Assembly: GCA_963833125.1 (NCBI GenBank)
Contig: CAWHWX010000034.1
Location: 32,001 to 96,000, forward strand
Reading direction: 5' to 3'
From: Candidatus Bathyarchaeota archaeon
GTDB lineage: Archaea > Thermoproteota > Bathyarchaeia > 40CM-2-53-6
Length of the DNA stretch: 64,000 nt
Shown: in pieces, positions 1-64,000 of the stretch
Layout: every line of letters starts with the position of its first letter
Position numbering within the stretch: the stretch's first letter is position 1
The notes under the pieces: model-generated
What the model saw: the letters and a program-made list of their open reading frames with translations, nothing else
Databases searched by the model: none
What the model was told of the DNA's origin: nothing
Position numbers and translations under genes: made by a program

Positions 1-70
1 TCGACTTCAGGGTGCTGAATGCTAGAATGCTATAACCCTCACGACATTAGCATACGTCATACTTCTTGCG

Positions 71-617
71 ATGATTACCGATCCATCGAATGATTCGCGA
101 CTCGGTAGGTTAGTGTCAGCTCCTATCATTGCGTACACTGCATTTTCATGGGTATCGCCGGGTCTCTTGATAAATGGAATCGCTTTGGCACTGATTCAGA
201 TCTTTCGCGGAAATTGGTACAAGACCCTGGCGGTGTTGCTCAGCATCACAGGCTTCCTTTGGTTTCTTGCCCAAGTGGGAGGATATATCCGTGGAGGCTC
301 GTTCTTGATGATTCCCCTCTATAACTACCCTTCAAGAACTCAACATGGACTGCTTAAACGCTCAGCAGATCATCGTCGCATCGGATCTCTCGGCACAGAT
401 CAGAGGGGTCCTCAGCGCGGTATTCGACTTTGCTACTGGTCCGTATGATTTGGCCGACACCGGGGGCGAGTATGAGAGCCATCGCAGATCACAAAAGAAA
501 GCCTTGAAACTTCCGATCTCTCAGGGACTAGGGAATAATCTCAGACAAAATCTGGCAGAAAGGTTGCAGCTTGTATCTTATGCTGAAGAGAACGCCAACT
601 GCTCCTACAGTTACTAA
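71..617 (+). pseudogene. Fragments of a probable membrane protein (3' part of a gene, interrupted)
   Basis: Hydrophobic ORF 71-448 overlaps ORF 345-617 in another frame; no recognisable family. Confidence 0.25.
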
Positions 618-851
618 ACGAAAACCGGATTCGTGGGAATTCGAACTTAATCTTTGAAATTGAAGATTCGAGATGCGGCCGAAGTAACCCACCCTTACAC
701 GAAGGTTGCTTCAGCCGATTTACGAAGAGGTTCTTTGAACGAGCATGATTCAGATTGGCCAATGCAATCAAAAGGGCGGATAAACGGCTAAGGGCAGCAA
801 AGGGGGTAAAGCATATAGGCTCACCGTACTGCCAGTCGTTCCGATATTGGA

Positions 852-2473
852 ATGGATAATGCGAAAGCGTTACCAATTCTGAAAATGGTAATTCTGGTAG
901 CGCCGTCCTTGGCGCTTCTCTGGCTGATTAAGGCATTCGGTGTGAATTCCATAAAAGCAGATGATTGGGATATGGTGGGCGTATATGAGAAGGCCGTTGC
1001 TGGAACGATTCATCTATCTGGTCTGTTTATGCAACATAACGAGCACAGATTATTCTTCCCTAGGATAGCAATGCTCGCCTTAGAACTACCTACACACTTC
1101 AGTAGCCTACCGGTAATGGTCTTCAGTTAGCTCTTTGCGATTGGAACCGTTAAAATCATCTTCTACACTTTCCTCCGGAAATTTGAGGTTAAGAGCCTAC
1201 AACAATTAGCATTTTTTATCCCAGTCTCGCTTTTGATTTTTAGTTTCAGACAATTTGAAGCGGTTCTTGGCTGGTTCAATTGCCAATGGTATTTGTTGGC
1301 CTTCGGTGTAGTCGCAGCACTCTGCCTCCTGGAGAAGAGCAAATCTACAGATCGTTGGTTCGGCCTCTCGCTTCTTAGCGCAATTCTCGCCTCCTTTTCG
1401 ATGTTGCTAGGATTGCTCGTCTGGCCAGCAGGTCTTCTCCAACTACTTCTCGCTTCCAAATGGATTCAATGGAAATGGCGGATAGCCATTTGGTCAATAA
1501 CTGGATTGGCCGTGATCGGACTGTACCTCCACGGGTTCGAACCTCCCCCGCCGGGCAATACTTTGAGTTCCCGAGGCTTCCTGAGCACTGGTGCCTATGC
1601 CCTGGCTTGGATCGGCGGACCCTTTGTACTGGAAACCAGCATATCTCGCGCTACAGTTGGAGCTGTAATTTGCCTCATAGGAATCATTGTTACTCTACAA
1701 GCATATCGACTAAAATTGATTGGAAAAAATAGAGTGTGGATATCAATGATGGTGTACGCAGCGCTGGCTGCGGTCGTTACGGGCTTTGGGAGGGCTGGTC
1801 TTGAATGGGGGGAAGCTCTGGTCTCAAGGTATACTGTTTGTTCAGTAATAGGGATCATTGGGTTGTATTTGTTTGCAAAATCAGTGTCCGATAAGAAAAA
1901 TGGAAACGGAAGATGGAGTTTCGGTTTCCATAGCGTGTTGCGCTTAATGATCTCTTTGCTTGTATCTACTGGTGCTGGTCTTTATGCGGCGCAGAAGTTG
2001 AAGAACGATGACGAGATCAGCGCGTACGTTTTACGCACTTACGGGATGCAATCCGAGCGAATTTAGTCCGGCTCTTGTATGCGGACCCTGTTTTGGTGCG
2101 TGAAGACTCGAATTTCTTGGAAAGCCACAGTTTAAACGTGTTCAGCGAGCCTTCATTCAACCCTTACGGTCAGGCTGTGGGCCAAGCGGGAAACGATACT
2201 CTGTTTGATTTTGAGATCAGTGGTGTGTCAACGTCACATGGTTGTGTGGAGATCAACTCGAGCGCAGTTGACACAATAACGATAACTGGTTGGGCAATAG
2301 ATTCTAGAGCCAGCATGGTGGCAGGTGCCGTTTTCATCACAGTTGATGGAAACATGCAGATACCGACTGTTTATGGGCTGAGTCAACAAGATGTAGCTTG
2401 TCACTCTTGGCAACAAGTATCTCCAATCTGGGTTTATTGCGATGTTCTCGTCGCATTTGCTTGCTCCAGGTGA
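852..2473 (+). pseudogene. Multi-pass membrane protein (GT-C/glycan-modification-like), interrupted
   Basis: DDWD...QHNEHRLFFPR N-terminal motif and many TM helices. In-frame TAG at 1128-1130 reads through to ORF 1233-2066; frameshift near 2057; C-terminal GWAID extracellular domain. Confidence 0.55.
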
Positions 2474-2859
2474 ACATCATCTCACGCTCACGGTCGTAGG
2501 CGCTACGTTTGGCTATGTCTACTTCCCACTCGGAGACGTATGTATAGCGATAATCTAGAGCTCGAAGTATGGATTCGAGTCATCGAAACATCCCTTATGT
2601 TCTGCTGATCCATTTCTTCGCCTCCTGTGATAATGGCACGGATTGGCATGTGTGTTGCCCACTTGGCCCCGCTGTGCCTTCCTGCAAACAAATTGCTCCG
2701 GTGTGATTAACAAATGTTCGAATCGACCAGCCGGCACAACTTATGGCAATGAAATAGTTCATGTTCTCAATAACAGAAGGAGTGAAGAAGGGTGGGGAAG
2801 AGTGTCAGAAAAGAACTTGCAGGGCGATTACTTAATGGACAACCCGTTACCAAGAGGGC

Positions 2860-3654
2860 GTGTTAAAAAACATGCGCTCACGAATAGAAAAAGGCTTGCG
2901 TATCCTTCGCTATTACTCGAAGCCGGTCAACATGATCATGAAGCTACTAAACCGAAGTGGCTATTATGTCTACTATGTGAAACTGACTGACTACGACATC
3001 CCGAAATCTGCCAAGTTCCCCCTTAAGACTTATGGGCACTCAAGCTGGCTACGAATCCCCATGTACAATCTGATCGATAACTACCTCAGGGCAAATACGA
3101 ACCTGTCAAGCGGGCGAGGAAAAAGTTTCATCGAACTCGGTGGCAGCGAGGGGACCATGCGATCTATAATTGAAGAATTGGGGTATAGGGTTGAAGTCGC
3201 AGGCAATTATCCCGCAGTGGACATCCACCAACTACCCTACGATGATGAAGCATTTGACGGGGTCATACTCGATCAAGTGCTAGAGCACGTGGCTCGCCCA
3301 TGGGTCGCGGTAGACGAGGTGTGGAGAATCCTGAAAACCGGCGGATTCGCAGTCGCTACAGTTCCGTTCTTACTCCAATATCATGCGGATACCGGTTGGA
3401 AGGACTACTGGAGGATCACGCCAGACGGACTTAGCGCATTGTTCGAAGACTTTGAGATTCTCACCAGTGCAGGGTGGGGTAACGCCGACGCTGTTAGGGC
3501 CATGTACGATCATGACGTCATTTCAATCCACAATACCCCGATACAAGTCGCCTCTGAGAAAGAATTATTCTCGAAGCCAAACGACGGACTGAACTTCATC
3601 ATGACCTGGATTATCGCAAGAAAGACTCATCTGGGCAACAGAACGCGCAACTAA
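2860..3654 (+). CDS. Class I SAM-dependent methyltransferase (glycan locus)
   Basis: ELGG motif, FDGVILDQVLEHV, LKTGG, DYWR. Confidence 0.8.
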   Translation: MLKNMRSRIEKGLRILRYYSKPVNMIMKLLNRSGYYVYYVKLTDYDIPKSAKFPLKTYGHSSWLRIPMYNLIDNYLRANTNLSSGRGKSFIELGGSEGTMRSIIEELGYRVEVAGNYPAVDIHQLPYDDEAFDGVILDQVLEHVARPWVAVDEVWRILKTGGFAVATVPFLLQYHADTGWKDYWRITPDGLSALFEDFEILTSAGWGNADAVRAMYDHDVISIHNTPIQVASEKELFSKPNDGLNFIMTWIIARKTHLGNRTRN

Positions 3655-3725
3655 GAGAATGCACGTGACAAACCGAACGCGCCCGGTGTATCGATTTGCT
3701 GATTGTGCAAAGTCGACCATCGTGA

Positions 3726-4868
3726 TTGTCTGTGATTCATTGGATTCGATTTCCGAAAAGATATGCGCACACGAGGGTAGGGAAAATTTACGGAAAACTG
3801 AGTGACGCGCTTGTTAGAATCCATCAAAGAAAGTTGATGATGGAAAACTACGATTCCGAAATACGAAATCTGATTATATTCCTTAGTCCCGGCACCAATT
3901 ATGTCAGGGGCGGGGTTATATCAATAACATCAATCTTCAATGAAACGATGAGACTTCGGAGTCAGATTGACGCTGACACAATAATGTGCATCGTGCCCGG
4001 AGATCCACCTCTAACACGTTATTCGAAGTTCGATAACCAAAATTTCTTGTGCGATCTTTTCCAGGTACTGTCGTACTTTACGAGATTGGAGCGTGTGATG
4101 ATACATGTTCCAGAATACACTGTGGGCAAAGTTGCTGATACGGTTGCAGGGAAATTGGCGCTGAGGTTACAGAAAATTGCCGATGTTCATTTCAACATTC
4201 TCCTACAAAATAAATGGTTCATCCCAACCAGGAAGGATGTGGATTCCCTAAGGCAATTTGGTAAAGTAACCTGCACGATCGCCCATAGGAGCTATTCCGA
4301 CTATGCAGAGAACCTCCTGGGGATCCACCCACGGTATATCTCATGGTACGTATCGTTGCAGGACTACGAGAGACTAAGCTATCAAGAAAAATCGAGTGTC
4401 CTCATAGTCTCCGATGATTTACACCCTCGGAAAGAGGAAGTACTACACGTTCTTAGGTCGACGATACCCGACTTGGAAGTACGGCTTGTGAAGAATATGC
4501 ATTACAGTGACTACAAAAAACTTGCCGCATCGGCGAAGTGGGCCTTAACCTTCGGAGAGGGATTGGACGGCTATTTTCTTGAGACCGTTTTCAGCGGCGG
4601 CGTCAGCTTCGCGGTCTACAACTCTGAATTCTTTACAGAGGATTTCAAGGGATTGAGAACTGTGTATGAAAGTTGGGATTCACTGATCAGCCATATATGC
4701 GAAGACATAAAAGAATTGGACCAGCCAAGTCAGTACTCTTCGTACAACAGAGAATTATACGAAGTCTGCAACACCTACTATAACCCTCAAACATACAGGA
4801 AAGGCATTCAGGAATTTTACGACACAGAATGGAACGTGTCGAATAAACCCAAGACTCATTCTGATTGA
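3726..4868 (+). CDS. Hypothetical glycosyltransferase-like protein
   Basis: 380-aa ORF in glycan cluster with GGVISI and FGEGLDGYFLE (GT-B-like E-x7-E) motifs. Confidence 0.55.
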   Translation: MSVIHWIRFPKRYAHTRVGKIYGKLSDALVRIHQRKLMMENYDSEIRNLIIFLSPGTNYVRGGVISITSIFNETMRLRSQIDADTIMCIVPGDPPLTRYSKFDNQNFLCDLFQVLSYFTRLERVMIHVPEYTVGKVADTVAGKLALRLQKIADVHFNILLQNKWFIPTRKDVDSLRQFGKVTCTIAHRSYSDYAENLLGIHPRYISWYVSLQDYERLSYQEKSSVLIVSDDLHPRKEEVLHVLRSTIPDLEVRLVKNMHYSDYKKLAASAKWALTFGEGLDGYFLETVFSGGVSFAVYNSEFFTEDFKGLRTVYESWDSLISHICEDIKELDQPSQYSSYNRELYEVCNTYYNPQTYRKGIQEFYDTEWNVSNKPKTHSD

Positions 4869-4995
4869 TTTCTTGTGTGCCAGTGGTGCATCGCCGCGCA
4901 CTGGATAGCATAATAAAGGTCAATGCAGAATTGGACTCGACGTTGCCCACCTCGTAAAGCACCGTCTATCATGGCGCGGGCATGGTGATATAGAC

Positions 4996-5943
4996 TTGAA
5001 TGTTCTGATGACCGGAGGTTTTGGCTTCATAGGAAAGCACGTGATCAGAGCCATTAGAGACCTGGATGAGTCGCATACCCTAACCGTATTCTCTGGTCCT
5101 CAAACAGCTGAGACAAACGCGAACTTTGCGAAGGAGTATGATCTCAAAGTTATCACCGGAGATGTAAGAGATGCCAAAGGCGTTATGGAGGCCTTTGCTT
5201 CCGAACCGCCTAATGTGGCGTTACACCTTGCCGCACTAACAGGCGTGGAAAAATGCCACCGCGATCCTTCTCTTGCCTTTTCAGTCAATGTATACGGTAG
5301 CTACAATGTCATAATGGGATCGGCAACTGCTGGCGCCAAGCTAGTTTTCATTTCGTCACGGGAGGTTTACGGAGAGGGGGCTTTACCGCGAGCATCAGAG
5401 GACAGTCCACTTGCTCCGAATAATCTCTATGGCATGACTAAGGAGCTTGGAGAGAGAATGGTAAAGTGGGGGCACCTCAAGTTTGGTCTACGATATTCAG
5501 TTCTGAGGTTGACAAATGTCTATGGTCCTGAAGGGGGATCATACAACATTCAGGCAATGATCAGGAGCGCGTTTCAAGATGGTGAGATTCCACTCCGCGG
5601 AGGAGCTCAATTAATGAACTTAGTATACGTAGATGATGTGGCCACCGCTATTGTAAGGTGCTTAACGGATTCGAGGACAACAAATGAGACATTCAATATT
5701 GGATCCGATCAGGATTTACCGGTCCTCGAAATTGTTGACGAACTGATATCGGAGTTGGAAATGCCGGTGGTAATCCGAAGGAGGCCAATGCGTAAAGGAG
5801 AGACGCTGAATTTTCACCCTGACCTAGCAAAGATGAAAGAATACTTTGACGGCCTCCCAAAGACGCAACTTAAAGAGGGCCTGCGAAAGACGATCGCGTG
5901 GTACAAAGCTCAGATCAAAGATGCCTCTCAGGATGACCGTTGA
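4996..5943 (+). CDS. NAD-dependent nucleotide-sugar epimerase/dehydratase
   Basis: TGGFGFIG, HLAA, SSREVYG, YGMTK (YxxxK), NVYGP. Confidence 0.93.
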   Translation: MNVLMTGGFGFIGKHVIRAIRDLDESHTLTVFSGPQTAETNANFAKEYDLKVITGDVRDAKGVMEAFASEPPNVALHLAALTGVEKCHRDPSLAFSVNVYGSYNVIMGSATAGAKLVFISSREVYGEGALPRASEDSPLAPNNLYGMTKELGERMVKWGHLKFGLRYSVLRLTNVYGPEGGSYNIQAMIRSAFQDGEIPLRGGAQLMNLVYVDDVATAIVRCLTDSRTTNETFNIGSDQDLPVLEIVDELISELEMPVVIRRRPMRKGETLNFHPDLAKMKEYFDGLPKTQLKEGLRKTIAWYKAQIKDASQDDR

Positions 5944-6036
5944 ACGTCAAGCTGCAAACCATACTGGAAACCCGATAACGAGTAACAGGTAGTCAAAAGC
6001 TCAACGCAAAACTTGTGATGCTCAACAATGTTTTCT

Positions 6037-6534
6037 TCAGAAGTTTGCGTTTCTTCTGGGCTCTCCAACGTACCCACCTTTGAGGAGTGTTAGCAGCATA
6101 TTCTCCAGTCCCTCAATCTCCTCTTTCTCCCGCCCCTTCAGGAGCCCGTTGGTTTCCGCTAGCCTTCTCAAGATTCTAAGTTGGATGAGCATCATTGGTG
6201 TAGAAAGCACCGCCTCTTTGCCAGGCATCATTTTGTAGTTGTACGGGTTGGCTTCCACGGAGATGTCGGTTTCGCTACTAAACAGGTGGCTGCGTTTGAG
6301 GTGTATCCATCCAACTCCAACAGAAAGTGGCACCCCCACAACTGTCGCCAGCACTGCAAACATCTCAAATTTCGGAAAAATGTCGAGCAACGAAGGGATG
6401 TTCTTGATGGCTAGGTAGTAAACTGTTATGAGGGTTGACACGTATCCTAAGATAAATGTCAAGTACGTAGCGTAGCCTAACCTGAAGTAGTACCAGGATC
6501 GATACGCTAACCTCGCCAAGATTTTGGAATTCAA
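6037..6534 (-). CDS. Small membrane protein, unknown function
   Basis: 165 aa with two TM helices. Confidence 0.7.
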   Translation of the reverse strand: MNSKILARLAYRSWYYFRLGYATYLTFILGYVSTLITVYYLAIKNIPSLLDIFPKFEMFAVLATVVGVPLSVGVGWIHLKRSHLFSSETDISVEANPYNYKMMPGKEAVLSTPMMLIQLRILRRLAETNGLLKGREKEEIEGLENMLLTLLKGGYVGEPRRNANF

Positions 6535-6751
6535 TTATGATCTTGGATAAGAGTTGCACACGCAATAGATAAGGCGTCTTACGAAAATAGTAAGGATTAG
6601 TCACAACAACCCGCTTGGATGTCAATGCGATTATTGGAAAGAGTAATTCACGTCCAGGCTATCTATTCGCCCTAGGCTGGTTATCATAGCGAAAGCGATT
6701 TTCCCAAAGACGGTTAACCACAACATAATCGGTTAGGTGTAATTCAATGAC

Positions 6752-7561
6752 TTAATTGCTTCTCGCTATCTCGCCGCTTAGCCATCCCTGGAGGATTTGA
6801 ACTCTCAAGTATGGGTAGGCAAAGAAGGCGGCCGGAGCACCGTGTTTCAATGCAAGCTTCAACCCGGACGCCGGGCTCATCAGCGTGAGACGCAGCACGT
6901 ACGATGTAGGGTAGGCCCAACGCTTACAAGTGCACATACGGTGAAGCCTCGACCGATGCGCAGCCTCTTGCATAACGCCCGACCGAACATGCTCCGAAAC
7001 AACGCTGGAGTCCACGATCCACCTATAGCCTTCAGCTTCGAGGTTCCGTTTAAGCCATGAATCGGTACAGACTACGCAGGTATCCGGGAACCCTCCCACA
7101 CGCCGGATAATGTCTGTTCTGTAGATGTTATTGTCGATACTGTAGTCCACATTATCAGCAAGTATTGCACGCAGGGTTCGGTTCGTTGGGATCCTCCAAC
7201 CCTGCGCAACCGCAACATTTGGGTCGTCTAGGATATGCCTCCAAATCTTGGGCCACCAATCGTTTGCCAGAAGAACATCATGCTCAATAGAAATGAAGAA
7301 GGGCGTGGACACGTGACTCAACGCCTCGTTAGCTCCGCTCGCGACGCCAGACCTGGGGTTCTCGAAAACGCGCCACCCATGGCTCTTCGCAATTTGGGTA
7401 GTGTTATCTGAGCTGTGGTCGTCAACGAGGATTTTCTTTCCGATCACTTCTGCCGGAACAACCTCCTCGAAACGTTGAAGAGTTCGGGGAAGCAGCTTTG
7501 CGCTGTTTTTCGTCCAGAGACACACGTCCAGTCTATCCGTCACTAATTTCACTGGTTTCAA
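6752..7561 (-). CDS. Glycosyltransferase family 2
   Basis: TKNS, LVDDHSSDNT, ANEAL, EHD (DxD-like), VGGF. Confidence 0.88.
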   Translation of the reverse strand: MKPVKLVTDRLDVCLWTKNSAKLLPRTLQRFEEVVPAEVIGKKILVDDHSSDNTTQIAKSHGWRVFENPRSGVASGANEALSHVSTPFFISIEHDVLLANDWWPKIWRHILDDPNVAVAQGWRIPTNRTLRAILADNVDYSIDNNIYRTDIIRRVGGFPDTCVVCTDSWLKRNLEAEGYRWIVDSSVVSEHVRSGVMQEAAHRSRLHRMCTCKRWAYPTSYVLRLTLMSPASGLKLALKHGAPAAFFAYPYLRVQILQGWLSGEIARSN

Positions 7562-7598
7562 ATACTCGACGGTCGTTAATTAGTGGATTTCTCTGTTT

Positions 7599-8456
7599 AT
7601 GATCAATGAATCGGAGGAGTTTGGTGAAATGAGGCGCCTCAACGGGCTCAGAGTCTTGGTTGTTGGGGCTGGTTCGCCCAACGCGGATATGGTTGCTGAG
7701 GTTCTCCGATCGAACGGAGTTGATGCCAAATGGACCGACCGTGTCAAAATGCCGAATCTGAAACTCATATGGGATTCTGACATTGTGTATGGGATTTACC
7801 TGCAGACGTGCAGCCGTTACATAATCGCTGCCAAGTTTCTTGGCAAAAGGACCATTTTACACTTTGTGGGCAGCGACGCCTACCGATTCGCGAGGGAGAA
7901 GGCTATTCACAAGCAAGTCTTCTGGCGGCTTGTGCTTTTGCTAACGGACTTGATTTTCTATGTATCGCCGCACTTGACTGAGCTCACTAATCGCAAAGGT
8001 GTTATCCTACCCTTTCCGATCTCAACGGAAAGTTTCAAGGATCCCGCACTCCGCCGAATTGAACCCGACCGAGATGTCCTCTACTACTGCCCAGGAGGGC
8101 CAACGAATGAAGCGATTTACCGCCTACCCTGGATCCTTGAATATGCGCGGACGCATCCGGACGAGAGCGTTACAATAATTGGCAGCGAGGCGCATCCTGC
8201 GAACTATCGTGTTGACGAATCGAACGTATCGGTGATTCCCTTTGTTGCGCCTTCTCAAATGCCTTTGCTTTACAGAAAACATAGGAAGTTGATGAGGATG
8301 ACCACGGAAGACGGCTTGCCTCGAATGATTCATGAAGCCCTTCTATGTGGTCTTAAGGTCATCTATAATGGGGAGGACGTTACTGGGATTCCTGCCGAAC
8401 GAGACCCCATCAAATTCACGGCGAAGTTTGTTCAGGCAATTGGTGCAATCGACTAA
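7599..8456 (+). CDS. Glycosyltransferase (GT-B/GT4-like); start may be 7629
   Basis: HFVGSD, YVSPHL, DGLPRMIHEALLCG (D/E-x7-E). Confidence 0.7.
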   Translation: MINESEEFGEMRRLNGLRVLVVGAGSPNADMVAEVLRSNGVDAKWTDRVKMPNLKLIWDSDIVYGIYLQTCSRYIIAAKFLGKRTILHFVGSDAYRFAREKAIHKQVFWRLVLLLTDLIFYVSPHLTELTNRKGVILPFPISTESFKDPALRRIEPDRDVLYYCPGGPTNEAIYRLPWILEYARTHPDESVTIIGSEAHPANYRVDESNVSVIPFVAPSQMPLLYRKHRKLMRMTTEDGLPRMIHEALLCGLKVIYNGEDVTGIPAERDPIKFTAKFVQAIGAID

Positions 8457-8630
8457 CCCATCAATGCGTAGCTGGCTATCGCGTTAGCAAGCTTGCTAGG
8501 ACGCTACTCGCAAGTCCTTCAACGTGAGGTTGATACTGATCGTACCTCTGATGGACGCGCAACACGTTGCTGACCCCCACACTCTGCATGATATCCGCGC
8601 CTCAGCTCCAACATCGAACAACCAATGTTG

Positions 8631-9989
8631 TTAGGAAGATTTCTTGTTGAGCCAATTTCTGTCCCCTGCGATCAGGTATTTTGGTCCTGTTGAAGGCCAA
8701 CTGAAATTTTTCCATGTCTCTTCCAAGTTGTCCATGATGAGTTTACATTTGCCCAAGTATTGCTTTAGTTGAGATTCAGGGACGGCTCGGTAAAGTCTAT
8801 GGCCTGCCACTATGACGATACAATCGAATTCGGAAAGTCCTTCGGGAAAAGAATATGTGTCCGCGCCGGTTATCTTCTTAATCTCGTCCGCGGTGTAGTA
8901 TGGGTCGTTTATTTTGACATGCAACCCTCGATCCATCAACCGCTTCGACATCCTTAGGGTTGGGCTAAGTACGTGAACCTTCAAATCGCCCTTGTATGAT
9001 AATCCCAGAATTCCAACCGTCTTGAATCCGCTATCCGCGATCCTATCAGCTATTACGGACGGGAGGTTGGTGTCTGTCGAAATTGTGTCCCTGAGAAGAG
9101 TCAGATATTCTGGCTTCTCGGCTCCCTCCAAGACATACTTGGAACTTAGGGGAATGCAATAGCCACCGCTTCCGAAGCTCGGATGATAAACGTTCAAATT
9201 CCATTTGGTGCCGACCAGCTTGAGGACTTCAACCATGTTGAGGCTTGGATAGGCCAGGCTCAGCTGATTTGCGAGCGTAATGTCCACATGTCTGAACACG
9301 TTCTCGACGCTTTTCACTATCTCGGCATGTCTATGATCGGGAGCTGGAATAAGTTTCTCACAAACGATGCTCAGCACTTCGATCATGAGCCTTGTCGTTT
9401 CAGGCGTTGTTCCGCCTACAATCCTTGGTAAGGTTCGTAGGTTCTTCTCCGGGCTGATGAACCAGTCGCGTCGGGGAGCTACCCCTAGCAGTACATCTTT
9501 GCCGACGTGAAGTTTCTGTTTCTCAAAGATGGGGATGACGAGTTCATCAGTCTTGTTCGGGGTTAAGGTTGACTCTATAATGACGAGCGGATGCCCTCTT
9601 GACGTTCGGAGGTACGCTGCGATTTTATTCATTACGTCCTTCAGCGCCCCGTCCCACGGTTCCGCCCCTCTCTCTGTTGGGATAGCAATCATGTGAACTT
9701 CAAAGCTAGGGGTAAGGACCTCCTTCCAGTCGGACGTTGCGCTGATCAATCCCGCTTCTACGAGGTATTTGGTGTCGAACCCCAGCCAGTACTCCATGTT
9801 CGGCATAGGGGTCTTGCCAGCGTTTATCGTCGAAACAAGCTGTTCCGAGATGTCGATGCCTAGGCATGTTACACCCTGTGCTGCAAAATTTGCCATCGTC
9901 GAAAAACCGATGTAGCCAGTTCCCCATACGGCGATTCTCTTCTTCCCGGCAAGCAGTTGTCTGCGCAATTTTGGTGCTCGCATGGGCAT
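8631..9989 (-). CDS. Nucleotide-sugar dehydrogenase (UDP-GlcNAc/ManNAc type)
   Basis: WGTGYIG, IIEST, KSVEN, GSGGYCIP catalytic Cys, LGLSYK. Confidence 0.92.
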   Translation of the reverse strand: MPMRAPKLRRQLLAGKKRIAVWGTGYIGFSTMANFAAQGVTCLGIDISEQLVSTINAGKTPMPNMEYWLGFDTKYLVEAGLISATSDWKEVLTPSFEVHMIAIPTERGAEPWDGALKDVMNKIAAYLRTSRGHPLVIIESTLTPNKTDELVIPIFEKQKLHVGKDVLLGVAPRRDWFISPEKNLRTLPRIVGGTTPETTRLMIEVLSIVCEKLIPAPDHRHAEIVKSVENVFRHVDITLANQLSLAYPSLNMVEVLKLVGTKWNLNVYHPSFGSGGYCIPLSSKYVLEGAEKPEYLTLLRDTISTDTNLPSVIADRIADSGFKTVGILGLSYKGDLKVHVLSPTLRMSKRLMDRGLHVKINDPYYTADEIKKITGADTYSFPEGLSEFDCIVIVAGHRLYRAVPESQLKQYLGKCKLIMDNLEETWKNFSWPSTGPKYLIAGDRNWLNKKSS

Positions 9990-10199
9990 TCGGCGGGACA
10001 GTATGTGAGAAGCTGAATTAACCGTTGCGCAAGACCCGAGCACATTTCAGCGGATTTCTGAATTTCTAGGATGTGGGATGTGTACCGGAAAGTCGGGGCC
10101 TCGCGTCAATGTGGGCTGGCGCGATCTCGGGCTTGTTCGATAACTGGGCGAGAATTGCATACAATTCCTTGCTGCCTAACATGGGCCGACGGTTGCACC

Positions 10200-10925
10200 T
10201 CAGATAGTGTCGAATGGCGCTCTCGATGTTTCAATCAGGGAGCGTGCTTCTTCGAGGTTCTTGAAAGTGCCAATGTCGTAGTGCCTCTTGCTCGTTAGAT
10301 ATGCGAATACAGGTTTCCCTGCAGTGAGAAGCTGTGGAACAACTTCATTGGAGATGTCGGTATTTGGTTTGCAATATGGGAGTACATCTTTTTCGCAGAT
10401 TAGGATACCCATGCTGACGGGATATTCCTTGAGGATCGGTTTCTCTTCGAAATAGGTGACTCTTCCATCCCCCGCGACTTTAGCAACTCCATACTCCATA
10501 GGGACAGAGGTGCTCATCGCAATCGTGCAAGTTGCTCTTTTGCTCTCGTGGAACCGTATCATATCCCCTAGATTCATGTCGGTAAGAACATCTCCATAAT
10601 AGACTAGGAATCTATCGCCGAGAAGTTTCGATGCTGCGCCGAGTGCGCCCGCTGTTCCAATCCGTTCAGCCACAGAGTATTCGATGTTGACCCCAAATCG
10701 TTTTCCGTCGCCAAGGTGATTTCTTAGTAAATCCGACTCTTTCTCAGAAATCAACATCACAATATCGAGAACCTTGTAATGCTTCAGATACTCCAAAATG
10801 TGTTCGATAACATAGCGGCTACCGATTGGAATCAACGACTTCGGAACGTAGGCGGTGAGAGGATAAAGCCGTGTCCCAGCGCCGCCGGCAAGAATGGCCG
10901 CCTTCAACGAGAAGTCTCCAGTCAA
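10200..10925 (-). CDS. Sugar-phosphate nucleotidyltransferase
   Basis: ILAGGAGTRLYPLT..PK, GTAGAL, FEEKP, DIGT. Confidence 0.92.
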   Translation of the reverse strand: MTGDFSLKAAILAGGAGTRLYPLTAYVPKSLIPIGSRYVIEHILEYLKHYKVLDIVMLISEKESDLLRNHLGDGKRFGVNIEYSVAERIGTAGALGAASKLLGDRFLVYYGDVLTDMNLGDMIRFHESKRATCTIAMSTSVPMEYGVAKVAGDGRVTYFEEKPILKEYPVSMGILICEKDVLPYCKPNTDISNEVVPQLLTAGKPVFAYLTSKRHYDIGTFKNLEEARSLIETSRAPFDTI

Positions 10926-11087
10926 TTTCAGGCACGTGGGGCGTCAAGTAAAAAGTCTTTCATCGAAGGTCAACGGCCCAACGATTCTGCTCGCAGAGAG
11001 TAAAGGTGAAGAATGTGCTCAAGGCGGATTCCGCTTATTAGGAGACTTATCCGGAGCGCTAGGTTGCCGCAAGCGGGGTTGTAGTTA

Positions 11088-12653
11088 ATGGCTCAATCAC
11101 GGGTCGCAGTTGGCAGAGGAGCAACGTCACTCTACATAGCGAATGTCGTTGTTCTGGTAGCCAACACACTGTACTTTCTCATCTTGACCAACGTCCTGCG
11201 CTCGACTTTGGGCGTTGGCGTTGTAACGGCCCTAAACTTGTTGATCTGGTTCCTTGTTACAATATGTATCCTCGCACAACCGGTGACGATGCAATCGCCT
11301 ATACCCGCGCCTCTCGCAGTGCTGAAGTTCATTCCAGACCTTATCGATCGAAATGCACGAGCGGGTGCTGCGAGAGTATTCATGCTGTCGCTTGGAATCG
11401 CTGCGGCGATTGCGCTCAGCACCGGTGCGTTACTTATCATATTTCCAAGCGTGGTGGCCCCACTATTGGGGGGCATCTCTGTTCTTCCAATGTTTATCCA
11501 ACTCGCTGCAGTTGATGTGATTCTCCTCTCTCTCGGCCAAGTTTGCATCGCCTCTCTCATCGCTGTGGGCGAGATGCGCAAAGCTACACTCTACATCATA
11601 TTGTGGAGTATAGCTCGCTATCTTCTGGCTTCCCTTTTTCTGTTCAATTACGCAATCCCGGGCGTCCTCGTGGGATGGATTGTGGGAGACGGCGTGTTGC
11701 TCGCAGTCGCCCTCCGAGGGTCGATCGGAGTATTCGGAGTCTCGGCGGGACGGGCAGAGTTCTCGATGCCGGAATTCGTGAAGTATTCATCAATCACTTT
11801 TGTGAGTGCCTTGATTGGATACGCGATAAACCAAGCAGATAAATTGTTCACCTTGGCCCAACAAGGTCTACCTCAACTTGCAATTTACAATGTAGCTATA
11901 GTTGCTGCCAGCTTCTCAGGATTCGCCCCCTACGCATTGACAACCGTTCTATTGCCAGCATTGTCGTCTCTGCACGCGGCCAATGAAGTGCAGGAGATCA
12001 GGCGTATGGTGCGACATTACAGTAGATTCGTCGCAATCATAGTTCTCCCAGTCGCTGTCGGTTTTGCGTCAATCACCGATGTGGCTCTCAGGATCTTTGG
12101 TCCCACGTACACGAGCGGTTTGGTACCTTCGGTAATCGTATCCTTAACAACTGGGTTGACGGCGGTGGGTGCAGTATATGCGGCGGTACTGTTAGCCGTG
12201 GGTAAGTTGAGGTGGTATACTGGGGCTAACGTTTTAGGTCTTGTTAGTTTAGCAGTTGTCGCCTACGTAGCCACACCCGTCCTGGGTTTATCGGGACCTG
12301 CCTTAGGCCGTGCAAGCCTAATGATTCTCGCGGCTCTGGTCTATGGTTACGCGACCATGAGAAGTGGATTCTTCGAGCTAGATGTCAAAGCGTTTGTCTG
12401 TGCTGCTGCTAGTTCCTTGCTCATGGGGGCGGTCATATTTTTCGGGCTGTGGGTATTCCACACGTTCCTCACAAAACTCTTAATGATCCCCGTTTTCGTT
12501 GCGGTTGGAGCTTTGGTCTACCTTGGATGCTTGCGTGTGTTTAGGCTTCTTCAGAAGGATGATCTGGACTTCATACGAGATCTCGTTCCAGAAAGACTTC
12601 ATCCGCTAGTCGCAATTGTCGCGAGGATAACGAACGTATCGAGCAATAATTAG
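11088..12653 (+). CDS. Oligosaccharide flippase (Wzx/MOP superfamily)
   Basis: About 14 TM helices, ADKL and AIYNVA...LLPALS motifs, glycan-locus context. Confidence 0.85.
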   Translation: MAQSRVAVGRGATSLYIANVVVLVANTLYFLILTNVLRSTLGVGVVTALNLLIWFLVTICILAQPVTMQSPIPAPLAVLKFIPDLIDRNARAGAARVFMLSLGIAAAIALSTGALLIIFPSVVAPLLGGISVLPMFIQLAAVDVILLSLGQVCIASLIAVGEMRKATLYIILWSIARYLLASLFLFNYAIPGVLVGWIVGDGVLLAVALRGSIGVFGVSAGRAEFSMPEFVKYSSITFVSALIGYAINQADKLFTLAQQGLPQLAIYNVAIVAASFSGFAPYALTTVLLPALSSLHAANEVQEIRRMVRHYSRFVAIIVLPVAVGFASITDVALRIFGPTYTSGLVPSVIVSLTTGLTAVGAVYAAVLLAVGKLRWYTGANVLGLVSLAVVAYVATPVLGLSGPALGRASLMILAALVYGYATMRSGFFELDVKAFVCAAASSLLMGAVIFFGLWVFHTFLTKLLMIPVFVAVGALVYLGCLRVFRLLQKDDLDFIRDLVPERLHPLVAIVARITNVSSNN

Positions 12654-12657
12654 ACTA

Positions 12658-12957
12658 TTAATTTGTGGGTAGTGGGAGTCCCTTACAACCGACCTTTCCA
12701 CGTACCCTACGGTTGAAATTCGGACATGTGAAACACTCCACAAATGAGACTTTCTTCAGCTTCACAGGACAATCCACCGCTTCCTTCTTCATCCGCGCAA
12801 GCATCTTGCCCTTGACTGCGCCTTTGATGGCCTCCAACGACTCCTTTGGGCTTGGTATAGCCTTAGGCGGAGCGAAGATGTCGACCAGGTACTTGTCGTC
12901 GGCTCCCAGCTGAACGGCAGGCGCCTTGGTTTCGTCCGCGGAAGAGGGTGTGCTCAT
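12658..12957 (-). CDS. Small protein with C-terminal Cys4 motif (C-x11-C-x2-C-x12-C)
   Basis: 99 aa; GAGGT upstream of the ATG; four Cys. Confidence 0.7.
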   Translation of the reverse strand: MSTPSSADETKAPAVQLGADDKYLVDIFAPPKAIPSPKESLEAIKGAVKGKMLARMKKEAVDCPVKLKKVSFVECFTCPNFNRRVRGKVGCKGLPLPTN

Positions 12958-13127
12958 TGCGACCTCAAGCCTCAGGAAGGGCTCCATTTGAATCCATAAA
13001 GACCTTTCTCATGGTGTTCGTGTTGGTTTTCGGGGTATCGCTGTCAAGAGTGCCCTTCTGACGACTTCTTGAGGAAGCAGTCGGGTAGGTTTCTACGATT
13101 ATTGATATTCGGCTGATTCTACTGGAT

Positions 13128-13892
13128 TTAGCGGAATAGATCAAGTCTTCTACCTAGGAGGAGTTTTCTTGATAGGTTCCCATCCGAGCTTCGTTTCATT
13201 CGATAGAGCCCTCTTATTATGGCCACTGGGGTTCGTTCTCTTCCTTGCCCCATGACTAGTTCAGCGGCCGCAGCCACCTCATCCGCCATAGCCACATACT
13301 TGTACCTTAGACTGTAACCGAACATGTCATCCAGCCCTCGGTAGTCAACGATCGGCTCCATGCCTGCTACGCCTATCGCGAATTCCACTTGCCCTACGCG
13401 CAGGGGGCGACTGTAAGTATCAGCTATTATCACGGCAAGTTGTTTTCCGGAGAGTTGTTCGAGGCGGGTGAGAATTTCATTAGCCGCAACGTCGGAGTTT
13501 GGGGGCAGGCGGCTGTAAATGAATCGGCCTTCAACATTTGATTTGTCTACGCCTGCGTTCAGGCAGACTAACCCGTCTTTCCTACGAACCACAAACGCCT
13601 GCGAGTCAGCGCGCAGAACGCTCGCCGAGTCTTGAAGTATTAGTTCAATGACCCGAGAATCTTTCTTCGTCCGCTTTGACAAGGCCTTAGCTTTTTGCCC
13701 GGGCTTGATTACTGACGTGTCGACCAACAGTCCATTAGCCTTGGACACAATTTTCTGGGAGATTACGACCAAATCGCCGTCATCAAGGATAATGCCTTCC
13801 TCTTTCGCCCTTTCGAAGATCAGTTGCGCGACGTTGTCACCAGGCCTAATCGATCCAAGCTTCTCCAATCCGAATATTGTCAACGTCCGCAA
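13128..13892 (-). CDS. cofE: Coenzyme F420-0:L-glutamate ligase
   Basis: SQKIVSKANG, NAGVDKSN, IIADTYSRPLRVG, ADEVAAAAELVMG. Confidence 0.92.
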   Translation of the reverse strand: MRTLTIFGLEKLGSIRPGDNVAQLIFERAKEEGIILDDGDLVVISQKIVSKANGLLVDTSVIKPGQKAKALSKRTKKDSRVIELILQDSASVLRADSQAFVVRRKDGLVCLNAGVDKSNVEGRFIYSRLPPNSDVAANEILTRLEQLSGKQLAVIIADTYSRPLRVGQVEFAIGVAGMEPIVDYRGLDDMFGYSLRYKYVAMADEVAAAAELVMGQGRERTPVAIIRGLYRMKRSSDGNLSRKLLLGRRLDLFR

Positions 13893-14201
13893 TTACGACC
13901 CTTCCTCAACATATTTGATTCCCGGCGCGCCTCTACCAATTTACGCTTAAATAAGATGCGACATGCCGTCTGTCATTTTGTGTCAGCAACAGAATCTCAC
14001 CTATCTCGCATATTTCACCTCAGGCTGATTATGCTCTCGCAGGCTGAGAGTAATATGAAGTTGAGAGGAAGCAAACCCCTAACGATAAAACATGAGTAAC
14101 TAAATCGCACGGTTCACGTATTCGTAGTCTGAAGGTGGACGTTTCACTTAAATAACGATTCGCATTCCTACGCAGAGTTCGCATTCAAAGAGATGTAACG
14201 A

Positions 14202-16273
14202 TTGACAATCGAATACGTATTCGCGGCGAGCTTCGTATCCCTTGTTGTCGCAGGAATCTTGGTCAACTGGATCTTGAAACAGGATACGGGAACCGACCGA
14301 ATGAGAGAGATTTCCAGCGCGATCAAAACGGGAGCAGAAGCCTATCTAGCTCGTCAATATCGAACCATCAGCATAATTGCCGTGGTGACCACTGTTCTTC
14401 TAGCCGTGGCTATCCGCGACGCTTCAAACCCCTGGCTGGGCGTTGACACCGCCGCCGGCTTCATGTTGGGTGCGCTTGCTTCTAATTTGGCTGGGTACAT
14501 TGCCATGTTCGTCTCAGTGAGAACTAACGTTCGTGCAGCGAAGGGAGCAATGACAAGCCTAGACCGAGCGTTGAAAATAGCGTTCCGAGGTGGGGTCGTC
14601 TTCGGCTTGGCCGTTGTCTCCTTGAGCTTACTTGGGATCTCGTCGTTGTTCTTAGTGTTTCATGGTGATCCTCGACTTATGGTTGGATTCGGTTTCGGCG
14701 CAAGTTTCGCCGCTTTGTTTGCGCAACTTGGTGGCGGAATTTACACAAAAGCAGCCGACATGTCTGCCGACTTGGTTGGTAAAGTCGAGGCTGGAATACC
14801 TGAGGACGACCCGCGGAACCCCGCGGTAATCGCCGACCTGGTGGGTGACAATGTTGGTGATATTGCCGGACGTGGTGCAGATCTCTTCGAATCCATAACC
14901 GCCGAAAACATTGGCGCAATGATTCTCGGGATCGCACCCGCCGTTTACGTGTTGTTTGGAGTGAACGGGCTGATCTTTCCGCTGATGGCTCGTGCCTTTG
15001 GTCTGATTGGAACTATGGTCGGAGCGTTATTCGTTTACCACCGCAAGAACGAAAATCCGTTCACTTCCTTGATACGGGGGCTCGTGAGTCACAGGCGTAA
15101 TCAGCGCCGTAGGGTTTTACGTGCTTACGATGGTCCTCCTGAACGGGGATTTAGACTACTTCTTCGCTTCGCTCGTGGGCATAGTCGCAGCGTTGGCCGT
15201 TGCACTGATCACAGATTATTATACGTCATACAGAAGAAGCCCGACCTTGGGAATTGCGAAGGCGGCTGAGACTGGCGCTGCTCCCGGCCTCGTTAGTGGC
15301 CTAGCGGTCGGTATGGCGTCTACCGCTCTGTTCATCATCGTGATAGGAGCGGCGATTCTACTTGCGTTCTGGTTGGGTAACGGATTTGCTTCTCTGGGTG
15401 GCAATTTGGATCTTACCGATCCGGCGTTCCAAAAGGGCCTGTATGGAACTGCGATTGCGACGATGGGAATGCTTTCAGTAACTCCGATGGTGCTAGCCAT
15501 GGACGGGTTTGGGCCGATCACTGACAACAGCGGGTGGAATACTGGAAATGTCCGGTGTACCTGCAAAGGCTCGGGCCGTCTCGGACGAGTTAGATTCGGT
15601 CGGAAATACCACTAAAGCCTTGACGAAGGGTTACGGTGTCGCTTCCGCTGCGCTTTCGGCATTCCTGCTTTTCAGCGCGTTCCTGGAGGTGGCGGGTCTG
15701 AAGGGCGTGGACTTATCGAGGCCGGGGGTTTTCGTAGGTGCTTTCATTGGGGCGATGCTGATCTTCTTCTTCAGTTCATTGGCAATCAAGGCGGTAGGAA
15801 ATACGTCGGCAGTAATGATTCGTGAGATCAGGCGGCAATTCAAGGCAATCCCTGGCATTATGAAGGGCACTGCAAAGCCGGACTATTCGCGTTGCATAGA
15901 CATTAGCACAAAGGCCGCTTTGAAGAACATGGTCTATCCAAGCTTACTTGTTGTGGCGGGCCCGATCCTAGTCGGGGTGTTGTTGGGGGCTGAGGCTGCT
16001 GGAGGGTTACTTATGGTTGGGACGGTGGTCGGTGTGCTTATGGCGCTCTTTATGAACAATGTTGGAGCTGCACTAGACAATGCGAAGAAGTACGTTGAAG
16101 CAGGACACTTGGGAGGAAAAGGATCACCCGTTCACGCTGCGACCGTTATAGGCGACACGTTTGGGGATCCGCTTAAAGACACAGCCGGTCCATCGTTACA
16201 TGTCGTCGTTAAACTACTGAACACGATAACCCTAGCGCTTGCACCACTATTCATCTACGCGTTACTTCATTAA
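14202..16273 (+). CDS. hppA: Membrane-bound H+-translocating pyrophosphatase, K+-independent type (two frameshifts)
   Basis: GGGIYTKAADMSADLVGKVE, EDDPRNP, DNVGD, GPITDN, GNTTKA, GDTFGDPLKDTAGPS across ORFs 14202-15269, 15121-15615 and 15509-16273. Confidence 0.93.
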
Positions 16274-16429
16274 AGCCCGAAATACGCTGGATCAAGAAAC
16301 CTATCCTCAAAGTCACACCATCTAACCCTCGACGACTCCATCCCGCCATCGTAGCCAAGGCCCCTTTTCCGTTTATTCTCAAGAAGGAACGCTAATAATC
16401 GGGCGATGGGGTAGCAGCGCTAGGTCGAA

Positions 16430-17641
16430 ATGCTACAGGAAACCGTAAGGCCCTCGAGGAGGGCTGAAGGCGTAGAGTACGCTATTCGTGACATTATCTC
16501 CAAGGCTGAGGAAGTGAGGCGTAAAGGAAAGAGGATCATCCCTCTGAACATCGGGGATCCAGTCAAATATGGATTCGACACACCTGCACACATCAAAGAG
16601 GCAGTAAAGAAAGCGATTGATAACGGCGAAAATTATTACTCAGCTTCTGAAGGGTTGAAAGGAGCTCCGAGAGGCGGTAGCGGAGAAGGAGAACATAGTC
16701 AATCATGCCCAAATTGAACCAAGCAATGTCGTCATCACCCAAGGCATCTCCGAAGCAATCATGTTCTTAACGGGTGCCTTGGTAAACCCGGGTGACGAGG
16801 TGCTAATGCCCGGTCCATGCTACTCGCCATACATTACCTACACGAAATTCTTCGAAGGCAAACCAGTCACTTATAGGACGATGGAAGAGAACGACTGGGC
16901 ACCTGACCTGTCCGATCTCGAAAAGAAAGTCACCGATCGGACACGGCTTATCATTATCATTAACCCTAGTAACCCGACAGGCTCAGTCTACTCGGAAAAG
17001 GCCCTGTTAGGGATTCTGGAAATAGCAGCCGCGCACAACATTCCCGTTGCAGCGGACGAGATATACGATAGAATAATTTTCGACGGCAAATTCACCTCCA
17101 TAACCTCGATCGCCAAAGACGTCCCTATCCTTTGCCTGAACGGATTCTCTAAGGCTTACCTAATGACCGGGTGGCGGTTGGGCTACATTTACACTCAGGA
17201 CCCAACCGAGAGACTGAAGGATGTTTGGGAGGCGATTGAGAAGCTGTCGCGGGTTCGCCTTTGCGCCAGCACGCCCGCGCAATATGGGGGAATAGCGGCT
17301 CTGACGGGCCCGCAAGGACACATCACGCAAATGGTCTCAACCCTAAAACGGCGACGTGACTTCGCGTGGAAACGATTGACTGAGATCGAGGGATTGACGG
17401 TGACGAAACCGCAGGGTGCCTTCTACCTTTTTCCAAAGGTAACTTTGCAAGGGACAAATGGAAGAACGACAAAGAGTTCGTAACTGAACTATTGGAGGAA
17501 ACGGGTGTACTTGTGGTTCACGGTTCCGGCTTCGACCCAGTATATGGTAACGGCCATTTTAGATCCGTCTTCCTTCCCGAGGAGGCAATGATGTCCGAGG
17601 CGTTCGACGCGATCGAAGGCTTCATGAAACGTCACTCATGA
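16430..17641 (+). CDS. PLP-dependent aminotransferase class I/II (alanine aminotransferase-like), frameshifted
   Basis: YAIRDI, LNIGDP, NPSNPTG, DEIYD, SKAYLMTGWRLG; frameshifts near 16660 and 17455. Confidence 0.9.
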
Positions 17642-17690
17642 TTGAATTGTAAAGGTTTAATTCAAGCTGGAACACGTGGTTTCGTGGTTC

Positions 17691-17873
17691 ATGTCGATGT
17701 CTGAAGATACCAGCGAGCAGCCAGCAGGCATAATGTACGAGTGCATAAGCTGCGGTCAGCACCTAACCGCTGATCAACTGTCCATGACACCAGAAATCAA
17801 ATGCCCATACTGCGGTTATCGGGTTCTAAGAAAGGCGCGTCCTCCGATCGTAAAACGAGTTAAAGCACGATAG
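17691..17873 (+). CDS. rpoP: RNA polymerase subunit Rpo12 (RpoP)
   Basis: YECISCG...IKCPYCGYRVLRKARPPIVKRVKAR. Confidence 0.95.
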   Translation: MSMSEDTSEQPAGIMYECISCGQHLTADQLSMTPEIKCPYCGYRVLRKARPPIVKRVKAR

Positions 17874-18046
17874 ATTCCTAAATCCTTGATTTACCACTTG
17901 CTGGAGAAGACATCTACGTAGGTAAGCAGTTTTCCACCCAACCTACACTTACCAAATACTTACATTCTCTCTCGTAGATAGCACCTGTTCTATCGGCGCC
18001 CTCTTTCCCATTTGATTTTTCTCTAGGGCAAAACTTGGCGGATGTT

Positions 18047-18448
18047 TCAAGAAACACTGGGACCCGTCTCTTGCTTTTTTGTGGTTAGATCGGTTATTTC
18101 CGTTGCGAGTTCCTGTTTCGTCTTTCCTAAGGTATTTATGCCCAGACTCTTCGCGGCAATTATGATTGGGTCTTGAGGAGGAGGGGTTGTTGCTTGCTGG
18201 CTAATCTTTGGCGTGCTCGTTGGAGAGTTGACGATAGTTTTGTTAATGGAATCTGTGATAGGGTTTGTGATGGCCTGCAGATCCACAACCGATGTAACCT
18301 CTTTGGCTGCTTTATCGAATTCTCTTTTTGCTTGGCCTATTACTCTGGCCATCTCGGGAACTTTCGATGGCCCCCAGAGGAAGAGTACTATGAGTATCGC
18401 GACTATAACTAGTCCGTCAAGTCCAAAGAGTGGCAATTCTTTCCACAA
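18047..18448 (-). CDS. tatA: Twin-arginine translocase TatA
   Basis: TM helix followed by WGPSKVPEMARVIGQAKREF. Confidence 0.88.
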   Translation of the reverse strand: MWKELPLFGLDGLVIVAILIVLFLWGPSKVPEMARVIGQAKREFDKAAKEVTSVVDLQAITNPITDSINKTIVNSPTSTPKISQQATTPPPQDPIIIAAKSLGINTLGKTKQELATEITDLTTKKQETGPSVS

Positions 18449-18613
18449 TCATGGGCAGCGTTGGGCTCCCTATAAGAATGCTGAATTCCATACTGTGTCT
18501 GGAAAATGAGATCCATGATTCCGTCACCTTGATCTTCGGTTGATTACCCCATTAGATGAATGAATCAAGATCCTGGGGTTCAGAGCAGGTACGCCCTTAG
18601 AGGCATGTCGTGT

Positions 18614-19507
18614 CTAGATTTGTGATTTTCCGCATGATGCACAAAACGACGAGGAGACGTTGCTGCCACAGAACCTGCATGCCATCGTAGCCAACTGGGT
18701 CTTTGGTGAGGCAGAGGTATCCCTTGGGCGATTTCTCTCAATTCTTCTCGCCGCATATGCAGCTATTTCAAAGATCCCAGCGAAGGGAATCATTATGATT
18801 GTAGCAGTAATTGGAGTTGGATCGGGACCGAAGGTCCAGATAATCATCTCCAATGCAATATAAATTGCAATTTTCGTCTTGCCGGATAGAACTTTTGCCG
18901 AGATGATTCCGAACTGCACCAGAAGCACGATGAATACTGGGATGGTATAGAAAATGCCTGATGCCAGAAGAAGCGTGAAGACCCAATTGTAGAAGTCCTT
19001 TATGCCAATGAACGGAACTGCTCCGCCATTAGTTATGAACCAGACAAGAATTTGAAATGTAATCGGTATTATCACGAGGTAGGCCATCGCAAGTCCGAGA
19101 GTGAAGAGTCCGACAAATGCCCCCACGAACCACATGAGGTATTTCCGTTCGTTCGGATAGAGAGCGGGCTTGACGTAGGCATAAATCTCATACGCGATAG
19201 CTGGTGAACCCAGCACTACGCCAATGAGCACGGTAAGGTACATGTAAACAAAAAGAGTGTCCACAAGACCTGATGCTATGAGGGTGGCACCGGTGGGTAG
19301 AAAATCATGTTTCATTTTCTGCATCAGTATCGATACTAGTGGCTTGTATTGGTGCATTGGATCCGAGTATCCCTGAAGGTCGGATGGCAAGAATCCGATA
19401 CTGCAGGTCACCGCAAGCACGATAATTATGATCTTCAGGCGTTTGGTTAACTCCGACAAGTGTTCCCAGATCGTTCCTGCCTTCCCGTCATCCTGTTTCT
19501 CGGACAA
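18614..19507 (-). CDS. tatC: Twin-arginine translocase TatC with C-terminal zinc ribbon
   Basis: IWEHLSELTKRL, PALYPNER, PDPT, six TM helices; tail CRFC...CASC. Confidence 0.92.
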   Translation of the reverse strand: MSEKQDDGKAGTIWEHLSELTKRLKIIIIVLAVTCSIGFLPSDLQGYSDPMHQYKPLVSILMQKMKHDFLPTGATLIASGLVDTLFVYMYLTVLIGVVLGSPAIAYEIYAYVKPALYPNERKYLMWFVGAFVGLFTLGLAMAYLVIIPITFQILVWFITNGGAVPFIGIKDFYNWVFTLLLASGIFYTIPVFIVLLVQFGIISAKVLSGKTKIAIYIALEMIIWTFGPDPTPITATIIMIPFAGIFEIAAYAARRIERNRPRDTSASPKTQLATMACRFCGSNVSSSFCASCGKSQI

Positions 19508-19693
19508 AATTCACGCCACAAGTACAATGGATTTGCGTGTGAGCCTAATCACAAACCAGGAATTCGCAAAGTATTGCCGTATTGTAAAGAAAGCATTTGT
19601 GATTGACGCCTTATCGGCAATAGTCATCGTTTAAGCGGGTTCACCTGATTCGGAGGGAGAGCTAAGCGGCGCATCTAATCAGGATAATCGATT

Positions 19694-19999
19694 TCATTTA
19701 GGCGAGGTCTTGTCGGCTATCTCTCTTGCGATCTCTTCTTTCGTCTTACCCTCTGTGCTGATGCCCAGATTCTTCGCTGCGACGATCAATGGGTCAGTTG
19801 CAGGCTGCGCAGTTGGCGTGCCATTGGTAGGAGATGATACTTCCTTTGCTGTTCTTTCAAATTCCTTCTTGGCGAGCCCTATCGATCTTGCCAGTTCGGG
19901 TAACTTCTGCGGGCCCCATAAGAATACGACCAGTAAGATTCCTAGCACAATTAGCCATTCATATCCGACTAGTGCCAAGATTAACACCGAGAAAGGCAT
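19694..19999 (-). CDS. tatA: Twin-arginine translocase TatA (second copy)
   Basis: GYEWLIV...WGPQKLPELARSIGLAKKEF; shares a DP(I/L)I.AAK.LGI.T.GKTK tail with the first copy. Confidence 0.9.
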   Translation of the reverse strand: MPFSVLILALVGYEWLIVLGILLVVFLWGPQKLPELARSIGLAKKEFERTAKEVSSPTNGTPTAQPATDPLIVAAKNLGISTEGKTKEEIAREIADKTSPK

Positions 20000-20168
20000 G
20001 CATCCCGTTTGATATAAGAGTGATGAGCAGATTCTTAGAATTTCCCAGGGACAACCATCAAATGCATTTAAGCTTAGACTATTTTTCCTGCCTAGATTCT
20101 GCTGAATCCCATCGGAAAGGCGTATATCGTCTACGCGGTTTCCGAGACTAGATCGGGTGACTCTCCCA

Positions 20169-20971
20169 GTGACCACAAACGCGGTGCTCAACGAGGTTCC
20201 AGCGCATCACGCTCAGGCTGAATTGGCTTGTGAGGATCTAGGATTCGCGCATACGGTCAAAAATTCATCTTCAAAAACGTGAGCTTAGCCGCCTTCAAAG
20301 ACGAACTTGTCGCAATTATAGGTCCAACCGGAACGGGGAAATCAACCCTCCTTCGAACTCTCGCATATCTAATTCCTCCGACAACCGGCCACGTATTTCT
20401 TGAAGGAAAACAGATAACCCGACCGTCTTCCACAATCTCATTGATTCATCAATCCATTGCAACCTTTCCTTGGATGACGGCCTTAGACAATGTCAAACTC
20501 GCGCTAATCTGCAAGCGAACACCCAATGATGAAGCGGTTCAAATCTCCAAGAAGATGTTAGATCTAGTGGGCTTGAAGGCGGATGAGAATGACTATCCGA
20601 AAGAAATGAGCGGAGGGATGAGACAGAGAGTCGCAATTGCGAGAGCGCTAGCCGCGTCACCTGCAGTTTTATTGATGGATGAACCGTTCGTACACTTAGA
20701 CGAGTTAACCGCCGACGGTCTGAGAAGAGAGATCTATTCCTTGGTCTTCAACCCCGAGACCAGTCTAAAATCCGCAATTCTCGTATCGCATAACCTGCAT
20801 GAAGTCGTGCAGCTCGCTGACAGAGTTTACGTAATGAACGGATCACCTGCCGTGATTGTCGATGAAATTAGAATCGACTTACCGCGGCCAAGGACCGAGC
20901 GAAATCCTAGGTTCCTAGACTATATTGATCGGCTATACGATGAGTTGTCCTTAAAGTCGGCAAGGGTCTGA
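20169..20971 (+). CDS. ABC transporter ATP-binding protein (nitrate/sulfonate type), N-terminal frameshift
   Basis: GPTGTGKST, MSGGMRQR, LLMDEPF, SHN; upstream frame joins near 20250. Confidence 0.9.
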
Positions 20972-20974
20972 TAA

Positions 20975-22649
20975 GTGGATCTTGACGTTCTAATTCCATT
21001 GGCTACGCTTGCTACAATCGGCAGAATATTCGCACTCATTGCTCTTGCGATCATAACTGGATGGCTGCTCGCGTACGCATCAATCAAGAGCAGAAGATTC
21101 GAGAACGTATACATTCCATTGACCAACGTACTCGAGTCGATACCTGTCATAGGCTTCCTCCCATTAGTTTTGGTCGCATTCGTTCTCGCTATTCCTGGCG
21201 CGATAGGAGTGGAGGCGGCTGTGGACTTTCTTGTTTTCGATGCTGTCGCATGGAATGTCTGGATTGGCGTATACCAAGCATTCAAAACCGTACCCGAACA
21301 CTTGCTTGAGGTCTCGGAAAACTACAACTTTGGTTTTCTTAGAAGAATGAGGTACCTATTCATCCCTCACTCCATCCCAAGAATAACGTCAAACATTTTC
21401 TCAAGTTTCGCCGACGCATTCTTCTATATTTCCGTTAGCGAAGTGTTTACCGCCGGAGCCGCAACGGCAAGCGTATGTCAAGGAGGCGTTTGTTCAACTT
21501 TCGGTATCGGAACACTAATCACCAGGTTTTTAGTGGAGGGGAATTATGTCGGCGTATTCTATTCCCTCGTCTCGATCGCCGTCGCAGTAATCATAGTTAC
21601 ATTAGCACTCTCATGGCTAAGTAGGTGGGCTGTAGCCAAGTACGGGGTAGATACACCGGGGATTATCAAACGCCATGCGGGTAGGTGGCGAGGGCGCATC
21701 GCTTATCCTTGGCGAAAATGGCGAGCACATAATGCCTTTCGCGGCCAAACCTTGCCATTCTCGAGGTACGCGGCGAGAATGAGACCGCATTGGCGCAATC
21801 ACCATGTGCAGAGTGATCGTTTTGATCAAGCAAAGGTGCTGAGATATGTCAGCACCTTCGTTGTCACGGCTGTCCTTGCCTATCTTGCCTACGCCTCTTT
21901 CAGGCTGATAATTTCTGTTCCCATTGCCACATGGTACGGTTTCCTGTACGAAACGCCACAACTTCTCGAATACGTAGGAGCGGATTACATTCGAGTGAGC
22001 GTAATAACCCTCGCCTCATTGGGTTTAGCGATTTTCGCAGGGTACTTCCTCGCCACCCATCACAGGTTGGGCGATGTTATCTTCCCTGCAATCCAGGCGT
22101 TTGCAGCCTTTCCAGCGCCGACCTACTTTCCCTTGCTCTTCATCGTAACCATTCCCTTCGTCGAGAATGCGTTTCCATTCTTCTATACGGAGGTTTACAT
22201 ATTCTTGCTAGGTTTCCTAAGTTGTTTCTACTACGTCTTTTTCGATTTTTGGATAGGCGTTCAGGCCATCCCGTCGGAATTTCTCGATGTAGTGCGGAAC
22301 CATGAGATACCCTTCTGGGCTAGGATGAGACACGATAATACTGCCTGCAAGCCTACCCTATCTCATTACAGGCCTCTCTAGTACAATTAACAGTGCGTGG
22401 GCGGGTATGGCAATTGGCGAGTTCTGGCCTGACATTGCCCCGAAGATCTCTCCTCACGGGCTTCAAGCTCCATTCGGAATGATGTATTACATCACATCAA
22501 ACATGGCGAATGGAGCGATAGGGCGCACTGCCTACGTTTCATTGCTGTTTGCCGTTGTCGTTGCCATCTATGGAATATTCTTCACAAGGAACCTTATGGA
22601 CTTGGCTCGGAGAAAGTATGTGGTAGAGGAAGGCATTTTCGCAGCATAA
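20975..22649 (+). CDS. ABC transporter permease with duplicated membrane domain, frameshift near 22330
   Basis: LESIPVIGFLP and EAA-like loops occur twice; continues into ORF 22407-22649. Confidence 0.85.
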
Positions 22650-22669
22650 AACCGAGTCAATGGAATCAG

Positions 22670-23698
22670 CTAAGTATGAAGGGCTCCCTTGCTTAACAAT
22701 TTGAAGCCATAATGATATGCTGCTACACCAGTTATGGGAAGTTCTAACCAAACAGTTACGAGTCTAGACAATATAGCAGCCGAAGCAGCAATAGAAACCG
22801 GGACGCCAAATAACGCTAGAACAGTAGTTACGGCAGTTTCGTAGACTCCTATCATGCCTGGAATCGCGACAGGCGTCATCTGTATCATCTTACCTATCGA
22901 AATTGTTATCATAGCCACCCAGAGCGACGCGTTTGTATCCAGTGAGACGAGTACGATCCAGAGTATTGCAACTGAGCAAATCCAATCGCCTAGGCTCGCC
23001 AGAAATGATAGTAACAAGTGCAGTTTTGACGATATCATCTCCCTGAATCCTATGTTGTACTCCGTTAGAAATTGTTCAGCCTTGCCTTCTACGACGGCTT
23101 CTTTCTGTATCAACTTAATGATCGGCCGCGCAAGCTTGAGGACGCGGTTTAGGATAGGCGCGATCTTCCTTGGGTCGAAAGAGAGATAGAGTAGCACCGC
23201 CAGCCCAGCTATTGTCAAAAAGGGGATCGAAGCTAGTTCGATTAGACCGATGGATGTCATGCCCTGGCTTAGGAGGGCGAATAGTGCGAATGCAGTCGTG
23301 GCTAGGAAGCCGAGCACGTACAGAATCCTATGAAGAACGACTGTAGAAGTGGATTCACCCAGTTTCATGCCTGTCTCCTTGGAGCCTAGGATGCACCTCG
23401 CAGCCTCCATGAAGACCCCGCTCGGCATCGTGTATACCACAAAAATGCTTGCGAGGCTTATTCCTAGACATGTTAGGAAACGCATGCGGTAACCAGCAGC
23501 TTCTATCAAGAAGTACCACGCCGTTGCATAGAATCCAAAGCCTAGCAATTGGAGTCCTACCATTAGAAGTATGACGACCGGATTGACGCTCAGAATGATT
23601 CTAACTAAGGAATCGATTCCGACATAAAACAAGAAACCGAGGAGAACCCCAAATCCAATCGCGAAACCAGCGAGGCGACTGATCGTTTCTCTTCTCAT
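22670..23698 (-). CDS. LPG-synthase TM / flippase-like membrane protein (UPF0104)
   Basis: Multiple TM helices, PVAIPGMIGVYE, R-x4-W motif. Confidence 0.85.
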   Translation of the reverse strand: MRRETISRLAGFAIGFGVLLGFLFYVGIDSLVRIILSVNPVVILLMVGLQLLGFGFYATAWYFLIEAAGYRMRFLTCLGISLASIFVVYTMPSGVFMEAARCILGSKETGMKLGESTSTVVLHRILYVLGFLATTAFALFALLSQGMTSIGLIELASIPFLTIAGLAVLLYLSFDPRKIAPILNRVLKLARPIIKLIQKEAVVEGKAEQFLTEYNIGFREMISSKLHLLLSFLASLGDWICSVAILWIVLVSLDTNASLWVAMITISIGKMIQMTPVAIPGMIGVYETAVTTVLALFGVPVSIAASAAILSRLVTVWLELPITGVAAYHYGFKLLSKGALHT

Positions 23699-23816
23699 AA
23701 TTCGCATCTCCAGTGAATTTTCGGAAGCGCCTCGAATATGACCCGGTACTCATTCACACTTATATGCATCGACCATCGCGAATGCCAAGAGACGAGAAAG
23801 TTAGAGGTCGAGTGGC

Positions 23817-25532
23817 GTGAGTGAAACGCTGACATTCGACGTCGTAATTGTTGGCTCCGGATTAGCAGGTCTCCGCGCTGCCATTGAGGCGGCACGGGTG
23901 TCAGATGGCAAAACCAGCATCGCTGTGGTAACAAAAGTTCAGGCTATGAGGTCACATTCCGTATCAGCCGAAGGTGGTACCGCCGCAGTTCTGTACCCTG
24001 ACAAGGGTGACACGTTCGAATCCCATATCTACGACACGGTCAAAGGTAGCGATTTTCTTGCCGATCAGGACGCCGTCGATTTCTTCGTACGAGCTATGCC
24101 CGCGGAGATATACCAACTTGAGCATTGGGGAATGCCTTGGTCCAGAACAGAAGACGGTAGGATAGCACAACGCAACTTCGGAGGTTACAATTTTCCACGA
24201 GCAACGTTTGCAGCCGATCGGGTTGGATTCTTCGAGATGCAGACGCTTTACGACACTACTCGCAAGTTCGAGAACATCCAGTTCCTCCAAGAATGGTTTG
24301 TTACGTCGCTGATCGTGGACCATGGCACGTTTAGAGGCTTGACAGCGATAGATATGAAGACTGGAGACTTTCATCCCTTTAACGCTAAGGCAGGGATAAT
24401 TGCCACGGGCGGAGCTGGAAGGCTTTACAGATTCGCAACTTTCGGATACTCGTCGACTCCGGATGGGCTGTCATTAGCCTACCGTGCGGGAGCGCCGATA
24501 ATGGACATGGAGTTCGTGCAATTTCATCCCACCGGACTGATTCCTTCGGGAATTCTGATTACCGAAGGAGCGTGCGGAGACGGGGCAGTATTGATCAATA
24601 AGGATGGCGAGAGGTTCATGAAGAAGTACGCACCGCAGAAGTTGGACCTCGCCTCACGTGACGTCGTATCAAGAGCAATCATAACGGAGATTCAGGAAGG
24701 CAGGGGGCTGAAGGATTCTGTGAGCGGGATGGATTATATGCTGCTCGACCTTCGGCAGTTAGGCGCTGAAAAAATCAATGAAAGACTCTCTGGGATAAGG
24801 GAGATAGCGCTAAAGTTCAAGGGAATCGATCCGATTAACGAACCTTTGCCGATAAGACCAGTGTGCCATTACATGATGGGGGGTGTCAAAACAAACATGA
24901 ACGCCGAAACGCCCATAGCCGGGCTTTGGGCCGCAGGCGAAGCCGCCTGCGTTAGCATAAACGGAGCCAACCGCCTCGGCGCAAACTCGACAGCCGAGTG
25001 CCTTGTGTTTGGCGCACAGAGCGGGGCAGGAGCAGCGAAATACGCGATGGCCCGAGAAACCAGAAGTTTAGACATGCAGTCGGTAGAACAAGATGAAAAA
25101 CGAATCTTCGATGAAATTTTACATGGAAGCGGCTCCGAGAACCCTTACGAGATCCGTAACCAAGCCCAAACAATCATGGACAAGTACGCATACGTCTACC
25201 GAAGTGGGACCGGGCTCGAACAAGGTTTGCGAGAGTTACGCGCTCTCCACAAGAGAGCGTTTAGGCATGTCGAGGATCAAGCGAAGGAGTATAATAGCAA
25301 CTTCATTAATGTGCTCGAGCTAGAATCGATGTTCGAAATATCCGAAATCATTTTGGCGGGCGGCCTCAACCGAAGAGAATCGCGGGGCGCCCATTCGCGC
25401 ATCGACTACCCAAAGAGGGACGATGAGCATTGGCTGAAGCACACTCTAGCCTACTACACAGGTGACGAGCCGCGGCTTGACTACGGGCCGGTGACAATCA
25501 CGAACTACCAACCTGCCGAGCGTCATTATTGA
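23817..25532 (+). CDS. sdhA: Succinate dehydrogenase/fumarate reductase flavoprotein
   Basis: GSGLAG, RSHSVSAEGG (covalent FAD His), QFHPT, HYMMGG, GANRLG, ESRGAH. Confidence 0.96.
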   Translation: MSETLTFDVVIVGSGLAGLRAAIEAARVSDGKTSIAVVTKVQAMRSHSVSAEGGTAAVLYPDKGDTFESHIYDTVKGSDFLADQDAVDFFVRAMPAEIYQLEHWGMPWSRTEDGRIAQRNFGGYNFPRATFAADRVGFFEMQTLYDTTRKFENIQFLQEWFVTSLIVDHGTFRGLTAIDMKTGDFHPFNAKAGIIATGGAGRLYRFATFGYSSTPDGLSLAYRAGAPIMDMEFVQFHPTGLIPSGILITEGACGDGAVLINKDGERFMKKYAPQKLDLASRDVVSRAIITEIQEGRGLKDSVSGMDYMLLDLRQLGAEKINERLSGIREIALKFKGIDPINEPLPIRPVCHYMMGGVKTNMNAETPIAGLWAAGEAACVSINGANRLGANSTAECLVFGAQSGAGAAKYAMARETRSLDMQSVEQDEKRIFDEILHGSGSENPYEIRNQAQTIMDKYAYVYRSGTGLEQGLRELRALHKRAFRHVEDQAKEYNSNFINVLELESMFEISEIILAGGLNRRESRGAHSRIDYPKRDDEHWLKHTLAYYTGDEPRLDYGPVTITNYQPAERHY

Positions 25533-25542
25533 GGGATCGATT

Positions 25543-26313
25543 TTGCGGGTCGGAGAAACATTCAAGCTGAGAGTTCGGCGCGAGAACCCAGCGACTAAGA
25601 CGGGGCCAACTTTTCAGGAGTTCGATATTCCGTACGAAGAAGGCCTGACTGTTTTGGAGGCATTGCTCCGCGCAAAGGAACATTTTGATCATTCGATTGC
25701 GATTCGATTCTCGTGCAGAATGGCGTCCTGCGGTTCATGTGGAATGCTCATCAACGGCAAACCAGGGCTTGCTTGCTATACGCAAATCAATGAAGTCTCT
25801 GCGAAGTCAATCACAGTAGCGCCGCTTGACCACTATCCGCTCGTGCGTGATCTGGTGACTGACTTTCATGGATTCTTTGACAAGCACAAGTCTGTGTCGC
25901 CGTTCCTTCTACGGCGGAACGTTGCTGAACAGGAGACTTCAAAGTCAGAATATTATCAGAGCAGCGAAGAGCTTGACAGTTTTCTCCAATTCTCATATTG
26001 CATAAAATGTGGGCTATGCAATGCCGCATGTCCCACGATGGCCAACGATTCTAAATTCATAGGGCCTCAAGCCCTCGGACAAGCCTACCGCTACGTCGCT
26101 GATTCAAGAGACGAGGGTGCCTTACAACGCCTAAAGGCCGTAGATCGGGAGCATGGCATTTGGCGGTGCCACTTTGCGGGGTCGTGCAGTTTCGTCTGCC
26201 CAAAGGGTGTTGACCCAGCATTGGCAATTCAGAAGCTCAGAGGATTGACCCTTTCTAAGGGTCGGGCAAACAGAACCGGCACTTTGCTTATGCCTGTGAA
26301 GACTGCTAACTAA
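25543..26313 (+). CDS. sdhB: Succinate dehydrogenase iron-sulfur subunit
   Basis: CRMASCGSC, CIKCGLCNAACP, CHFAGSCSFVCP. Confidence 0.96.
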   Translation: MRVGETFKLRVRRENPATKTGPTFQEFDIPYEEGLTVLEALLRAKEHFDHSIAIRFSCRMASCGSCGMLINGKPGLACYTQINEVSAKSITVAPLDHYPLVRDLVTDFHGFFDKHKSVSPFLLRRNVAEQETSKSEYYQSSEELDSFLQFSYCIKCGLCNAACPTMANDSKFIGPQALGQAYRYVADSRDEGALQRLKAVDREHGIWRCHFAGSCSFVCPKGVDPALAIQKLRGLTLSKGRANRTGTLLMPVKTAN

Positions 26314-26325
26314 GGCTGACACACG

Positions 26326-26505
26326 ATGGGTGTTGATTCAGCCTTCTTGAAGAAGGGTAACAAGCTAGACTCGATGATCGTCAAATGTGCAGTGTGCGGC
26401 AATAAGATTGATGTATACATTAACGCGATTTCTTCAGCTGGCGAGGTTTGGCCTTTCTGCGAAACCTGCAAATCATACGTAGATGTTGTCCCATCTGACC
26501 AGTGA
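26326..26505 (+). CDS. 59-aa zinc-ribbon protein (not in ORF track)
   Basis: Manual translation MGVDSAFLKKGNKLDSMIVKCAVCGNKIDVYINAISSAGEVWPFCETCKSYVDVVPSDQ; two CxxC; fills the sdhB-glyS gap. Confidence 0.65.
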   Translation: MGVDSAFLKKGNKLDSMIVKCAVCGNKIDVYINAISSAGEVWPFCETCKSYVDVVPSDQ

Positions 26506-26551
26506 AATTGGATTGTTCTAATTCACGAATTGAAGAAAAGATGATTTTGCC

Positions 26552-28315
26552 TTGGCGGGAATAGACAAATACGAATTGCTCTCGGACTTGGCAAAACGTC
26601 GAGGGTTCTTCTGGCCATCCTTTGAAATCTACGGAGGGATAAGTGGCTACCTTGACCTCGGGCCTTTAGGCTGGAAACTGAGACGACGAATAGAGGACAA
26701 ATGGCTCCAACTGTTCGCATACCGGCATGGGTATGCAGCCATATCGACTCCAGTCATTACTCCCGAGAAAGTCTTCAAGGCGTCCGGTCATGTTGAACAC
26801 TTCAAGGACTTAATGGTAAATTGCCTGCAATGTAAGAGACATTTCCGAGCCGACTACGTGATAACCGAAGCGATGCCCGCCCGAACCAACATCGCTGCAG
26901 AAGCCATGACGGCCGCAGAAATCGACGCGTTCATCACAGAAAATCTCATCCGTTGTCCAGAGTGCGGCGGCACTCTAAGCAAAGCAGAGTTCTATTCGAC
27001 CATGTTCAAGACGAACATTGGCCCCTATGGCGACGTGACGGGATATGGTCGACCCGAAGCTGCGCAAGGAATATTCGTCGACTTCAAACGCGTCTATGAA
27101 GCGAGCCGCGAAAGACTCCCGCTCGGCATCGCGCAAGTCGGCACAGTCATGAGAAACGAGATCTCCCCGAGACAGGGACCGATTAGATTGAGAGAATTTA
27201 CCATAATGGAGATGGAATTGTTCTTCGATCCGAACGAGCCTCGCTGCCCGTTCTTGGATCAAGTCAAGGAAACCGAACTGCCAATTCTCCTTGCAAGCGA
27301 GCGGGAACGGAAGAGCTCGCAGATCACACATGTCTCACCACAGGAGGCGGTGACTAAGGGCATTGTTCTTACAGAATGGATGGCTTACTTCATGGCACTT
27401 TCAATAGAGTTCGTGAAGAGCCTCGGTATACCTACTGACAAGCAAAGATTCGAAGAGAAAATGATCACAGAAAGGTCGCACTACTCCAGCCAAACTTTCG
27501 ACCATCAGATTTGGCTCGACCGTTGGGGTTGGGTGGAAATAGCCGGTCATGCCTACCGCACGGACTTCGATTTAACCGCGCACATAAAATCCTCAGGCGC
27601 TGACCTTTCGGTCTTCAAACCATATGACAACCCTATATCACGGAAAGTAAAGAGCATTGTACCCCTCGACTCCGTTCTAGGTCCATTGTTGAGGGAAAGA
27701 AGCAAGCTAGTAATCGACGCGCTAAAGTCGAGTAATCCGGACGAAGTTACGAAGGCTTTCGAGAAATTTGGTTTCTTCGAAGTTCAAGGATTCAAGATTC
27801 TTCCGACACACGTTCGTTTCGAAGAACAAACCATACGGGAGGCGGGTCGACGAGTCGTTCCGTATGTGGTGGAACCTAGCTTCGGCGCTGAGAGATTAGT
27901 GTATTCAGCGTTAGAACACGCATACACACGCTCTAAAGATCGGGTTGTGTTAAGACTTCCCAAGAGTCTAGTTCCAATTCAAGTCATGGTCTTTCCCCTA
28001 ATGGGAAAAGACGGACTTCCCGAACTAGCATCCAAGATTCAAACGCGGCTGTCGGAGAGTGGACTTGAAGTAGAATACGACGAATCAGGAACAATTGGAA
28101 GGCGCTATGCGCGAGCCGACGAAGTAGGGGTTCCACTATCGGTTACCGTCGATTACAAGTCTAAGGAGGACAAGACGGTAACAATCCGGGACCGAGATAC
28201 GTGGAAGCAGGTTCGGGGAGATTGGGAAAAACTCCCGGAAACAGTGTTACGGTTCTTCCGGGGAGAGATTGAATTCGAGGCACTCGGTAAAGCGGTTGAC
28301 ACCTCTTATGAGTAG
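26552..28315 (+). CDS. glyS: Glycine--tRNA ligase (archaeal/eukaryotic type)
   Basis: KRRGFF...YGG, ASGHV, RPEAAQGIF, RNEISPRQG, EPSFG, IGRRYARADE. Confidence 0.97.
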   Translation: MAGIDKYELLSDLAKRRGFFWPSFEIYGGISGYLDLGPLGWKLRRRIEDKWLQLFAYRHGYAAISTPVITPEKVFKASGHVEHFKDLMVNCLQCKRHFRADYVITEAMPARTNIAAEAMTAAEIDAFITENLIRCPECGGTLSKAEFYSTMFKTNIGPYGDVTGYGRPEAAQGIFVDFKRVYEASRERLPLGIAQVGTVMRNEISPRQGPIRLREFTIMEMELFFDPNEPRCPFLDQVKETELPILLASERERKSSQITHVSPQEAVTKGIVLTEWMAYFMALSIEFVKSLGIPTDKQRFEEKMITERSHYSSQTFDHQIWLDRWGWVEIAGHAYRTDFDLTAHIKSSGADLSVFKPYDNPISRKVKSIVPLDSVLGPLLRERSKLVIDALKSSNPDEVTKAFEKFGFFEVQGFKILPTHVRFEEQTIREAGRRVVPYVVEPSFGAERLVYSALEHAYTRSKDRVVLRLPKSLVPIQVMVFPLMGKDGLPELASKIQTRLSESGLEVEYDESGTIGRRYARADEVGVPLSVTVDYKSKEDKTVTIRDRDTWKQVRGDWEKLPETVLRFFRGEIEFEALGKAVDTSYE

Positions 28316-28392
28316 TGGGAACCGGTAATCTGGGCCATGGTTTAAGTTCTGATTCACACTAGTATACTTGAAAGAAACTGCGGTGCACCCAT

Positions 28393-29052
28393 GTGGCATT
28401 TCCAATAGAGACAGAAGCAAACATACGTCGTAGGATGCTGGATCTCTGTCAGACGCACGCTAGAAATGTCGTCGAGATAACCAGGCAGCTTGTGGTTCTC
28501 ATGGACAATATCGCCGAGAAGAAGACGAAGCTCGCTAAGGAAAACTATGAGGCCATGCTCAAAGCCCTTGAAGAGAACGACAAGAACAAGGCAACCTTTC
28601 TGGCAGAAGTTGCCTCAGTCGGCACGTTGCTAGTCAGCAGGGAGGATTTCCTGCGTCTGCTCTTTCGGCTTGGTGAGGTGGCTGAATATTGCGAGGCGAT
28701 GGGTTTCAGACTCATGTGCGTTGTCGATTTGAAATGGAAATTGGACACGAAGAGATTAGAAGAGGTTTCGCATCTTATGGGCTCAGTCCTGAAAGAGATA
28801 TCGAAAGTAAGAGAAACCCTTCACTCACTCTCCTTCGATGCCGATAAGGCTGTCGAGATTGCGAAAACCGTCGAGGGATTAGAACGCGAAATCGACGCTG
28901 AATCTCGCAAATTAGACTTAGAACTCATGGCAAGCAAGATGCCTATCTCATCCGTGCTATTCTTCCGAGACCTAGTCGATAGAGCAGAAAGGATCGCAGA
29001 TATCGGCGTTGACGTTGTGGATCACATCCGAGTACTCGCTCTGACTGCTTAG
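28393..29052 (+). CDS. DUF47/PhoU-like helical protein
   Basis: REDFLRL, LEREID, ERIAD...D repeats. Confidence 0.75.
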   Translation: MAFPIETEANIRRRMLDLCQTHARNVVEITRQLVVLMDNIAEKKTKLAKENYEAMLKALEENDKNKATFLAEVASVGTLLVSREDFLRLLFRLGEVAEYCEAMGFRLMCVVDLKWKLDTKRLEEVSHLMGSVLKEISKVRETLHSLSFDADKAVEIAKTVEGLEREIDAESRKLDLELMASKMPISSVLFFRDLVDRAERIADIGVDVVDHIRVLALTA

Positions 29053-29064
29053 GTAGTCTCACGA

Positions 29065-29622
29065 ATGGCAGACGTTGCGTCAGCCGAACTAATCGGCACT
29101 AGGCTGGTCGTCTGGGACTTCGCTGAAGCAGTGCGGCTCTACCGTATGGGCTTCTTCGGGAAACCAGTCGGAATTCCCAAACCTAAACCCGAGCAGGAAT
29201 TCAAAGCCCCGCTAATACTCGACCTCATGGAAGGCCTGTACCTTCTTGACCGGAAGATCATCAAAGTTACAGACGCAACGACGAATAAGTTAGTGAGCAG
29301 GGCTAAGCTGCTGAAACTGGCCAACCGCACTTACAAACAATTCAACCTAGGATATGCCGCCTACGAGAACCTCCGCGAGAAGGGGCTCATTGTGACGCCG
29401 GGGATTAGGTTCGGATCTGATTTTGCGATCTACGAACATGGCCCCGGCATCGACCACGCGCCCTTCATCGTGACTGTGAAGAAGGAGCAGGAAACAATGG
29501 GCCCCTTCGAGGTCGTTCTTGCAGGACGACTTGCAACAACGGTCCGAAAACAATTCACCATAGCGGTACCAAATCGACGCAACAACGTGGATTACCTAGT
29601 TTTCCGATGGTTCAAAGCGTAA
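29065..29622 (+). CDS. endA: tRNA-splicing endonuclease, catalytic subunit
   Basis: FGSDFAIY..GPGIDHA, GRLATTVRK (Y/H/K triad), N-terminal GFFGKPVGIPKPK loop. Confidence 0.93.
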   Translation: MADVASAELIGTRLVVWDFAEAVRLYRMGFFGKPVGIPKPKPEQEFKAPLILDLMEGLYLLDRKIIKVTDATTNKLVSRAKLLKLANRTYKQFNLGYAAYENLREKGLIVTPGIRFGSDFAIYEHGPGIDHAPFIVTVKKEQETMGPFEVVLAGRLATTVRKQFTIAVPNRRNNVDYLVFRWFKA

Positions 29623-29647
29623 GACATGCCCACCATTAAGCCGTGAG

Positions 29648-30512
29648 CTAAGTTCGCGCAGTCAGCTGCACTAGCTCCCTGTCCTTTACAAACCCCATCT
29701 TGTCTAGAAGACGCTTCATTACCTCATTGGTCGCTGGACTCCAGACGGTCAGCTTTGTTACCCCTTTTCCTTCCTTGACTAACCTATTCATCGCAGATGC
29801 TATCTCCGTGGTTGCTAACCCCGCCGCTCTGTAAAGGGGATGAGTAAAGACCTGTGCAACATTAGCTTCAACCGGAGATACTCTCGTAACGAGACATGCG
29901 CTCACCAGGTTCGGAAAAGCACCACTCGCAAAAGAGGCGCCTGAAACGTAGTCCCCAAGCTTCCCTGACATTACGTTTCTTATTACATTCTCGGTTGATT
30001 GAGCGTCGGAGTACGCGCCCTTCGGGTACGCCTCGTACATTAGGTTTGATAATGTGGGAATCTCTTTGTCGGTTGGATTCATGAGAGGAAGAATCGGCAT
30101 CATTCTCGTTTCTAATGGAGCGCGTGAAAATCTGATCAAGGGTGTCACGCTTCTCGAAACCATTAGATAGGAATGAATCCGCTTGGTCGGCCTGGGCGTT
30201 TACTTGGAGGTTTGTGATTCTCTGCATATCTTCACGTAGGGGTGCGATAACGGATTCTAACGACGTGCTTCTATCATAGCATAATCGGGATATGTTCGCT
30301 GTGGGCTCCGAAATTTCTGCTGAGAACAACGCGACTGGCCGGTCTGATGTGAGGACGTACCACGAATTTCCCAGCGAAGCTATAGCCTTGCCTACAGCTT
30401 CGGTGCTCGTCGTGTGTGCAAATGTCTGTTCCATGAAATCGTGGTCTTGGCAGACAAAACGCGCAACTGATTGTAGGACATTCGGGGAACATTTTCCGAC
30501 TTTGGTGATCAT
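29648..30512 (-). CDS. GNAT-family acetyltransferase-like protein, frameshift near 30140
   Basis: VFTHPLYRAAGLA, N..MKRLLDKMGF; two ORFs join. Confidence 0.7.
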
Positions 30513-30574
30513 GTTTCATCAGATACCTTGGAAAAACCCATATTCCTCAGTATAATCAATCCGGTCCGATTCTC

Positions 30575-30853
30575 ATGTACAGAGGGCTAGTTGTTTCCGG
30601 GGCCATCCTCGCTGTATTCGGGGGCTTCCTAGTCTTCACTGACTTCTACGTTCCGCTTGGGGTTTCCCTTTTCGGTTTGCCTATTTCGGTTGTGGGAGGA
30701 ATCATGTTTGCTCTGGGTTTATTGTGCGCAGAACCTAAGCCTCTGGAGCCTGAACCAGGTAAGAAGTTCTGCTGGTACTGTATGAAGCAAATTCCTGCGA
30801 ATGCTGCAGATTGCCCCGAATGTAGTCTACCACAGCATGACCCAAGTGATTGA
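30575..30853 (+). CDS. Small 2-TM protein with C-terminal zinc ribbon
   Basis: Two TM helices then CWYC...CPEC. Confidence 0.75.
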   Translation: MYRGLVVSGAILAVFGGFLVFTDFYVPLGVSLFGLPISVVGGIMFALGLLCAEPKPLEPEPGKKFCWYCMKQIPANAADCPECSLPQHDPSD

Positions 30854-30872
30854 TGCGGTTATCCAGTGAACA

Positions 30873-31217
30873 CTAAGTAGACTGATTCTCTTTCTTTTCA
30901 ACTGGGGAAGCTTCGTTCGGCTCTTCGCGTAGCTGGATATGCGCTTGCCCTTCCATGATTTTCCTTTGTAGAGCAGTAATCAATTCATCAATGCCGGCAT
31001 CGTCTAGACCCAATTTCCTCAACTCTGCAAGGATCTCTTCTGAAAGAGTCGCATTGATATTTGGGCCGCCATAGCCCTCCATGCCAATCGCACCAAACTT
31101 CAGGCGATTGCTTTTGTATTCAAAATATCCGGAAATGTAAGTGACTCTACCTTGCTCGTCTAAGATGTCGATATAGACCTCGAGATCATCTGGCAGTTCT
31201 GGTCGGCTCATCAGCAA
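30873..31217 (-). CDS. Hypothetical acidic protein
   Basis: 114-aa ORF that fits the gene layout. Confidence 0.65.
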   Translation of the reverse strand: MLMSRPELPDDLEVYIDILDEQGRVTYISGYFEYKSNRLKFGAIGMEGYGGPNINATLSEEILAELRKLGLDDAGIDELITALQRKIMEGQAHIQLREEPNEASPVEKKENQST

Positions 31218-31290
31218 TCAACCTAGCTGTACATTCATTCGTGGGACACACGAATATAGTTGTCTCGCTTATGCAAAACTGTGCAAGAGT

Positions 31291-32193
31291 TTGCTAAGGA
31301 AAATTGACGATCATGTTTCAATTATCGACACTGTGGCTTTAGGAAATCCTTGCGTCGTCGCGGCTTATCTTGTGTCAGGAAAAGAAAGAGCGCTAATCGA
31401 TATGGGCTACAGGTCCTCAGCTGAGGGCGTCATCAGTGATCTCGAGGAGAATGGATTAGGAACTGACAGCATCGACTACCTTCTGCCTACTCATGTGCAC
31501 CTGGATCATTCCGGAGGATGCGGCACCCTTGCCGAGAAATACCTTAACGCCTCAATCCGAGTCCATCCAAAAGGTCTGCCTCACTTAGCAAATCCGACCA
31601 GGCTGTGGGCGGGGGCGGGAGAGCTATTCGGACCACAACTTATGGAAAGATTTGGCAAGCCTCGACCGATCGAGGGGAATCGTTTGCAAGAGATTGGTGA
31701 TAATGAAGAAATTGCGCTCGGCGGAGGTTTAACCCTACGGTCCCTTTGGACTCCAGGCCATGCGCCACATCACCTAAGTTACGAACTGGAAGGAACTGGC
31801 AGTGTCGTGACAGGGGATGTGGTAGGCACAATCTATCCGAGCGTTCCAATCCTGGTCCCGACAACACCTCCGCCAAGTTTCGATCTTCAACTAGCGGTAA
31901 GATCCCTGGAACTGGTCAGAGGCACACAACCCGCAAGAATCCTGACTCCTCATTATGGCATCATGGTCGACGCGAGAAATTTGATCGTGGATAACATCCG
32001 AGTGCTGAAGGAATGGGAGTTGAAGATCAGTGGGTTGCTCAAGGATGGGGCATCTCCTGCGTGGATTACGAGAATTCTTACGGACGAAACCGCCCGTCGT
32101 GCCGGCCAATTACCAGGGATGATGCCAGACTACCTCTCTATGTCGATAAAGAACAGCGTTCTCGGGTTTGCCCGCTACCTCGAGGCTAGATGA
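31291..32193 (+). CDS. Metallo-beta-lactamase-fold hydrolase
   Basis: THVHLDHSGG, TPGHAPHH, TGD, PHYG. Confidence 0.92.
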   Translation: MLRKIDDHVSIIDTVALGNPCVVAAYLVSGKERALIDMGYRSSAEGVISDLEENGLGTDSIDYLLPTHVHLDHSGGCGTLAEKYLNASIRVHPKGLPHLANPTRLWAGAGELFGPQLMERFGKPRPIEGNRLQEIGDNEEIALGGGLTLRSLWTPGHAPHHLSYELEGTGSVVTGDVVGTIYPSVPILVPTTPPPSFDLQLAVRSLELVRGTQPARILTPHYGIMVDARNLIVDNIRVLKEWELKISGLLKDGASPAWITRILTDETARRAGQLPGMMPDYLSMSIKNSVLGFARYLEAR

Positions 32194-32476
32194 TAAGACG
32201 TAATGTATGCCGATGCTTGCCTCCAAAATGCTATGGGAAGGAGGTCGAAAACAAGCACGATGCAATTTCGTGCAAATAGAGGCCTATCTACGGGCCGAAA
32301 TTGCGACAAACAAGTTGTGCTGTTCTAGCATGTTCGTGTTTACGCCATTGAGCCGTTAAATAGTGCGAAGTAAGGAATTGTGTTAAGTCTTAAGTAACCA
32401 ATGGGCAGGTTAGCTTAGGAGTATTTCAGAAAACCGCAAATCGATTGATAATGAAACCAAATGGAGGCACTGTTCG

Positions 32477-34906
32477 ATGAAACGATCTCGACAATTACTC
32501 CCGTGCCTCGTGATCTTTTTAGCCCTTATGATTCCCGCCACTCAAATCGCATTCGCAATTCCGCCACTTGCAGCCGGCACATTTTCACCCGGTACAATTG
32601 TAGTTCCAATGGATGACAAGCAGGTCGATAGGATTCATGTTTACGGTTTCATTCACGAATTCCTGAGGAACAACCCAGGAAGCGTGGTCGCTCGTATTAT
32701 CGAACCACCAAACGTGATTCTTCAAACAGACCTGACTCCAGCGGGAGTGCTCTATCAAGGAGGCCCGTTCCTCATCGATTCAAGCTTTACTTCCGCTGTA
32801 AACGCGATGTTAGCTAATGCGACCTTCTCAAAAGTAACGACCACCCGTCTGTCAACCACGTTCACCTCGAACCGAGTCTTCTTCGTCCGGCAGCCTACTC
32901 GGATTCTTGTAATCAGTGACGGTTATTGGGGGAAGACCTTCCTGACGTTGGGCAGGATGGGTATCAGCTACACCCAGATCTCCACCGCTCAGGCTATGGC
33001 TAACCCATCAATCATCAATCAGTATACCTTGATCGTTCTGGACAGTCCGGGTTGGTACGGGAATCCGTCTGCCTATACGCCGTTGCACAGGTCGCAAATT
33101 ACGGCTGTGTATAATACGATTCAGGCGCGAGTTTCGGCAGGAAATGAGGTCATGTTTACCGATGCCGCGATATTCGACCTGAATTCTACGTTTCCAGGAT
33201 ACGTCAAGTTGGGAAACCCTGGTGAGACTGGGTCATGGAAGAGCATGATGAACAATCCGACCAAGGGCGACTCTGGATTTGATGCCGAATTTCCAAGTCA
33301 ATACTACAACCCAGGCCCCACTCCCAACGCAGTTACCATATTCACTGAGGAGGGTGTTGGAAATTGGGTTCCTAACGGGGTTCATCCAGGCCACACAGGC
33401 GACGTCAGGATTATAATGGATAGTACGAATTACGGAATCCCGAAACTTCCCTACTCGATCCTTGCCTTCTACTTCCCCTACGGGAACGGTATAGTTGAAG
33501 GGCTCGCGCTTCAACCCTACGAGCAGCTGTACCCAACCTACGCGGATTACAACGGGTATTATGCTGTATACCAGATTTATGGAAACAAATTCGTCGAAGG
33601 GCTGTCAGCAGACTTCTCACTCACGGCCTCCCCGCCGTCCGTAACGGTACAGAAGACCCAAACCGCCACCTACCAAGTCACGATTTCTTCGATTAGTAGT
33701 TTCTCAGGAACGGTTAACCTTCAAGTAAGTGGCCTACCTCCTGGCGCCCAAGCAGTCTTCACCCCTTCGGGATCAGTCGCGCTCGGCCAAGGTCAGTCTG
33801 TGGCTGAGACACTCAGCGTCCTCACGACTCAGAGCACGCCTCTCGGCAGTTACAACCTAACAATAACAGGCAGCACGAGCCAACCACTGATAACTCATAA
33901 CGTTGTTGTTGGCCTCGTTGTCACCACGCCACCCAGTGACTTCGGCATCGCGATAGCACCCAATCGACTCTACGTGAATCAAGGCCAATGCGGAAACTTC
34001 ACTATCACCGTGAATTCCATTGGAACCTTTAGCTCCGCGGTTAATCTCACACTAACCGGATTGCCCGCGCACGTATCTAGCCAATTCACAACGAACCCAA
34101 TAACGCCGCCAGCGGGAGCTACTGTTCAGTCGCTTCTGAAGGTGTGCCCAGCGTCCACCGCGGCTCCAGGTAATTACACGATCGTAATCGGTGGGACGAG
34201 CGGGGTTACGGTTCATACCGTTAACGCTATTCTGAGCATTCCGGGACCGACTGTCGTCACATATCCGTTTAACCCATTGATCTTCTGGCTCGTCATTGGC
34301 ATGCTACTCCTCGCGCTGGGTTTAGCGCTACTTGCCTTCGCGCTTTCAGGGAAACGTAGGCGGGTAGCCCCTGCAGCCGTTCCGATGGTTGCAGTCGCGC
34401 CACCGCCTAGGCAGCTGATACGATATATTCTGCCCATGCCTACCGTTCGTTGCAGGTATTGCGGCAGAGTCATGCCTCTTAACACGGTCTATTGTCCCTT
34501 CTGCGGAAGACCACAAGTCGTTCTACCGCCTCCGGCGCCACGACTTACCTCAGCTCGCCGACTAGGTGGAAAGAACATCATTGCAGTAATCCTATCGCTC
34601 TTATCAGGAATCTTAGTATTGCTGAATAGTGCTGCACTGCTTTCGCCTTCCTTCTTCGCTACATGGTCATCCATATTCTTCTGGCTACCGACCCTCGGAC
34701 CGTCCTACGCCTTCATGCTTGGAGCAATAATCGGTCTAACATTGATTCTCGGCGCGATCATAATGGCACTAAGTAACGGAGCTCTCGCTGATGTGATAAT
34801 ATTCCCATTCGCAATCTTCAGCTTAATCGTCGGAGGAGGATTCATCGCAGGAATGATCCTAGGAATTCTGGGCGGAATCCTCGCGATTGCCCGACGCAAC
34901 TCTTAA
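32477..34906 (+). CDS. Large cell-surface protein: signal peptide, Ig-like repeats, TM helix, zinc ribbon, C-terminal TM bundle
   Basis: Two DF(S/G)(L/I)...G.Y.(L/I).I.G repeats; CRYC...CPFC; GGGFIAG TM tail; GGAGG RBS. Confidence 0.8.
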   Translation: MKRSRQLLPCLVIFLALMIPATQIAFAIPPLAAGTFSPGTIVVPMDDKQVDRIHVYGFIHEFLRNNPGSVVARIIEPPNVILQTDLTPAGVLYQGGPFLIDSSFTSAVNAMLANATFSKVTTTRLSTTFTSNRVFFVRQPTRILVISDGYWGKTFLTLGRMGISYTQISTAQAMANPSIINQYTLIVLDSPGWYGNPSAYTPLHRSQITAVYNTIQARVSAGNEVMFTDAAIFDLNSTFPGYVKLGNPGETGSWKSMMNNPTKGDSGFDAEFPSQYYNPGPTPNAVTIFTEEGVGNWVPNGVHPGHTGDVRIIMDSTNYGIPKLPYSILAFYFPYGNGIVEGLALQPYEQLYPTYADYNGYYAVYQIYGNKFVEGLSADFSLTASPPSVTVQKTQTATYQVTISSISSFSGTVNLQVSGLPPGAQAVFTPSGSVALGQGQSVAETLSVLTTQSTPLGSYNLTITGSTSQPLITHNVVVGLVVTTPPSDFGIAIAPNRLYVNQGQCGNFTITVNSIGTFSSAVNLTLTGLPAHVSSQFTTNPITPPAGATVQSLLKVCPASTAAPGNYTIVIGGTSGVTVHTVNAILSIPGPTVVTYPFNPLIFWLVIGMLLLALGLALLAFALSGKRRRVAPAAVPMVAVAPPPRQLIRYILPMPTVRCRYCGRVMPLNTVYCPFCGRPQVVLPPPAPRLTSARRLGGKNIIAVILSLLSGILVLLNSAALLSPSFFATWSSIFFWLPTLGPSYAFMLGAIIGLTLILGAIIMALSNGALADVIIFPFAIFSLIVGGGFIAGMILGILGGILAIARRNS

Positions 34907-35338
34907 CGAAATTTCTCGATAGTTTTCAACAACTTTCTAGACCTAGTCCAGTGAAGCGCTTTCGGTATTGGACTTGCCTTTCTTACACCCGTAGTGTGCT
35001 CAGAATTCACTGAAACCTCTCAACGAGTTTTAGGATCAAACTTCAACTTCGTGCAATTGTTTAGATCGATGTATCAAGCCGTACGCATTTAATCGACCAG
35101 GTTTGCTTGGAAGTTGCAATTTCGTGCTCTGATTATTGGCGTGAATGGCTGAAACCATTCCTCCTCGTACGGTGAAACTCCTAAGTGGCGAAACGATTAG
35201 AATTCTGTTTCAGGTGAGATAAATTGGAAATCATGGAATATTATCGTGATTCAAGCGGCTTCTGGAGAATCAAAAACTTCAGAAGGCGACGCCGCGCAAG
35301 AATCTAAGCTAACCGAGCTAAGTCGCTCTGAGTTACCG

Positions 35339-36514
35339 CTAAGTAGTGTGAATTTCCACAATGTCCTGATCGCCTAGCACATGCTCAGGGCCGACTCGTT
35401 CGCCCGCGAACTTGCTAGTGGAACCCCATATTCTTGAGTACCGATACCTCTCTGCTAGGTTGGTGTGTATACTGTTGGCAAGCTCCTTGACAGTCGTCCC
35501 TGCGCGTACCACGAAGGGGTGGTCGGACGGCTTCGGATGGTTTGGCTCCTTGGTGTACACTCGGATGATTCCCAAAGATTCGAATAACTTGCCCCCTATC
35601 ACGGTCAATCCTTGCCCGGTTAAGCACGATGTGAGTGTGGTTGGAAGGAAATCCGGAACGTAGCTTATGAATTTCGATGAGTTTTCTCTTCCAAAGTCAA
35701 GGTCAATTTTGTTGGCGACTAGGAGAGTTGGCTTGTACAGCGTCACATTCTCTAGTACAGCGTCTTCCACATCGCCGATGGACGCACTTCCGTAGATCCT
35801 TACTAGCGCGCTCCTGATGCCGTAGCCGTGCAATAATTCACGAATCTGCTCGTGAGAAACCGAATCTTGCGTACTCGTCGTCGCAATCCGTATTTCTCCA
35901 GAACCTTTCGTTGGAACTATCTCAACTCGCGATATAGGTTTCTGAATCGATATGTCTGACTCCTCTAGACTCTCGGTGATTAGTTCAAGTTGACGGTGCG
36001 GTTCGTTTGTCAGATCTACAACGACGATTAACCCGTCGCAACGGTGAATTAGATCAATGGATTCGGGTTGAAATTGGTATCGTCCACTTCGCGCAAGTCG
36101 GGGTGCAGGGACTTCTACTAACTGTATCTGAATGTCTTGATATTGCAGAATCCCGGGTATCGGGTGTTCTGTTGTGTATTCGTATGAGGCGACGGTAACC
36201 TGTGCATTTGTCAGTGACCTCAGGAGGCTGCTCTTGCCGGCATTCGTCGGGCCAAGTATCATGACTTGCGCGGCCCCCTCGCGCTCTATGAACCATGAAG
36301 ACTTACCGCCAGCGTGTCTGCCGCGTAGGCTGATGATTTCTTGCTTAAGTTCTGCGATCTTCGTCTTGACTTGAGCTCTGAGTCTCTCGTTTCCCTTATG
36401 CTGCGGAATCGCGGCGAGAAACTCGGCGTATGCTTGAAGTTTTTCCTTAGGGTTCTTCGAGGTCTGAGCCAGTTGCCATTTAGCTTTGGCTTCGTCGGTA
36501 AGGTTTGCCGGCAG
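35339..36514 (-). CDS. DRG/OBG-family GTPase with TGS domain (apparent CTG start)
   Basis: Frame open to CTG-CCG-GCA-AAC (MPANL); HKGNE, GPTNAGKS, YEYTT, NKID, C-terminal TGS. Confidence 0.9.
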   Translation of the reverse strand: MPANLTDEAKAKWQLAQTSKNPKEKLQAYAEFLAAIPQHKGNERLRAQVKTKIAELKQEIISLRGRHAGGKSSWFIEREGAAQVMILGPTNAGKSSLLRSLTNAQVTVASYEYTTEHPIPGILQYQDIQIQLVEVPAPRLARSGRYQFQPESIDLIHRCDGLIVVVDLTNEPHRQLELITESLEESDISIQKPISRVEIVPTKGSGEIRIATTSTQDSVSHEQIRELLHGYGIRSALVRIYGSASIGDVEDAVLENVTLYKPTLLVANKIDLDFGRENSSKFISYVPDFLPTTLTSCLTGQGLTVIGGKLFESLGIIRVYTKEPNHPKPSDHPFVVRAGTTVKELANSIHTNLAERYRYSRIWGSTSKFAGERVGPEHVLGDQDIVEIHTT

Positions 36515-36541
36515 CCGTTCTCACCGGTCATTATGGAATTC

Positions 36542-37081
36542 TTAGTGGAAGAGAAATGGGGCGGGTGGAGGATTGATGTCCTTTTCAGGGACAGTGGTGA
36601 CGATCGTTTTGGCAACCAAGTCACCCAACCTTTGTCTGTCATGGGTGAAGGCAATGATCACAACAGCGAGGATATACAGGGCGGGTAACCAGTCAACAAA
36701 ACGCAAAATATTTCTCTTGAATGAGGCACCAAATGAACAGGGGTCGCCACTCTTTTCGACGACGCGCAATTTCAACAGAGTTTTGCCAACCGTCGAGGCG
36801 AAGAGCCCTTCCTGCAGAAAATAGTACGCGAACCCTATGCCACCAAGGTATACCTCACTGGCCGTCAACCTGATTGGGTACAACGCAGCAGTTTCACGTT
36901 GAAAACCAATCAGGGCAAACCAAACCGCAGCGATTATGATCGAGTCAACGAGGCCGGCCAAAAGTCGCTTATTCACTGGGGCGGGGGGAATCTTTAGCGG
37001 CGGAGTTGAGAGAGTTTCAATCGAGACTTCATCATGGTCGTCGTGATTCTGATGACTATGAGGTTGAGACATTGCAATCAA
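36542..37081 (-). CDS. RDD-family membrane protein
   Basis: KRLLAGLVD, TVGK..LKLRVV, QRLGDLVAKTIV. Confidence 0.9.
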   Translation of the reverse strand: MIAMSQPHSHQNHDDHDEVSIETLSTPPLKIPPAPVNKRLLAGLVDSIIIAAVWFALIGFQRETAALYPIRLTASEVYLGGIGFAYYFLQEGLFASTVGKTLLKLRVVEKSGDPCSFGASFKRNILRFVDWLPALYILAVVIIAFTHDRQRLGDLVAKTIVTTVPEKDINPPPAPFLFH

Positions 37082-37199
37082 GTCGTTACTGGATTTCTAT
37101 CTGGTAGGGGTGGGAGTTTCATGTGCCGAAATTCTGAGAGTTTAGACATAGGCTTAAATATTATTCGGGCCGGTAACGTGTTAACTAGAAAAGGAGCAT

Positions 37200-37520
37200 T
37201 TGACCCAAATAATGGCGGAAGTATGCCCAACTTGTGGGCTTCCAAAAGATTTGTGTGTCTGCGGAACCATCAGCATGGAACAGCAGCTTGTCAAGGTCCG
37301 CCTCGAAACCAGGAAATGGGGTAAGGCAACTACCATAATCGAGGGCATCAACTCAAAGAGCGTTGATCTTGGGGATCTCGGCGCCAAGCTGAAGACTTAC
37401 TGCGCCTGCGGTGGAACCTCAAAAGAGGGTCTGATAATGCTTCAGGGTGACCATCGCGGGAAAGTCAAAAAGTTGCTCGTGCAGTTTGGTTTTCCAGAAA
37501 CCTCAATAGAAATCCATTGA
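37200..37520 (+). CDS. sui1: Translation initiation factor aIF1 (SUI1/YciH)
   Basis: CPTCGLPKDLCVC, LKTYCACGGT, LQGDHR. Confidence 0.95.
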   Translation: MTQIMAEVCPTCGLPKDLCVCGTISMEQQLVKVRLETRKWGKATTIIEGINSKSVDLGDLGAKLKTYCACGGTSKEGLIMLQGDHRGKVKKLLVQFGFPETSIEIH

Positions 37521-37541
37521 CCCTATTCCCGGGAATATCAC

Positions 37542-37751
37542 TTGAGTTCGTTTTTTGACGCACTGAAGAATCTGAAACATTCGGGGCCTGCACCTCAGGC
37601 TTGTCCCGTGTGTGGCAGTGTTAAGATCAGGCAACAGGGATCCCTCTATGGCTGGCTACTGCCGGCTCTCTACGCGTGTGAACGCTGCGGTTACGTCGGC
37701 AGCCTGGTGTTAGAGCTGGACGAAGCAGCTGAAGACCAAGATCGAAAGTGA
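37542..37751 (+). CDS. Small zinc-ribbon protein
   Basis: CPVCGS...YACERCGYVG. Confidence 0.75.
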   Translation: MSSFFDALKNLKHSGPAPQACPVCGSVKIRQQGSLYGWLLPALYACERCGYVGSLVLELDEAAEDQDRK

Positions 37752-37765
37752 AACACTAATGTTCC

Positions 37766-38724
37766 ATGTTCGGAACATTAATATACGCCGCACTTCGACA
37801 CAAGAAAATCGGTTCCATCAAGGAGACTACGGCCAAAGTGCGGACACATGGAAGACTGACCCTCGCACTGTACCTGCTGCTCATACTCATTCTACCTTTG
37901 CTGATGGCTGGCATTCAAGCCGCCAAGGCAGATCAACCACTAGTCCGAACTGAATCCGTACAACTCAACGTCGGCGACACGCTTGTCATCCGGAGCGACC
38001 ACCTAGCCATACAACAGGTCTTCGTCGAAGGCAATTTCTCAACCACCCAGCTCATCAAACCCAGTCAATACCCAACAAATGACTTCGAACTCCAAGCTGG
38101 ATCAGCCGGCGGCTACGGGGTAAGGGTGATTTTCAGTCAGGCGACCGACTACAATGTCAACCTATTCGTTAGGCAGGATGGAACCAACGCGATTTGAAAA
38201 CAGTACGAGCTACTACGTATCCGGGGGGACACTCGAACTCGACGTGAGCGCTTACTTCAACCCAAGACCCATTGACATTGCAGCCGTTGCACCCTTGATT
38301 TCCCCATGGGACAGCTTAGTGGATTGGTTTGGCAGCTTCGGTCAGGCGTTCCCGTTGTGGGTCAAAGCCCTATACCTATTGCTAGGAGTACAATTTCTCG
38401 CTGTTGGCGGTTTGTGGATTCGACGCGAGACCGCAAGCCGAGAAGGGACCGCCCAGCGCTTGGACGGCGGGGACAAAGCCTACCTCTGGCTAGACATCGT
38501 TTACAAATTCCTACTAGCCTCGTTTGTCGCCATCGTGGCGATTATGGGAGGTGAGCTGATTCTACTATTCGTGTTGCGCTTCATGTTCCTGGTCTCAATC
38601 AACCTCCTTTCGCTATGGGATCTTTTCGTGGTGGGCTTTGCCGCGGGTGCGGTCATCATAGTCGTACCTGATCCGTTTCACGCTCGAGAAAGGTTTCGAC
38701 CTGAAACCTGTGGAAAGTGAGTAA
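37766..38724 (+). CDS. Membrane protein with extracellular beta-rich domain and three C-terminal TM helices (two frameshifts)
   Basis: ORFs 37766-38197 and 38154-38720 join near 38193; restored C-terminus YLIRFTLEKGFDLKPVESE ends at TAA 38724, 1 nt before the next ATG. Confidence 0.7.
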
Positions 38725-38725
38725 T

Positions 38726-41482
38726 ATGGAGGGCAAGCTTGACGATATTGAAGCCAGCCTACAAACCACGCTAGAAACTGAATCCGAGGAAACCTGGTGG
38801 AAGAAAACTGCGCCATTGAGGTGGGCGAACTATGTTCCACTCCGCCTCGTAGATAGGGAGTTTGTCAGGTGGCGAAAGTCAAGGATTTCGCCAAGGAAGT
38901 TTCGGAAGATACAACAACGGCTAGACCGTTTATACCCTCCAACCAGATTCTCCGCTACGAAGCTAATCGGTCGCGATAAAGAATACAACTTGCTGCTGGA
39001 TTCATTCAGACTGCACGTCCTTAAACACCCAATGCTCAGAAAATGGTTCAACAAGGACGAACTTCCAAAAGCGATTTGCCTGACCGGTGAAAGTGGCACC
39101 GGGAAAACATTCCTAACAATGGTTTCCTTGAAACAGATGCTGCTTGAGGCTCACAAGAACGGAATCTACCTATCCCCCATCATCATCAAGGGATCAGACG
39201 TATTCTCAGAATACTACGGTAGGAGTACCAAGCAGTTAGGGAAGCTTCTGGAACAAGCCGCCTCAGCCCCTTCAGTCGTCTACATTGATGAATTCCAAAG
39301 CTTCGGAAGAAAAGTACGTGGGGAAACAGGAACTGAACTGGAGGATACCCGAGTACAGGACGAGATAAACCGTTGGCTTGACAAAATCACAACCAACGAA
39401 GCAAGAACGCTCGTCATAGTCGCTACCAATTCTTACGAACAAACTCGCGAAGACATCCGCCGTCGACTCACACGTGTGGATCTAGATTCAGGCGTGACGA
39501 GGGAAATGCTGCTCGCTATTGTGGACGACAGAGCTACGGCTGAGGGTTGGAGAGGAGTTTCGTCAACAGAGATACTTGAGGTCCTCGAACGAGAAGCCGC
39601 CCTGCGAAGACATGGTTCGATCACTCCCAACGACATACTAGGAGTCTTCATAGAGGTGAAACGGGCCAAGGAAGTGCCCTTACTCGAAACGATCAGACGT
39701 TCAATGCCCGGTCCACTTTCGAAATGGACTAAGCCGATATACAAGGTAAGTTTGGAAGATTTTGCTCAAGCCGCGCATTCAATGAAGTTCTACGTAGAGC
39801 GCGAAAAATCACGAGAAATTACCGACGCCGTCTACCTAGTTACGCCCAAGGCTAGGAGAGATGACATTGGTGGTCTTCATGACATAAGAGACAAAGTGTT
39901 AAACCACATTTCACTCGCTTTCAGTCGAAAAATGTCCCAACTCGGTTATGCGTCCAACTGCAGGTTTCTACTATTCGGTCCACCAGGGACGGGAAAGACA
40001 TTGCTCGCAATGGTAGCGGCGGCCGAGAACAAAGTCGCTTTCATCAAAGTAAGAGGAGGAGAACTGATGAGCGGGGCAACCTACATAGGAGAACCTGAGA
40101 AACGTATCAAAGATCTATTCGCTCTCGCCAGACAACGAACCCCCTGCATTCTTTTCCTCGACGAAGCCGACGCGATCTTCTGGGGCGCAGATCCCACTGG
40201 AAACAAAATCTTGGCACAAGTGAAAGCCGAGCTCAGCGAGATCAAGCCTGATGAAGGAATCGTGGTCATCGCCGCTTCGAACAAAGAAAACCTCATCGAC
40301 CAAGCAACCAGAGACAGGTTTGAACCCAACGTCTACTACGTCCACCCCCCGCTGAACGATCAAGAATGGCATGAAGTGGTAGGCATCCACCTACGAAGAT
40401 TCGATCGGTTCATACATCCAGAAGTCGATGCAGCGAAAATCACACGTTTGCTTAGAATGCAACGAATCCTCAGCCCCAGAGCCGCATCTGAAACTATTGC
40501 AGAAGCCCACAGGCTATGGGCGTCGGAAATAAGCGCGGTCAGTGAATTGCGTGCTTGCAAAGATAACGGGGATAGGGAGGCGGTTGAAAAGAAGTATTCG
40601 ACGGACCTAAGCAGGCTGCGTTCTGCGCTTGACGGCTCAGAGCATCCGCAATTGTCAATTGAGCAAATCGACGAAAGCAACTATCCGATGCGCCTCTACC
40701 ACTTTGAAAAAGCGATTCAGGCACTTGAATCGAACCAGGCTAGACAAAGGAGAGAGATGGAAGAAGCATTAATCCTTACAACACCCACACCAGGAGCTTC
40801 CTTCGGGCTCTACGCTACCGAAGACGGAACCGGGGGCATAATCACGGTTCAATGCTCAGTCAGGCCTATGATATCCGGCGAACGCCAAGTCTCTGTGACT
40901 GGGAATGCAACTTCAGCCGTAATCGGTCAAAGCGTCGTCTCAGATGAGTCAGTGCTTCAAAGTGCGGAAAACGCCACAGAAGCAATCAGCTCACTTCTAT
41001 GGGCCGCGTCTCAAGTGGACCTAAGTCGGTTACACATACACTTCCAGATCAGGAGTATTTTGGAGGGCGCGCCTGGGCAAGGAGTTTCAGGGCCAAGCGC
41101 CGGGTTAGCTATGGTCTTAGCTCTCCTCTCAGAGCTGGCTGGACTTCCAATCTCCCCCGCCACTGTCGCAACCGGAACCATAGGGGTAAAGCTCGACGTG
41201 GGGCCGGTAGGTGGGCTGGGTGGCTACGGGACCCAAACCGGAAAGATCGTCGGGATCCTGAAATCCCAAAAGATTCGCATTACCGACTTGGTCCTGCCAG
41301 CAGCTAACTTCGAAGCTGCAGGTGACGAAATGCGGATTCTGACCGAGGAAGGAGTGAACGTACGTCCTGTGTCGGACGTATCGGAGTGTTTGAAGACAAT
41401 CTTCGGTAAGGATATGTACGAACTAGTGGCTGAAATAAAGAAAAGGTTTGAGACAGCTCGGTTGGTAGCTCAGTCGTATTAG
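38726..41482 (+). CDS. Tandem AAA+ ATPase (Cdc48/VAT-like D1-D2) fused to a Lon (S16) protease domain
   Basis: GESGTGKT/VYIDE and GPPGTGKT/LFLDEAD; C-terminal LHIHF...SGPSAGLAM...TGTI...PVGGL...GKIVG. Confidence 0.88.
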   Translation: MEGKLDDIEASLQTTLETESEETWWKKTAPLRWANYVPLRLVDREFVRWRKSRISPRKFRKIQQRLDRLYPPTRFSATKLIGRDKEYNLLLDSFRLHVLKHPMLRKWFNKDELPKAICLTGESGTGKTFLTMVSLKQMLLEAHKNGIYLSPIIIKGSDVFSEYYGRSTKQLGKLLEQAASAPSVVYIDEFQSFGRKVRGETGTELEDTRVQDEINRWLDKITTNEARTLVIVATNSYEQTREDIRRRLTRVDLDSGVTREMLLAIVDDRATAEGWRGVSSTEILEVLEREAALRRHGSITPNDILGVFIEVKRAKEVPLLETIRRSMPGPLSKWTKPIYKVSLEDFAQAAHSMKFYVEREKSREITDAVYLVTPKARRDDIGGLHDIRDKVLNHISLAFSRKMSQLGYASNCRFLLFGPPGTGKTLLAMVAAAENKVAFIKVRGGELMSGATYIGEPEKRIKDLFALARQRTPCILFLDEADAIFWGADPTGNKILAQVKAELSEIKPDEGIVVIAASNKENLIDQATRDRFEPNVYYVHPPLNDQEWHEVVGIHLRRFDRFIHPEVDAAKITRLLRMQRILSPRAASETIAEAHRLWASEISAVSELRACKDNGDREAVEKKYSTDLSRLRSALDGSEHPQLSIEQIDESNYPMRLYHFEKAIQALESNQARQRREMEEALILTTPTPGASFGLYATEDGTGGIITVQCSVRPMISGERQVSVTGNATSAVIGQSVVSDESVLQSAENATEAISSLLWAASQVDLSRLHIHFQIRSILEGAPGQGVSGPSAGLAMVLALLSELAGLPISPATVATGTIGVKLDVGPVGGLGGYGTQTGKIVGILKSQKIRITDLVLPAANFEAAGDEMRILTEEGVNVRPVSDVSECLKTIFGKDMYELVAEIKKRFETARLVAQSY

Positions 41483-42412
41483 ATATCGAGCTTGAGCGCT
41501 TCTTTTAATCCCTTGTACCGGTTTCTGACTGTTACCTCGGTAACGTTAGCTACTTCAGCTATCTCTTTCTGGGTTTTCTTTTCCCCTTCGAGGACACACG
41601 CCACGTAGAGCGATGCCGCGGCCAAGCCCATTGGGTCTTTGCCTGCGACTATGCCTTTTCGTTTCGCCTCGTTGATGATTCTGATTGCACGCTGCTGGGT
41701 TGGCATCGAGATTTCGACTTTGGTTGCTATCTTTGAGATGCATTTCACTGGATCCTCGACTGGCATTCTAAGGTCGAGTTCCCTGACGAGGAGTCGGTAG
41801 CATCTTGCTACGTCCTTCTTGCGGATCCTGCTCGCTGCGGATACGTCTTTGAGGGTTCTTGGTGTTTCGGACATTCGGCATGCGGCGTAGAGTGAAGCGG
41901 CGGCTATGGCTGCGATTGACCGTCCTCTTACCAGGCCGTTGTCCAGAGCTTTGCGGTAAACGATTGCGGCCCGTTCTTTGATGGAAGCGGGTATGTGTAG
42001 CATGTCAGTTAAGCGATCGAGTTCGGCCATCGCTTGGGCTAGGTTTCTGTCGGCTGAGGAGTGGACTCGTGTTCGTATCTGCCATTTTCTCAGGCGGAGC
42101 ATTTCAAGTCTGGTTGCCAGGGGCAGTTGGCGACCGTACGCGTCCTCGGTTCACCCGATCAATTACAGTTGATAATCCTTTGTCGTGAATGGAGAATGAT
42201 GTTGGGATACCTACGCAACCTCGTTCATCCTTCTCTTCTTTGGTGAAGGCGCGCCATTCTGGACCTGTGTTTAACGAGTGTTCACTTATGACTAGGCCAC
42301 AGTTGTGGCAACTGATCTCGCCGACATCGTAATCTTCTACTAGGTTTGTGCTGCCACATTCGGGGCAGTTAGTTAACTTTCCAACTTTCCTTGTGGTTGC
42401 GCTTGTACTCAT
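41479..42412 (-). CDS. tfb: Transcription initiation factor B (frameshift near 42145)
   Basis: CPECGS zinc ribbon, GPEWRAF, HDKGLST, LRKWQ, GKDPMGLAAA, VTEVTVRNRYK. Confidence 0.96.
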
Positions 42413-42690
42413 TTCTTTTCACTTTTTTCGATGCTAGACGCTCGGACCATCCATCCCTCCAGTAGAACGCCGGTCGTTCTGCTCGAGAAACACGTCATCC
42501 GGCCCGAAATCTATAATAACTACCCGAGGAACGTATAAAAAGCTTGCGTCGAATTTTAGCATTTCCATCGTACAAGCGTCCCCAAGTGTGGGTGTTTTTC
42601 ACATGTCGGCGTCTACCTCGCCGAAAGCCTTGAAGTGAGCCTAAACTTGACCTAGATGAGCCATATCGCCTTAGGTTGGGGGTTTCGGTG

Positions 42691-42990
42691 CTAGAATGCG
42701 TCCAGTTGTCGACGGAAGTACACGTTGCCTGATTCCCTTCTTACGAATCTTCCGTATCGGCCGCATTCGGACACGAGCATGGGTTGCTGGTCGTCGGGGG
42801 ACGTGATCACTTCAATGTTGACCAGGCGGTATCGTGGCGGCTCCGGCTCCTGCCCGAACGTATGCCGGAAATCCTCAATCGTCATTTCCGGCGCCAATTG
42901 ATCTTGCGTGTCGATGACGACGGAGATCGTTCGGATCGGGACCTTGATGACGATCTCAGCCGGCAAGGGGTCCGTTCTCCGATCTCCCAC
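42691..42990 (-). CDS. Small protein in crenactin operon (possible arcadin)
   Basis: 99 aa, overlaps the upstream gene; degenerate copy of the Cys4 domain of 12658-12957. Confidence 0.7.
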   Translation of the reverse strand: MGDRRTDPLPAEIVIKVPIRTISVVIDTQDQLAPEMTIEDFRHTFGQEPEPPRYRLVNIEVITSPDDQQPMLVSECGRYGRFVRRESGNVYFRRQLDAF

Positions 42991-43630
42991 GCTTCGACAG
43001 AACCTCTAACCACGGGTTATTGCTGAAGTAAGAAGGAAGAGCTCCCAGGGACTCCCCCCTAGAGGGAGGGTCGGCTTGGTTGAAGTAACTGTGAAGTGCT
43101 TCGTCTTGGGCGATATTTGGGGCGAATACGGCGTTACGGGGGATCTCTTGGGGAGGCTGGGAAAGTTGAGGCGCCAACCCGCCAATCCGCGGGGTTTCGT
43201 GTGTGTTCTTGAGGTCGTCGCGTAGTTGGGTCAGGTTGCGTTCCATTTCAAAATACATCGACTTGAGCGTCGCAAGCTCGGTCACGAGTACTGGATCCTG
43301 TGGGAGCTGGTTTGTTTGTAACCGCGATGGTTGCAGTGGTTGCGGTGCTACCGCTTCGTCAATCCTTCGCTCATCGAAGAATAACAGCCCGATCCCATGA
43401 GCTCGGAAAATGGAGGCATCTATCGTTGCGCCCAAAAGCCGAGGCGCGGCGAGGTAGACGGTCTGATATGAATTCCTAAGCGAGGATAATTTCAGAACCG
43501 TGTCGATGATCGAATTTCGTTGAGCCAAATCCCGAGTCTTCAAAATCATGACATGAACGTTGTCTGCGCCGACGAGAAATGAGAGACCCGCCTGATTCGG
43601 ATCTTGGTTGGGGGTATGCTGCACGCCCAT
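42956..43630 (-). CDS. Arcadin-2-like crenactin regulator
   Basis: Directly downstream of crenactin; globular N-terminus, coiled coil, disordered linker; C-terminal NNPWLEVLSKR resembles the arcadin-2 crenactin-binding tail. Confidence 0.72.
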   Translation of the reverse strand: MGVQHTPNQDPNQAGLSFLVGADNVHVMILKTRDLAQRNSIIDTVLKLSSLRNSYQTVYLAAPRLLGATIDASIFRAHGIGLLFFDERRIDEAVAPQPLQPSRLQTNQLPQDPVLVTELATLKSMYFEMERNLTQLRDDLKNTHETPRIGGLAPQLSQPPQEIPRNAVFAPNIAQDEALHSYFNQADPPSRGESLGALPSYFSNNPWLEVLSKRGRSENGPLAG

Positions 43631-43670
43631 CGCGAGAAAGTAGTGGAGAATCCTTTCTTCAACCGGAAGG

Positions 43671-44944
43671 CTAGTTTGAAACCTTCATCCACCCCTCCAA
43701 CCGTTGCCAATCCCAGTCATAGTTCTCTGGAACGGCGAAACCGTAGATTATGCACCCATGCCAAACCGAGAACTGCGGTGAACTGGTCATCTTGACTGAA
43801 ACATTCTTGATACCGCGATCCCGCAGCAGAAGACGCACCTTCGCGGGAGCGTCAACTGCGATCTCTTGTAACTTGGGCGGTACGGTCCAGCTGAAATTTC
43901 CACCCGACAAGAGGACTTCGCGATAGAGCATGGGTTGGAGTTCAACTGGGCAACGTTCAACCGAGGCGATTATCGCCTCACCGAAATCCAGCATACCCCT
44001 GAAGACCGTGTCGCCCATCTTGACGTCCTTCGGTCTCGGCATTCCGCAGGCTGAAGTAGCTCTCGAAAATCTCGTGGTTCGGATTGAACACATATTCACC
44101 GATAAGATATCTTGACCACGAGTCCTTCTCAAGGTCTATCTCAACACGCATTTCCGGGGACTCTGTACTTTGCTCTGGATTTTCGCGGGAATTTCTTTGC
44201 GTCCGCGATTGCGCTGTCCAGGTTTCCGGGGACTAGGCCAATGTTTTCCTTGACCTTCCTTACTACCGCTTCCTCATTTGCCAGGTCGCCATAACCAGAA
44301 TCCTTGAGGATCTCCGATGTTATCGCATTCGCGTCTCCGCCGCCCCGGTTCAACGCTACTTGTGCGGCTCGGATGGGATATTTCGAGATTGGGCACACTT
44401 GACTGTTTCCATGTCCGGACTCGATAACCACACAAGTAGTGACTCCATGGCCGATGGCGACGGCGAATGGTTGCGGGATGACGGTGACTGCTCTGATCCT
44501 TCCGTGGTTATTGTCTTGGAATAACCCAAGCAGTTTCTCGTACATATAGCGGGGGGAAACTGATGACAGGGACGCGACTACATAGTATCCTTGAAAGCCA
44601 TTATTTGGTTCAGGTTTGAAGGCGTCTAAGCTGTAGGAGGATAGGCTGCTTACTCACCGCCAGGCTTGGTCGTCGCTTTTGTCGATCATGCCGTTGCGCA
44701 TGGGATAGATCAGGCGACTTGACAGATCTTCGGCGGACTGCAAGTAAAGAGGCACGTCTTCCCCCACAATCACGTCGGATGTCGGTTCGAATGCCTTGTA
44801 GATGACGGAGCTTTTGTCGGGGAAATAGCCCCGGTTGTTTACGATTCTTGGATTTTCGCCAAGGGTTATTGGGCCAAATTTGAAGTCGCTTGTGCCGAAG
44901 TCCATAGCGAAGGTATAGTGGCTTCGATAGTTGTCGCCGCTCAT
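43671..44944 (-). CDS. Crenactin (archaeal actin), several frameshifts
   Basis: YTFAMDFGTS..KFGPITL, YPMRNG, PQPFAVAI, ESGHGNSQVCPIS, NRGGGDANAITSEILKD, LSGGNFSW, PQFSVWHG. Confidence 0.93.
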
Positions 44945-45120
44945 ACCAATGCAGCTCCTTCAATCACGAGTTTCTTGCCATCAATCCGAACGACAACTTC
45001 CTGATCAGGGATGAATGGAAAGAGTGAGTCTTTGACAACATCTGCGGGTATGTACAGAATCCCCGTCTTGCTTCTGTCGCCTCGACTGGGGAGAATAATT
45101 TTCGCAAATCCTTCAAGCAA
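44941..45120 (-). CDS. 59-aa AbrB/SpoVT-like swapped-hairpin protein (not in ORF track)
   Basis: Manual translation MLEGFAKIILPSRGDRSKTGILYIPADVVKDSLFPFIPDQEVVVRIDGKKLVIEGAALV; stop overlaps the crenactin start (ATGA). Confidence 0.78.
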   Translation of the reverse strand: MLEGFAKIILPSRGDRSKTGILYIPADVVKDSLFPFIPDQEVVVRIDGKKLVIEGAALV

Positions 45121-45359
45121 CCGCTAATTCACCATTCAAACTGCAATGCGAAGCAGCGTACGAAAATTGGCGATATAACCAAAACAGGGGATGTAGAGCG
45201 TCACGTGAGCTGGGTGAAACTAAAGGATTGAAAATTCGCACTCGCAACGCAGAGCGCATCTATTCATTGATGACTGGAGTTTGACAGGCAAGTGTCGATA
45301 GAGAGTATCTCCTCAACCTAGTCCTCAAATATGCCTGGGAACTGTAATCTGGTTAGAAA

Positions 45360-45816
45360 TTGGTTCTAGTCATTCCCGCCGATCAACTTCAGTACACAAT
45401 CAACCACGCAAGAAGCGCCTACCCCGAGGAATGTTGCGGATTCCTAATTGGTTTGAACTCGGACGCAACGGCGAGTGCACCGCGCCTATGCAGCTCAGAA
45501 TGTGGCTACGCCATCGAAACGTCGACGGTATAACATTGACCCACTGGAGTTGGTTCGTGCCGATGAAGACGCGCGAAGATCTAACCTCGACTTAATCGGC
45601 GTCTACCATTCTCACCCCGACGCTCCAGTGGAGCCATCCCAAGTTGACCTGGAACATGCTTGGCCTAACTTCGCGTACCTGATATTATCACTCCAAAATG
45701 GAGAACCCCGCGATTTTGCAGCGTGGATACTATCCAAAGACAGAACCGCGTTCGACCGAAACGAAATCCGGATTGCCGTAACGCTTCCAGGACTGAATGG
45801 ATTCTCAAGGGAATGA
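45360..45816 (+). CDS. JAMM/MPN+ (M67) metalloprotease, frameshift near 45468
   Basis: YPEECCG...GVYHSHPD...PSQVD. Confidence 0.88.
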
Positions 45817-46063
45817 GAGGGATTCTTCTGTTTCGACTGATATCATGATTTGATTCCTTTCTGCCAATGGCTTGCAATGTTTCCTCTACCCTGGTCTTTT
45901 CAACCGTGGGTCCTTCGTATGTTGTTGAAAATTGTTTCCCAGGAACCAACACGGATCGAACTTGTTTCTTCAAACCAATTGCTTCCATCGCTAAGTCAAC
46001 TTGCTGTAGCGCTTCCACCGGGAGAGTTGAACCACTAGCGGACAAATTCACGATTGCAAGCAA
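45805..46063 (-). CDS. Small hypothetical protein, frameshift near 45868
   Basis: Restored C-terminus AERNQIMISVETEESLSFP. Confidence 0.45.
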
Positions 46064-46276
46064 TGATTTTCATCTAACTCACGCTTGGGGAAATGATAAA
46101 GACTCCTCCGCAACGGGTATTGCAAGCGGAAACGAATTCGTCAATCCGTTCCCGCCAAAAATCAGAACCCGACATCCTCACGCAACGATGAGGGGGTTAG
46201 TCGAATAGACTCGTGGGAAAGGAAAAGAGAAGAGGGTGGGTGAGGGTTCAGCTGAGTGGTCTATTGGGTTGCTGGT

Positions 46277-46390
46277 TTAGTAGTAATAGCCGTAGGCGTA
46301 TGGCCACGGCCAAGCGTAAGCGTACGGGTAGGGGTAGTACGGGTAGGCCATTGCTGGGTACTCAACCACAGGAACCTTAATGGTTCTCAT
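46277..46390 (-). CDS. 37-aa Tyr/Pro/Trp-rich peptide (not in ORF track)
   Basis: MRTIKVPVVEYPAMAYPYYPYPYAYAWPWPYAYGYYY; GAGGTGA 10 nt upstream; pyrimidine tract downstream. Confidence 0.65.
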   Translation of the reverse strand: MRTIKVPVVEYPAMAYPYYPYPYAYAWPWPYAYGYYY

Positions 46391-46646
46391 GGATCCAACT
46401 TCACCTCTCAAACTCAGAACCCATCATGGTCTAGTATAGCGGTTAGTGTAATTCTTCTACCCGCGGTAGAGAATTCTACTTTTTCCGTTAATCGGCAAGG
46501 CATAAACATCATAGCGTCATCATAGCAAGAGATGCCGTTCGAAGACATTGCAGCAATTCGCATCAAGTCATAAAATGGAAATGAAAGGGCGGGAGCATGC
46601 TGAACGCTGTCAGCAGGTTCCAATCTTGGCCGGTGAGGAGAGGTTG

Positions 46647-46940
46647 TTAAGGGAGTTTCTTTAGAGTCTGTTTTACTTGGTCTTCCGGAAATGCTCTGAG
46701 GCTCATGATCTTCACAGCGTCCGTTGAAAGTGAGCCGAGAAGTATGGCGAGTGCAGCATCGTCGTTTGGCACGTCGAGTATTTCCACAGCGTCGTACGGG
46801 CCAGCGGTAACGTAGCCAGTAAGCTTACCACCGGCTTGCTCGGCGGCTTTCTTGAATTGGTCGCGGGTCGCCGTGTATTCTTGCTTGAAGTTCCTCTTGC
46901 CTTTCTCCGTTAAGTTAACGAACAATACATATGTTGGCAT
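46647..46940 (-). CDS. GYD-domain protein
   Basis: MPTYVLFVNLTEKG...YVTAGPYDAV...SLRAF. Confidence 0.88.
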   Translation of the reverse strand: MPTYVLFVNLTEKGKRNFKQEYTATRDQFKKAAEQAGGKLTGYVTAGPYDAVEILDVPNDDAALAILLGSLSTDAVKIMSLRAFPEDQVKQTLKKLP

Positions 46941-46999
46941 AACCCGTCTTACTCATTTAGCGCCTAAAAGCCTTTAGAAAGACTCACAGAAGAGTTGCG

Positions 47000-47290
47000 C
47001 TAGTCGGTCTGTGGGAAATCTCCCTGAAAGATCTCTTCAATCGCTCTCCTGGGTGAAGGCGGTGATAGTTCTGTTGCATAGCCTAACGAAAACATCACGA
47101 CGGGACGCATAGTCTTAATCTCCAAAACCTATTTTACTTTTCCTCATAGAATTCCCCGACCTAAACCGTGGCTAACCCGAGGTCCACAGCCCCCATCATA
47201 GCGAATGTCCCAGCAATTGTTGCGTCCTGCACGCTGTAAAGCTCTGCCCCTATCTTAACGTCGTTCTCTGCTGAACGGATTTACTTCAGG
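47000..47290 (-). pseudogene. Nitroreductase C-terminal remnant
   Basis: ELYSVQDATIAG...DLGLATV*VGEF...RPVVMFSLGY...RRAIEEI with two in-frame stops, a frameshift and no N-terminus. Confidence 0.7.
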
Positions 47291-47376
47291 CCTGAATTAG
47301 CACTAAACGTGTAGCTCCTCAAGATTTGAGAATACGTTTCGAATTTTCGACGATCGCACAATTAAGCCCGGACAAA

Positions 47377-48131
47377 TTACGTGATTACGCGCAACGTCCA
47401 TAGATCGAGAGCTAAGTCTTCGTCGAGAACGTAAGCGTATGGAAGCGTGAAATATCCATTCATTCCCCACGAATCGCCCCACGAGTTTCTTACTATGAAC
47501 CACTGCTTTGAGTCGTCATACCCGACCGCCAACACGGCGTGACCCCCTATCGGTTTATCTCCCTGCGCTGGCATCGATTCATGGCCAGTCTTCGCAACTT
47601 CTGGGCTTTGCAGGCTTTGATGTGCTTTGATTCCGAAGATGAATGGGTATCCGGAAGCGAGACACCCCTTAAGTTGTTCGGCCTTACGGTTCAACCGCTT
47701 GTACTGCACTGCCCTATACTTCTTGGCTTGAGCATAGCAAAGTTCGGGAGGCTTTTCAGCGAATTTCGTATGGTTGTATGGCCACAGCGACTCAGGACAA
47801 TCGCCTGCTTTTGCCACGGTCTTTATTCCATCACGGAGCGGAGCACCTGAATCCACATGCGCTGTCCCCGCCATGACCCGTTCATTGTAATATAGAAACA
47901 GTCGGGACGGCATGAAGCTCGGGAGCTTCTGTTTCATCAAATCAAATTGAACTGCCGCGGCAATCGCATTTGCGGTGCAGCTGTTGAGGTCACCTTGATC
48001 ATAGACTGGGGGGCACTGCGGTCTGAGGTCAGTGGTTGGTGGTAGCGTGCTAGGATTTCGGGTGGCGCTTCATATGTGTGATCACGTGAGTCCGGATCAT
48101 CTGGGATCCATCCATATTTCCTAATTGTCAT
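47377..48131 (-). CDS. Papain-family (C1) cysteine peptidase, frameshift near 48045
   Basis: YGWIPD.PD.RD, DQGDLNSCTANA, SRLFLYYNER, GGHAVLAVGY, RNSWG. Confidence 0.9.
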
Positions 48132-48197
48132 TTATTCAAGGTGCCCTCTTCGTTTCGTTACTTCGATCCAAATCCAGGTTCAGATGATGCCGCCTGG

Positions 48198-49632
48198 TTA
48201 GGCATTTGTTCGATCACCGCCGGTCTTCCTAACCAGTTCGTCGAACCTTGGGTCTGATGTGATGGTGTCGTAGAATGGTCCTTGTTTAACTTGAAATGGA
48301 GTAATTGAGCGAAGTTTGAAAGCCTTCTCGAGCCATTCAAAGGCGCGGTCCAAGTTGCCCAGCTTCGAATGAATGATTGCTAGTCGGTGAGGTTCTAGGC
48401 TATCACGGGTAGAGGACTCTTCACACTCTTTGAGGATTTGTTCGGCCTCCTTTGTCCTGCCAGAGATCGCGTAAACGAGTGCCAGCTCAACTCTCCAACG
48501 TATTGATTGGGGTGCTCGATGCATTACCCAATGCAACTCCGCAAGCGCCTCGTCAAACATCCCCTTAGCCAAGCAGGCATCAGATCGGTTTGCATGGGCT
48601 GGTACGAAATTCTGATCTAGCTCCAGTGATCGGTCAAGTTCTTTCATCGCATCGTCATAGCGCCGGGCGTAGATGAAGAGGCCGCCGGCGTAGGCGTGTA
48701 TCATCGGCGACAGGGGATCCAAGTCCTCTGCGATCTTCAGTTGATCTATTGCCTCCTCTATTCGGCCCAGGCTTAGGAGATGGATGGAATACCAATGATG
48801 TGCCTTCGCGTAGCCAGGATTAGTTCTTATGGCTTCGGAAAATTCCTCTTCCGCCGCGGACCAGTTCCATTCGTTGCTAAGGATGTTTCCAAGTGAAGTA
48901 TGGGCTTCGGCAAGAGCTCCGTCAAGGCTAAGCGCTTTCGTCAAAGCGTTCCTTGCTTTATCATAGCCATCTGTTGAAGTAATGTATCCGTGGTTTACAA
49001 GTACAACGTAACAGTCAGCCAGTCCAGAGTAGGCCCGTGCAAAGTCAGGGTCCTTCTTTATCGCATCTTCGAAGTACTTGACCGCTTTCATCAGCGAATC
49101 TCTAGACCGTTCGTTCCAACAGAATCTCCCTTTCAAGTAGAGCGTGTACGCGTCGAGGTCTCCTGTCAGTCTCTTGTCAAGGCGTTCTTTTTCTATCGGC
49201 AAGAGTTTGACTTTGAGTGCTGCCGCTACTTCCTTTGAGATCTCGCTCTGAATTGCGAATATGTCTTTCATTTCTCTATCGAACGATTCTGACCATAGAT
49301 GGTCACCGCTCTCGGAGTCTATCAGTTGAACGGTGATTCGTAGATTGTCCCCCGCTTTCCGTACGCTTCCCTCGATTACAGTTCCAACTGTAAGCTCTCT
49401 TGCGATTTGATCGATTTTCTTCTGGCCGCCCTTATAGCCCATGACGGAAGTCCTTGCAATCACCTTCAGCCCACCTATCTTTGTCATAGTCGAGATCATT
49501 TCCTCGGTCAGCCCGTCCGAAGTATTCGTCCTTAGCGTCAGGGCTGATGCTTTGCAAGGGCAAAACGGCAACTCTATGTTTGTCTAATGTTGACAGTGTT
49601 GAAGAGAATGCTGGAGGAACAAAGCTCTTCAT
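48198..49632 (-). CDS. TolB-N-like plus TPR-repeat protein (no cyclase or kinase domain), frameshift near 49520
   Basis: RVAVLPLQSISPD..DEYF.DGLTEE, VIARTS, EGSVRKAG..LRITVQLID, multiple TPRs, DPRF tail. Confidence 0.88.
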
Positions 49633-49685
49633 ACGATCCGGATCACTTGGCTGCAAGTGTTCTCGCCTAGTCTGGTTTGGTTTGT

Positions 49686-49846
49686 TGGTAGCCCGGGGGA
49701 GATTCGGGCAATTCGGGCGCTTTCGTGCCTCCCGTCGGCAGGTTTCTCCTCTGGTGAGGGGATCCAGAGCCATCTAGTGGCAGGTTTCTGGCGCCAATGC
49801 TATGCATAGTCCCATGTGCGTGGTTTGACCACTACACCACCGGGCT
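49686..49846 (-). tRNA. tRNA-Gln (anticodon CTG) with four BHB introns and encoded CCA
   Basis: Acceptor AGCCCGG/CCGGGCT-A-CCA; D stem GTGT/GCAT; anticodon stem GCAGG/CCTGC with CT-CTG-GA; T stem GGGAG/CTCCC. Introns 49824-49806, 49797-49772, 49763-49744, 49728-49712. T loop reads TT(GCC)CGAAT. Confidence 0.85.
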
Positions 49847-49873
49847 ACCGAATGCAAGCCAGCCCTCGGTAGG

Positions 49874-49888
49874 TATCTTAACGTTTCG
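49874..49888 (-). promoter_or_regulatory. BRE/TATA-like promoter of the tRNA-Gln gene
   Basis: CGAAACG-TTAAGATA ending 28 nt upstream of the mature 5' end. Confidence 0.55.
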
Positions 49889-49978
49889 TTAGACCCGAGA
49901 CTAGTTATTTCAGATCAAACCCAAACTGTACAGGACAAGATTAGAATAGATCGTAGCTTCCCTTCATGCTGATTACGG

Positions 49979-50758
49979 TTGAAACGATCTGGGTCCCTCT
50001 CGCTGCGATTGACGTTGACTGCTGTGAATGCGGCTTTGTACGCGGGGATTGGCGCCTTGTGGACAGTTTTTCCACTAATGATCTTCGGAGTTAGGTTTTG
50101 GCCACAAGTCTTCGCACCTGCCACCTTCGCCATATTGTTTGGGCCCTGGGTTGGAGGGATAGGAGCGGCAATTGGGATATTCCTTGCCGACGTCATCTAC
50201 GGGCACCATGACGCGCTCCTGAGTCTCCTCGTAGGGGTGCCGTCTAATTTCATTGGATTCTTCGTTATTGGATGGCTCACGAACCATGAATGGAAGGGAG
50301 TGGCGAGGCGCATTTTGGTTGCGGTAAGCTTACTGATTCAACCACTCTACGCTATTGCCTTAGTTCTCGGATTGTATTTTCTGTTCGGCGTGGCCACGAT
50401 TGGGTCTTCGACTTCCTACTTGGGACTTGCGGGATTAATTGTCGTTCTCGCCATTGTCTTCCTCATAGTCGTTCGGAATAGATGGGCGGATTTTGAGGTT
50501 GCAGCTTCAATTGGCCTCGCGGTTGGAACGGGGATAATCGGCTTGGGGATTGTGGCTTACAGCGCGATTTTCGGCCTTCCGGTCGCGGTTGGTCTCGGCA
50601 CTAAACCTTTGGCGGGGGCTTTTGTCTATCTGGTGGCGGCTTCAAGCTATTTCACCGAAATTCCGTTCATGGTTGTGTTGACTCCGCCTGTTGCCGCAGC
50701 CTGTCGAGCAGCCTTCCCTAGCCTCCGAGCAATCGACCAGAGAAGCAAGAAAAATTAG
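49979..50758 (+). CDS. ECF transporter S-component (possibly for a CoA precursor)
   Basis: AVNAALY, FGPWVGGIGAAIGIFLAD; first gene of the pantoate kinase cluster. Confidence 0.78.
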   Translation: MKRSGSLSLRLTLTAVNAALYAGIGALWTVFPLMIFGVRFWPQVFAPATFAILFGPWVGGIGAAIGIFLADVIYGHHDALLSLLVGVPSNFIGFFVIGWLTNHEWKGVARRILVAVSLLIQPLYAIALVLGLYFLFGVATIGSSTSYLGLAGLIVVLAIVFLIVVRNRWADFEVAASIGLAVGTGIIGLGIVAYSAIFGLPVAVGLGTKPLAGAFVYLVAASSYFTEIPFMVVLTPPVAAACRAAFPSLRAIDQRSKKN

Positions 50759-50775
50759 AGCAGCCGGCCGATCCG

Positions 50776-51708
50776 TTGCCAGTTTCGGAAGCATTTTGCC
50801 CGGCTGGGATCTCTAGCTTCTTCGAGGTCTGTAATGTAGACTCCTCCGGCGATCCAATTAATGATCCAGCGAGAATCGGAGCACGGGGCGGTGGATTTGC
50901 CATTCCACGAGGTGCCACTTCACGCGCCATCGTCAGAAAAAGCGCCGAGACACGGATTAAGATTAAGATAAACTCAAAGCCAGCCCCAGAAGCACATACA
51001 ACCCGTTCAGCAATCGAACAGCTTCTGAAAATGCAAGGGGTTACCCTCGACGTAGCGATTGAAGTGAGAGTGACATGTCCGATCGGTGCGGGCTTTGGAA
51101 CAAGCGCCGCCGGGACCTTAGCCTCATGCCTAGCCGTATCGGACGCCGCCGACCTACCAGTTACATTAAACGAACTTGGCAGGATCACGCACATCGCGGA
51201 CGTGGTGAACCAAACGGGGCTTGGAACAGCTGCCGCGTTGCTCACGGGAGGGTTCGTATTGGTCACAGAGCCTGGAGCGCCGGGAATAGGAGTTGTCGAT
51301 AGGCTTCTCTTTCCACGAGACCATTCCATAATCTCAGCTTACGTTGGACCTATGCCTACACGCACAACGCTGGCCGAAACTGATGTCGCAGTGAGAGTAA
51401 ACGCCTCGGCAAAACGGACTATGGACGCGGTTCGTCAGAACCCTACCCTCTCGACCTTCCTAGCAGAGTCCAGGAGATTCAGTCAAGAAGCAGGCTTTGA
51501 AACAACGAATGTTACAAGGCTGATTTCGGCTATGACTTCATCCGGAGCCATGGGATCTGCACAGAACATGATTGGAGAAGCAGTTCACGGAGTCGCAAAT
51601 GACCGGAAAGTGGGAAGGATCGTGAAGGCAGTAAAGAGAACCTTTCCCTCGGCAAAGGTCTTCGCTACTCCTATTGACAACCAGGGCGTGCGACTTCTAG
51701 ATAACTGA
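50776..51708 (+). CDS. pok: Pantoate kinase (GHMP kinase)
   Basis: AFCPAGISSFF, PIGAGFGTSAA, TGLG, GAPG, AQNMIGEAV. Confidence 0.88.
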   Translation: MPVSEAFCPAGISSFFEVCNVDSSGDPINDPARIGARGGGFAIPRGATSRAIVRKSAETRIKIKINSKPAPEAHTTRSAIEQLLKMQGVTLDVAIEVRVTCPIGAGFGTSAAGTLASCLAVSDAADLPVTLNELGRITHIADVVNQTGLGTAAALLTGGFVLVTEPGAPGIGVVDRLLFPRDHSIISAYVGPMPTRTTLAETDVAVRVNASAKRTMDAVRQNPTLSTFLAESRRFSQEAGFETTNVTRLISAMTSSGAMGSAQNMIGEAVHGVANDRKVGRIVKAVKRTFPSAKVFATPIDNQGVRLLDN

Positions 51709-51793
51709 AGCAAAGCACTAAATCTCTAAGGCCTAAACGTGCCCTGCACTCCAATCCGCGAGACACAGCAACTTGGAGAGGTAAGTAAGAATA

Positions 51794-52276
51794 ATGCCAG
51801 AATCCCGCAAGACGTACAAAGTTGTAGCGCTGGGCGGGACTTTCGATTCGTTGCACCGTGGGCACAGAAAATTGTTGAGACAAGCCTTCGCCGTGGGACG
51901 TAAGGTCATGATCGGTATCACGAGCGACGACTTCGCCAGGTCGTTGCACAAACCCCACAAACTGGACCCATACAACAGAAGAAAGAAGGATCTGGAACGC
52001 CTTCTAGTATCCTGGGGAGTATTATCCCGAGCGAAGATCGTTCCACTTCACGACCGTTACGGGCCGACGGTGAAAGTGTCCGGGATCGACGCGCTCGTAG
52101 TTAGCAGACGAACCATTAAAACCGCGTATGAGATCAATGCGAAGAGAAGGGCCAACCGGCTGAAGCCCATCGCGATAAGCCCCATAGACCTCATCCTCGC
52201 TGACGACAGGAGGCCGATATCATCGACTCGAATCAGGCGCGGTAAGATCGACCGAGAGGGCAGACTCGTACACTAA
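51794..52276 (+). CDS. coaD: Phosphopantetheine adenylyltransferase (archaeal type)
   Basis: GGTFDSLHRGH, GITSD, YGP, ISSTRIRRG.ID.EG. Confidence 0.92.
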   Translation: MPESRKTYKVVALGGTFDSLHRGHRKLLRQAFAVGRKVMIGITSDDFARSLHKPHKLDPYNRRKKDLERLLVSWGVLSRAKIVPLHDRYGPTVKVSGIDALVVSRRTIKTAYEINAKRRANRLKPIAISPIDLILADDRRPISSTRIRRGKIDREGRLVH

Positions 52277-52354
52277 TCGGAACATCGACTTTGACGCGAG
52301 GTTTATGTTAGCTTAAACTTCGTATCCTCCGATCGGAAGACCATCTCGTGGGTC

Positions 52355-52684
52355 GTGTCCTTGGAAACGGAGAAACGCCGAATTAAGTTCCTGTACTGGG
52401 AAGAATGCCAGTCTCACAATGAAGCTCTCATCCGTCTAAAGAAAGTTCTGAGTGAAGCTCGTATCGACGCCGAAATTGAAGTAATTCGCGTACAATCGAA
52501 CGAAGATGCGAAACGGCTTCGGTTCATAGGCTCCCCGACAATCACGGTGGACGGAAGAGACATTCAACCGCCAACAAGCACCCATTATGCGTTGACTTGC
52601 AGGGCCTATCAGTTGGAGGATGGGCGTATCTCTCCTTTACCCTCCGAGGCTACGATTTGCAGAGCACTAAAGCGAGAATCTTAA
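52355..52684 (+). CDS. Small thioredoxin-fold protein
   Basis: LYWEECQS, GSPTITVDGRDI, LTCRAY. Confidence 0.75.
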   Translation: MSLETEKRRIKFLYWEECQSHNEALIRLKKVLSEARIDAEIEVIRVQSNEDAKRLRFIGSPTITVDGRDIQPPTSTHYALTCRAYQLEDGRISPLPSEATICRALKRES

Positions 52685-52718
52685 GACTGCCAAGTCTTAC
52701 CTGACATGTGATTTCGCA

Positions 52719-53243
52719 TTGGCAAACCTGAAGGTCGGCGATTTCACATTGACCGGCACAGACGGCTTGAAACATTCTCTGAATGACTATCGGGGCAAGT
52801 ATGCTGTTGTGATTTTCAGCTGCAACCATTGTCCATATGTTCGCGCTTGGGAGGACCGTATGGTCGCGATTCAAAGGGACTATGCGGGGAAGGGTGTGCA
52901 ACTGATCGCCATAAACTCCAATGACGCATCACAATACCCAGAAGACAACTTCGAAAATATGAAGGCGAGAGCGAAGGAGAAACATTTCAACTTCCCATAC
53001 CTTCAGGACGGAGACCAGAAGATTGCCACATCATATGGTGCTCAACGAACTCCCGAAGTATTCGTCTTCGACACCGGATCCATCCTACGTTACCACGGGG
53101 CGATAGACGACAATTACGATGACCCCAAGGCGGTGAAGCGGCACTACCTACGCGATGCCCTCGATGCCCTTCTGGGCGGAACCAAGATACCCATCCCTGA
53201 TACTCAGCCTATCGGATGTACGATCAAATGGAAATCTAGCTGA
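52719..53243 (+). CDS. AhpC/TSA-type redoxin
   Basis: FSCNHCPYV, INSND, TPEVF, YHGAIDD, GCTIKW. Confidence 0.92.
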   Translation: MANLKVGDFTLTGTDGLKHSLNDYRGKYAVVIFSCNHCPYVRAWEDRMVAIQRDYAGKGVQLIAINSNDASQYPEDNFENMKARAKEKHFNFPYLQDGDQKIATSYGAQRTPEVFVFDTGSILRYHGAIDDNYDDPKAVKRHYLRDALDALLGGTKIPIPDTQPIGCTIKWKSS

Positions 53244-53568
53244 ACTAGAGCTGCCTTGTAGGTAACGTCAGGTTAACGGTTGTTAAGAGATTCCCGATTG
53301 TTTTCTGTTCGGAATTAGGGGGTGGATCCACCCCTCGAAGGGTGGTGCCAAACGGTGCCAAACGAAGGTAACCCTCGCCCCATTCTACGCCCCGATCCCC
53401 CCATACGAAGCAGTTTGCAGCAGCTCCCGACAAGCGACGTTACCGTCTTGTAACCCATCCCAATTCAAGAATCTTTGAACAGTTGATAGCAGCGCAGAGA
53501 GCTGCCTCCCGCAGAAAACTGGCCTAGAACTTCATATAATACACGTTTGGGTGGGCAGAAAGTCCGGA

Positions 53569-53940
53569 TCACACATAAGCCCACAGCTTGTACGCCGGTG
53601 TTTGCTTGCAAGTCTGGCTGCAGATGCAGAGCGGCTTAGGCGCGAATTCTGCGGGTACCCATGTCTCTAGAGAGAAGAGGGGGTCCTGTGAGCCACACTT
53701 CAAGCAGAAAACTCCTTCCATGGTCCAGGCGAACTTGTCGCTTCCGCAGATGCAAATTGGTTCTGCGTACTCGAAGTCTGCGGCGGAGAGTCGGCGGCTT
53801 CTGGCGATCACCTGCAGGTTCGAATATCTTCTTCTCTTCCACTCCAAATAGCAGGATTTGTTGCCGCACAGCTTCCGGGGTCGGCCGAAAATGTACTGCA
53901 TTTCCTGGCTACAAATCACACACCGACTGGTTTTCTCCAA
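53569..53940 (-). CDS. Cys-rich multi-zinc-finger orphan protein
   Basis: CVIC...CGNKSC, CIC...CLKC, CIC...C. Confidence 0.5.
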   Translation of the reverse strand: MEKTSRCVICSQEMQYIFGRPRKLCGNKSCYLEWKRRRYSNLQVIARSRRLSAADFEYAEPICICGSDKFAWTMEGVFCLKCGSQDPLFSLETWVPAEFAPKPLCICSQTCKQTPAYKLWAYV

Positions 53941-54548
53941 GCTATGCGACTCCTGACGAATTAGGCTCCTGAAATTTCTCGTGCCGCCTGTGACTCTGTA
54001 ATGAGCCTTAGGTTCCTCCGTTCGGCGCTAATGAATAACCCATGTAATATTCCCTTCTGGGACTCCCTTTCACAGGGGGTAGCAAAGTTGCTTAGCGGTC
54101 CGAAGAGCCTGGGACGGTGCACCGAAAGTACACCATCACTCACCTAGAGCTATCACCCCGTATGCTCAAACGTCCCTCAGACAAGCGCCGGTTAGTCAAA
54201 CAGGCGCTTCCTCTCGGTGACGCCGCTTGTCCAGCCGCACGCTTTTCCCGCCCTCGGCGGCGGTTTTCGCCGGTTTTTCCTTTTTTTCTCATTTTCTTTC
54301 TTTACTCTCCTTTTTGTGCGCCCCGTTAGCGCACCTGGTGCTAATTCCGTCGGAAAATCGGGTTCTATTTGCACCCGAATTTCCGTCGGCACGAAAAAGA
54401 CTAGGAAATGATCATTTCCAGGAATGTCGTCAACTCTGTGCGCTTCGATTTATTGGAGCGGTGGGGCCAACATTAGAGCAGTTTAGGCGCGGCTTCATGT
54501 ATCGGGGCCAATATCTGCAGTCGCACTCGCCAATCGTCGTCGGGTCGG

Positions 54549-54791
54549 GTGAAAAAGGGAAAGCCCGTGAGAGTAATCGTTGAATGCTTTGGCAAAGACC
54601 AAGACGTATTCAATCGAGCGTACCGGCTCGTGGGCGAAAACGGAATAACCGTCACCAACTTCACGACTCCGGGTGCCGTTGAGAAGTCGAGCGTAGGATC
54701 TTTCGTCGCGAATGGTCAGTACGCTACGGTTTCTTACGATGGTGCCTTAGAAGCTTTGTTCTCTGTCAGAAACGTGAGTACGTATTTCTGA
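54549..54791 (+). CDS. Small hypothetical protein
   Basis: 80-aa ORF ending 19 nt before the methyltransferase. Confidence 0.45.
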   Translation: MKKGKPVRVIVECFGKDQDVFNRAYRLVGENGITVTNFTTPGAVEKSSVGSFVANGQYATVSYDGALEALFSVRNVSTYF

Positions 54792-54810
54792 TGTTAGACG
54801 GGTATCGGAT

Positions 54811-55563
54811 TTGGAGATAGATCCAAAGAAACGATTTTCGAGACGTGCTGGGTACTATTCGCGCTATCGACCCGGTTACCCGGAGTCTCTCCTTCGCTAC
54901 ATGGAACGGGAACTATCCTTCTCGCAAGATTCAGTTGTGGCTGATGTGGGTTCAGGGACGGGTATCCTATCTGAACTCATGCTGAAGAACGGGAATAGGG
55001 TATTCGGGGTTGAACCGAACGACGATATGCGGCGCATAGCGGAAGCGAATTTGGCGAAATACCTGAACCTCACGAGCATAAGTGGCTCGGCTGAATCAAC
55101 AACGCTCGAGAATAGGAGCATAGACTTCATCGCCGCCGCACAGGCGTTCCATTGGTTCGATCCGGAGAAGGCTAGGGCGGAATTCCGTCGCATTCTACGA
55201 GATGGAGGATGGGTGGTTTTGGTCTGGAACACCCGTAAGACTTCGACAAGTTTCCTCGAGGCTTACGATGAGCTCGTAAGTTGGGTCTCAGATAAACGAA
55301 GAGTCCGGCATGAGGACGTGACCGATCAAACGCTGAAGAATTTCCTAGGAGATTATCGGGCTGTCAAATTGGATAATTCGCAGAAATTGGATTACGAGGG
55401 ACTGGTTGGTAGGTTGTTGTCATGGTCATACGCTCCGCAGCGAGGGGACGCATTGTTCGACGAGATGATTACCCGAGTATCCCAACTCTTCAACCTCCAT
55501 CACGTAGATGGGGTTGTTACTCTCGAATATGAAACCGAAGTTTACGCCGGACAACTCGATTGA
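54811..55563 (+). CDS. Class I SAM-dependent methyltransferase
   Basis: YRPGYP, ADVGSGTG, GVEPN, AQAFHWFD. Confidence 0.92.
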   Translation: MEIDPKKRFSRRAGYYSRYRPGYPESLLRYMERELSFSQDSVVADVGSGTGILSELMLKNGNRVFGVEPNDDMRRIAEANLAKYLNLTSISGSAESTTLENRSIDFIAAAQAFHWFDPEKARAEFRRILRDGGWVVLVWNTRKTSTSFLEAYDELVSWVSDKRRVRHEDVTDQTLKNFLGDYRAVKLDNSQKLDYEGLVGRLLSWSYAPQRGDALFDEMITRVSQLFNLHHVDGVVTLEYETEVYAGQLD

Positions 55564-55939
55564 TGCGAGGATTATCAGGGAACCATCGACTCCTTCCGAC
55601 GAGTGGTTCTGGAGCATGATTTCTACATCGGAAACCTAGGGGTTCACTAGTCGAAAGTTGTGAAACGATAACCACAAAATGTCCCTTATTCTGACTTGTT
55701 ACAGAATTCATGACTTACTTTTCTTCTCTGATGGGAGATGGGGCCCCTTTACCTCAGCGAGGTCTCAATTCTTAGATCAATCAGAGATTGGGGAGGTAGC
55801 CGTGAAAACACTGTTTCCCGATAGGTATCAGAATTGAATTGTTTTCAGCAAATCCAACAATCGAAGTCGTGGAGTTCTGTCTGGCTTTGTGTTGTGAACC
55901 GCTTTCTTCTTCCGCAACTTCTTCAGGTGTGGAATCTAA

Positions 55940-56399
55940 ATGGCAAACAGACCTCGATCACTGACCGTACTTGACCGTCCCACGATAGGAAATATCCCGA
56001 GAGAAGATTACTATGCGGAGCGACAGAAGCGATGGGTGTGGGTTTTCCCAAAGATCGACAAGCACTCGACTCTAAATCAGATCGTAGACCTCGACAGTTT
56101 CTGCACTATTCTCTTCCCACATAGCATAAAGAAACAGGGAGTTGCGAAGGCAATAATCCAGATTCTCGTTGAAGAAAAGAGGCCGATGTACCTCCGAGAT
56201 CTTCACCACAGGGTGGTTGAGAGAATCAAGGTAAGCGCCGCAAACCCTCAGCGACACCTACAAAGCGATGCTCCGAAGCGGGCTTCTAGAGAAAAAATAC
56301 CGGAATGAGCCTACGAAGTTGAGTGTGCAGTTCGCGAATCGGTTACGCGACCTGGCATCTTATTGGGACAATTACCTCGTTGCGAAGAAAGCTAGCTGA
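55940..56399 (+). CDS. Putative winged-helix protein, frameshift near 56238
   Basis: Restored C-terminus PQTLSDTYKAMLRSGLLEKKY...LSVQFANRLRDLASYW. Confidence 0.6.
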
Positions 56400-56444
56400 C
56401 ATCCAATTTATTGGAGTGTTAGCGAACCATCCACTTTTTTGGAC

Positions 56445-56870
56445 CTAGGCCGTATACCTCGAATCCGGCTTGGTTGCCGGAGTAGGTTGAGGTTGTTGTG
56501 GGATTGGTGGCAGCGGTGGCGGAACGTTCAGACTTCTGGAAATTAGAATCGCGTCAGCCATCGCAGCATTAGAAACGGCCTGCACGAGTTGAACGGGTGG
56601 AGCTTTCTGGGCCTTATGTTCCTCCAGAATTTTCTTCGTGTCCTCAGCATCGCCTGTAATCTTTGCCTTACCCTTGATGCTGATCTGCGCGATTGATGGC
56701 GTGAAATTTACCGTGAAGACGAAAGGTGCGTCGAGGCTTCCGTCGGATCTCTGATCAATGTCGAGCATGTTTATGTTCACTCCAATTTGGACTTGGGGCG
56801 GCATCGGGCGGTCAATTTCCCAGAATCTCTCGGCCGACATACTGGTAACAAATATGTTCACATGAATCAT
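56445..56870 (-). CDS. Conserved archaeal protein (SecB-like fold suspected)
   Basis: Beta-rich N-terminus, FVFTVNFTP..AQISIKGKA, LNVPPPLP tail. Confidence 0.65.
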   Translation of the reverse strand: MIHVNIFVTSMSAERFWEIDRPMPPQVQIGVNINMLDIDQRSDGSLDAPFVFTVNFTPSIAQISIKGKAKITGDAEDTKKILEEHKAQKAPPVQLVQAVSNAAMADAILISRSLNVPPPLPPIPQQPQPTPATKPDSRYTA

Positions 56871-57042
56871 GTCGCTTGTCTACTCAATTGCAGCCGACTT
56901 GTCATTTCCGCTTTAAACGTTATCGCATGGGCCGCTTAAACGGGGTTCTTTGGTGCTGAAAATTGACTAGTTGATGGGTATAAGGACTAAACCCGTTTTC
57001 CGTCAGAATTAGGATAGGAATTTGAACCCGAAGTGGTAAGTA

Positions 57043-57297
57043 TTGAAAGAAGCCGTTGCTAGTTTTGTGGTAACGAAAAAGAGGATGCCGGACGGACGGG
57101 TGTACGAGTCGCCTCGAATTTACCTCCCGACCAAGCTTACGACAGATTCAAACTTCCCTTTCACGAAGGAATCGTTGAGGCTGTACGTGAGAGTATCCGG
57201 AAAGAGGCTGATGGTGGAGCGAGCCGCCCCGACCGTGCTCAAGAGGTTCGGACGATTCAAGAGGAAAGTCCGTAAGGCTAGGTCGAGGAAACGCTAG
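57043..57297 (+). CDS. AbrB-like small protein with basic tail
   Basis: RIYLPTKLTTDSNFPF, similar to 44941-45120. Confidence 0.65.
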   Translation: MKEAVASFVVTKKRMPDGRVYESPRIYLPTKLTTDSNFPFTKESLRLYVRVSGKRLMVERAAPTVLKRFGRFKRKVRKARSRKR

Positions 57298-57991
57298 GCC
57301 CCACTGCGAAGTGTAGACGAAACGCGTTATCGGGCATTTGTTCAGCCCTCACGATCGACACCTTCCCTACTTCAGACAGCGCTGAAACATGGGTTCCTCC
57401 GCAAGGAATGGGATTGCAACCTTTGATGCTAACAGTCCTGATTTCAGAAAGATCAGGAAGTCGTTCGTAGTTCGGGGCGTTCTGAAGAAGAGATTTTGCA
57501 GATTCAGGATTCAGAAACTCAATCTGTACCTCCCCGCCTCCAACTACCATTTGGTTGGCCAGGGCCTCGGCCTGTTGTAGAGTTTGTGCGTCAGGAGGTG
57601 CACCTGTGTATCCCACGTAACAAGGATCATCCAACCAAGAGTCTGTTGTCTGTACTCTGCTCGAGGTTATCTGTGCAAGGCAGTGATCGAGCAAATGCGC
57701 AGCCGTGTGCCTCCGCATAACCAAATGTCTGTACTCCCAATCAATCTCGCACGTAGCCCCACCTACCGACGGTGTTCCCCGGGTTAGTTTCGCCCAGTGA
57801 ATTACGACGCCGTTGTGGAAGATTGCTTTCTTCACAACTACCTCATAACTGGCCGAACGAATCACTCCTCGATCGGAGGGCTGTCCTCCCCCTTTCGGAT
57901 GGAAAATTGTTCGATCAAGAATCAGATATGCATGTGTCCGTTTTTCGGGAACAATCTTGAGAACCGTCGCTTGGTCCAGACGAGACGCCAT
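57278..57991 (-). CDS. alaX: Free-standing alanyl-tRNA editing protein
   Basis: LDRTIFHPKGGGQPSDRG, RHTAAHLL, PCGGTHV. Confidence 0.9.
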   Translation of the reverse strand: MASRLDQATVLKIVPEKRTHAYLILDRTIFHPKGGGQPSDRGVIRSASYEVVVKKAIFHNGVVIHWAKLTRGTPSVGGATCEIDWEYRHLVMRRHTAAHLLDHCLAQITSSRVQTTDSWLDDPCYVGYTGAPPDAQTLQQAEALANQMVVGGGEVQIEFLNPESAKSLLQNAPNYERLPDLSEIRTVSIKGCNPIPCGGTHVSALSEVGKVSIVRAEQMPDNAFRLHFAVGPSVSST

Positions 57992-58130
57992 TTCGCGCAG
58001 ATATACCAAGTTGGTTCTTGGTTGTCCGGCTGCAATTGTTGCCAGTTCCAAGACTCTACTTTCACTCCGGGATTTCCCCAGACAAGGATACTTATAAGAA
58101 AACGGTCGGTATAGGCCGCTCTGATTTACG

Positions 58131-58634
58131 GTGAATTCGAAGCAAGTCGTGGCAGCAATCTCAGCGGTAATCTTAGTAGTCATCCTAGTCTACCCTGCCG
58201 TATCGATGGGTACTGTCTCCGTTTCATTACGGTCAGCGGGTATAAGCAAAGCCGACCACGTTTACGTTACCGTTGATAGCGTCTGGGCACACCCAAAAGG
58301 CCAGGCGAGCGGAGGGGGATGGAGGTTGGTTTCCAACCAATCGGTGAGTATAGATTTGATTTCTGTTGAAAATTCAACTCAATTACTTGGAGCTGGCCAA
58401 GTTCCTTCTGGCGATTATGACTCAATCCGGATAGAAGTCTCGAACGTAACCTGGGTCTTCAACAAAACGACCACACCGCTCGGGATTGCGTCTCCGGAGA
58501 TCGACGGTACGCTGGATTTCACAATTGGCGCAGGCAAGAGTACAAACGTTTTGATCACTCTTAACTCTCAGCAGCAACTGATAGCAAATTCGGAATACTA
58601 CACCGCCACTATGATTGCGACTGAATCCACCTAA
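58131..58634 (+). CDS. Exported DUF4382-like protein
   Basis: N-terminal TM helix, HVYVTVDSVWAH, IDL, PSGDYDSIRI. Confidence 0.7.
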   Translation: MNSKQVVAAISAVILVVILVYPAVSMGTVSVSLRSAGISKADHVYVTVDSVWAHPKGQASGGGWRLVSNQSVSIDLISVENSTQLLGAGQVPSGDYDSIRIEVSNVTWVFNKTTTPLGIASPEIDGTLDFTIGAGKSTNVLITLNSQQQLIANSEYYTATMIATEST

Positions 58635-58694
58635 CTCGCGAAATGCGAACGCAGAAATACTAAACCGCCGGGTACCTGTTGGGGGATTGTTGTC

Positions 58695-59219
58695 ATGAGC
58701 GTTGCGGGAAAAGACCAAATCACTAAACTAATTCAAACCTACAAATGCGTATACCCGTTCGATTACGCGTTATTGGATGGTGATGGCTACGTTCTGACCG
58801 TCCGTGACGAGACGACCCTACACTATCTTGAACACCGGAATGTCATATCCTATGAGGTTGTGTTTACGCCCCCTAACTACGTATCCCACCTCACCGCCAA
58901 GAGCAAGTACGGACGAATGGGACTATCATTCCTCAATGCCGCTAAGGTTCACAGCGGATTCGTGGGACGTCTGGCACTCGAACTCGTCAACCTGAACAAT
59001 ACCCGGCAACCTATCACCATCAAACGCGGGGATCCGCTAATGCATATAGAGTACATCACTCGAGAGGGTGAACCGTCACCTTATCGAGGTGATTACATGT
59101 TCCAGTACATGAGCGACGATGAAGTCGCCCTCTACCTGGGCATTCTGAAGGAGCATTTCAAGGGGATCTTCGACATTGCCGAACTGGAGAAAGTCGCGAA
59201 AGAGAGGGTGCGCGGCTAA
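58695..59219 (+). CDS. dCTP deaminase/dUTPase-family protein
   Basis: AKSKYGRMGL, VHSGFVGRLALELVN, PSPYRGDY. Confidence 0.78.
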   Translation: MSVAGKDQITKLIQTYKCVYPFDYALLDGDGYVLTVRDETTLHYLEHRNVISYEVVFTPPNYVSHLTAKSKYGRMGLSFLNAAKVHSGFVGRLALELVNLNNTRQPITIKRGDPLMHIEYITREGEPSPYRGDYMFQYMSDDEVALYLGILKEHFKGIFDIAELEKVAKERVRG

Positions 59220-59220
59220 T

Positions 59221-60147
59221 CTATCTTCGTTGAAACTTTCCGAACCTCTTCCTTCTATTCCTATACAAGACTTGGACGCTAACGGCTGCGAACACAGCCA
59301 AGATCACTAGCGCAGCCATAATCCATTCCATTCCGCCCGTCCCAACGCTGACAAGAATAGTGTTCCCTTGAGCCCGGCTCAAACCCGAGACAGAGATCAT
59401 CGCGCTGTAGCCATAACTAGCTACGTAGTCCGCGGTCACGTTCTTGCGCTGAATCCTCATATCGAAGTTGAAAAGTTGGGGAGGTGAGTATCGCCAAGTA
59501 GTTGTGTTGTTTGTAAGGGTGTAGGTTCGATTCCATTGATTCAGCGTTGGACTAAGGTAGCCGAAGTCCAGCATCGTGAAGTTACCTACATAATCCTGAG
59601 CTTGCGTAGGGTTGAAGGATGTCCCGTTAACGAAGAAGGTCACTCCATTAATCGTCGCGTTAGGACTGCCGACCAAACGACTCGCATTCGCATAATATGC
59701 GACAGCCGGTCTAAAGTAGCGACTTCCTATCGTATTATAGCTGAAATTTTCAGCTCGCAGATCTGAGGTCACATTGAACGGCAACCACGTCATGTTGACG
59801 GAAACGATGTCCCCATTCCTCTGCGAAACACCGGTCACATCCAATGTACATGTGAGATTAAGCGAAGCCTTCGTTGAAGTTATTCCAACACTCAGACCAG
59901 ATGAGGCAGCGTTGGGGTTTGCGTGGCTTAGGGCTTGATCGAAGGCCGTGGATAGGTTCGATTGCGAAGTAGAATCTACGGTTGTTGTAATGTTCGGTAG
60001 CGCGGTTATGTTTTGAACCAACGAAAGAGAAATCGATGTGTGCACCTGCTGTCCCTGAATGTTTACGGTGACGTTGGATGCTGAGGCGGGAACATAGAGT
60101 GTAGACATGAGGAATATGGCTAATGTTATGATTGCAATAGGGCGCAA
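59221..60147 (-). CDS. Secreted, C-terminally anchored surface glycoprotein
   Basis: Signal peptide, many N-x-S/T sequons, C-terminal TM helix and basic tail. Confidence 0.75.
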   Translation of the reverse strand: MRPIAIITLAIFLMSTLYVPASASNVTVNIQGQQVHTSISLSLVQNITALPNITTTVDSTSQSNLSTAFDQALSHANPNAASSGLSVGITSTKASLNLTCTLDVTGVSQRNGDIVSVNMTWLPFNVTSDLRAENFSYNTIGSRYFRPAVAYYANASRLVGSPNATINGVTFFVNGTSFNPTQAQDYVGNFTMLDFGYLSPTLNQWNRTYTLTNNTTTWRYSPPQLFNFDMRIQRKNVTADYVASYGYSAMISVSGLSRAQGNTILVSVGTGGMEWIMAALVILAVFAAVSVQVLYRNRRKRFGKFQRR

Positions 60148-60228
60148 TGGTCGGCACTTTCCGTCTCATTTGGGCTTTTAGCGGAACCAGAACTACGTTT
60201 GGTATTTAAGAGTTGAAAAGAAAGTGGA

Positions 60229-61458
60229 CTATTGGCTCGCGATGAAGTCCTTACCTAGAAGTTCTCGTGCCACGATGATTTTCATGATCTCGGTTGATCC
60301 TTCTGCTAACATGTAGGATCGTACGCCTCGTAATCCCATCTCAATCGGGCAATCGAGTGTGTACCCGTAGGCTCCGAACCATTGCAACACGTCATTTATC
60401 ACTTCGAAGGCTGTTACCGGTGCCAACATTTTTGCCTCTGCGATAGATTTGGTGACCTCAAATCTGCCAAACGTTTTGTTTCTCTCTTCCTGATCGTACA
60501 TCCAGAGCCCTCTGTATGCCAGAAGACGGGCGGCATCTACACGGGTGTAGTCTTCTGCGAGCTTGAATTGAACACCCTCAAAACTTCCAATATAGTGACC
60601 GAACGCTTTGCGTTGTTTAATGTACTCCATTCCGGAATCCAATGCAGCCATTGCTGCACCACAACATACGAGTGCAATGATACCGCGAGCAAAGTCGAAG
60701 CCTTGCATAGCGTAGTAGAACCCCTTGTTCTCTTCGCCGAGTCTATTGCCAAGGGGCACGTGAACATTTTTCATTAGAAATCCGCCGGCAGACATGCCTC
60801 TTCGACCCATTTCCTCGAGGTAACTTGGAGTCAGACCGTCGGTATTTTTGAACGGCACGAAGAAGAGTGATATCCCCTTGGTCCCAGCCGAGGGATCAGT
60901 TTTGGCTAAGACCATGTATCCGCTACCATCAGACATCTGCTCGTTAGCTTCCCTGATGCCGCTGATGTACATTTTTTCACCATTCAATATGTACTCATCA
61001 CCGACCCGTTTCGCAGTGGTGGACATGTTTCCGAGATCGGATCCTACTCCAGCCTCTGTTGCCGCGATTCCCAGGAAACCTTTGCCCTGAGCAATCTTCG
61101 GGAGTGTTTTCTTCTTCAGTTCAGGGGAGCCGAATTTGTTTAGCACGTGGCTCCACGCGACAGGTACAAGGTAGAGTACTGCTGTAGCGCAGCTTAGATC
61201 CGCCCTTCCGATCTCTTCACCCGCTATGCCCGCGGAGATGGCATCTGCTGCTGATCCTGAATACTCGGTAGGAATCGATAAGCCGAACAATCCCATCTTG
61301 GCCAAGCCGTGAATTATCGAGTCGGGCATGCGTGCGTTTTGTTCCATTTCTCGTGAATGTGGACTGATTTCTTTGTTACAGAACTCTCTCACGATCTTGC
61401 GGAATAGTTCATGCTCTGGGCTGAAGTTGAAATCCACTTCTTCTGCCTCGCTCGGCAT
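60229..61458 (-). CDS. Acyl-CoA dehydrogenase
   Basis: TEAGVGSD, LNGEKMYIS, QRKAFG, FGAYGY, AEGSTEIMK. Confidence 0.95.
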   Translation of the reverse strand: MPSEAEEVDFNFSPEHELFRKIVREFCNKEISPHSREMEQNARMPDSIIHGLAKMGLFGLSIPTEYSGSAADAISAGIAGEEIGRADLSCATAVLYLVPVAWSHVLNKFGSPELKKKTLPKIAQGKGFLGIAATEAGVGSDLGNMSTTAKRVGDEYILNGEKMYISGIREANEQMSDGSGYMVLAKTDPSAGTKGISLFFVPFKNTDGLTPSYLEEMGRRGMSAGGFLMKNVHVPLGNRLGEENKGFYYAMQGFDFARGIIALVCCGAAMAALDSGMEYIKQRKAFGHYIGSFEGVQFKLAEDYTRVDAARLLAYRGLWMYDQEERNKTFGRFEVTKSIAEAKMLAPVTAFEVINDVLQWFGAYGYTLDCPIEMGLRGVRSYMLAEGSTEIMKIIVARELLGKDFIASQ

Positions 61459-61542
61459 GGGCGAACGGCGGCGATATGGATGCTTTGTTCATAGAGTAGC
61501 TAGATTACAAACTATGTTGAAGCTTACTTTGCCTTGCCGAAT

Positions 61543-61866
61543 CTAACGAACTATGGTTCCAGGTGGGACCTCTTCCGCTACAGTCAACCAAACGGGTTTG
61601 CCTTGGTGATCTGCGGCTAGTAACATGACCTCGGACTGCACTCCTGCAATCGTCTTCGGTTGCATGTTAGTCAAGACTACCACTTGCTTTCCGATGAAGC
61701 TGCTCGGCTCATAGAATTCTGCCCCGCCCGCGATTGCTTGTGCAGTCCTATCCCCAATGTCGACTTGAACCTTGAGAATTTTCTTCATGTTCGGAATCCT
61801 TTCGGCGCCAGTTATCTTACCCACTTTGAATGAAAGTTTTTGGAAGTCACTGAATGAGACGCTCAT
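61543..61866 (-). CDS. tRNA-binding OB-fold protein (Trbp111/CsaA/MetG C-terminal type)
   Basis: DFQKLSFKVGKI, NMQPKTIAGVQSEVMLLAA. Confidence 0.9.
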   Translation of the reverse strand: MSVSFSDFQKLSFKVGKITGAERIPNMKKILKVQVDIGDRTAQAIAGGAEFYEPSSFIGKQVVVLTNMQPKTIAGVQSEVMLLAADHQGKPVWLTVAEEVPPGTIVR

Positions 61867-61882
61867 AATCTCGGCCCCTAAG

Positions 61883-62818
61883 TTATTTCTTTAGTGTCCT
61901 TATGAGTTCCTCTGCCACCATCGTGCTCTCCAGCCGTTGGCATTCAATTGTCTGTGCGCCGATGTGCGATGTACACACCACGTTAGGTAGCGCAACTAGT
62001 TCCTTCTCCCAAGCGTCCTTAGGTGGTTCAGTGTGAAACACGTCAAGACCTGCGCCCGCCAGTTTGCCTGATTTGAGAGCTTGCAACAGCGCCTGCCCGT
62101 CAATAATGTCGCCCCTTGACGGGTTGACCACAACCGCCCCGTCCCGCATATTCGTGATTGTCTTTGAGTTGATGAGATAATGGGTCGATGGAAGATATGG
62201 GACATGGATTGTGACGATATCCGATCCGCCAAGGAGGTCCTCAACCTTCCCAACTGCACGAAACCCTAAGGTGCGCGCTTTCTCAGTAAGATCCAGAACA
62301 TCATAACCGATCACTTTCGTTTCGAAACCCTGTAAGCAGATTCTAGCCACTTCCAGGCCGATTCGGCCGGCTGCACCGACGACTCCTACAGTTTTGCCCT
62401 TGAGTTCCCTACCCATCAGCTCGGACTTCGCCCATTTGCCCTCTTTCATGGCTCGATCTGCAAATGATATCTTTCGAAGTACCGCCAAGACTAGCCCAAC
62501 CGTTAATTCAGCTACGCTGGTCGTGGGTGCGGCGGGTGTTGAGATTATTTTAATTGTTTTCTTGCGGGCAGCTTCCAAGTCGATGTTATCCAGTCCAACC
62601 CCCGATCTGGCCACCGCCCGAAGCTTCACACCAGCATTGATGATGGCGCTGGTCACCTTAGTGCGCCCGCGAACAACTAAAGCGTCGAAGTCGGGTATGA
62701 CGTTCATTAATTGCTCTGGCGTGAGGTTAGATTCCACTCTAACCTCGAAGCCCGACGCTTTCATCGAAGCGATACCGTCTTCATGAATTGGGTCCGTGAC
62801 AAGTATTTTGGCCGTCAT
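61883..62818 (-). CDS. D-2-hydroxyacid dehydrogenase (SerA-like, no ACT domain)
   Basis: GVGLDNID, SVAEL, GAAGRIG, NPSRG, LDVFHTEP, SHIGAQT. Confidence 0.92.
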   Translation of the reverse strand: MTAKILVTDPIHEDGIASMKASGFEVRVESNLTPEQLMNVIPDFDALVVRGRTKVTSAIINAGVKLRAVARSGVGLDNIDLEAARKKTIKIISTPAAPTTSVAELTVGLVLAVLRKISFADRAMKEGKWAKSELMGRELKGKTVGVVGAAGRIGLEVARICLQGFETKVIGYDVLDLTEKARTLGFRAVGKVEDLLGGSDIVTIHVPYLPSTHYLINSKTITNMRDGAVVVNPSRGDIIDGQALLQALKSGKLAGAGLDVFHTEPPKDAWEKELVALPNVVCTSHIGAQTIECQRLESTMVAEELIRTLKK

Positions 62819-62925
62819 TTTGAAATCAAACCTGTGAGAGCTTTGCGAATACTAATATGAACTTCTGGTAGGTTTCAAAGGTGGATTAATCAAGAGCCGA
62901 TTTACCCATCTACAGGAGGCTTAGT

Positions 62926-63363
62926 ATGTCTTCCAATCTTGACCGTGTAATTGAGAAAGTTCTCGGAATGAAAACTATTGCTGTGGTCGGCCTATCCAAA
63001 GACCCGGCGAAGCCAAGCCACGACGTGGCGAAGTTCTTGCAAAGCCACGGCTATCGCATCGTGCCAATCAACCCAACCGTTGATGAGGTGTTAGGCGAGA
63101 AGTCATATCCATCCTTACTCAATCTTCCAATCGAACTGCAGCGTGAGATCGAAGTTGTCGACATCTTTAGACGATCAGAAGACGTGCCACAGATAGTCAC
63201 CGAAGCCGTACAGCTCCACAGCAACGTGGGACGACCGAAGGCTGTGTGGATGCAACTGGGAATAGTCAACGAGGATGCTGCAACTGCAGCAGCGAAAGCG
63301 GGAATGGACGTTGTTATGGATAGATGTATGAAGATCGAGCTTAGCCGGCGCCTCAAAACCTAA
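62926..63363 (+). CDS. CoA-binding protein (YccU-like)
   Basis: IAVVGLS, PINP, VDIFR, WMQLGI, MDRC. Confidence 0.92.
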   Translation: MSSNLDRVIEKVLGMKTIAVVGLSKDPAKPSHDVAKFLQSHGYRIVPINPTVDEVLGEKSYPSLLNLPIELQREIEVVDIFRRSEDVPQIVTEAVQLHSNVGRPKAVWMQLGIVNEDAATAAAKAGMDVVMDRCMKIELSRRLKT

Positions 63364-63451
63364 CCCGTTTCCTGCCAGTGGTTTCCGCCGATTGTCCTTG
63401 GAAGGGAGCTTTTTTATTCATAGGGAGTAGAAAGCTACGTGTTGATTTTAG

Positions 63452-64000
63452 ATGCGGCCTACAAAAATGTCACCTTTCCTACTGAAAGGTAAGGGAATGT
63501 TGCTTGCTTATGATCAAGGGCTAGAGCACGGGCCGTCCAAGGATTTCAATCAGAAGAGTGTCGATCCCGAGTACATTCTCGATATTGCGTGGAAGGGCAA
63601 TTTCACTGGACTCATCTTTCAGAAAGGGGTCGCAGAGAAATATTACGATGGAAAAGTACCGCTCATTATCAAGGTCAACGGCAAGACAAGTCTGCCAAAA
63701 GGAGAACCGATAGCTAGTCAAATTTGCAGCGTAAAGCAAGCAAAAGCCCTGGGCGCCAGAGCCGTTGGGTACACGATCTACCTGGGCAGTGCCCACGAGA
63801 ACCTCATGTTACAAGAATTTGGGAGAATTCAGGAAGAAGCACACGAGATGGGCCTAGCCGCTATCGCATGGATATACCCCAGAGGGGAAGCTGTGCCCAA
63901 CGACACGACCCCCGAAATAATTGCCTATGCAGCGCGGGCTGGACTCGAAGCTGGCGCCGACGCGGTCAAGATCAAGTACACAGGCGACTCGGAGACTTTC
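63452..64000 (+). CDS. Class I fructose-bisphosphate aldolase (DhnA type), truncated by window end
   Basis: LAYDQGLEHGP, VKVNGKT, AVGYTIYLGS, WIYPRG, GADAVKIKYTG (Schiff-base Lys). Confidence 0.9.
   Translation, partial: MRPTKMSPFLLKGKGMLLAYDQGLEHGPSKDFNQKSVDPEYILDIAWKGNFTGLIFQKGVAEKYYDGKVPLIIKVNGKTSLPKGEPIASQICSVKQAKALGARAVGYTIYLGSAHENLMLQEFGRIQEEAHEMGLAAIAWIYPRGEAVPNDTTPEIIAYAARAGLEAGADAVKIKYTGDSETF

Follow-up and report, generated by a model that had tools for sequence, protein, structure and literature searches.

Description of the locus

The window, as we call the whole stretch of 64,000 nucleotides analysed from a Candidatus Bathyarchaeota archaeon, contains a gene for a protein of 918 amino acids in which two AAA modules (D1 and D2) are followed by a Lon-type protease domain, a build that we refer to as AAA-AAA-Lon. 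A gene for a membrane protein lies directly upstream. The features are the following (evidence in brackets).

37766..38723, + strand, membrane-partner gene (homology to the single ORF of relatives)
38726 (ATG)..41482, stop included, + strand, AAA-AAA-Lon gene, 918 aa (ORF translation, Pfam, NCBIfam)
38726..39037, + strand, basic helical N-terminal region, residues 1-104 (alignment, AF2)
39038..39745, + strand, D1 AAA module, residues 105-340 (Pfam, model matches, conservation)
39848..40405, + strand, D2 AAA module, residues 375-560 (Pfam, NCBIfam, conservation, AAA tree)
40406..40774, + strand, helical D2 lid and linker, residues 561-683 (AF2 helices)
40775..41458, + strand, Lon (S16) protease domain, residues 684-911 (Pfam Lon_C, AfLonB alignment, conservation)
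41096-41098, + strand, codon of Ser791 (codon check)
41243-41245, + strand, codon of Lys840 (codon check)

Translation of the ORF gave no internal stops, and all the motifs that the original prediction had quoted for D1, D2 and the Lon part were found in it; a GTG at 38717 is an alternative start. Pfam recognizes AAA in two stretches (E 2.7e-49), and the double-AAA plus Lon build is far beyond chance. The AF2 model of the protein has a mean pLDDT of 78 and its best Foldseek folds are p97, Cdc48, VAT and Rix7 (about 620 columns, E 2e-28). Parts of the gene are covered by contigs assembled from two RNA libraries of peat, positions 40923-41103 with 0 differences and positions 40368-40560 and 40268-40479 with 8-9 differences; these matches are not proof of transcription.

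Single-base errors are found nearby in the window assembly, and one could think that the ORF is an artefact in which a Cdc48-like gene was joined to a Lon gene. However, PF00004 and PF05362 occur together, in a length of about 900-930 aa, in 117 of the 120 best relatives, which come from JGI, ENA, NCBI and Logan assemblies, and full-length ORFs free of stops are present in genomes of many genera. P0002, from other assemblies, is 93% identical over 100% of the length of the window protein. The fusion is thus conserved, and an artefact is refuted for practical purposes.

The first 104 residues form a region of its own. The family alignment has invariant residues here (WW at 24-25, P38, L39 and W49), AF2 places helices at 29-42, 44-51 and 56-69 with pLDDT of about 60-75, and residues 20-75 contain 16 K/R and 5 D/E. 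No Pfam family was found for this region, the ESM Atlas returned nothing above threshold for the N-terminal 104 residues, and CDC48_N and CDC48_2 are absent from the 25 best Pfam families of the window protein.

The tandem AAA modules

D1 contains GESGTGKT (Walker A, K127), SEYYG (Y164), YIDE (Walker B, D188/E189), ATN (N235) and RRR (245-247), with a pore loop at Y164-G165. The equivalent motifs of D2 are GPPGTGKT (Walker A, K424), TYIGE (Y453), FLDE (Walker B, D479/E480), ASN (N519) and RDRF (R529/R531), with the pore loop Y453-x-GEPE. After D2 comes a lid and linker with AF2 helices at 569-579, 584-610, 614-636 and 657-681, for which neither Pfam nor NCBIfam gave a family (residues 561-683).

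The NCBIfam CDC48 model is collinear with residues 99-560, the alignment beginning at model position 198. Taken alone, D1 and D2 have as top match positions 198-338 and 442-639 of this model, respectively, and the next-ranked models for both are FtsH, PAN and CdvC. All of these outrank the Lon (HCLR) ATPase part of the lon equivalog, which reaches at best E 7e-4 against D2. By their sequences both modules are classical-clade AAA, as originally proposed. The phylogeny of the individual modules, suggested at the same time as a check, gave a divided answer. D2 of the AAA-AAA-Lon family clusters with Cdc48 D2 (94/90), but the very divergent D1 sits on a long branch apart from Cdc48 D1.

The Lon protease domain

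Residues 684-893 match Pfam Lon_C (PF05362) over profile positions 22-203 of 205 (E 1.3e-12), with a score of 48.2 bits that passes the family cut-off of 21.1. The domain contains GPSAG with Ser791, PVGGL (827-831) and Lys840 at +49 from the serine. We aligned it with HMMER to the protease domain of A. fulgidus LonB (1z0e; E 1.3e-7). The alignment is ungapped from GVSGPSAG to PVGG and then has a gap of 6 residues; in it S791 is paired with the Ser of GDSAS and K840 with the Lys of TQKIEA. This reproduces the gapless stretch, the 6-residue insert and the Lys at +49 described originally. Judged by this homology, Ser791 and Lys840 are a candidate catalytic dyad at the Lon positions. A passage of PMC9569914 states that in the Lon subfamilies Ser and Lys are "exactly 42" residues apart; in the window protein 48 residues lie between them, so it falls outside this spacing. 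The insert, of 4-6 residues after the GG turn and before the Lys, is found in all family members. In the AF2 model of the window protein the insert block (831-840) has moderate confidence (pLDDT 71), and helices are placed directly after S791 (793-805) and around K840 (835-846).

Conservation was analysed in 36 sequences with 36-93% identity. Invariant in all of them are G121/G124/G126/K127, Y164/G165, D188/E189 and R245-R247 in D1, P420-T425, G455-E458, D479/E480, N519 and R531 in D2, and G786, V787, G789-S791, G793 and G839/K840 in the Lon domain. A wider set of 22 representatives from 50% clusters retains the Walker A and B motifs of D2 in 22/22 and the Walker B DE of D1 in 18/22, with loss in 4/22.

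These data bear on the possibility that the Lon domain is a non-proteolytic structural or regulatory ring, as in RadA/ComM or BrxL, and that the protein is only an unfoldase or extractase. The insert specific to the family, the modest Pfam score and the loop ahead of the Ser motif (residues 781-784, pLDDT below 50 in AF2) would fit with it. We nevertheless consider it improbable, because the divergent representatives keep the Ser column in 22/22, the Lys column in 21/22 and GPS[AL]G in 20/22, the pattern expected under selection for catalysis.

The membrane partner

In relatives the gene upstream of AAA-AAA-Lon, which the original prediction had overlooked, is one ORF of 285-314 aa. The encoded protein combines a signal-anchor helix and a beta-sandwich ectodomain with three C-terminal TM helices, and its tail is acidic. 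In the window one surplus base near 38193 and another near 38661 split the gene into two pieces (37766-38197 and 38154-38720), and related contigs have neither base. Read in the other frame, the tail of the window partner fits the FDLKPxEDE motif of relatives, and the true stop of the gene is the TAA at 38721-38723. Both insertions are probably assembly errors; if the two frameshifts were real, the window copy would be without a partner.

The coupling of the two genes holds in all 46 loci compared, over 36-80% identity. In 44 of them an ORF of the same strand, with an acidic tail and at least 3 hydrophobic helices, lies directly at the AAA-Lon start or overlaps it, usually with overlapping stop and start, and in the other two, both from Odinarchaeia (L052 and L053), a 4-TM module precedes the PWW motif as an in-frame fusion. 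The partner families are homologous by hhalign (A-B 93.7% over 222 columns, B-S 99.8%). No Pfam families were found for four long-form partners, one short-form partner and the two pieces of the window partner, and a second short-form partner had weak Pfam matches below the cut-offs (E 0.044 or higher). Foldseek against the PDB gave for the partner fold generic beta-sandwich or Ig-like matches alone (TM below 0.2), and the ESM Atlas just its own unnamed Bathyarchaeota clusters, below threshold.

The original prediction spoke of a self-contained protease, and this part of it was not supported: the strict coupling to a membrane-protein gene indicates that the unit is probably a two-part or fused membrane-tethered machine. 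A soluble and self-contained enzyme, next to which the membrane protein would be a co-transcribed substrate, a regulator or an unrelated neighbour, is in agreement with the lack of TM helices in the window AAA-Lon chain itself, where the single hydrophobic stretch is formed by the helix that follows Ser791. It appears quite unlikely given the invariable adjacency over such divergence and the two fusions. Furthermore, a substrate fused to the protease would be self-destructive, while an anchor in this position is the arrangement of FtsH.

Distribution and genomic context

The sample of the phylum comprised 301 genomes, and the AAA-AAA-Lon family was found in 52 of them, as full-length or contig-cut matches, with one copy per genome in nearly all of the positives. 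Labelled MAGs that carry it include Bathyarchaeia, Methanomethylicia, Marsarchaeota and Odinarchaeia. Every member belongs to an uncultured lineage, a possible reason why the family has no more than the label "AAA family ATPase" in databases. Membrane LonB (TIGR00764, E < 1e-100) is present in 18 of the 301 genomes, with TM helices confirmed in 2 examples, and 231 have neither LonB nor AAA-AAA-Lon. The two were never found together (0/301), but this is weak evidence, since about 3 co-occurrences would be expected under independence, the genomes are kin and so many have neither. In the genome from which the window comes (87.8% complete) the single other Lon found was a TM-less Lon-like protein of 799 aa, and there are also two ordinary Cdc48 genes of 741 aa.

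The neighbours of the pair are housekeeping genes (SUI1, TFB, a Drg GTPase and an actin-like gene), in an order common to close relatives. This context matters for the possibility that the pair serves in anti-phage defence or conflict as an Iet-like system, in which an AAA protein acts with a protease. The matches of the PADLOC IetA models to the D2 region (E 1e-31) and of the NCBIfam IteA model to the same region could be cited for it. These matches are confined to the generic AAA core, no IetS-type protease partner was found, and PADLOC gave matches in 0 of 8 neighbours. Together with the shared housekeeping synteny and the single copy in nearly all positive genomes, this makes an Iet-like role very improbable.

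Comparison with known unfoldases and proteases

The tandem classical D1-D2, collinear with the CDC48 model, is shared with Cdc48/p97/VAT, and VAT is the best PDB sequence match of the window protein (E 1.8e-50). Unlike in these proteins, the Cdc48 N domain (double-psi barrel plus beta-clam) is replaced by the 104-aa basic helical N-terminus and D1 is strongly divergent. On TIGR01243 the protein scores 168.5 bits, below the cut-off of 802.65. Cdc48/VAT feed the 20S proteasome in trans, whereas AAA-AAA-Lon has its own protease, and a conserved hydrophobic-Tyr-X (HbYX-type) motif was found in none of 15 family C-termini.

With Lon (S16) the family shares the Lon_C P domain, the Ser-Lys pair and the presence of ATPase and protease in a single chain. 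The Pro before the Ser in the window protein is as in the A-type centre described in PMC9569914. In contrast to Lon, there are two classical-clade AAA modules and not one of the HCLR clade, neither a LON N domain nor a membrane-anchoring insert inside the ATPase, a Ser-Lys spacing different from 42, and an anchor that is a separate protein; the whole protein scores 49.8 bits on TIGR00763 (cut-off 608). LonB is likewise an archaeal Lon-type protease, ATP-dependent and membrane-associated, properties predicted also for AAA-AAA-Lon. However, its two TM helices lie inside a single AAA+ module (as seen in L100 and L101) and its active centre is B-type, with Asp before the Ser, while D1 and D2 have no TM segment and the score on TIGR00764 is 33.7 bits (cut-off 516.6).

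FtsH and the m-AAA and i-AAA proteases combine a classical AAA motor and a protease in one chain at the membrane, a location that would apply to AAA-AAA-Lon too, as would an N-terminal entry face directed to the membrane. The extracytoplasmic domain of the partner, placed between flanking TM helices, resembles the FtsH N-terminus, and in the Odinarchaeia form the TM module is N-terminally fused as in FtsH. The differences are a Ser-Lys Lon domain and not an M41 zinc protease, two AAA rings and not one, and in most lineages an anchor that is a separate polypeptide. FtsH models match the AAA core alone (residues 380-574), and the C-terminal domain is Lon_C.

Proposed machine

We propose that AAA-AAA-Lon provides the catalytic subunit of a protease that is tethered to the membrane, ATP-dependent and self-compartmentalised, a reading to which we give a probability of about two in three. 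By analogy, it would best be seen as a hexameric, processive Ser-Lys protease working like FtsH or LonB. Six subunits would stack as three rings, formed by D1, D2 and the Lon-type proteolytic domain, an arrangement suggested by homology to Cdc48/VAT and Lon. The aromatic pore loops Y164 (D1) and Y453 (D2) would grip the substrate, and ATP hydrolysis by D2, and probably also by D1, would thread it into a chamber lined by the Ser791-Lys840 dyads. The partner may dock with its cytoplasmic C-terminal tail, which is acidic, on the N-terminal region of the protease, which is strongly basic. The substrate-entry face of D1 would then lie against the membrane, like that of FtsH. Most likely the machine would serve in the quality control of membrane and membrane-proximal proteins or in their regulated turnover, tasks carried out by FtsH in bacteria and by LonB in other archaea.

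A more daring version, tentative and in our opinion rather unlikely, is an extract-and-destroy machine, in which the TM helices of the partner (three or four) would form a hexameric membrane collar over D1. Membrane and secreted proteins that are misfolded or subject to regulation would be pulled from the bilayer through this collar and degraded in one pass.

Implications for archaeal proteolysis

Only a few kinds of energy-dependent proteases are known: Lon, FtsH, Clp, HslUV and the proteasome with PAN, Cdc48 or Mpa. For archaea textbooks list only the proteasome and LonB. The original prediction did not recognize the architecture as described, and a full-text search covering few subscription journals also found no published description of an AAA-AAA-Lon_C build. 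Passages on the Lon subfamily scheme (A/B/C/BA) and on a 2008 table of Lon_C architectures do not list it, and the word Lon has 0 occurrences in PMC5070193, on the evolution of the Cdc48 family, and none in PMC6393860.

If the proposed membrane-tethered protease is correct, it would be a new build among energy-dependent proteases, with a Cdc48-type double motor, a Lon peptidase and its own membrane subunit. Classical-clade AAA motors would then be coupled to two kinds of protease, Ser-Lys and zinc. In addition, nature provides in this family a test of whether an unfoldase of type II, with its two rings, is able to feed a protease ring to which it is covalently joined. Should the extract-and-destroy version be true, Cdc48-driven ERAD dislocation and proteasomal degradation, which are split in eukaryotes, would be joined in one complex. 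Membrane AAA proteases would then comprise a third class in addition to FtsH and LonB, built independently of them and distributed among TACK archaea, Marsarchaeota and Odinarchaeia. With either version, AAA-AAA-Lon would be a candidate for membrane-protein quality control in the many archaea of Thermoproteota type in which no LonB was found.

Domain organization of the AAA-AAA-Lon protein

The AAA-AAA-Lon gene was found as a single intact reading frame, with a GTG as a possible start three codons 5' of the ATG, and all the motifs quoted in the original prediction are present in its translation.

38726..41482, + strand: AAA-AAA-Lon ORF, 918 codons from the ATG, unbroken (ORF reading and translation)

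The Pfam scan gave two AAA stretches (E 2.7e-49) and Lon_C at residues 684-893 (E 1.3e-12, 48.2 bits against a cut-off of 21.1), and residues 99-560 were collinear with the NCBIfam CDC48 model. Scanned by themselves, the AAA modules D1 and D2 had their top matches at positions 198-338 and 442-639 of the CDC48 model, followed by FtsH, PAN, IteA and CdvC, while the Lon ATPase model gave no better than E 7e-4 with single modules. Because all of these outrank the Lon ATPase model, both modules belong to the classical clade, as had been proposed. In the AF2 model (36-row alignment, mean pLDDT 78, pTM 0.51) a helical N-terminus is followed by two alpha/beta AAA modules, a helical linker (about 561-683) and a C-terminal domain of alpha/beta type. 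Its top Foldseek matches in the PDB were p97, Cdc48, VAT and Rix7, over about 620 aligned columns (E 2e-28).

We built a tree of 61 AAA modules, namely D1 and D2 of 14 family members and of 16 Cdc48-like proteins plus the single-module CdvC-like protein, the sole one in the window's own genome. The rows were hand-picked among proteins with the expected Walker A count, PAN, FtsH and Lon ATPases being left out. Family D2 formed a clade (100/99) nested within the group of all Cdc48 D2 modules and CdvC (94/90), and is therefore Cdc48-D2-like; family D1 was also a clade (100/98), but on a long branch apart from Cdc48 D1. The phylogeny suggested in the original prediction thus joins only D2 to its Cdc48 counterpart.

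For the C-terminal 246 residues, the A. fulgidus LonB protease domain (1z0e, E 1.3e-7) is the best match of solved structure. The alignment is gapless from GVSGPSAG to PVGG with a 6-residue gap thereafter, confirming the predicted insert before the Lys, and places the candidate catalytic residues S791 and K840 on the Ser of GDSAS and the Lys of TQKIEA. Deposited variants of the 1z0e chain differ exactly at the two residues preceding the Ser. According to a passage in PMC9569914, a 2022 study of the Lon subfamilies, the Ser is preceded by Pro in A-type Lon centres and by another, invariant residue in LonB. Since the AAA-AAA-Lon protein has Pro directly before the Ser, and 48 residues between Ser and Lys, its centre is of the A type and carries an insert specific to the family. 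In the AF2 model helices start directly after S791 and at about K840, and the loop 781-784 is of low confidence.

Distribution and conservation of the family

A search of 5.8 billion proteins gave 120 best relatives, from JGI, ENA, NCBI and Logan assemblies. PF00004 and PF05362 occur together in 117 of them; the three without PF05362 are shorter (702-822 aa). A chimeric join, which would make the ORF an assembly artefact, is excluded. The only annotations on the relatives are "AAA family ATPase", "SpoVK/Ycf46/Vps4 family" and "transitional endoplasmic reticulum ATPase". Within the phylum, 52 of 301 sampled genomes, in 23 of 123 genera, had matches (E <= 1e-40), most of them full length (query about 17-910), stop-free and 33-39% identical, a few being truncated at contig ends. 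Among labelled MAGs, the family is present in Bathyarchaeia, Methanomethylicia, Hecatellales, and Nitrososphaerota-, Sulfolobales- and Odinarchaeia-labelled bins. When 1.84 billion representatives were searched exhaustively with a profile, about 22 full-length clusters (50% identity) were obtained, with named members from Marsarchaeota, "archaeon" and one "Nealsonbacteria" bin.

In both modules the Walker A/B, pore-loop, sensor and arginine residues are invariant over 36 sequences (36-93% identity), and so are GVxGPSxG and GK840. A non-catalytic Lon ring is a less likely alternative to an active protease; in 22 wider representatives the Ser was found in 22, the Lys in 21 and GPS[AL]G in 20, together with D2 Walker A and B in 22 and the D1 Walker B DE in 18.

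A membrane protein encoded directly upstream

Overlooked in the original prediction, a membrane-protein gene (the partner) adjoins the AAA-AAA-Lon start upstream on the same strand. In close relatives it is a single ORF of 285-314 aa with an N-terminal hydrophobic helix, a beta-sandwich ectodomain, three more helices and a conserved FDLKPxEDE tail (AF2 with a 21-row alignment: pLDDT 84; strands 37-143; helices 175-205, 212-252 and 261-288). Distant relatives have either a form of 258-297 aa ending in W[RK]G[LW][YF][DE]x[IV]DEE[DE] or one of 124-138 aa consisting of the TM module alone. By profile comparison the forms A, B and S are linked (A-B 93.7% probability over 222 columns, B-S 99.8%, A-S only 43%).

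We surveyed all 46 loci with the full family (L009-L054). Loci L055-L098 were excluded as ordinary double-AAA proteins, their matches being confined to query residues about 17-595 (28-33% identity). A partner-type ORF ends within a few bases of the protease start, or overlaps it, in 44 of the 46, and in the other two (Odinarchaeia) a 4-TM module with the acidic motif lies in frame directly before the protease PWW motif. These loci are kin and not independent, although they span 36-80% identity and several classes. Protease residues 20-75 contain 16 K/R against 5 D/E, a basic region that would fit docking of the acidic partner tail. One Bathyarchaeota bin holds two paralogues (L021 and L046, 73% and 36% identical to the window protein), one with the long partner form and one with the short.

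Genomic setting

37200-37751, + strand: SUI1/eIF1-like gene (read from translation) and 69-aa four-Cys (CxxC-type) ORF, before the partner
37766-38197 and 38154-38720, + strand: partner gene in two pieces, tail out of frame (ORF reading)
41479-42412, - strand: TFB (TFIIB) gene in two pieces, Zn-ribbon ORF (42412..42104) and cyclin-repeat ORF (42102..41479)
43671-44545, - strand: actin-like (crenactin-type) gene, two ORFs, weak Pfam Actin matches
32477-34906, + strand: 809-aa ORF, only weak zinc-ribbon and NPCBM_assoc matches

In the other frame the window's partner ends ...FDLKPVESE, with its stop at 38721-38723, separated from the ATG by two bases. Contigs from other runs have one base fewer at 38193 and at 38661 (the contig over 38661 has one further differing letter in 210 bases), and the frame breaks are probably assembly errors. 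Compared with such contigs, the window carries one extra base at each of 38193, 38661, 42146, 44048 and 44149, every time on a frame break of a conserved gene (partner twice, TFB, actin-like twice), and the 2.75-kb AAA-Lon ORF is intact between them. The assembly looks indel-prone, which may also lower the completeness estimate of the genome.

The neighbours (SUI1, a small zinc-ribbon protein, TFB, a Drg-type GTPase, an RDD protein and the actin-like gene) show a synteny common to close Bathyarchaeia. Five of the seven Bathyarchaeia loci with SUI1 and Zn-ribbon genes keep the order SUI1, Zn-ribbon, partner, AAA-Lon, TFB; in the remaining loci, L026 and L037, the SUI1 and Zn-ribbon genes are on the opposite strand. 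TFB converges on the AAA-Lon stop with a 4-base overlap, and its halves lie in one frame in relatives, as do both actin-like parts in L020, L022, L024 and L028. RNA-library contigs have the deepest coverage of the stretch on TFB, and one skips 42096-42231. A defence module formed by the AAA-AAA-Lon gene and its neighbour is an unlikely alternative; PADLOC matched none of the genes around it.

Other proteolysis genes

The genome that the window belongs to is 87.8% complete and encodes two Cdc48 proteins of 741 aa, three proteasome subunits and one CdvC/Vps4-like ATPase (E 5.9e-146).

G000 (own genome) C28:101421-102548, C18, C14, C1, C7: Cdc48, CdvC/Vps4-like and proteasome-subunit genes

No PAN scored above its cut-off in this 87.8% complete genome, where proteasome activation may depend on Cdc48 alone, and the sole other Lon is a TM-less Lon-like protein of 799 aa. 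TM-bearing LonB (TIGR00764, E < 1e-100) was found in 18 of the 301 sampled genomes, all in the window's class; both examples fetched have two TM helices after Walker A. None of these 18 is among the 52 holders of the family, when about three overlaps would be expected by chance in a sample of related genomes in which 231 have neither, only a weak hint that the two enzymes replace each other functionally. In two related genomes the LonB-type ORF (G252:C79:19799-21169 and G264:C29:2662-4056) contains one in-frame TAG.

A putative membrane-associated protease

The AAA-AAA-Lon protein has neither the single HCLR module and 42-residue spacing of Lon nor the N domain of Cdc48, whose score threshold it does not reach, and it has no M41 domain as in FtsH. 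Because these defining features are absent, it is a new combination of known modules. We found no description of this build in the literature, Lon and Cdc48 surveys included (most subscription journals were outside the search), in agreement with the original prediction.

Direct observations are the order of the domains, the conservation of the catalytic and ATPase residues, and a membrane protein that is strictly coupled or fused to the protease. A soluble enzyme with the neighbouring membrane protein as substrate or regulator is a less likely alternative to a membrane-anchored one. By analogy with the Cdc48/VAT, Lon and FtsH families, the anchored enzyme would be a hexamer whose D1, D2 and protease domains form stacked rings; pore loops would drive translocation and the Ser-Lys pair would hydrolyse the substrate. 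The partner would keep the entry face at the membrane, and the substrates would be membrane or membrane-proximal proteins. AAA-AAA-Lon is predicted to work like FtsH or LonB.

Follow-up and report, generated by a model that had tools for sequence, protein, structure and literature searches.

According to the available text of a 2015 review (PMC4390854), archaeal tRNA genes hold a maximum of three introns, and the available part of the tRNAscan-SE 2.0 paper gives two or three introns per gene together with an iterative search for bulge-helix-bulge (BHB) motifs. The Thermoproteales genes in that review text, such as Pyrobaculum calidifontis tRNA-Glu(UUC) and P. islandicum tRNA-Pro(UGG), which come from the work of Sugahara et al., resemble the gene described here in having several short, cis-spliced introns at canonical and non-canonical sites, with a BHB or relaxed BHB at each of them. 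Their hosts likewise resemble its genome in a crenarchaeal-type, two-subunit splicing endonuclease (EndA) and in tRNA genes that standard finders miss. They differ in intron number, which is three or fewer in the same text (PMC4390854) and four here, and in the host, which is here a member of the Bathyarchaeota. The intron load quoted for P. calidifontis is 1.54 per gene, against about 2.2 in our census of the present genome.

Far heavier fragmentation has been described in the Asgard archaea. In the accessible portion of one study, 92-95% of the tRNA genes in three Asgard genomes are intron-bearing and more than half contain several introns (PMC11291895), while the accessible portion of a preprint (10.64898/2026.10.13.758758) gives 2.20 intervening sequences per gene and a maximum of five in one gene. 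The genome studied here is similar in that nearly all of its tRNA genes are interrupted, more than half of them repeatedly, at a mean of about 2.2; Asgard inserts in the D-arm, too, are missed by annotators. However, the Asgard archaea are a different phylum-level lineage, whereas this genome belongs to TACK, and the intron load has therefore probably accumulated independently. An earlier note on this DNA, made from the sequence alone, had suggested that four introns might exceed the known maximum. The figure of up to five in the available text of the Asgard preprint overturns this: four introns lie above the classical maximum of three and within the range now reported for Asgard. Our literature search for four-intron tRNA genes returned nothing relevant, and the literature searched, which included few subscription journals, held no report of such a tRNA intron load in Bathyarchaeota or Bathyarchaeia.

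Two further systems offer partial parallels. The nuclear tRNA genes of Cyanidioschyzon merolae, a red alga, hold a maximum of three BHB introns in the available text of PMC3728597, where RT-PCR places the removal of D-arm and T-arm introns before that of the 37/38 intron, matching the order inferred below. C. merolae differs in that its genes reside in a eukaryotic nucleus, are served by another endonuclease and are in some cases permuted, and in that the proof is experimental, against sequence inference here (PMC3728597). The split and tri-split tRNAs of Nanoarchaeum and Caldivirga, as presented in the available text of PMC4390854, likewise consist of short pieces with BHB-like junctions cut by EndA, but those pieces are separate genes joined in trans, whereas the five exons described here lie in order within one 161-nt unit.

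The gene lies in a 64,000-nucleotide stretch of a Bathyarchaeota genome, which we call the window. Members of the Bathyarchaeota abound in soils, peat and sediments, and nearly all that is known of them comes from metagenome-assembled genomes (MAGs). The assembly that contains the window comprises 3.07 Mb in 39 contigs and is rated 87.8% complete with 7% contamination. The minus-strand sequence quoted in the earlier note is found exactly at 49686-49846, and we consider it very probable that this is a genuine, independently transcribed Bathyarchaeota tRNA-Gln(CUG) gene of five exons and four introns, which, in its as-assembled copy with an additional GCC, gives no canonical tRNA. Its features, in window coordinates, are as follows.

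49686..49846, minus strand: tRNA-Gln(CUG) gene, 161 nt, with CCA encoded in the genome (49686-49688)
49874..49888, minus strand: promoter, a BRE-like CGAAA followed by a TATA-like TTAAGATA, ending 27 nt ahead of tRNA position 1
49825..49846, minus strand: exon 1, tRNA 1-21 (acceptor 5' strand, D-stem 5' strand, D-loop), invariant in 17/17 orthologues
49806..49824, minus strand: intron 1 (I1), 19 nt, site 21/22, pre-tRNA 23-41
49798..49805, minus strand: exon 2, 8 nt, tRNA 22-29, invariant in 17/17 orthologues
49772..49797, minus strand: intron 2 (I2), 26 nt, site 29/30, pre-tRNA 50-75
49764..49771, minus strand: exon 3, 8 nt, tRNA 30-37, containing the anticodon CTG, invariant in 17/17 orthologues
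49744..49763, minus strand: intron 3 (I3), 20 nt, canonical site 37/38, pre-tRNA 84-103
49729..49743, minus strand: exon 4, 15 nt, tRNA 38-53, invariant save for A49 in G022, paired with a changed T65
49712..49728, minus strand: intron 4 (I4), 17 nt, site 53/54, pre-tRNA 119-135
49686..49711, minus strand: exon 5 (T-loop, T-stem 3' strand, acceptor 3' strand, A73, CCA), with the aberrant GCC inside
49707..49709, minus strand: GCC insertion, 3 nt in the T-loop, between T55 and C56

The segment lengths (22/19/8/26/8/20/15/17 nt, then a last exon of 26 nt) agree with the two 8-nt internal exons and the roughly one-half share of intron noted previously, the introns occupying 82 of the 161 nt.

Related genomes were searched, as the earlier note had proposed, with gene positions 1-161 as the query. 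Among 40 genomes, 22 of them congeneric, full-length orthologues with 82-93% identity were recovered in 16 of the 22 congeners. The resulting 17-sequence alignment has 68 invariant columns out of 76 in the exons and 35 out of 82 in the introns (6/19 in I1, 16/26 in I2, 12/20 in I3 and 1/17 in I4), and all indels are confined to the inserts or to GCC. The sole exon substitution among the orthologues is the compensatory T-stem pair A49/T65 in G022. The BRE-like CGAAA and TTAAGATA recur at 28-43 nt upstream in all 17 orthologous loci while the adjacent flanks have diverged, which indicates that the gene is maintained and has a promoter of its own.

Loci were spliced by an intron-aware solver, with ARAGORN as an independent judge, and 38 of 40 gave a valid tRNA-Gln, the failures being L038 and the window copy. 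Each of the 16 congeneric orthologues splices in silico to an ARAGORN-valid tRNA-Gln(ctg) on removal of four introns, which leaves the window copy as the only solver failure among the 17. Both the orthologues and the in silico splicing agree with the original proposal of a tRNA-Gln(CUG) gene carrying four BHB-type introns, at 21/22, 29/30, 37/38 and 53/54. Homologues that lack single inserts, with their exons contiguous, fix the intron boundaries independently of the BHB motif: I1 is missing in L019, L021 and L142, I2 in the CUG-type genes L028, L030 and L032 and in several UUG genes, and I4 in L025 and L034. The 37/38 intron is the only one present in every homologue. Homologues from other families carry two to four inserts, at about 9-10/11, 20-22, 24/25, 29/30, 37/38, 50-53 and 57-59; four-intron Gln genes occur elsewhere in G033 (two genes), G028, G034, G041 and G042, and the CUG genes of G015, G022 and G001 have a 59/60 intron in place of the one at 53/54. 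The four-intron layout is ancestral to the genus, with variants across the order.

These comparisons bear directly on the suggestion that the inserts are not spliced introns, the locus being either a tRNA pseudogene in decay or a tRNA-like element that serves some other function. We consider this very improbable. Exons stay invariant over 17 species-level genomes in which inserts and flanks diverge, the one exon change in an orthologue is compensatory, and the promoter is conserved throughout. Moreover, the further tRNA-Gln(CTG) for which the earlier note had advised looking was found neither by homology search nor by our census, so that the window genome has no second tRNA-Gln(CUG) detected by these means. 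Lost constraint, in the form of exon changes, broken stems or a lost promoter, is not seen; the window copy alone has one lesion, the GCC, and its failure as a tRNA in ARAGORN's judgement is the point at which decay would fit.

Splice motifs were assessed with an explicit geometry, namely a central helix of 4 bp flanked by 3-nt bulges in which the cut follows the second base, which reproduces the four central helices and the bulge cuts first proposed from the sequence. A central helix paired at 4/4 and accompanied by a flanking helix is present at I1 (GGTC/GACT, with an intron-side helix of 3 bp and no exon-side helix, HBh'-like) and at I3 (CTCT/GGAG, with flanking helices of 2 bp on each side). 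The central helix of I4 (CGGG/CCCG) is also paired at 4/4, with flanks of just 1 bp each in the window copy; the exon helix at this site is 3 bp in the 13 congeners with a 53/54 intron, against 1 bp here. I2 is a relaxed BHB, with a central helix ATAG/CTAG paired at 3/4, an intron helix of 5 bp and an exon helix of 2 bp. Its central helix is only 2/4 in 6 congeners and is paired in 67% of alignment cells, its first pair being unformed in all 16 distinct sequences; this weakness is rescued by an intron helix of 4-5 bp.

The BHB motif by itself is weak evidence, because lenient geometry rules yield 48 candidates within the 161-nt gene. Across the 17-sequence alignment, 90.6% of the cells at BHB pairs contain a standard pair, a share that drops to 42-47% on sliding the 3' partners; the score gains from the derivation of the tested structure from one of the aligned sequences. 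Three BHB pairs are changed on both sides, a level matched in 3 of 500 shuffles; the I1 intron helix has two compensatory double changes, and pairing in the central helix reaches 100% of cells for both I1 and I3. Covariation is thin since most helices are invariant among close relatives. At three of the four boundaries set independently by insert-lacking homologues the central helix is nevertheless paired at 4/4, which again argues against a pseudogene.

Thermodynamic folding speaks the other way, in that it does not favour BHBs. RNAfold was applied to the primary transcript and all 14 splicing intermediates of the window genome (G000) and of G016. In every splicing context of both genomes it assigned a probability of about 0 to the central helices of I2 and I3; each of the I1 and I4 central helices was predicted in a single genome, in some contexts only. 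We discarded RNAfold as a test because it penalises 3-nt bulges and because of a competing, non-conserved CUCUGG/CCAGAG helix. Two other ways of splicing the window copy were ruled out: as a 59/60-type gene its central helix is 2/4, and splicing at the second CCCGAA destroys the T-arm.

The genome encodes candidates for the machinery such a gene would require, one of them within the window.

29065..29622, plus strand: EndA, catalytic-type subunit, 185 aa (PF01974, 84 bits)

The best solved relative of this protein is 3p1z_B (E 8e-40), colinear over residues 5-184 and with Y, H and K aligned. We take 3p1z and 3ajv to be Aeropyrum pernix entries, and the aligned Y, H and K positions to be the catalytic residues. 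A second, divergent EndA paralogue is located on contig C14 (PF01974, 52 bits), and one RtcB, a 500-aa open frame, on C16 (PF01139, 574 bits). Judging by sequence, the window EndA is the presumed enzyme for these introns. The available text of PMC5829648 recognises only two EndA types, (alpha-beta)2 and epsilon2, as cutting non-canonical introns. The two paralogues found here fit the heterotetrameric type, for which tetramer formation and a corresponding substrate range would be expected from homology.

Under our preferred reading, the conserved BRE/TATA would direct a primary transcript that begins a few bases ahead of position 1, and each exon-intron pair would fold into a BHB or relaxed BHB; the two-paralogue, crenarchaeal-type EndA would cut in the 3-nt bulges and RtcB would ligate the exons. 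The BHBs of I1 and I4 are independent of the removal of other introns, and these two could be cut at any time. In contrast, removal of I1 lengthens the I2 exon helix from 2 bp to 3 bp, and removal of I2 extends that of I3 from 2 bp to the complete anticodon stem of 5 bp; BHB2 and BHB3 have three exon bases in common, BHB1 and BHB2 one. Since the 8-nt exons are common to neighbouring BHBs and the helices grow in this manner, removal of I1 would aid I2 and removal of I2 would aid I3, giving a likely order of I1, I2, I3 with I4 free. The ordered splicing envisaged in the earlier note is thus plausible, by inference, for I2 and I3, while I1 and I4 are free of context. Folding calculations are neither for nor against this order.

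Public sequencing runs, two of DNA and two of RNA (including X1, X2, X17 and X16), were also compared; among all public runs, none contains more than 17% of the sampled words. No spliced joints were found in these four runs, whose libraries were not built for small RNAs, and both RNA-library contigs over the gene are unspliced and come from relatives. A spliced product that goes unseen in public runs is also what inserts that are never removed would predict.

The window copy is set apart by its GCC, which corresponds to a gap in 16/16 orthologues and is unique to this assembly; the 13 orthologues with a 53/54 intron have a normal TTCGAAT loop. The three bases lie inside the last exon, have no BHB and are explained by no intron. 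They lengthen the T-loop to 10 nt and trim the exon helix of the fourth BHB from 3 to 1 bp. If the four introns alone are taken out, ARAGORN reports no tRNA; if GCC goes as well, it gives a perfect 76-nt tRNA-Gln(ctg). The fully paired cloverleaf described in the earlier note accordingly stands for the sequence freed of GCC and falls for the sequence as assembled, which gives no canonical tRNA because GCC sits in the T-loop.

We lean slightly towards the insertion being real. That it is instead an artefact of assembly or polishing, the real gene being intact like those of the 16 congeners and giving a normal tRNA-Gln(CUG) after four splicings, is a possibility which we take seriously without favouring it. 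The window copy is otherwise undamaged, with no other exon change and an intact promoter, and GCC occurs in none of the 16 orthologues and in none of nine public contigs covering the site: eight lack it (five from X1, two from X2 and one from X17) and the ninth, from RNA run X16, is a 59/60-type gene. One X1 contig is identical to the window over the 5' half of the gene and its upstream flank, and all five X1 contigs over the T-loop are without GCC. Furthermore, the 7% contamination and near-duplicate contigs imply that reads from a UUG paralogue are present. However, a 3-nt, non-homopolymer insertion is untypical of assembler errors, and the overlaps between CUG and UUG sequences at this spot, at 5-7 nt, are too short for a mis-join in the assembly graph. 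Contigs also lose rare variants, so the public contigs can show presence and not absence.

If the insertion is real, it is improbable that the tRNA still works, whether by tolerance of a 10-nt T-loop or by an alternative 3' splice site. Excising pre-tRNA 119-138 (20 nt) does leave an ARAGORN-accepted tRNA-Gln(ctg), with a 7-nt loop starting CC, not TT, and the remainder of the gene is undamaged. The alternative 3' site, however, is without a BHB (central helix CGGG vs GAAT), its use would replace the near-universal T54 and T55, and every other T-loop found in the window genome fits the usual pattern. With a real insertion, CAG would be decoded by tRNA-Gln(UUG).

The genes for that isoacceptor suggest where a real GCC could have come from. 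The window genome has two near-identical tRNA-Gln(UUG) genes, at C12:19102-19211 and C17:20127-20237, and the 13-mer GAATTGCCCGAAT of the window gene's aberrant stretch equals the 3' end of the T-loop intron in the C17 gene. UUG loci were sought in 17 congeners and recovered in 15 (G001 and G017 were not covered), and the 59/60 intron is present in all 15 as well as in both copies of the window genome. In G022 the CUG and UUG genes both have A49...T65, a combination that none of the other genomes examined shows. The CUG and UUG genes of G041 have a common 23-nt intron at 59/60, identical at 22 positions. An exchange of 3' halves and of the T-loop intron between the two Gln isoacceptor genes is clear, and sequence exchange between these genes in the genus appears well supported by such comparisons. 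For a real GCC, the simplest origin would be gene conversion over a short tract with the tRNA-Gln(UUG) paralogue as donor, to which one 13-mer and the analogies in other genomes point.

A broader reading, which we put forward tentatively as somewhat less likely than not, is that the tRNA genes of this order of Bathyarchaeota are as fragmented as those of the most extreme Asgard lineages and became so independently, with about 2.2 introns per gene and four-intron genes fixed throughout a genus. Gene conversion would then carry introns from one isoacceptor gene to another, as in the switch of the tRNA-Gln T-loop intron between 53/54 and 59/60 and in the near-identical introns of paralogues, and the window gene would represent a conversion that was aborted. 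The spread of introns among tRNA genes through sequence exchange is still debated, and the Gln isoacceptor pair provides a clean natural case of it. Should the abortive-conversion reading be true, the chimeric, non-functional T-loop would illustrate what intron spread by this means costs. The 8-nt exons, whose splice motifs overlap, together with the damaged allele, are ready substrates for studies of EndA specificity and splicing order. The main interest lies in the lineage and in intron exchange between isoacceptor genes, more than in the single gene.

The window gene is one example of a lineage-wide fragmentation of tRNA genes, which standard finders fail to register, as the earlier note had predicted for this locus. 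ARAGORN reports no tRNA anywhere in the 64-kb window, nor does an Rfam scan of the window at gathering threshold; a permissive Rfam scan of 49500-50050 also gives no tRNA, its sole match being a chance snoRNA (E 9). For the whole genome, ARAGORN finds 7 tRNAs by default and 30 when one anticodon-loop intron is allowed, and Infernal finds 18 above the Rfam cut-off. Set against the 52 anchored 3' ends of our census, the 7 and 18 bear out the suspicion that the tRNA set of this lineage is under-annotated.

The census proceeded in three stages. A search for anchors that combine a 7-bp acceptor stem with T8 and NCCA returned 2774 sites, and 2414 when the sequence was reversed; the requirement of a T-arm with at most one intron reduced these to 54 sites with 52 distinct 3' ends, and the control to 2; and 46 of the 51 anchors of at most 270 nt were solved and validated by ARAGORN, leaving 5 unsolved and three longer than 270 nt left out. 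Only ARAGORN-validated products were accepted, because the strict solver solved about half and one long control region returned 222 spurious solutions. Three genes have no intron, 9 have one, 16 have two, 13 have three, 3 have four and 2, which are doubtful, have five. The 46 genes thus hold 102 introns, or about 2.2 per gene, and the inserted length averages 52 nt; these counts are raised by redundant contigs, include some wrong parses and had no control anchor of at most 270 nt. Both copies of tRNA-Pro(CGG), as well as tRNA-Pro(GGG), gave convincing four-intron parses. Genes with four introns are no exception in the lineage: they occur in all 16 congeners that have the tRNA-Gln(CUG) gene, in other families and in the tRNA-Pro genes of the same genome. 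Two solver parses were dismissed as unnatural, one of a 230-nt 'five-intron tRNA-Ala', which motif-free spliced alignment did not resolve, and one of a 186-nt gene on C9.

Extreme fragmentation of tRNA genes is in this way extended to a second major archaeal lineage besides Asgard, the Thermoproteales representing the milder, classical case. In the 40 relatives, the standard model matches 5-27 tRNAs per genome (E up to 1e-4), and two relatives rated 100% complete have 12 and 15. Because standard searches see so few, tRNA-based estimates of MAG quality and inferences of codon reading are systematically wrong unless intron-aware tools are used.

As regards the host, the best named matches of a TPR protein encoded near the gene come from two MAGs that carry the label Candidatus Bathyarchaeota (59% and 56% identity). 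Both contain the same Gln genes, interrupted by three or four introns, and these genes also give ARAGORN-valid tRNAs after splicing. In the named MAG loci (L043 and L044) the tRNA gene is not beside the TPR gene and is located elsewhere in the genome. In the window genome, CCA is genomically encoded in 16 of the 17 detected tRNA genes checked.

The tRNA-Gln(CUG) gene of the window is not the sole four-intron case in its assembly (G000), since an intron-aware census of tRNA genes predicted four introns in each of three tRNA-Pro genes, all with ARAGORN-valid products:

contig C12, 23991-24165, tRNA-Pro(CGG)
contig C17, 28989-29164, tRNA-Pro(CGG), second copy
contig C16, 326836-327018, tRNA-Pro(GGG)

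Only three census genes, all on contig C28 (57281-57354, 110482-110556 and 34940-35013), are intron-less, and one of these is a compact tRNA-Pro(CGG) duplicating the four-intron Pro(CGG) genes found on other contigs. This contig may derive from a foreign source or from contamination, yet a tRNA-Cys with three predicted introns is found on it too. Near-identical tRNA genes recur across further contigs of the assembly (C12/C17, C6/C18/C29, C19/C21 and C2/C3/C16), suggesting that the bin, at 7% contamination, contains redundant strains; tRNA gene counts for this assembly are inflated by such copies on separate contigs.

The other glutamine isoacceptor is encoded by a near-identical pair, each member of which contains two introns, one of 13 nt in the D-loop and one of 21-22 nt at position 59/60:

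contig C12, 19102-19211, tRNA-Gln(UUG)
contig C17, 20127-20237, tRNA-Gln(UUG)

The 13-mer GAATTGCCCGAAT occurs both in the C17 copy and in the aberrant T-loop region of the window's CUG gene. In a relative's genome labelled Candidatus Bathyarchaeota (G041), the T-loop introns of the CUG and UUG Gln genes (L143 and L145) are both 23 nt long and match at 22 positions, and the remaining introns of the two genes lie at different positions. This pattern indicates that an intron was recently copied from one isoacceptor gene to another in that genome.

Upstream of the window's Gln gene lies a promoter-like motif, also present in the orthologous loci L002-L017:

49874-49888, minus strand, CGAAA..TTAAGATA

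Its position is invariant and its sequence nearly so across 17 genomes, and searches for further hidden tRNA genes of the lineage could start from it.

A tRNA-like locus of 233 nt (L146) was also found:

contig C19, 73417-73649, and contig C21, 4858-5090, minus strand, tRNA-like locus

Its tRNA-like features are an acceptor stem, a T-arm that has an insert at 59/60, and CCA; approximately 155 nt of additional sequence come on top, and ATGACGA and CTGA motifs, which resemble C/D boxes, are repeated within the locus. Rfam returned no match for the locus. It is kept in 31 of 41 genomes from the order (72-97% over approximately 190-230 nt), a conservation far above that of the Gln introns, and may be a tRNA with functional small RNAs inside its introns.

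Three protein-coding genes were also noted:

29065-29622, plus strand, catalytic-type subunit of the tRNA-splicing endonuclease EndA, 185 aa, colinear with PDB chain 3p1z_B
contig C14, L122 1474-2046, minus strand, divergent second EndA paralogue
48198-49571, minus strand, TPR-repeat protein, located immediately downstream of the tRNA gene

The first of these lies approximately 20 kb from the tRNA-Gln(CUG) gene, both being inside the window. Relatives of the TPR-repeat protein are mostly bacterial (Gemmatimonadota, Acidobacteriota and Aminicenantes; 31-48% identity), with two Bathyarchaeota matches at 56-59% identity, and its gene may have been gained through horizontal transfer.
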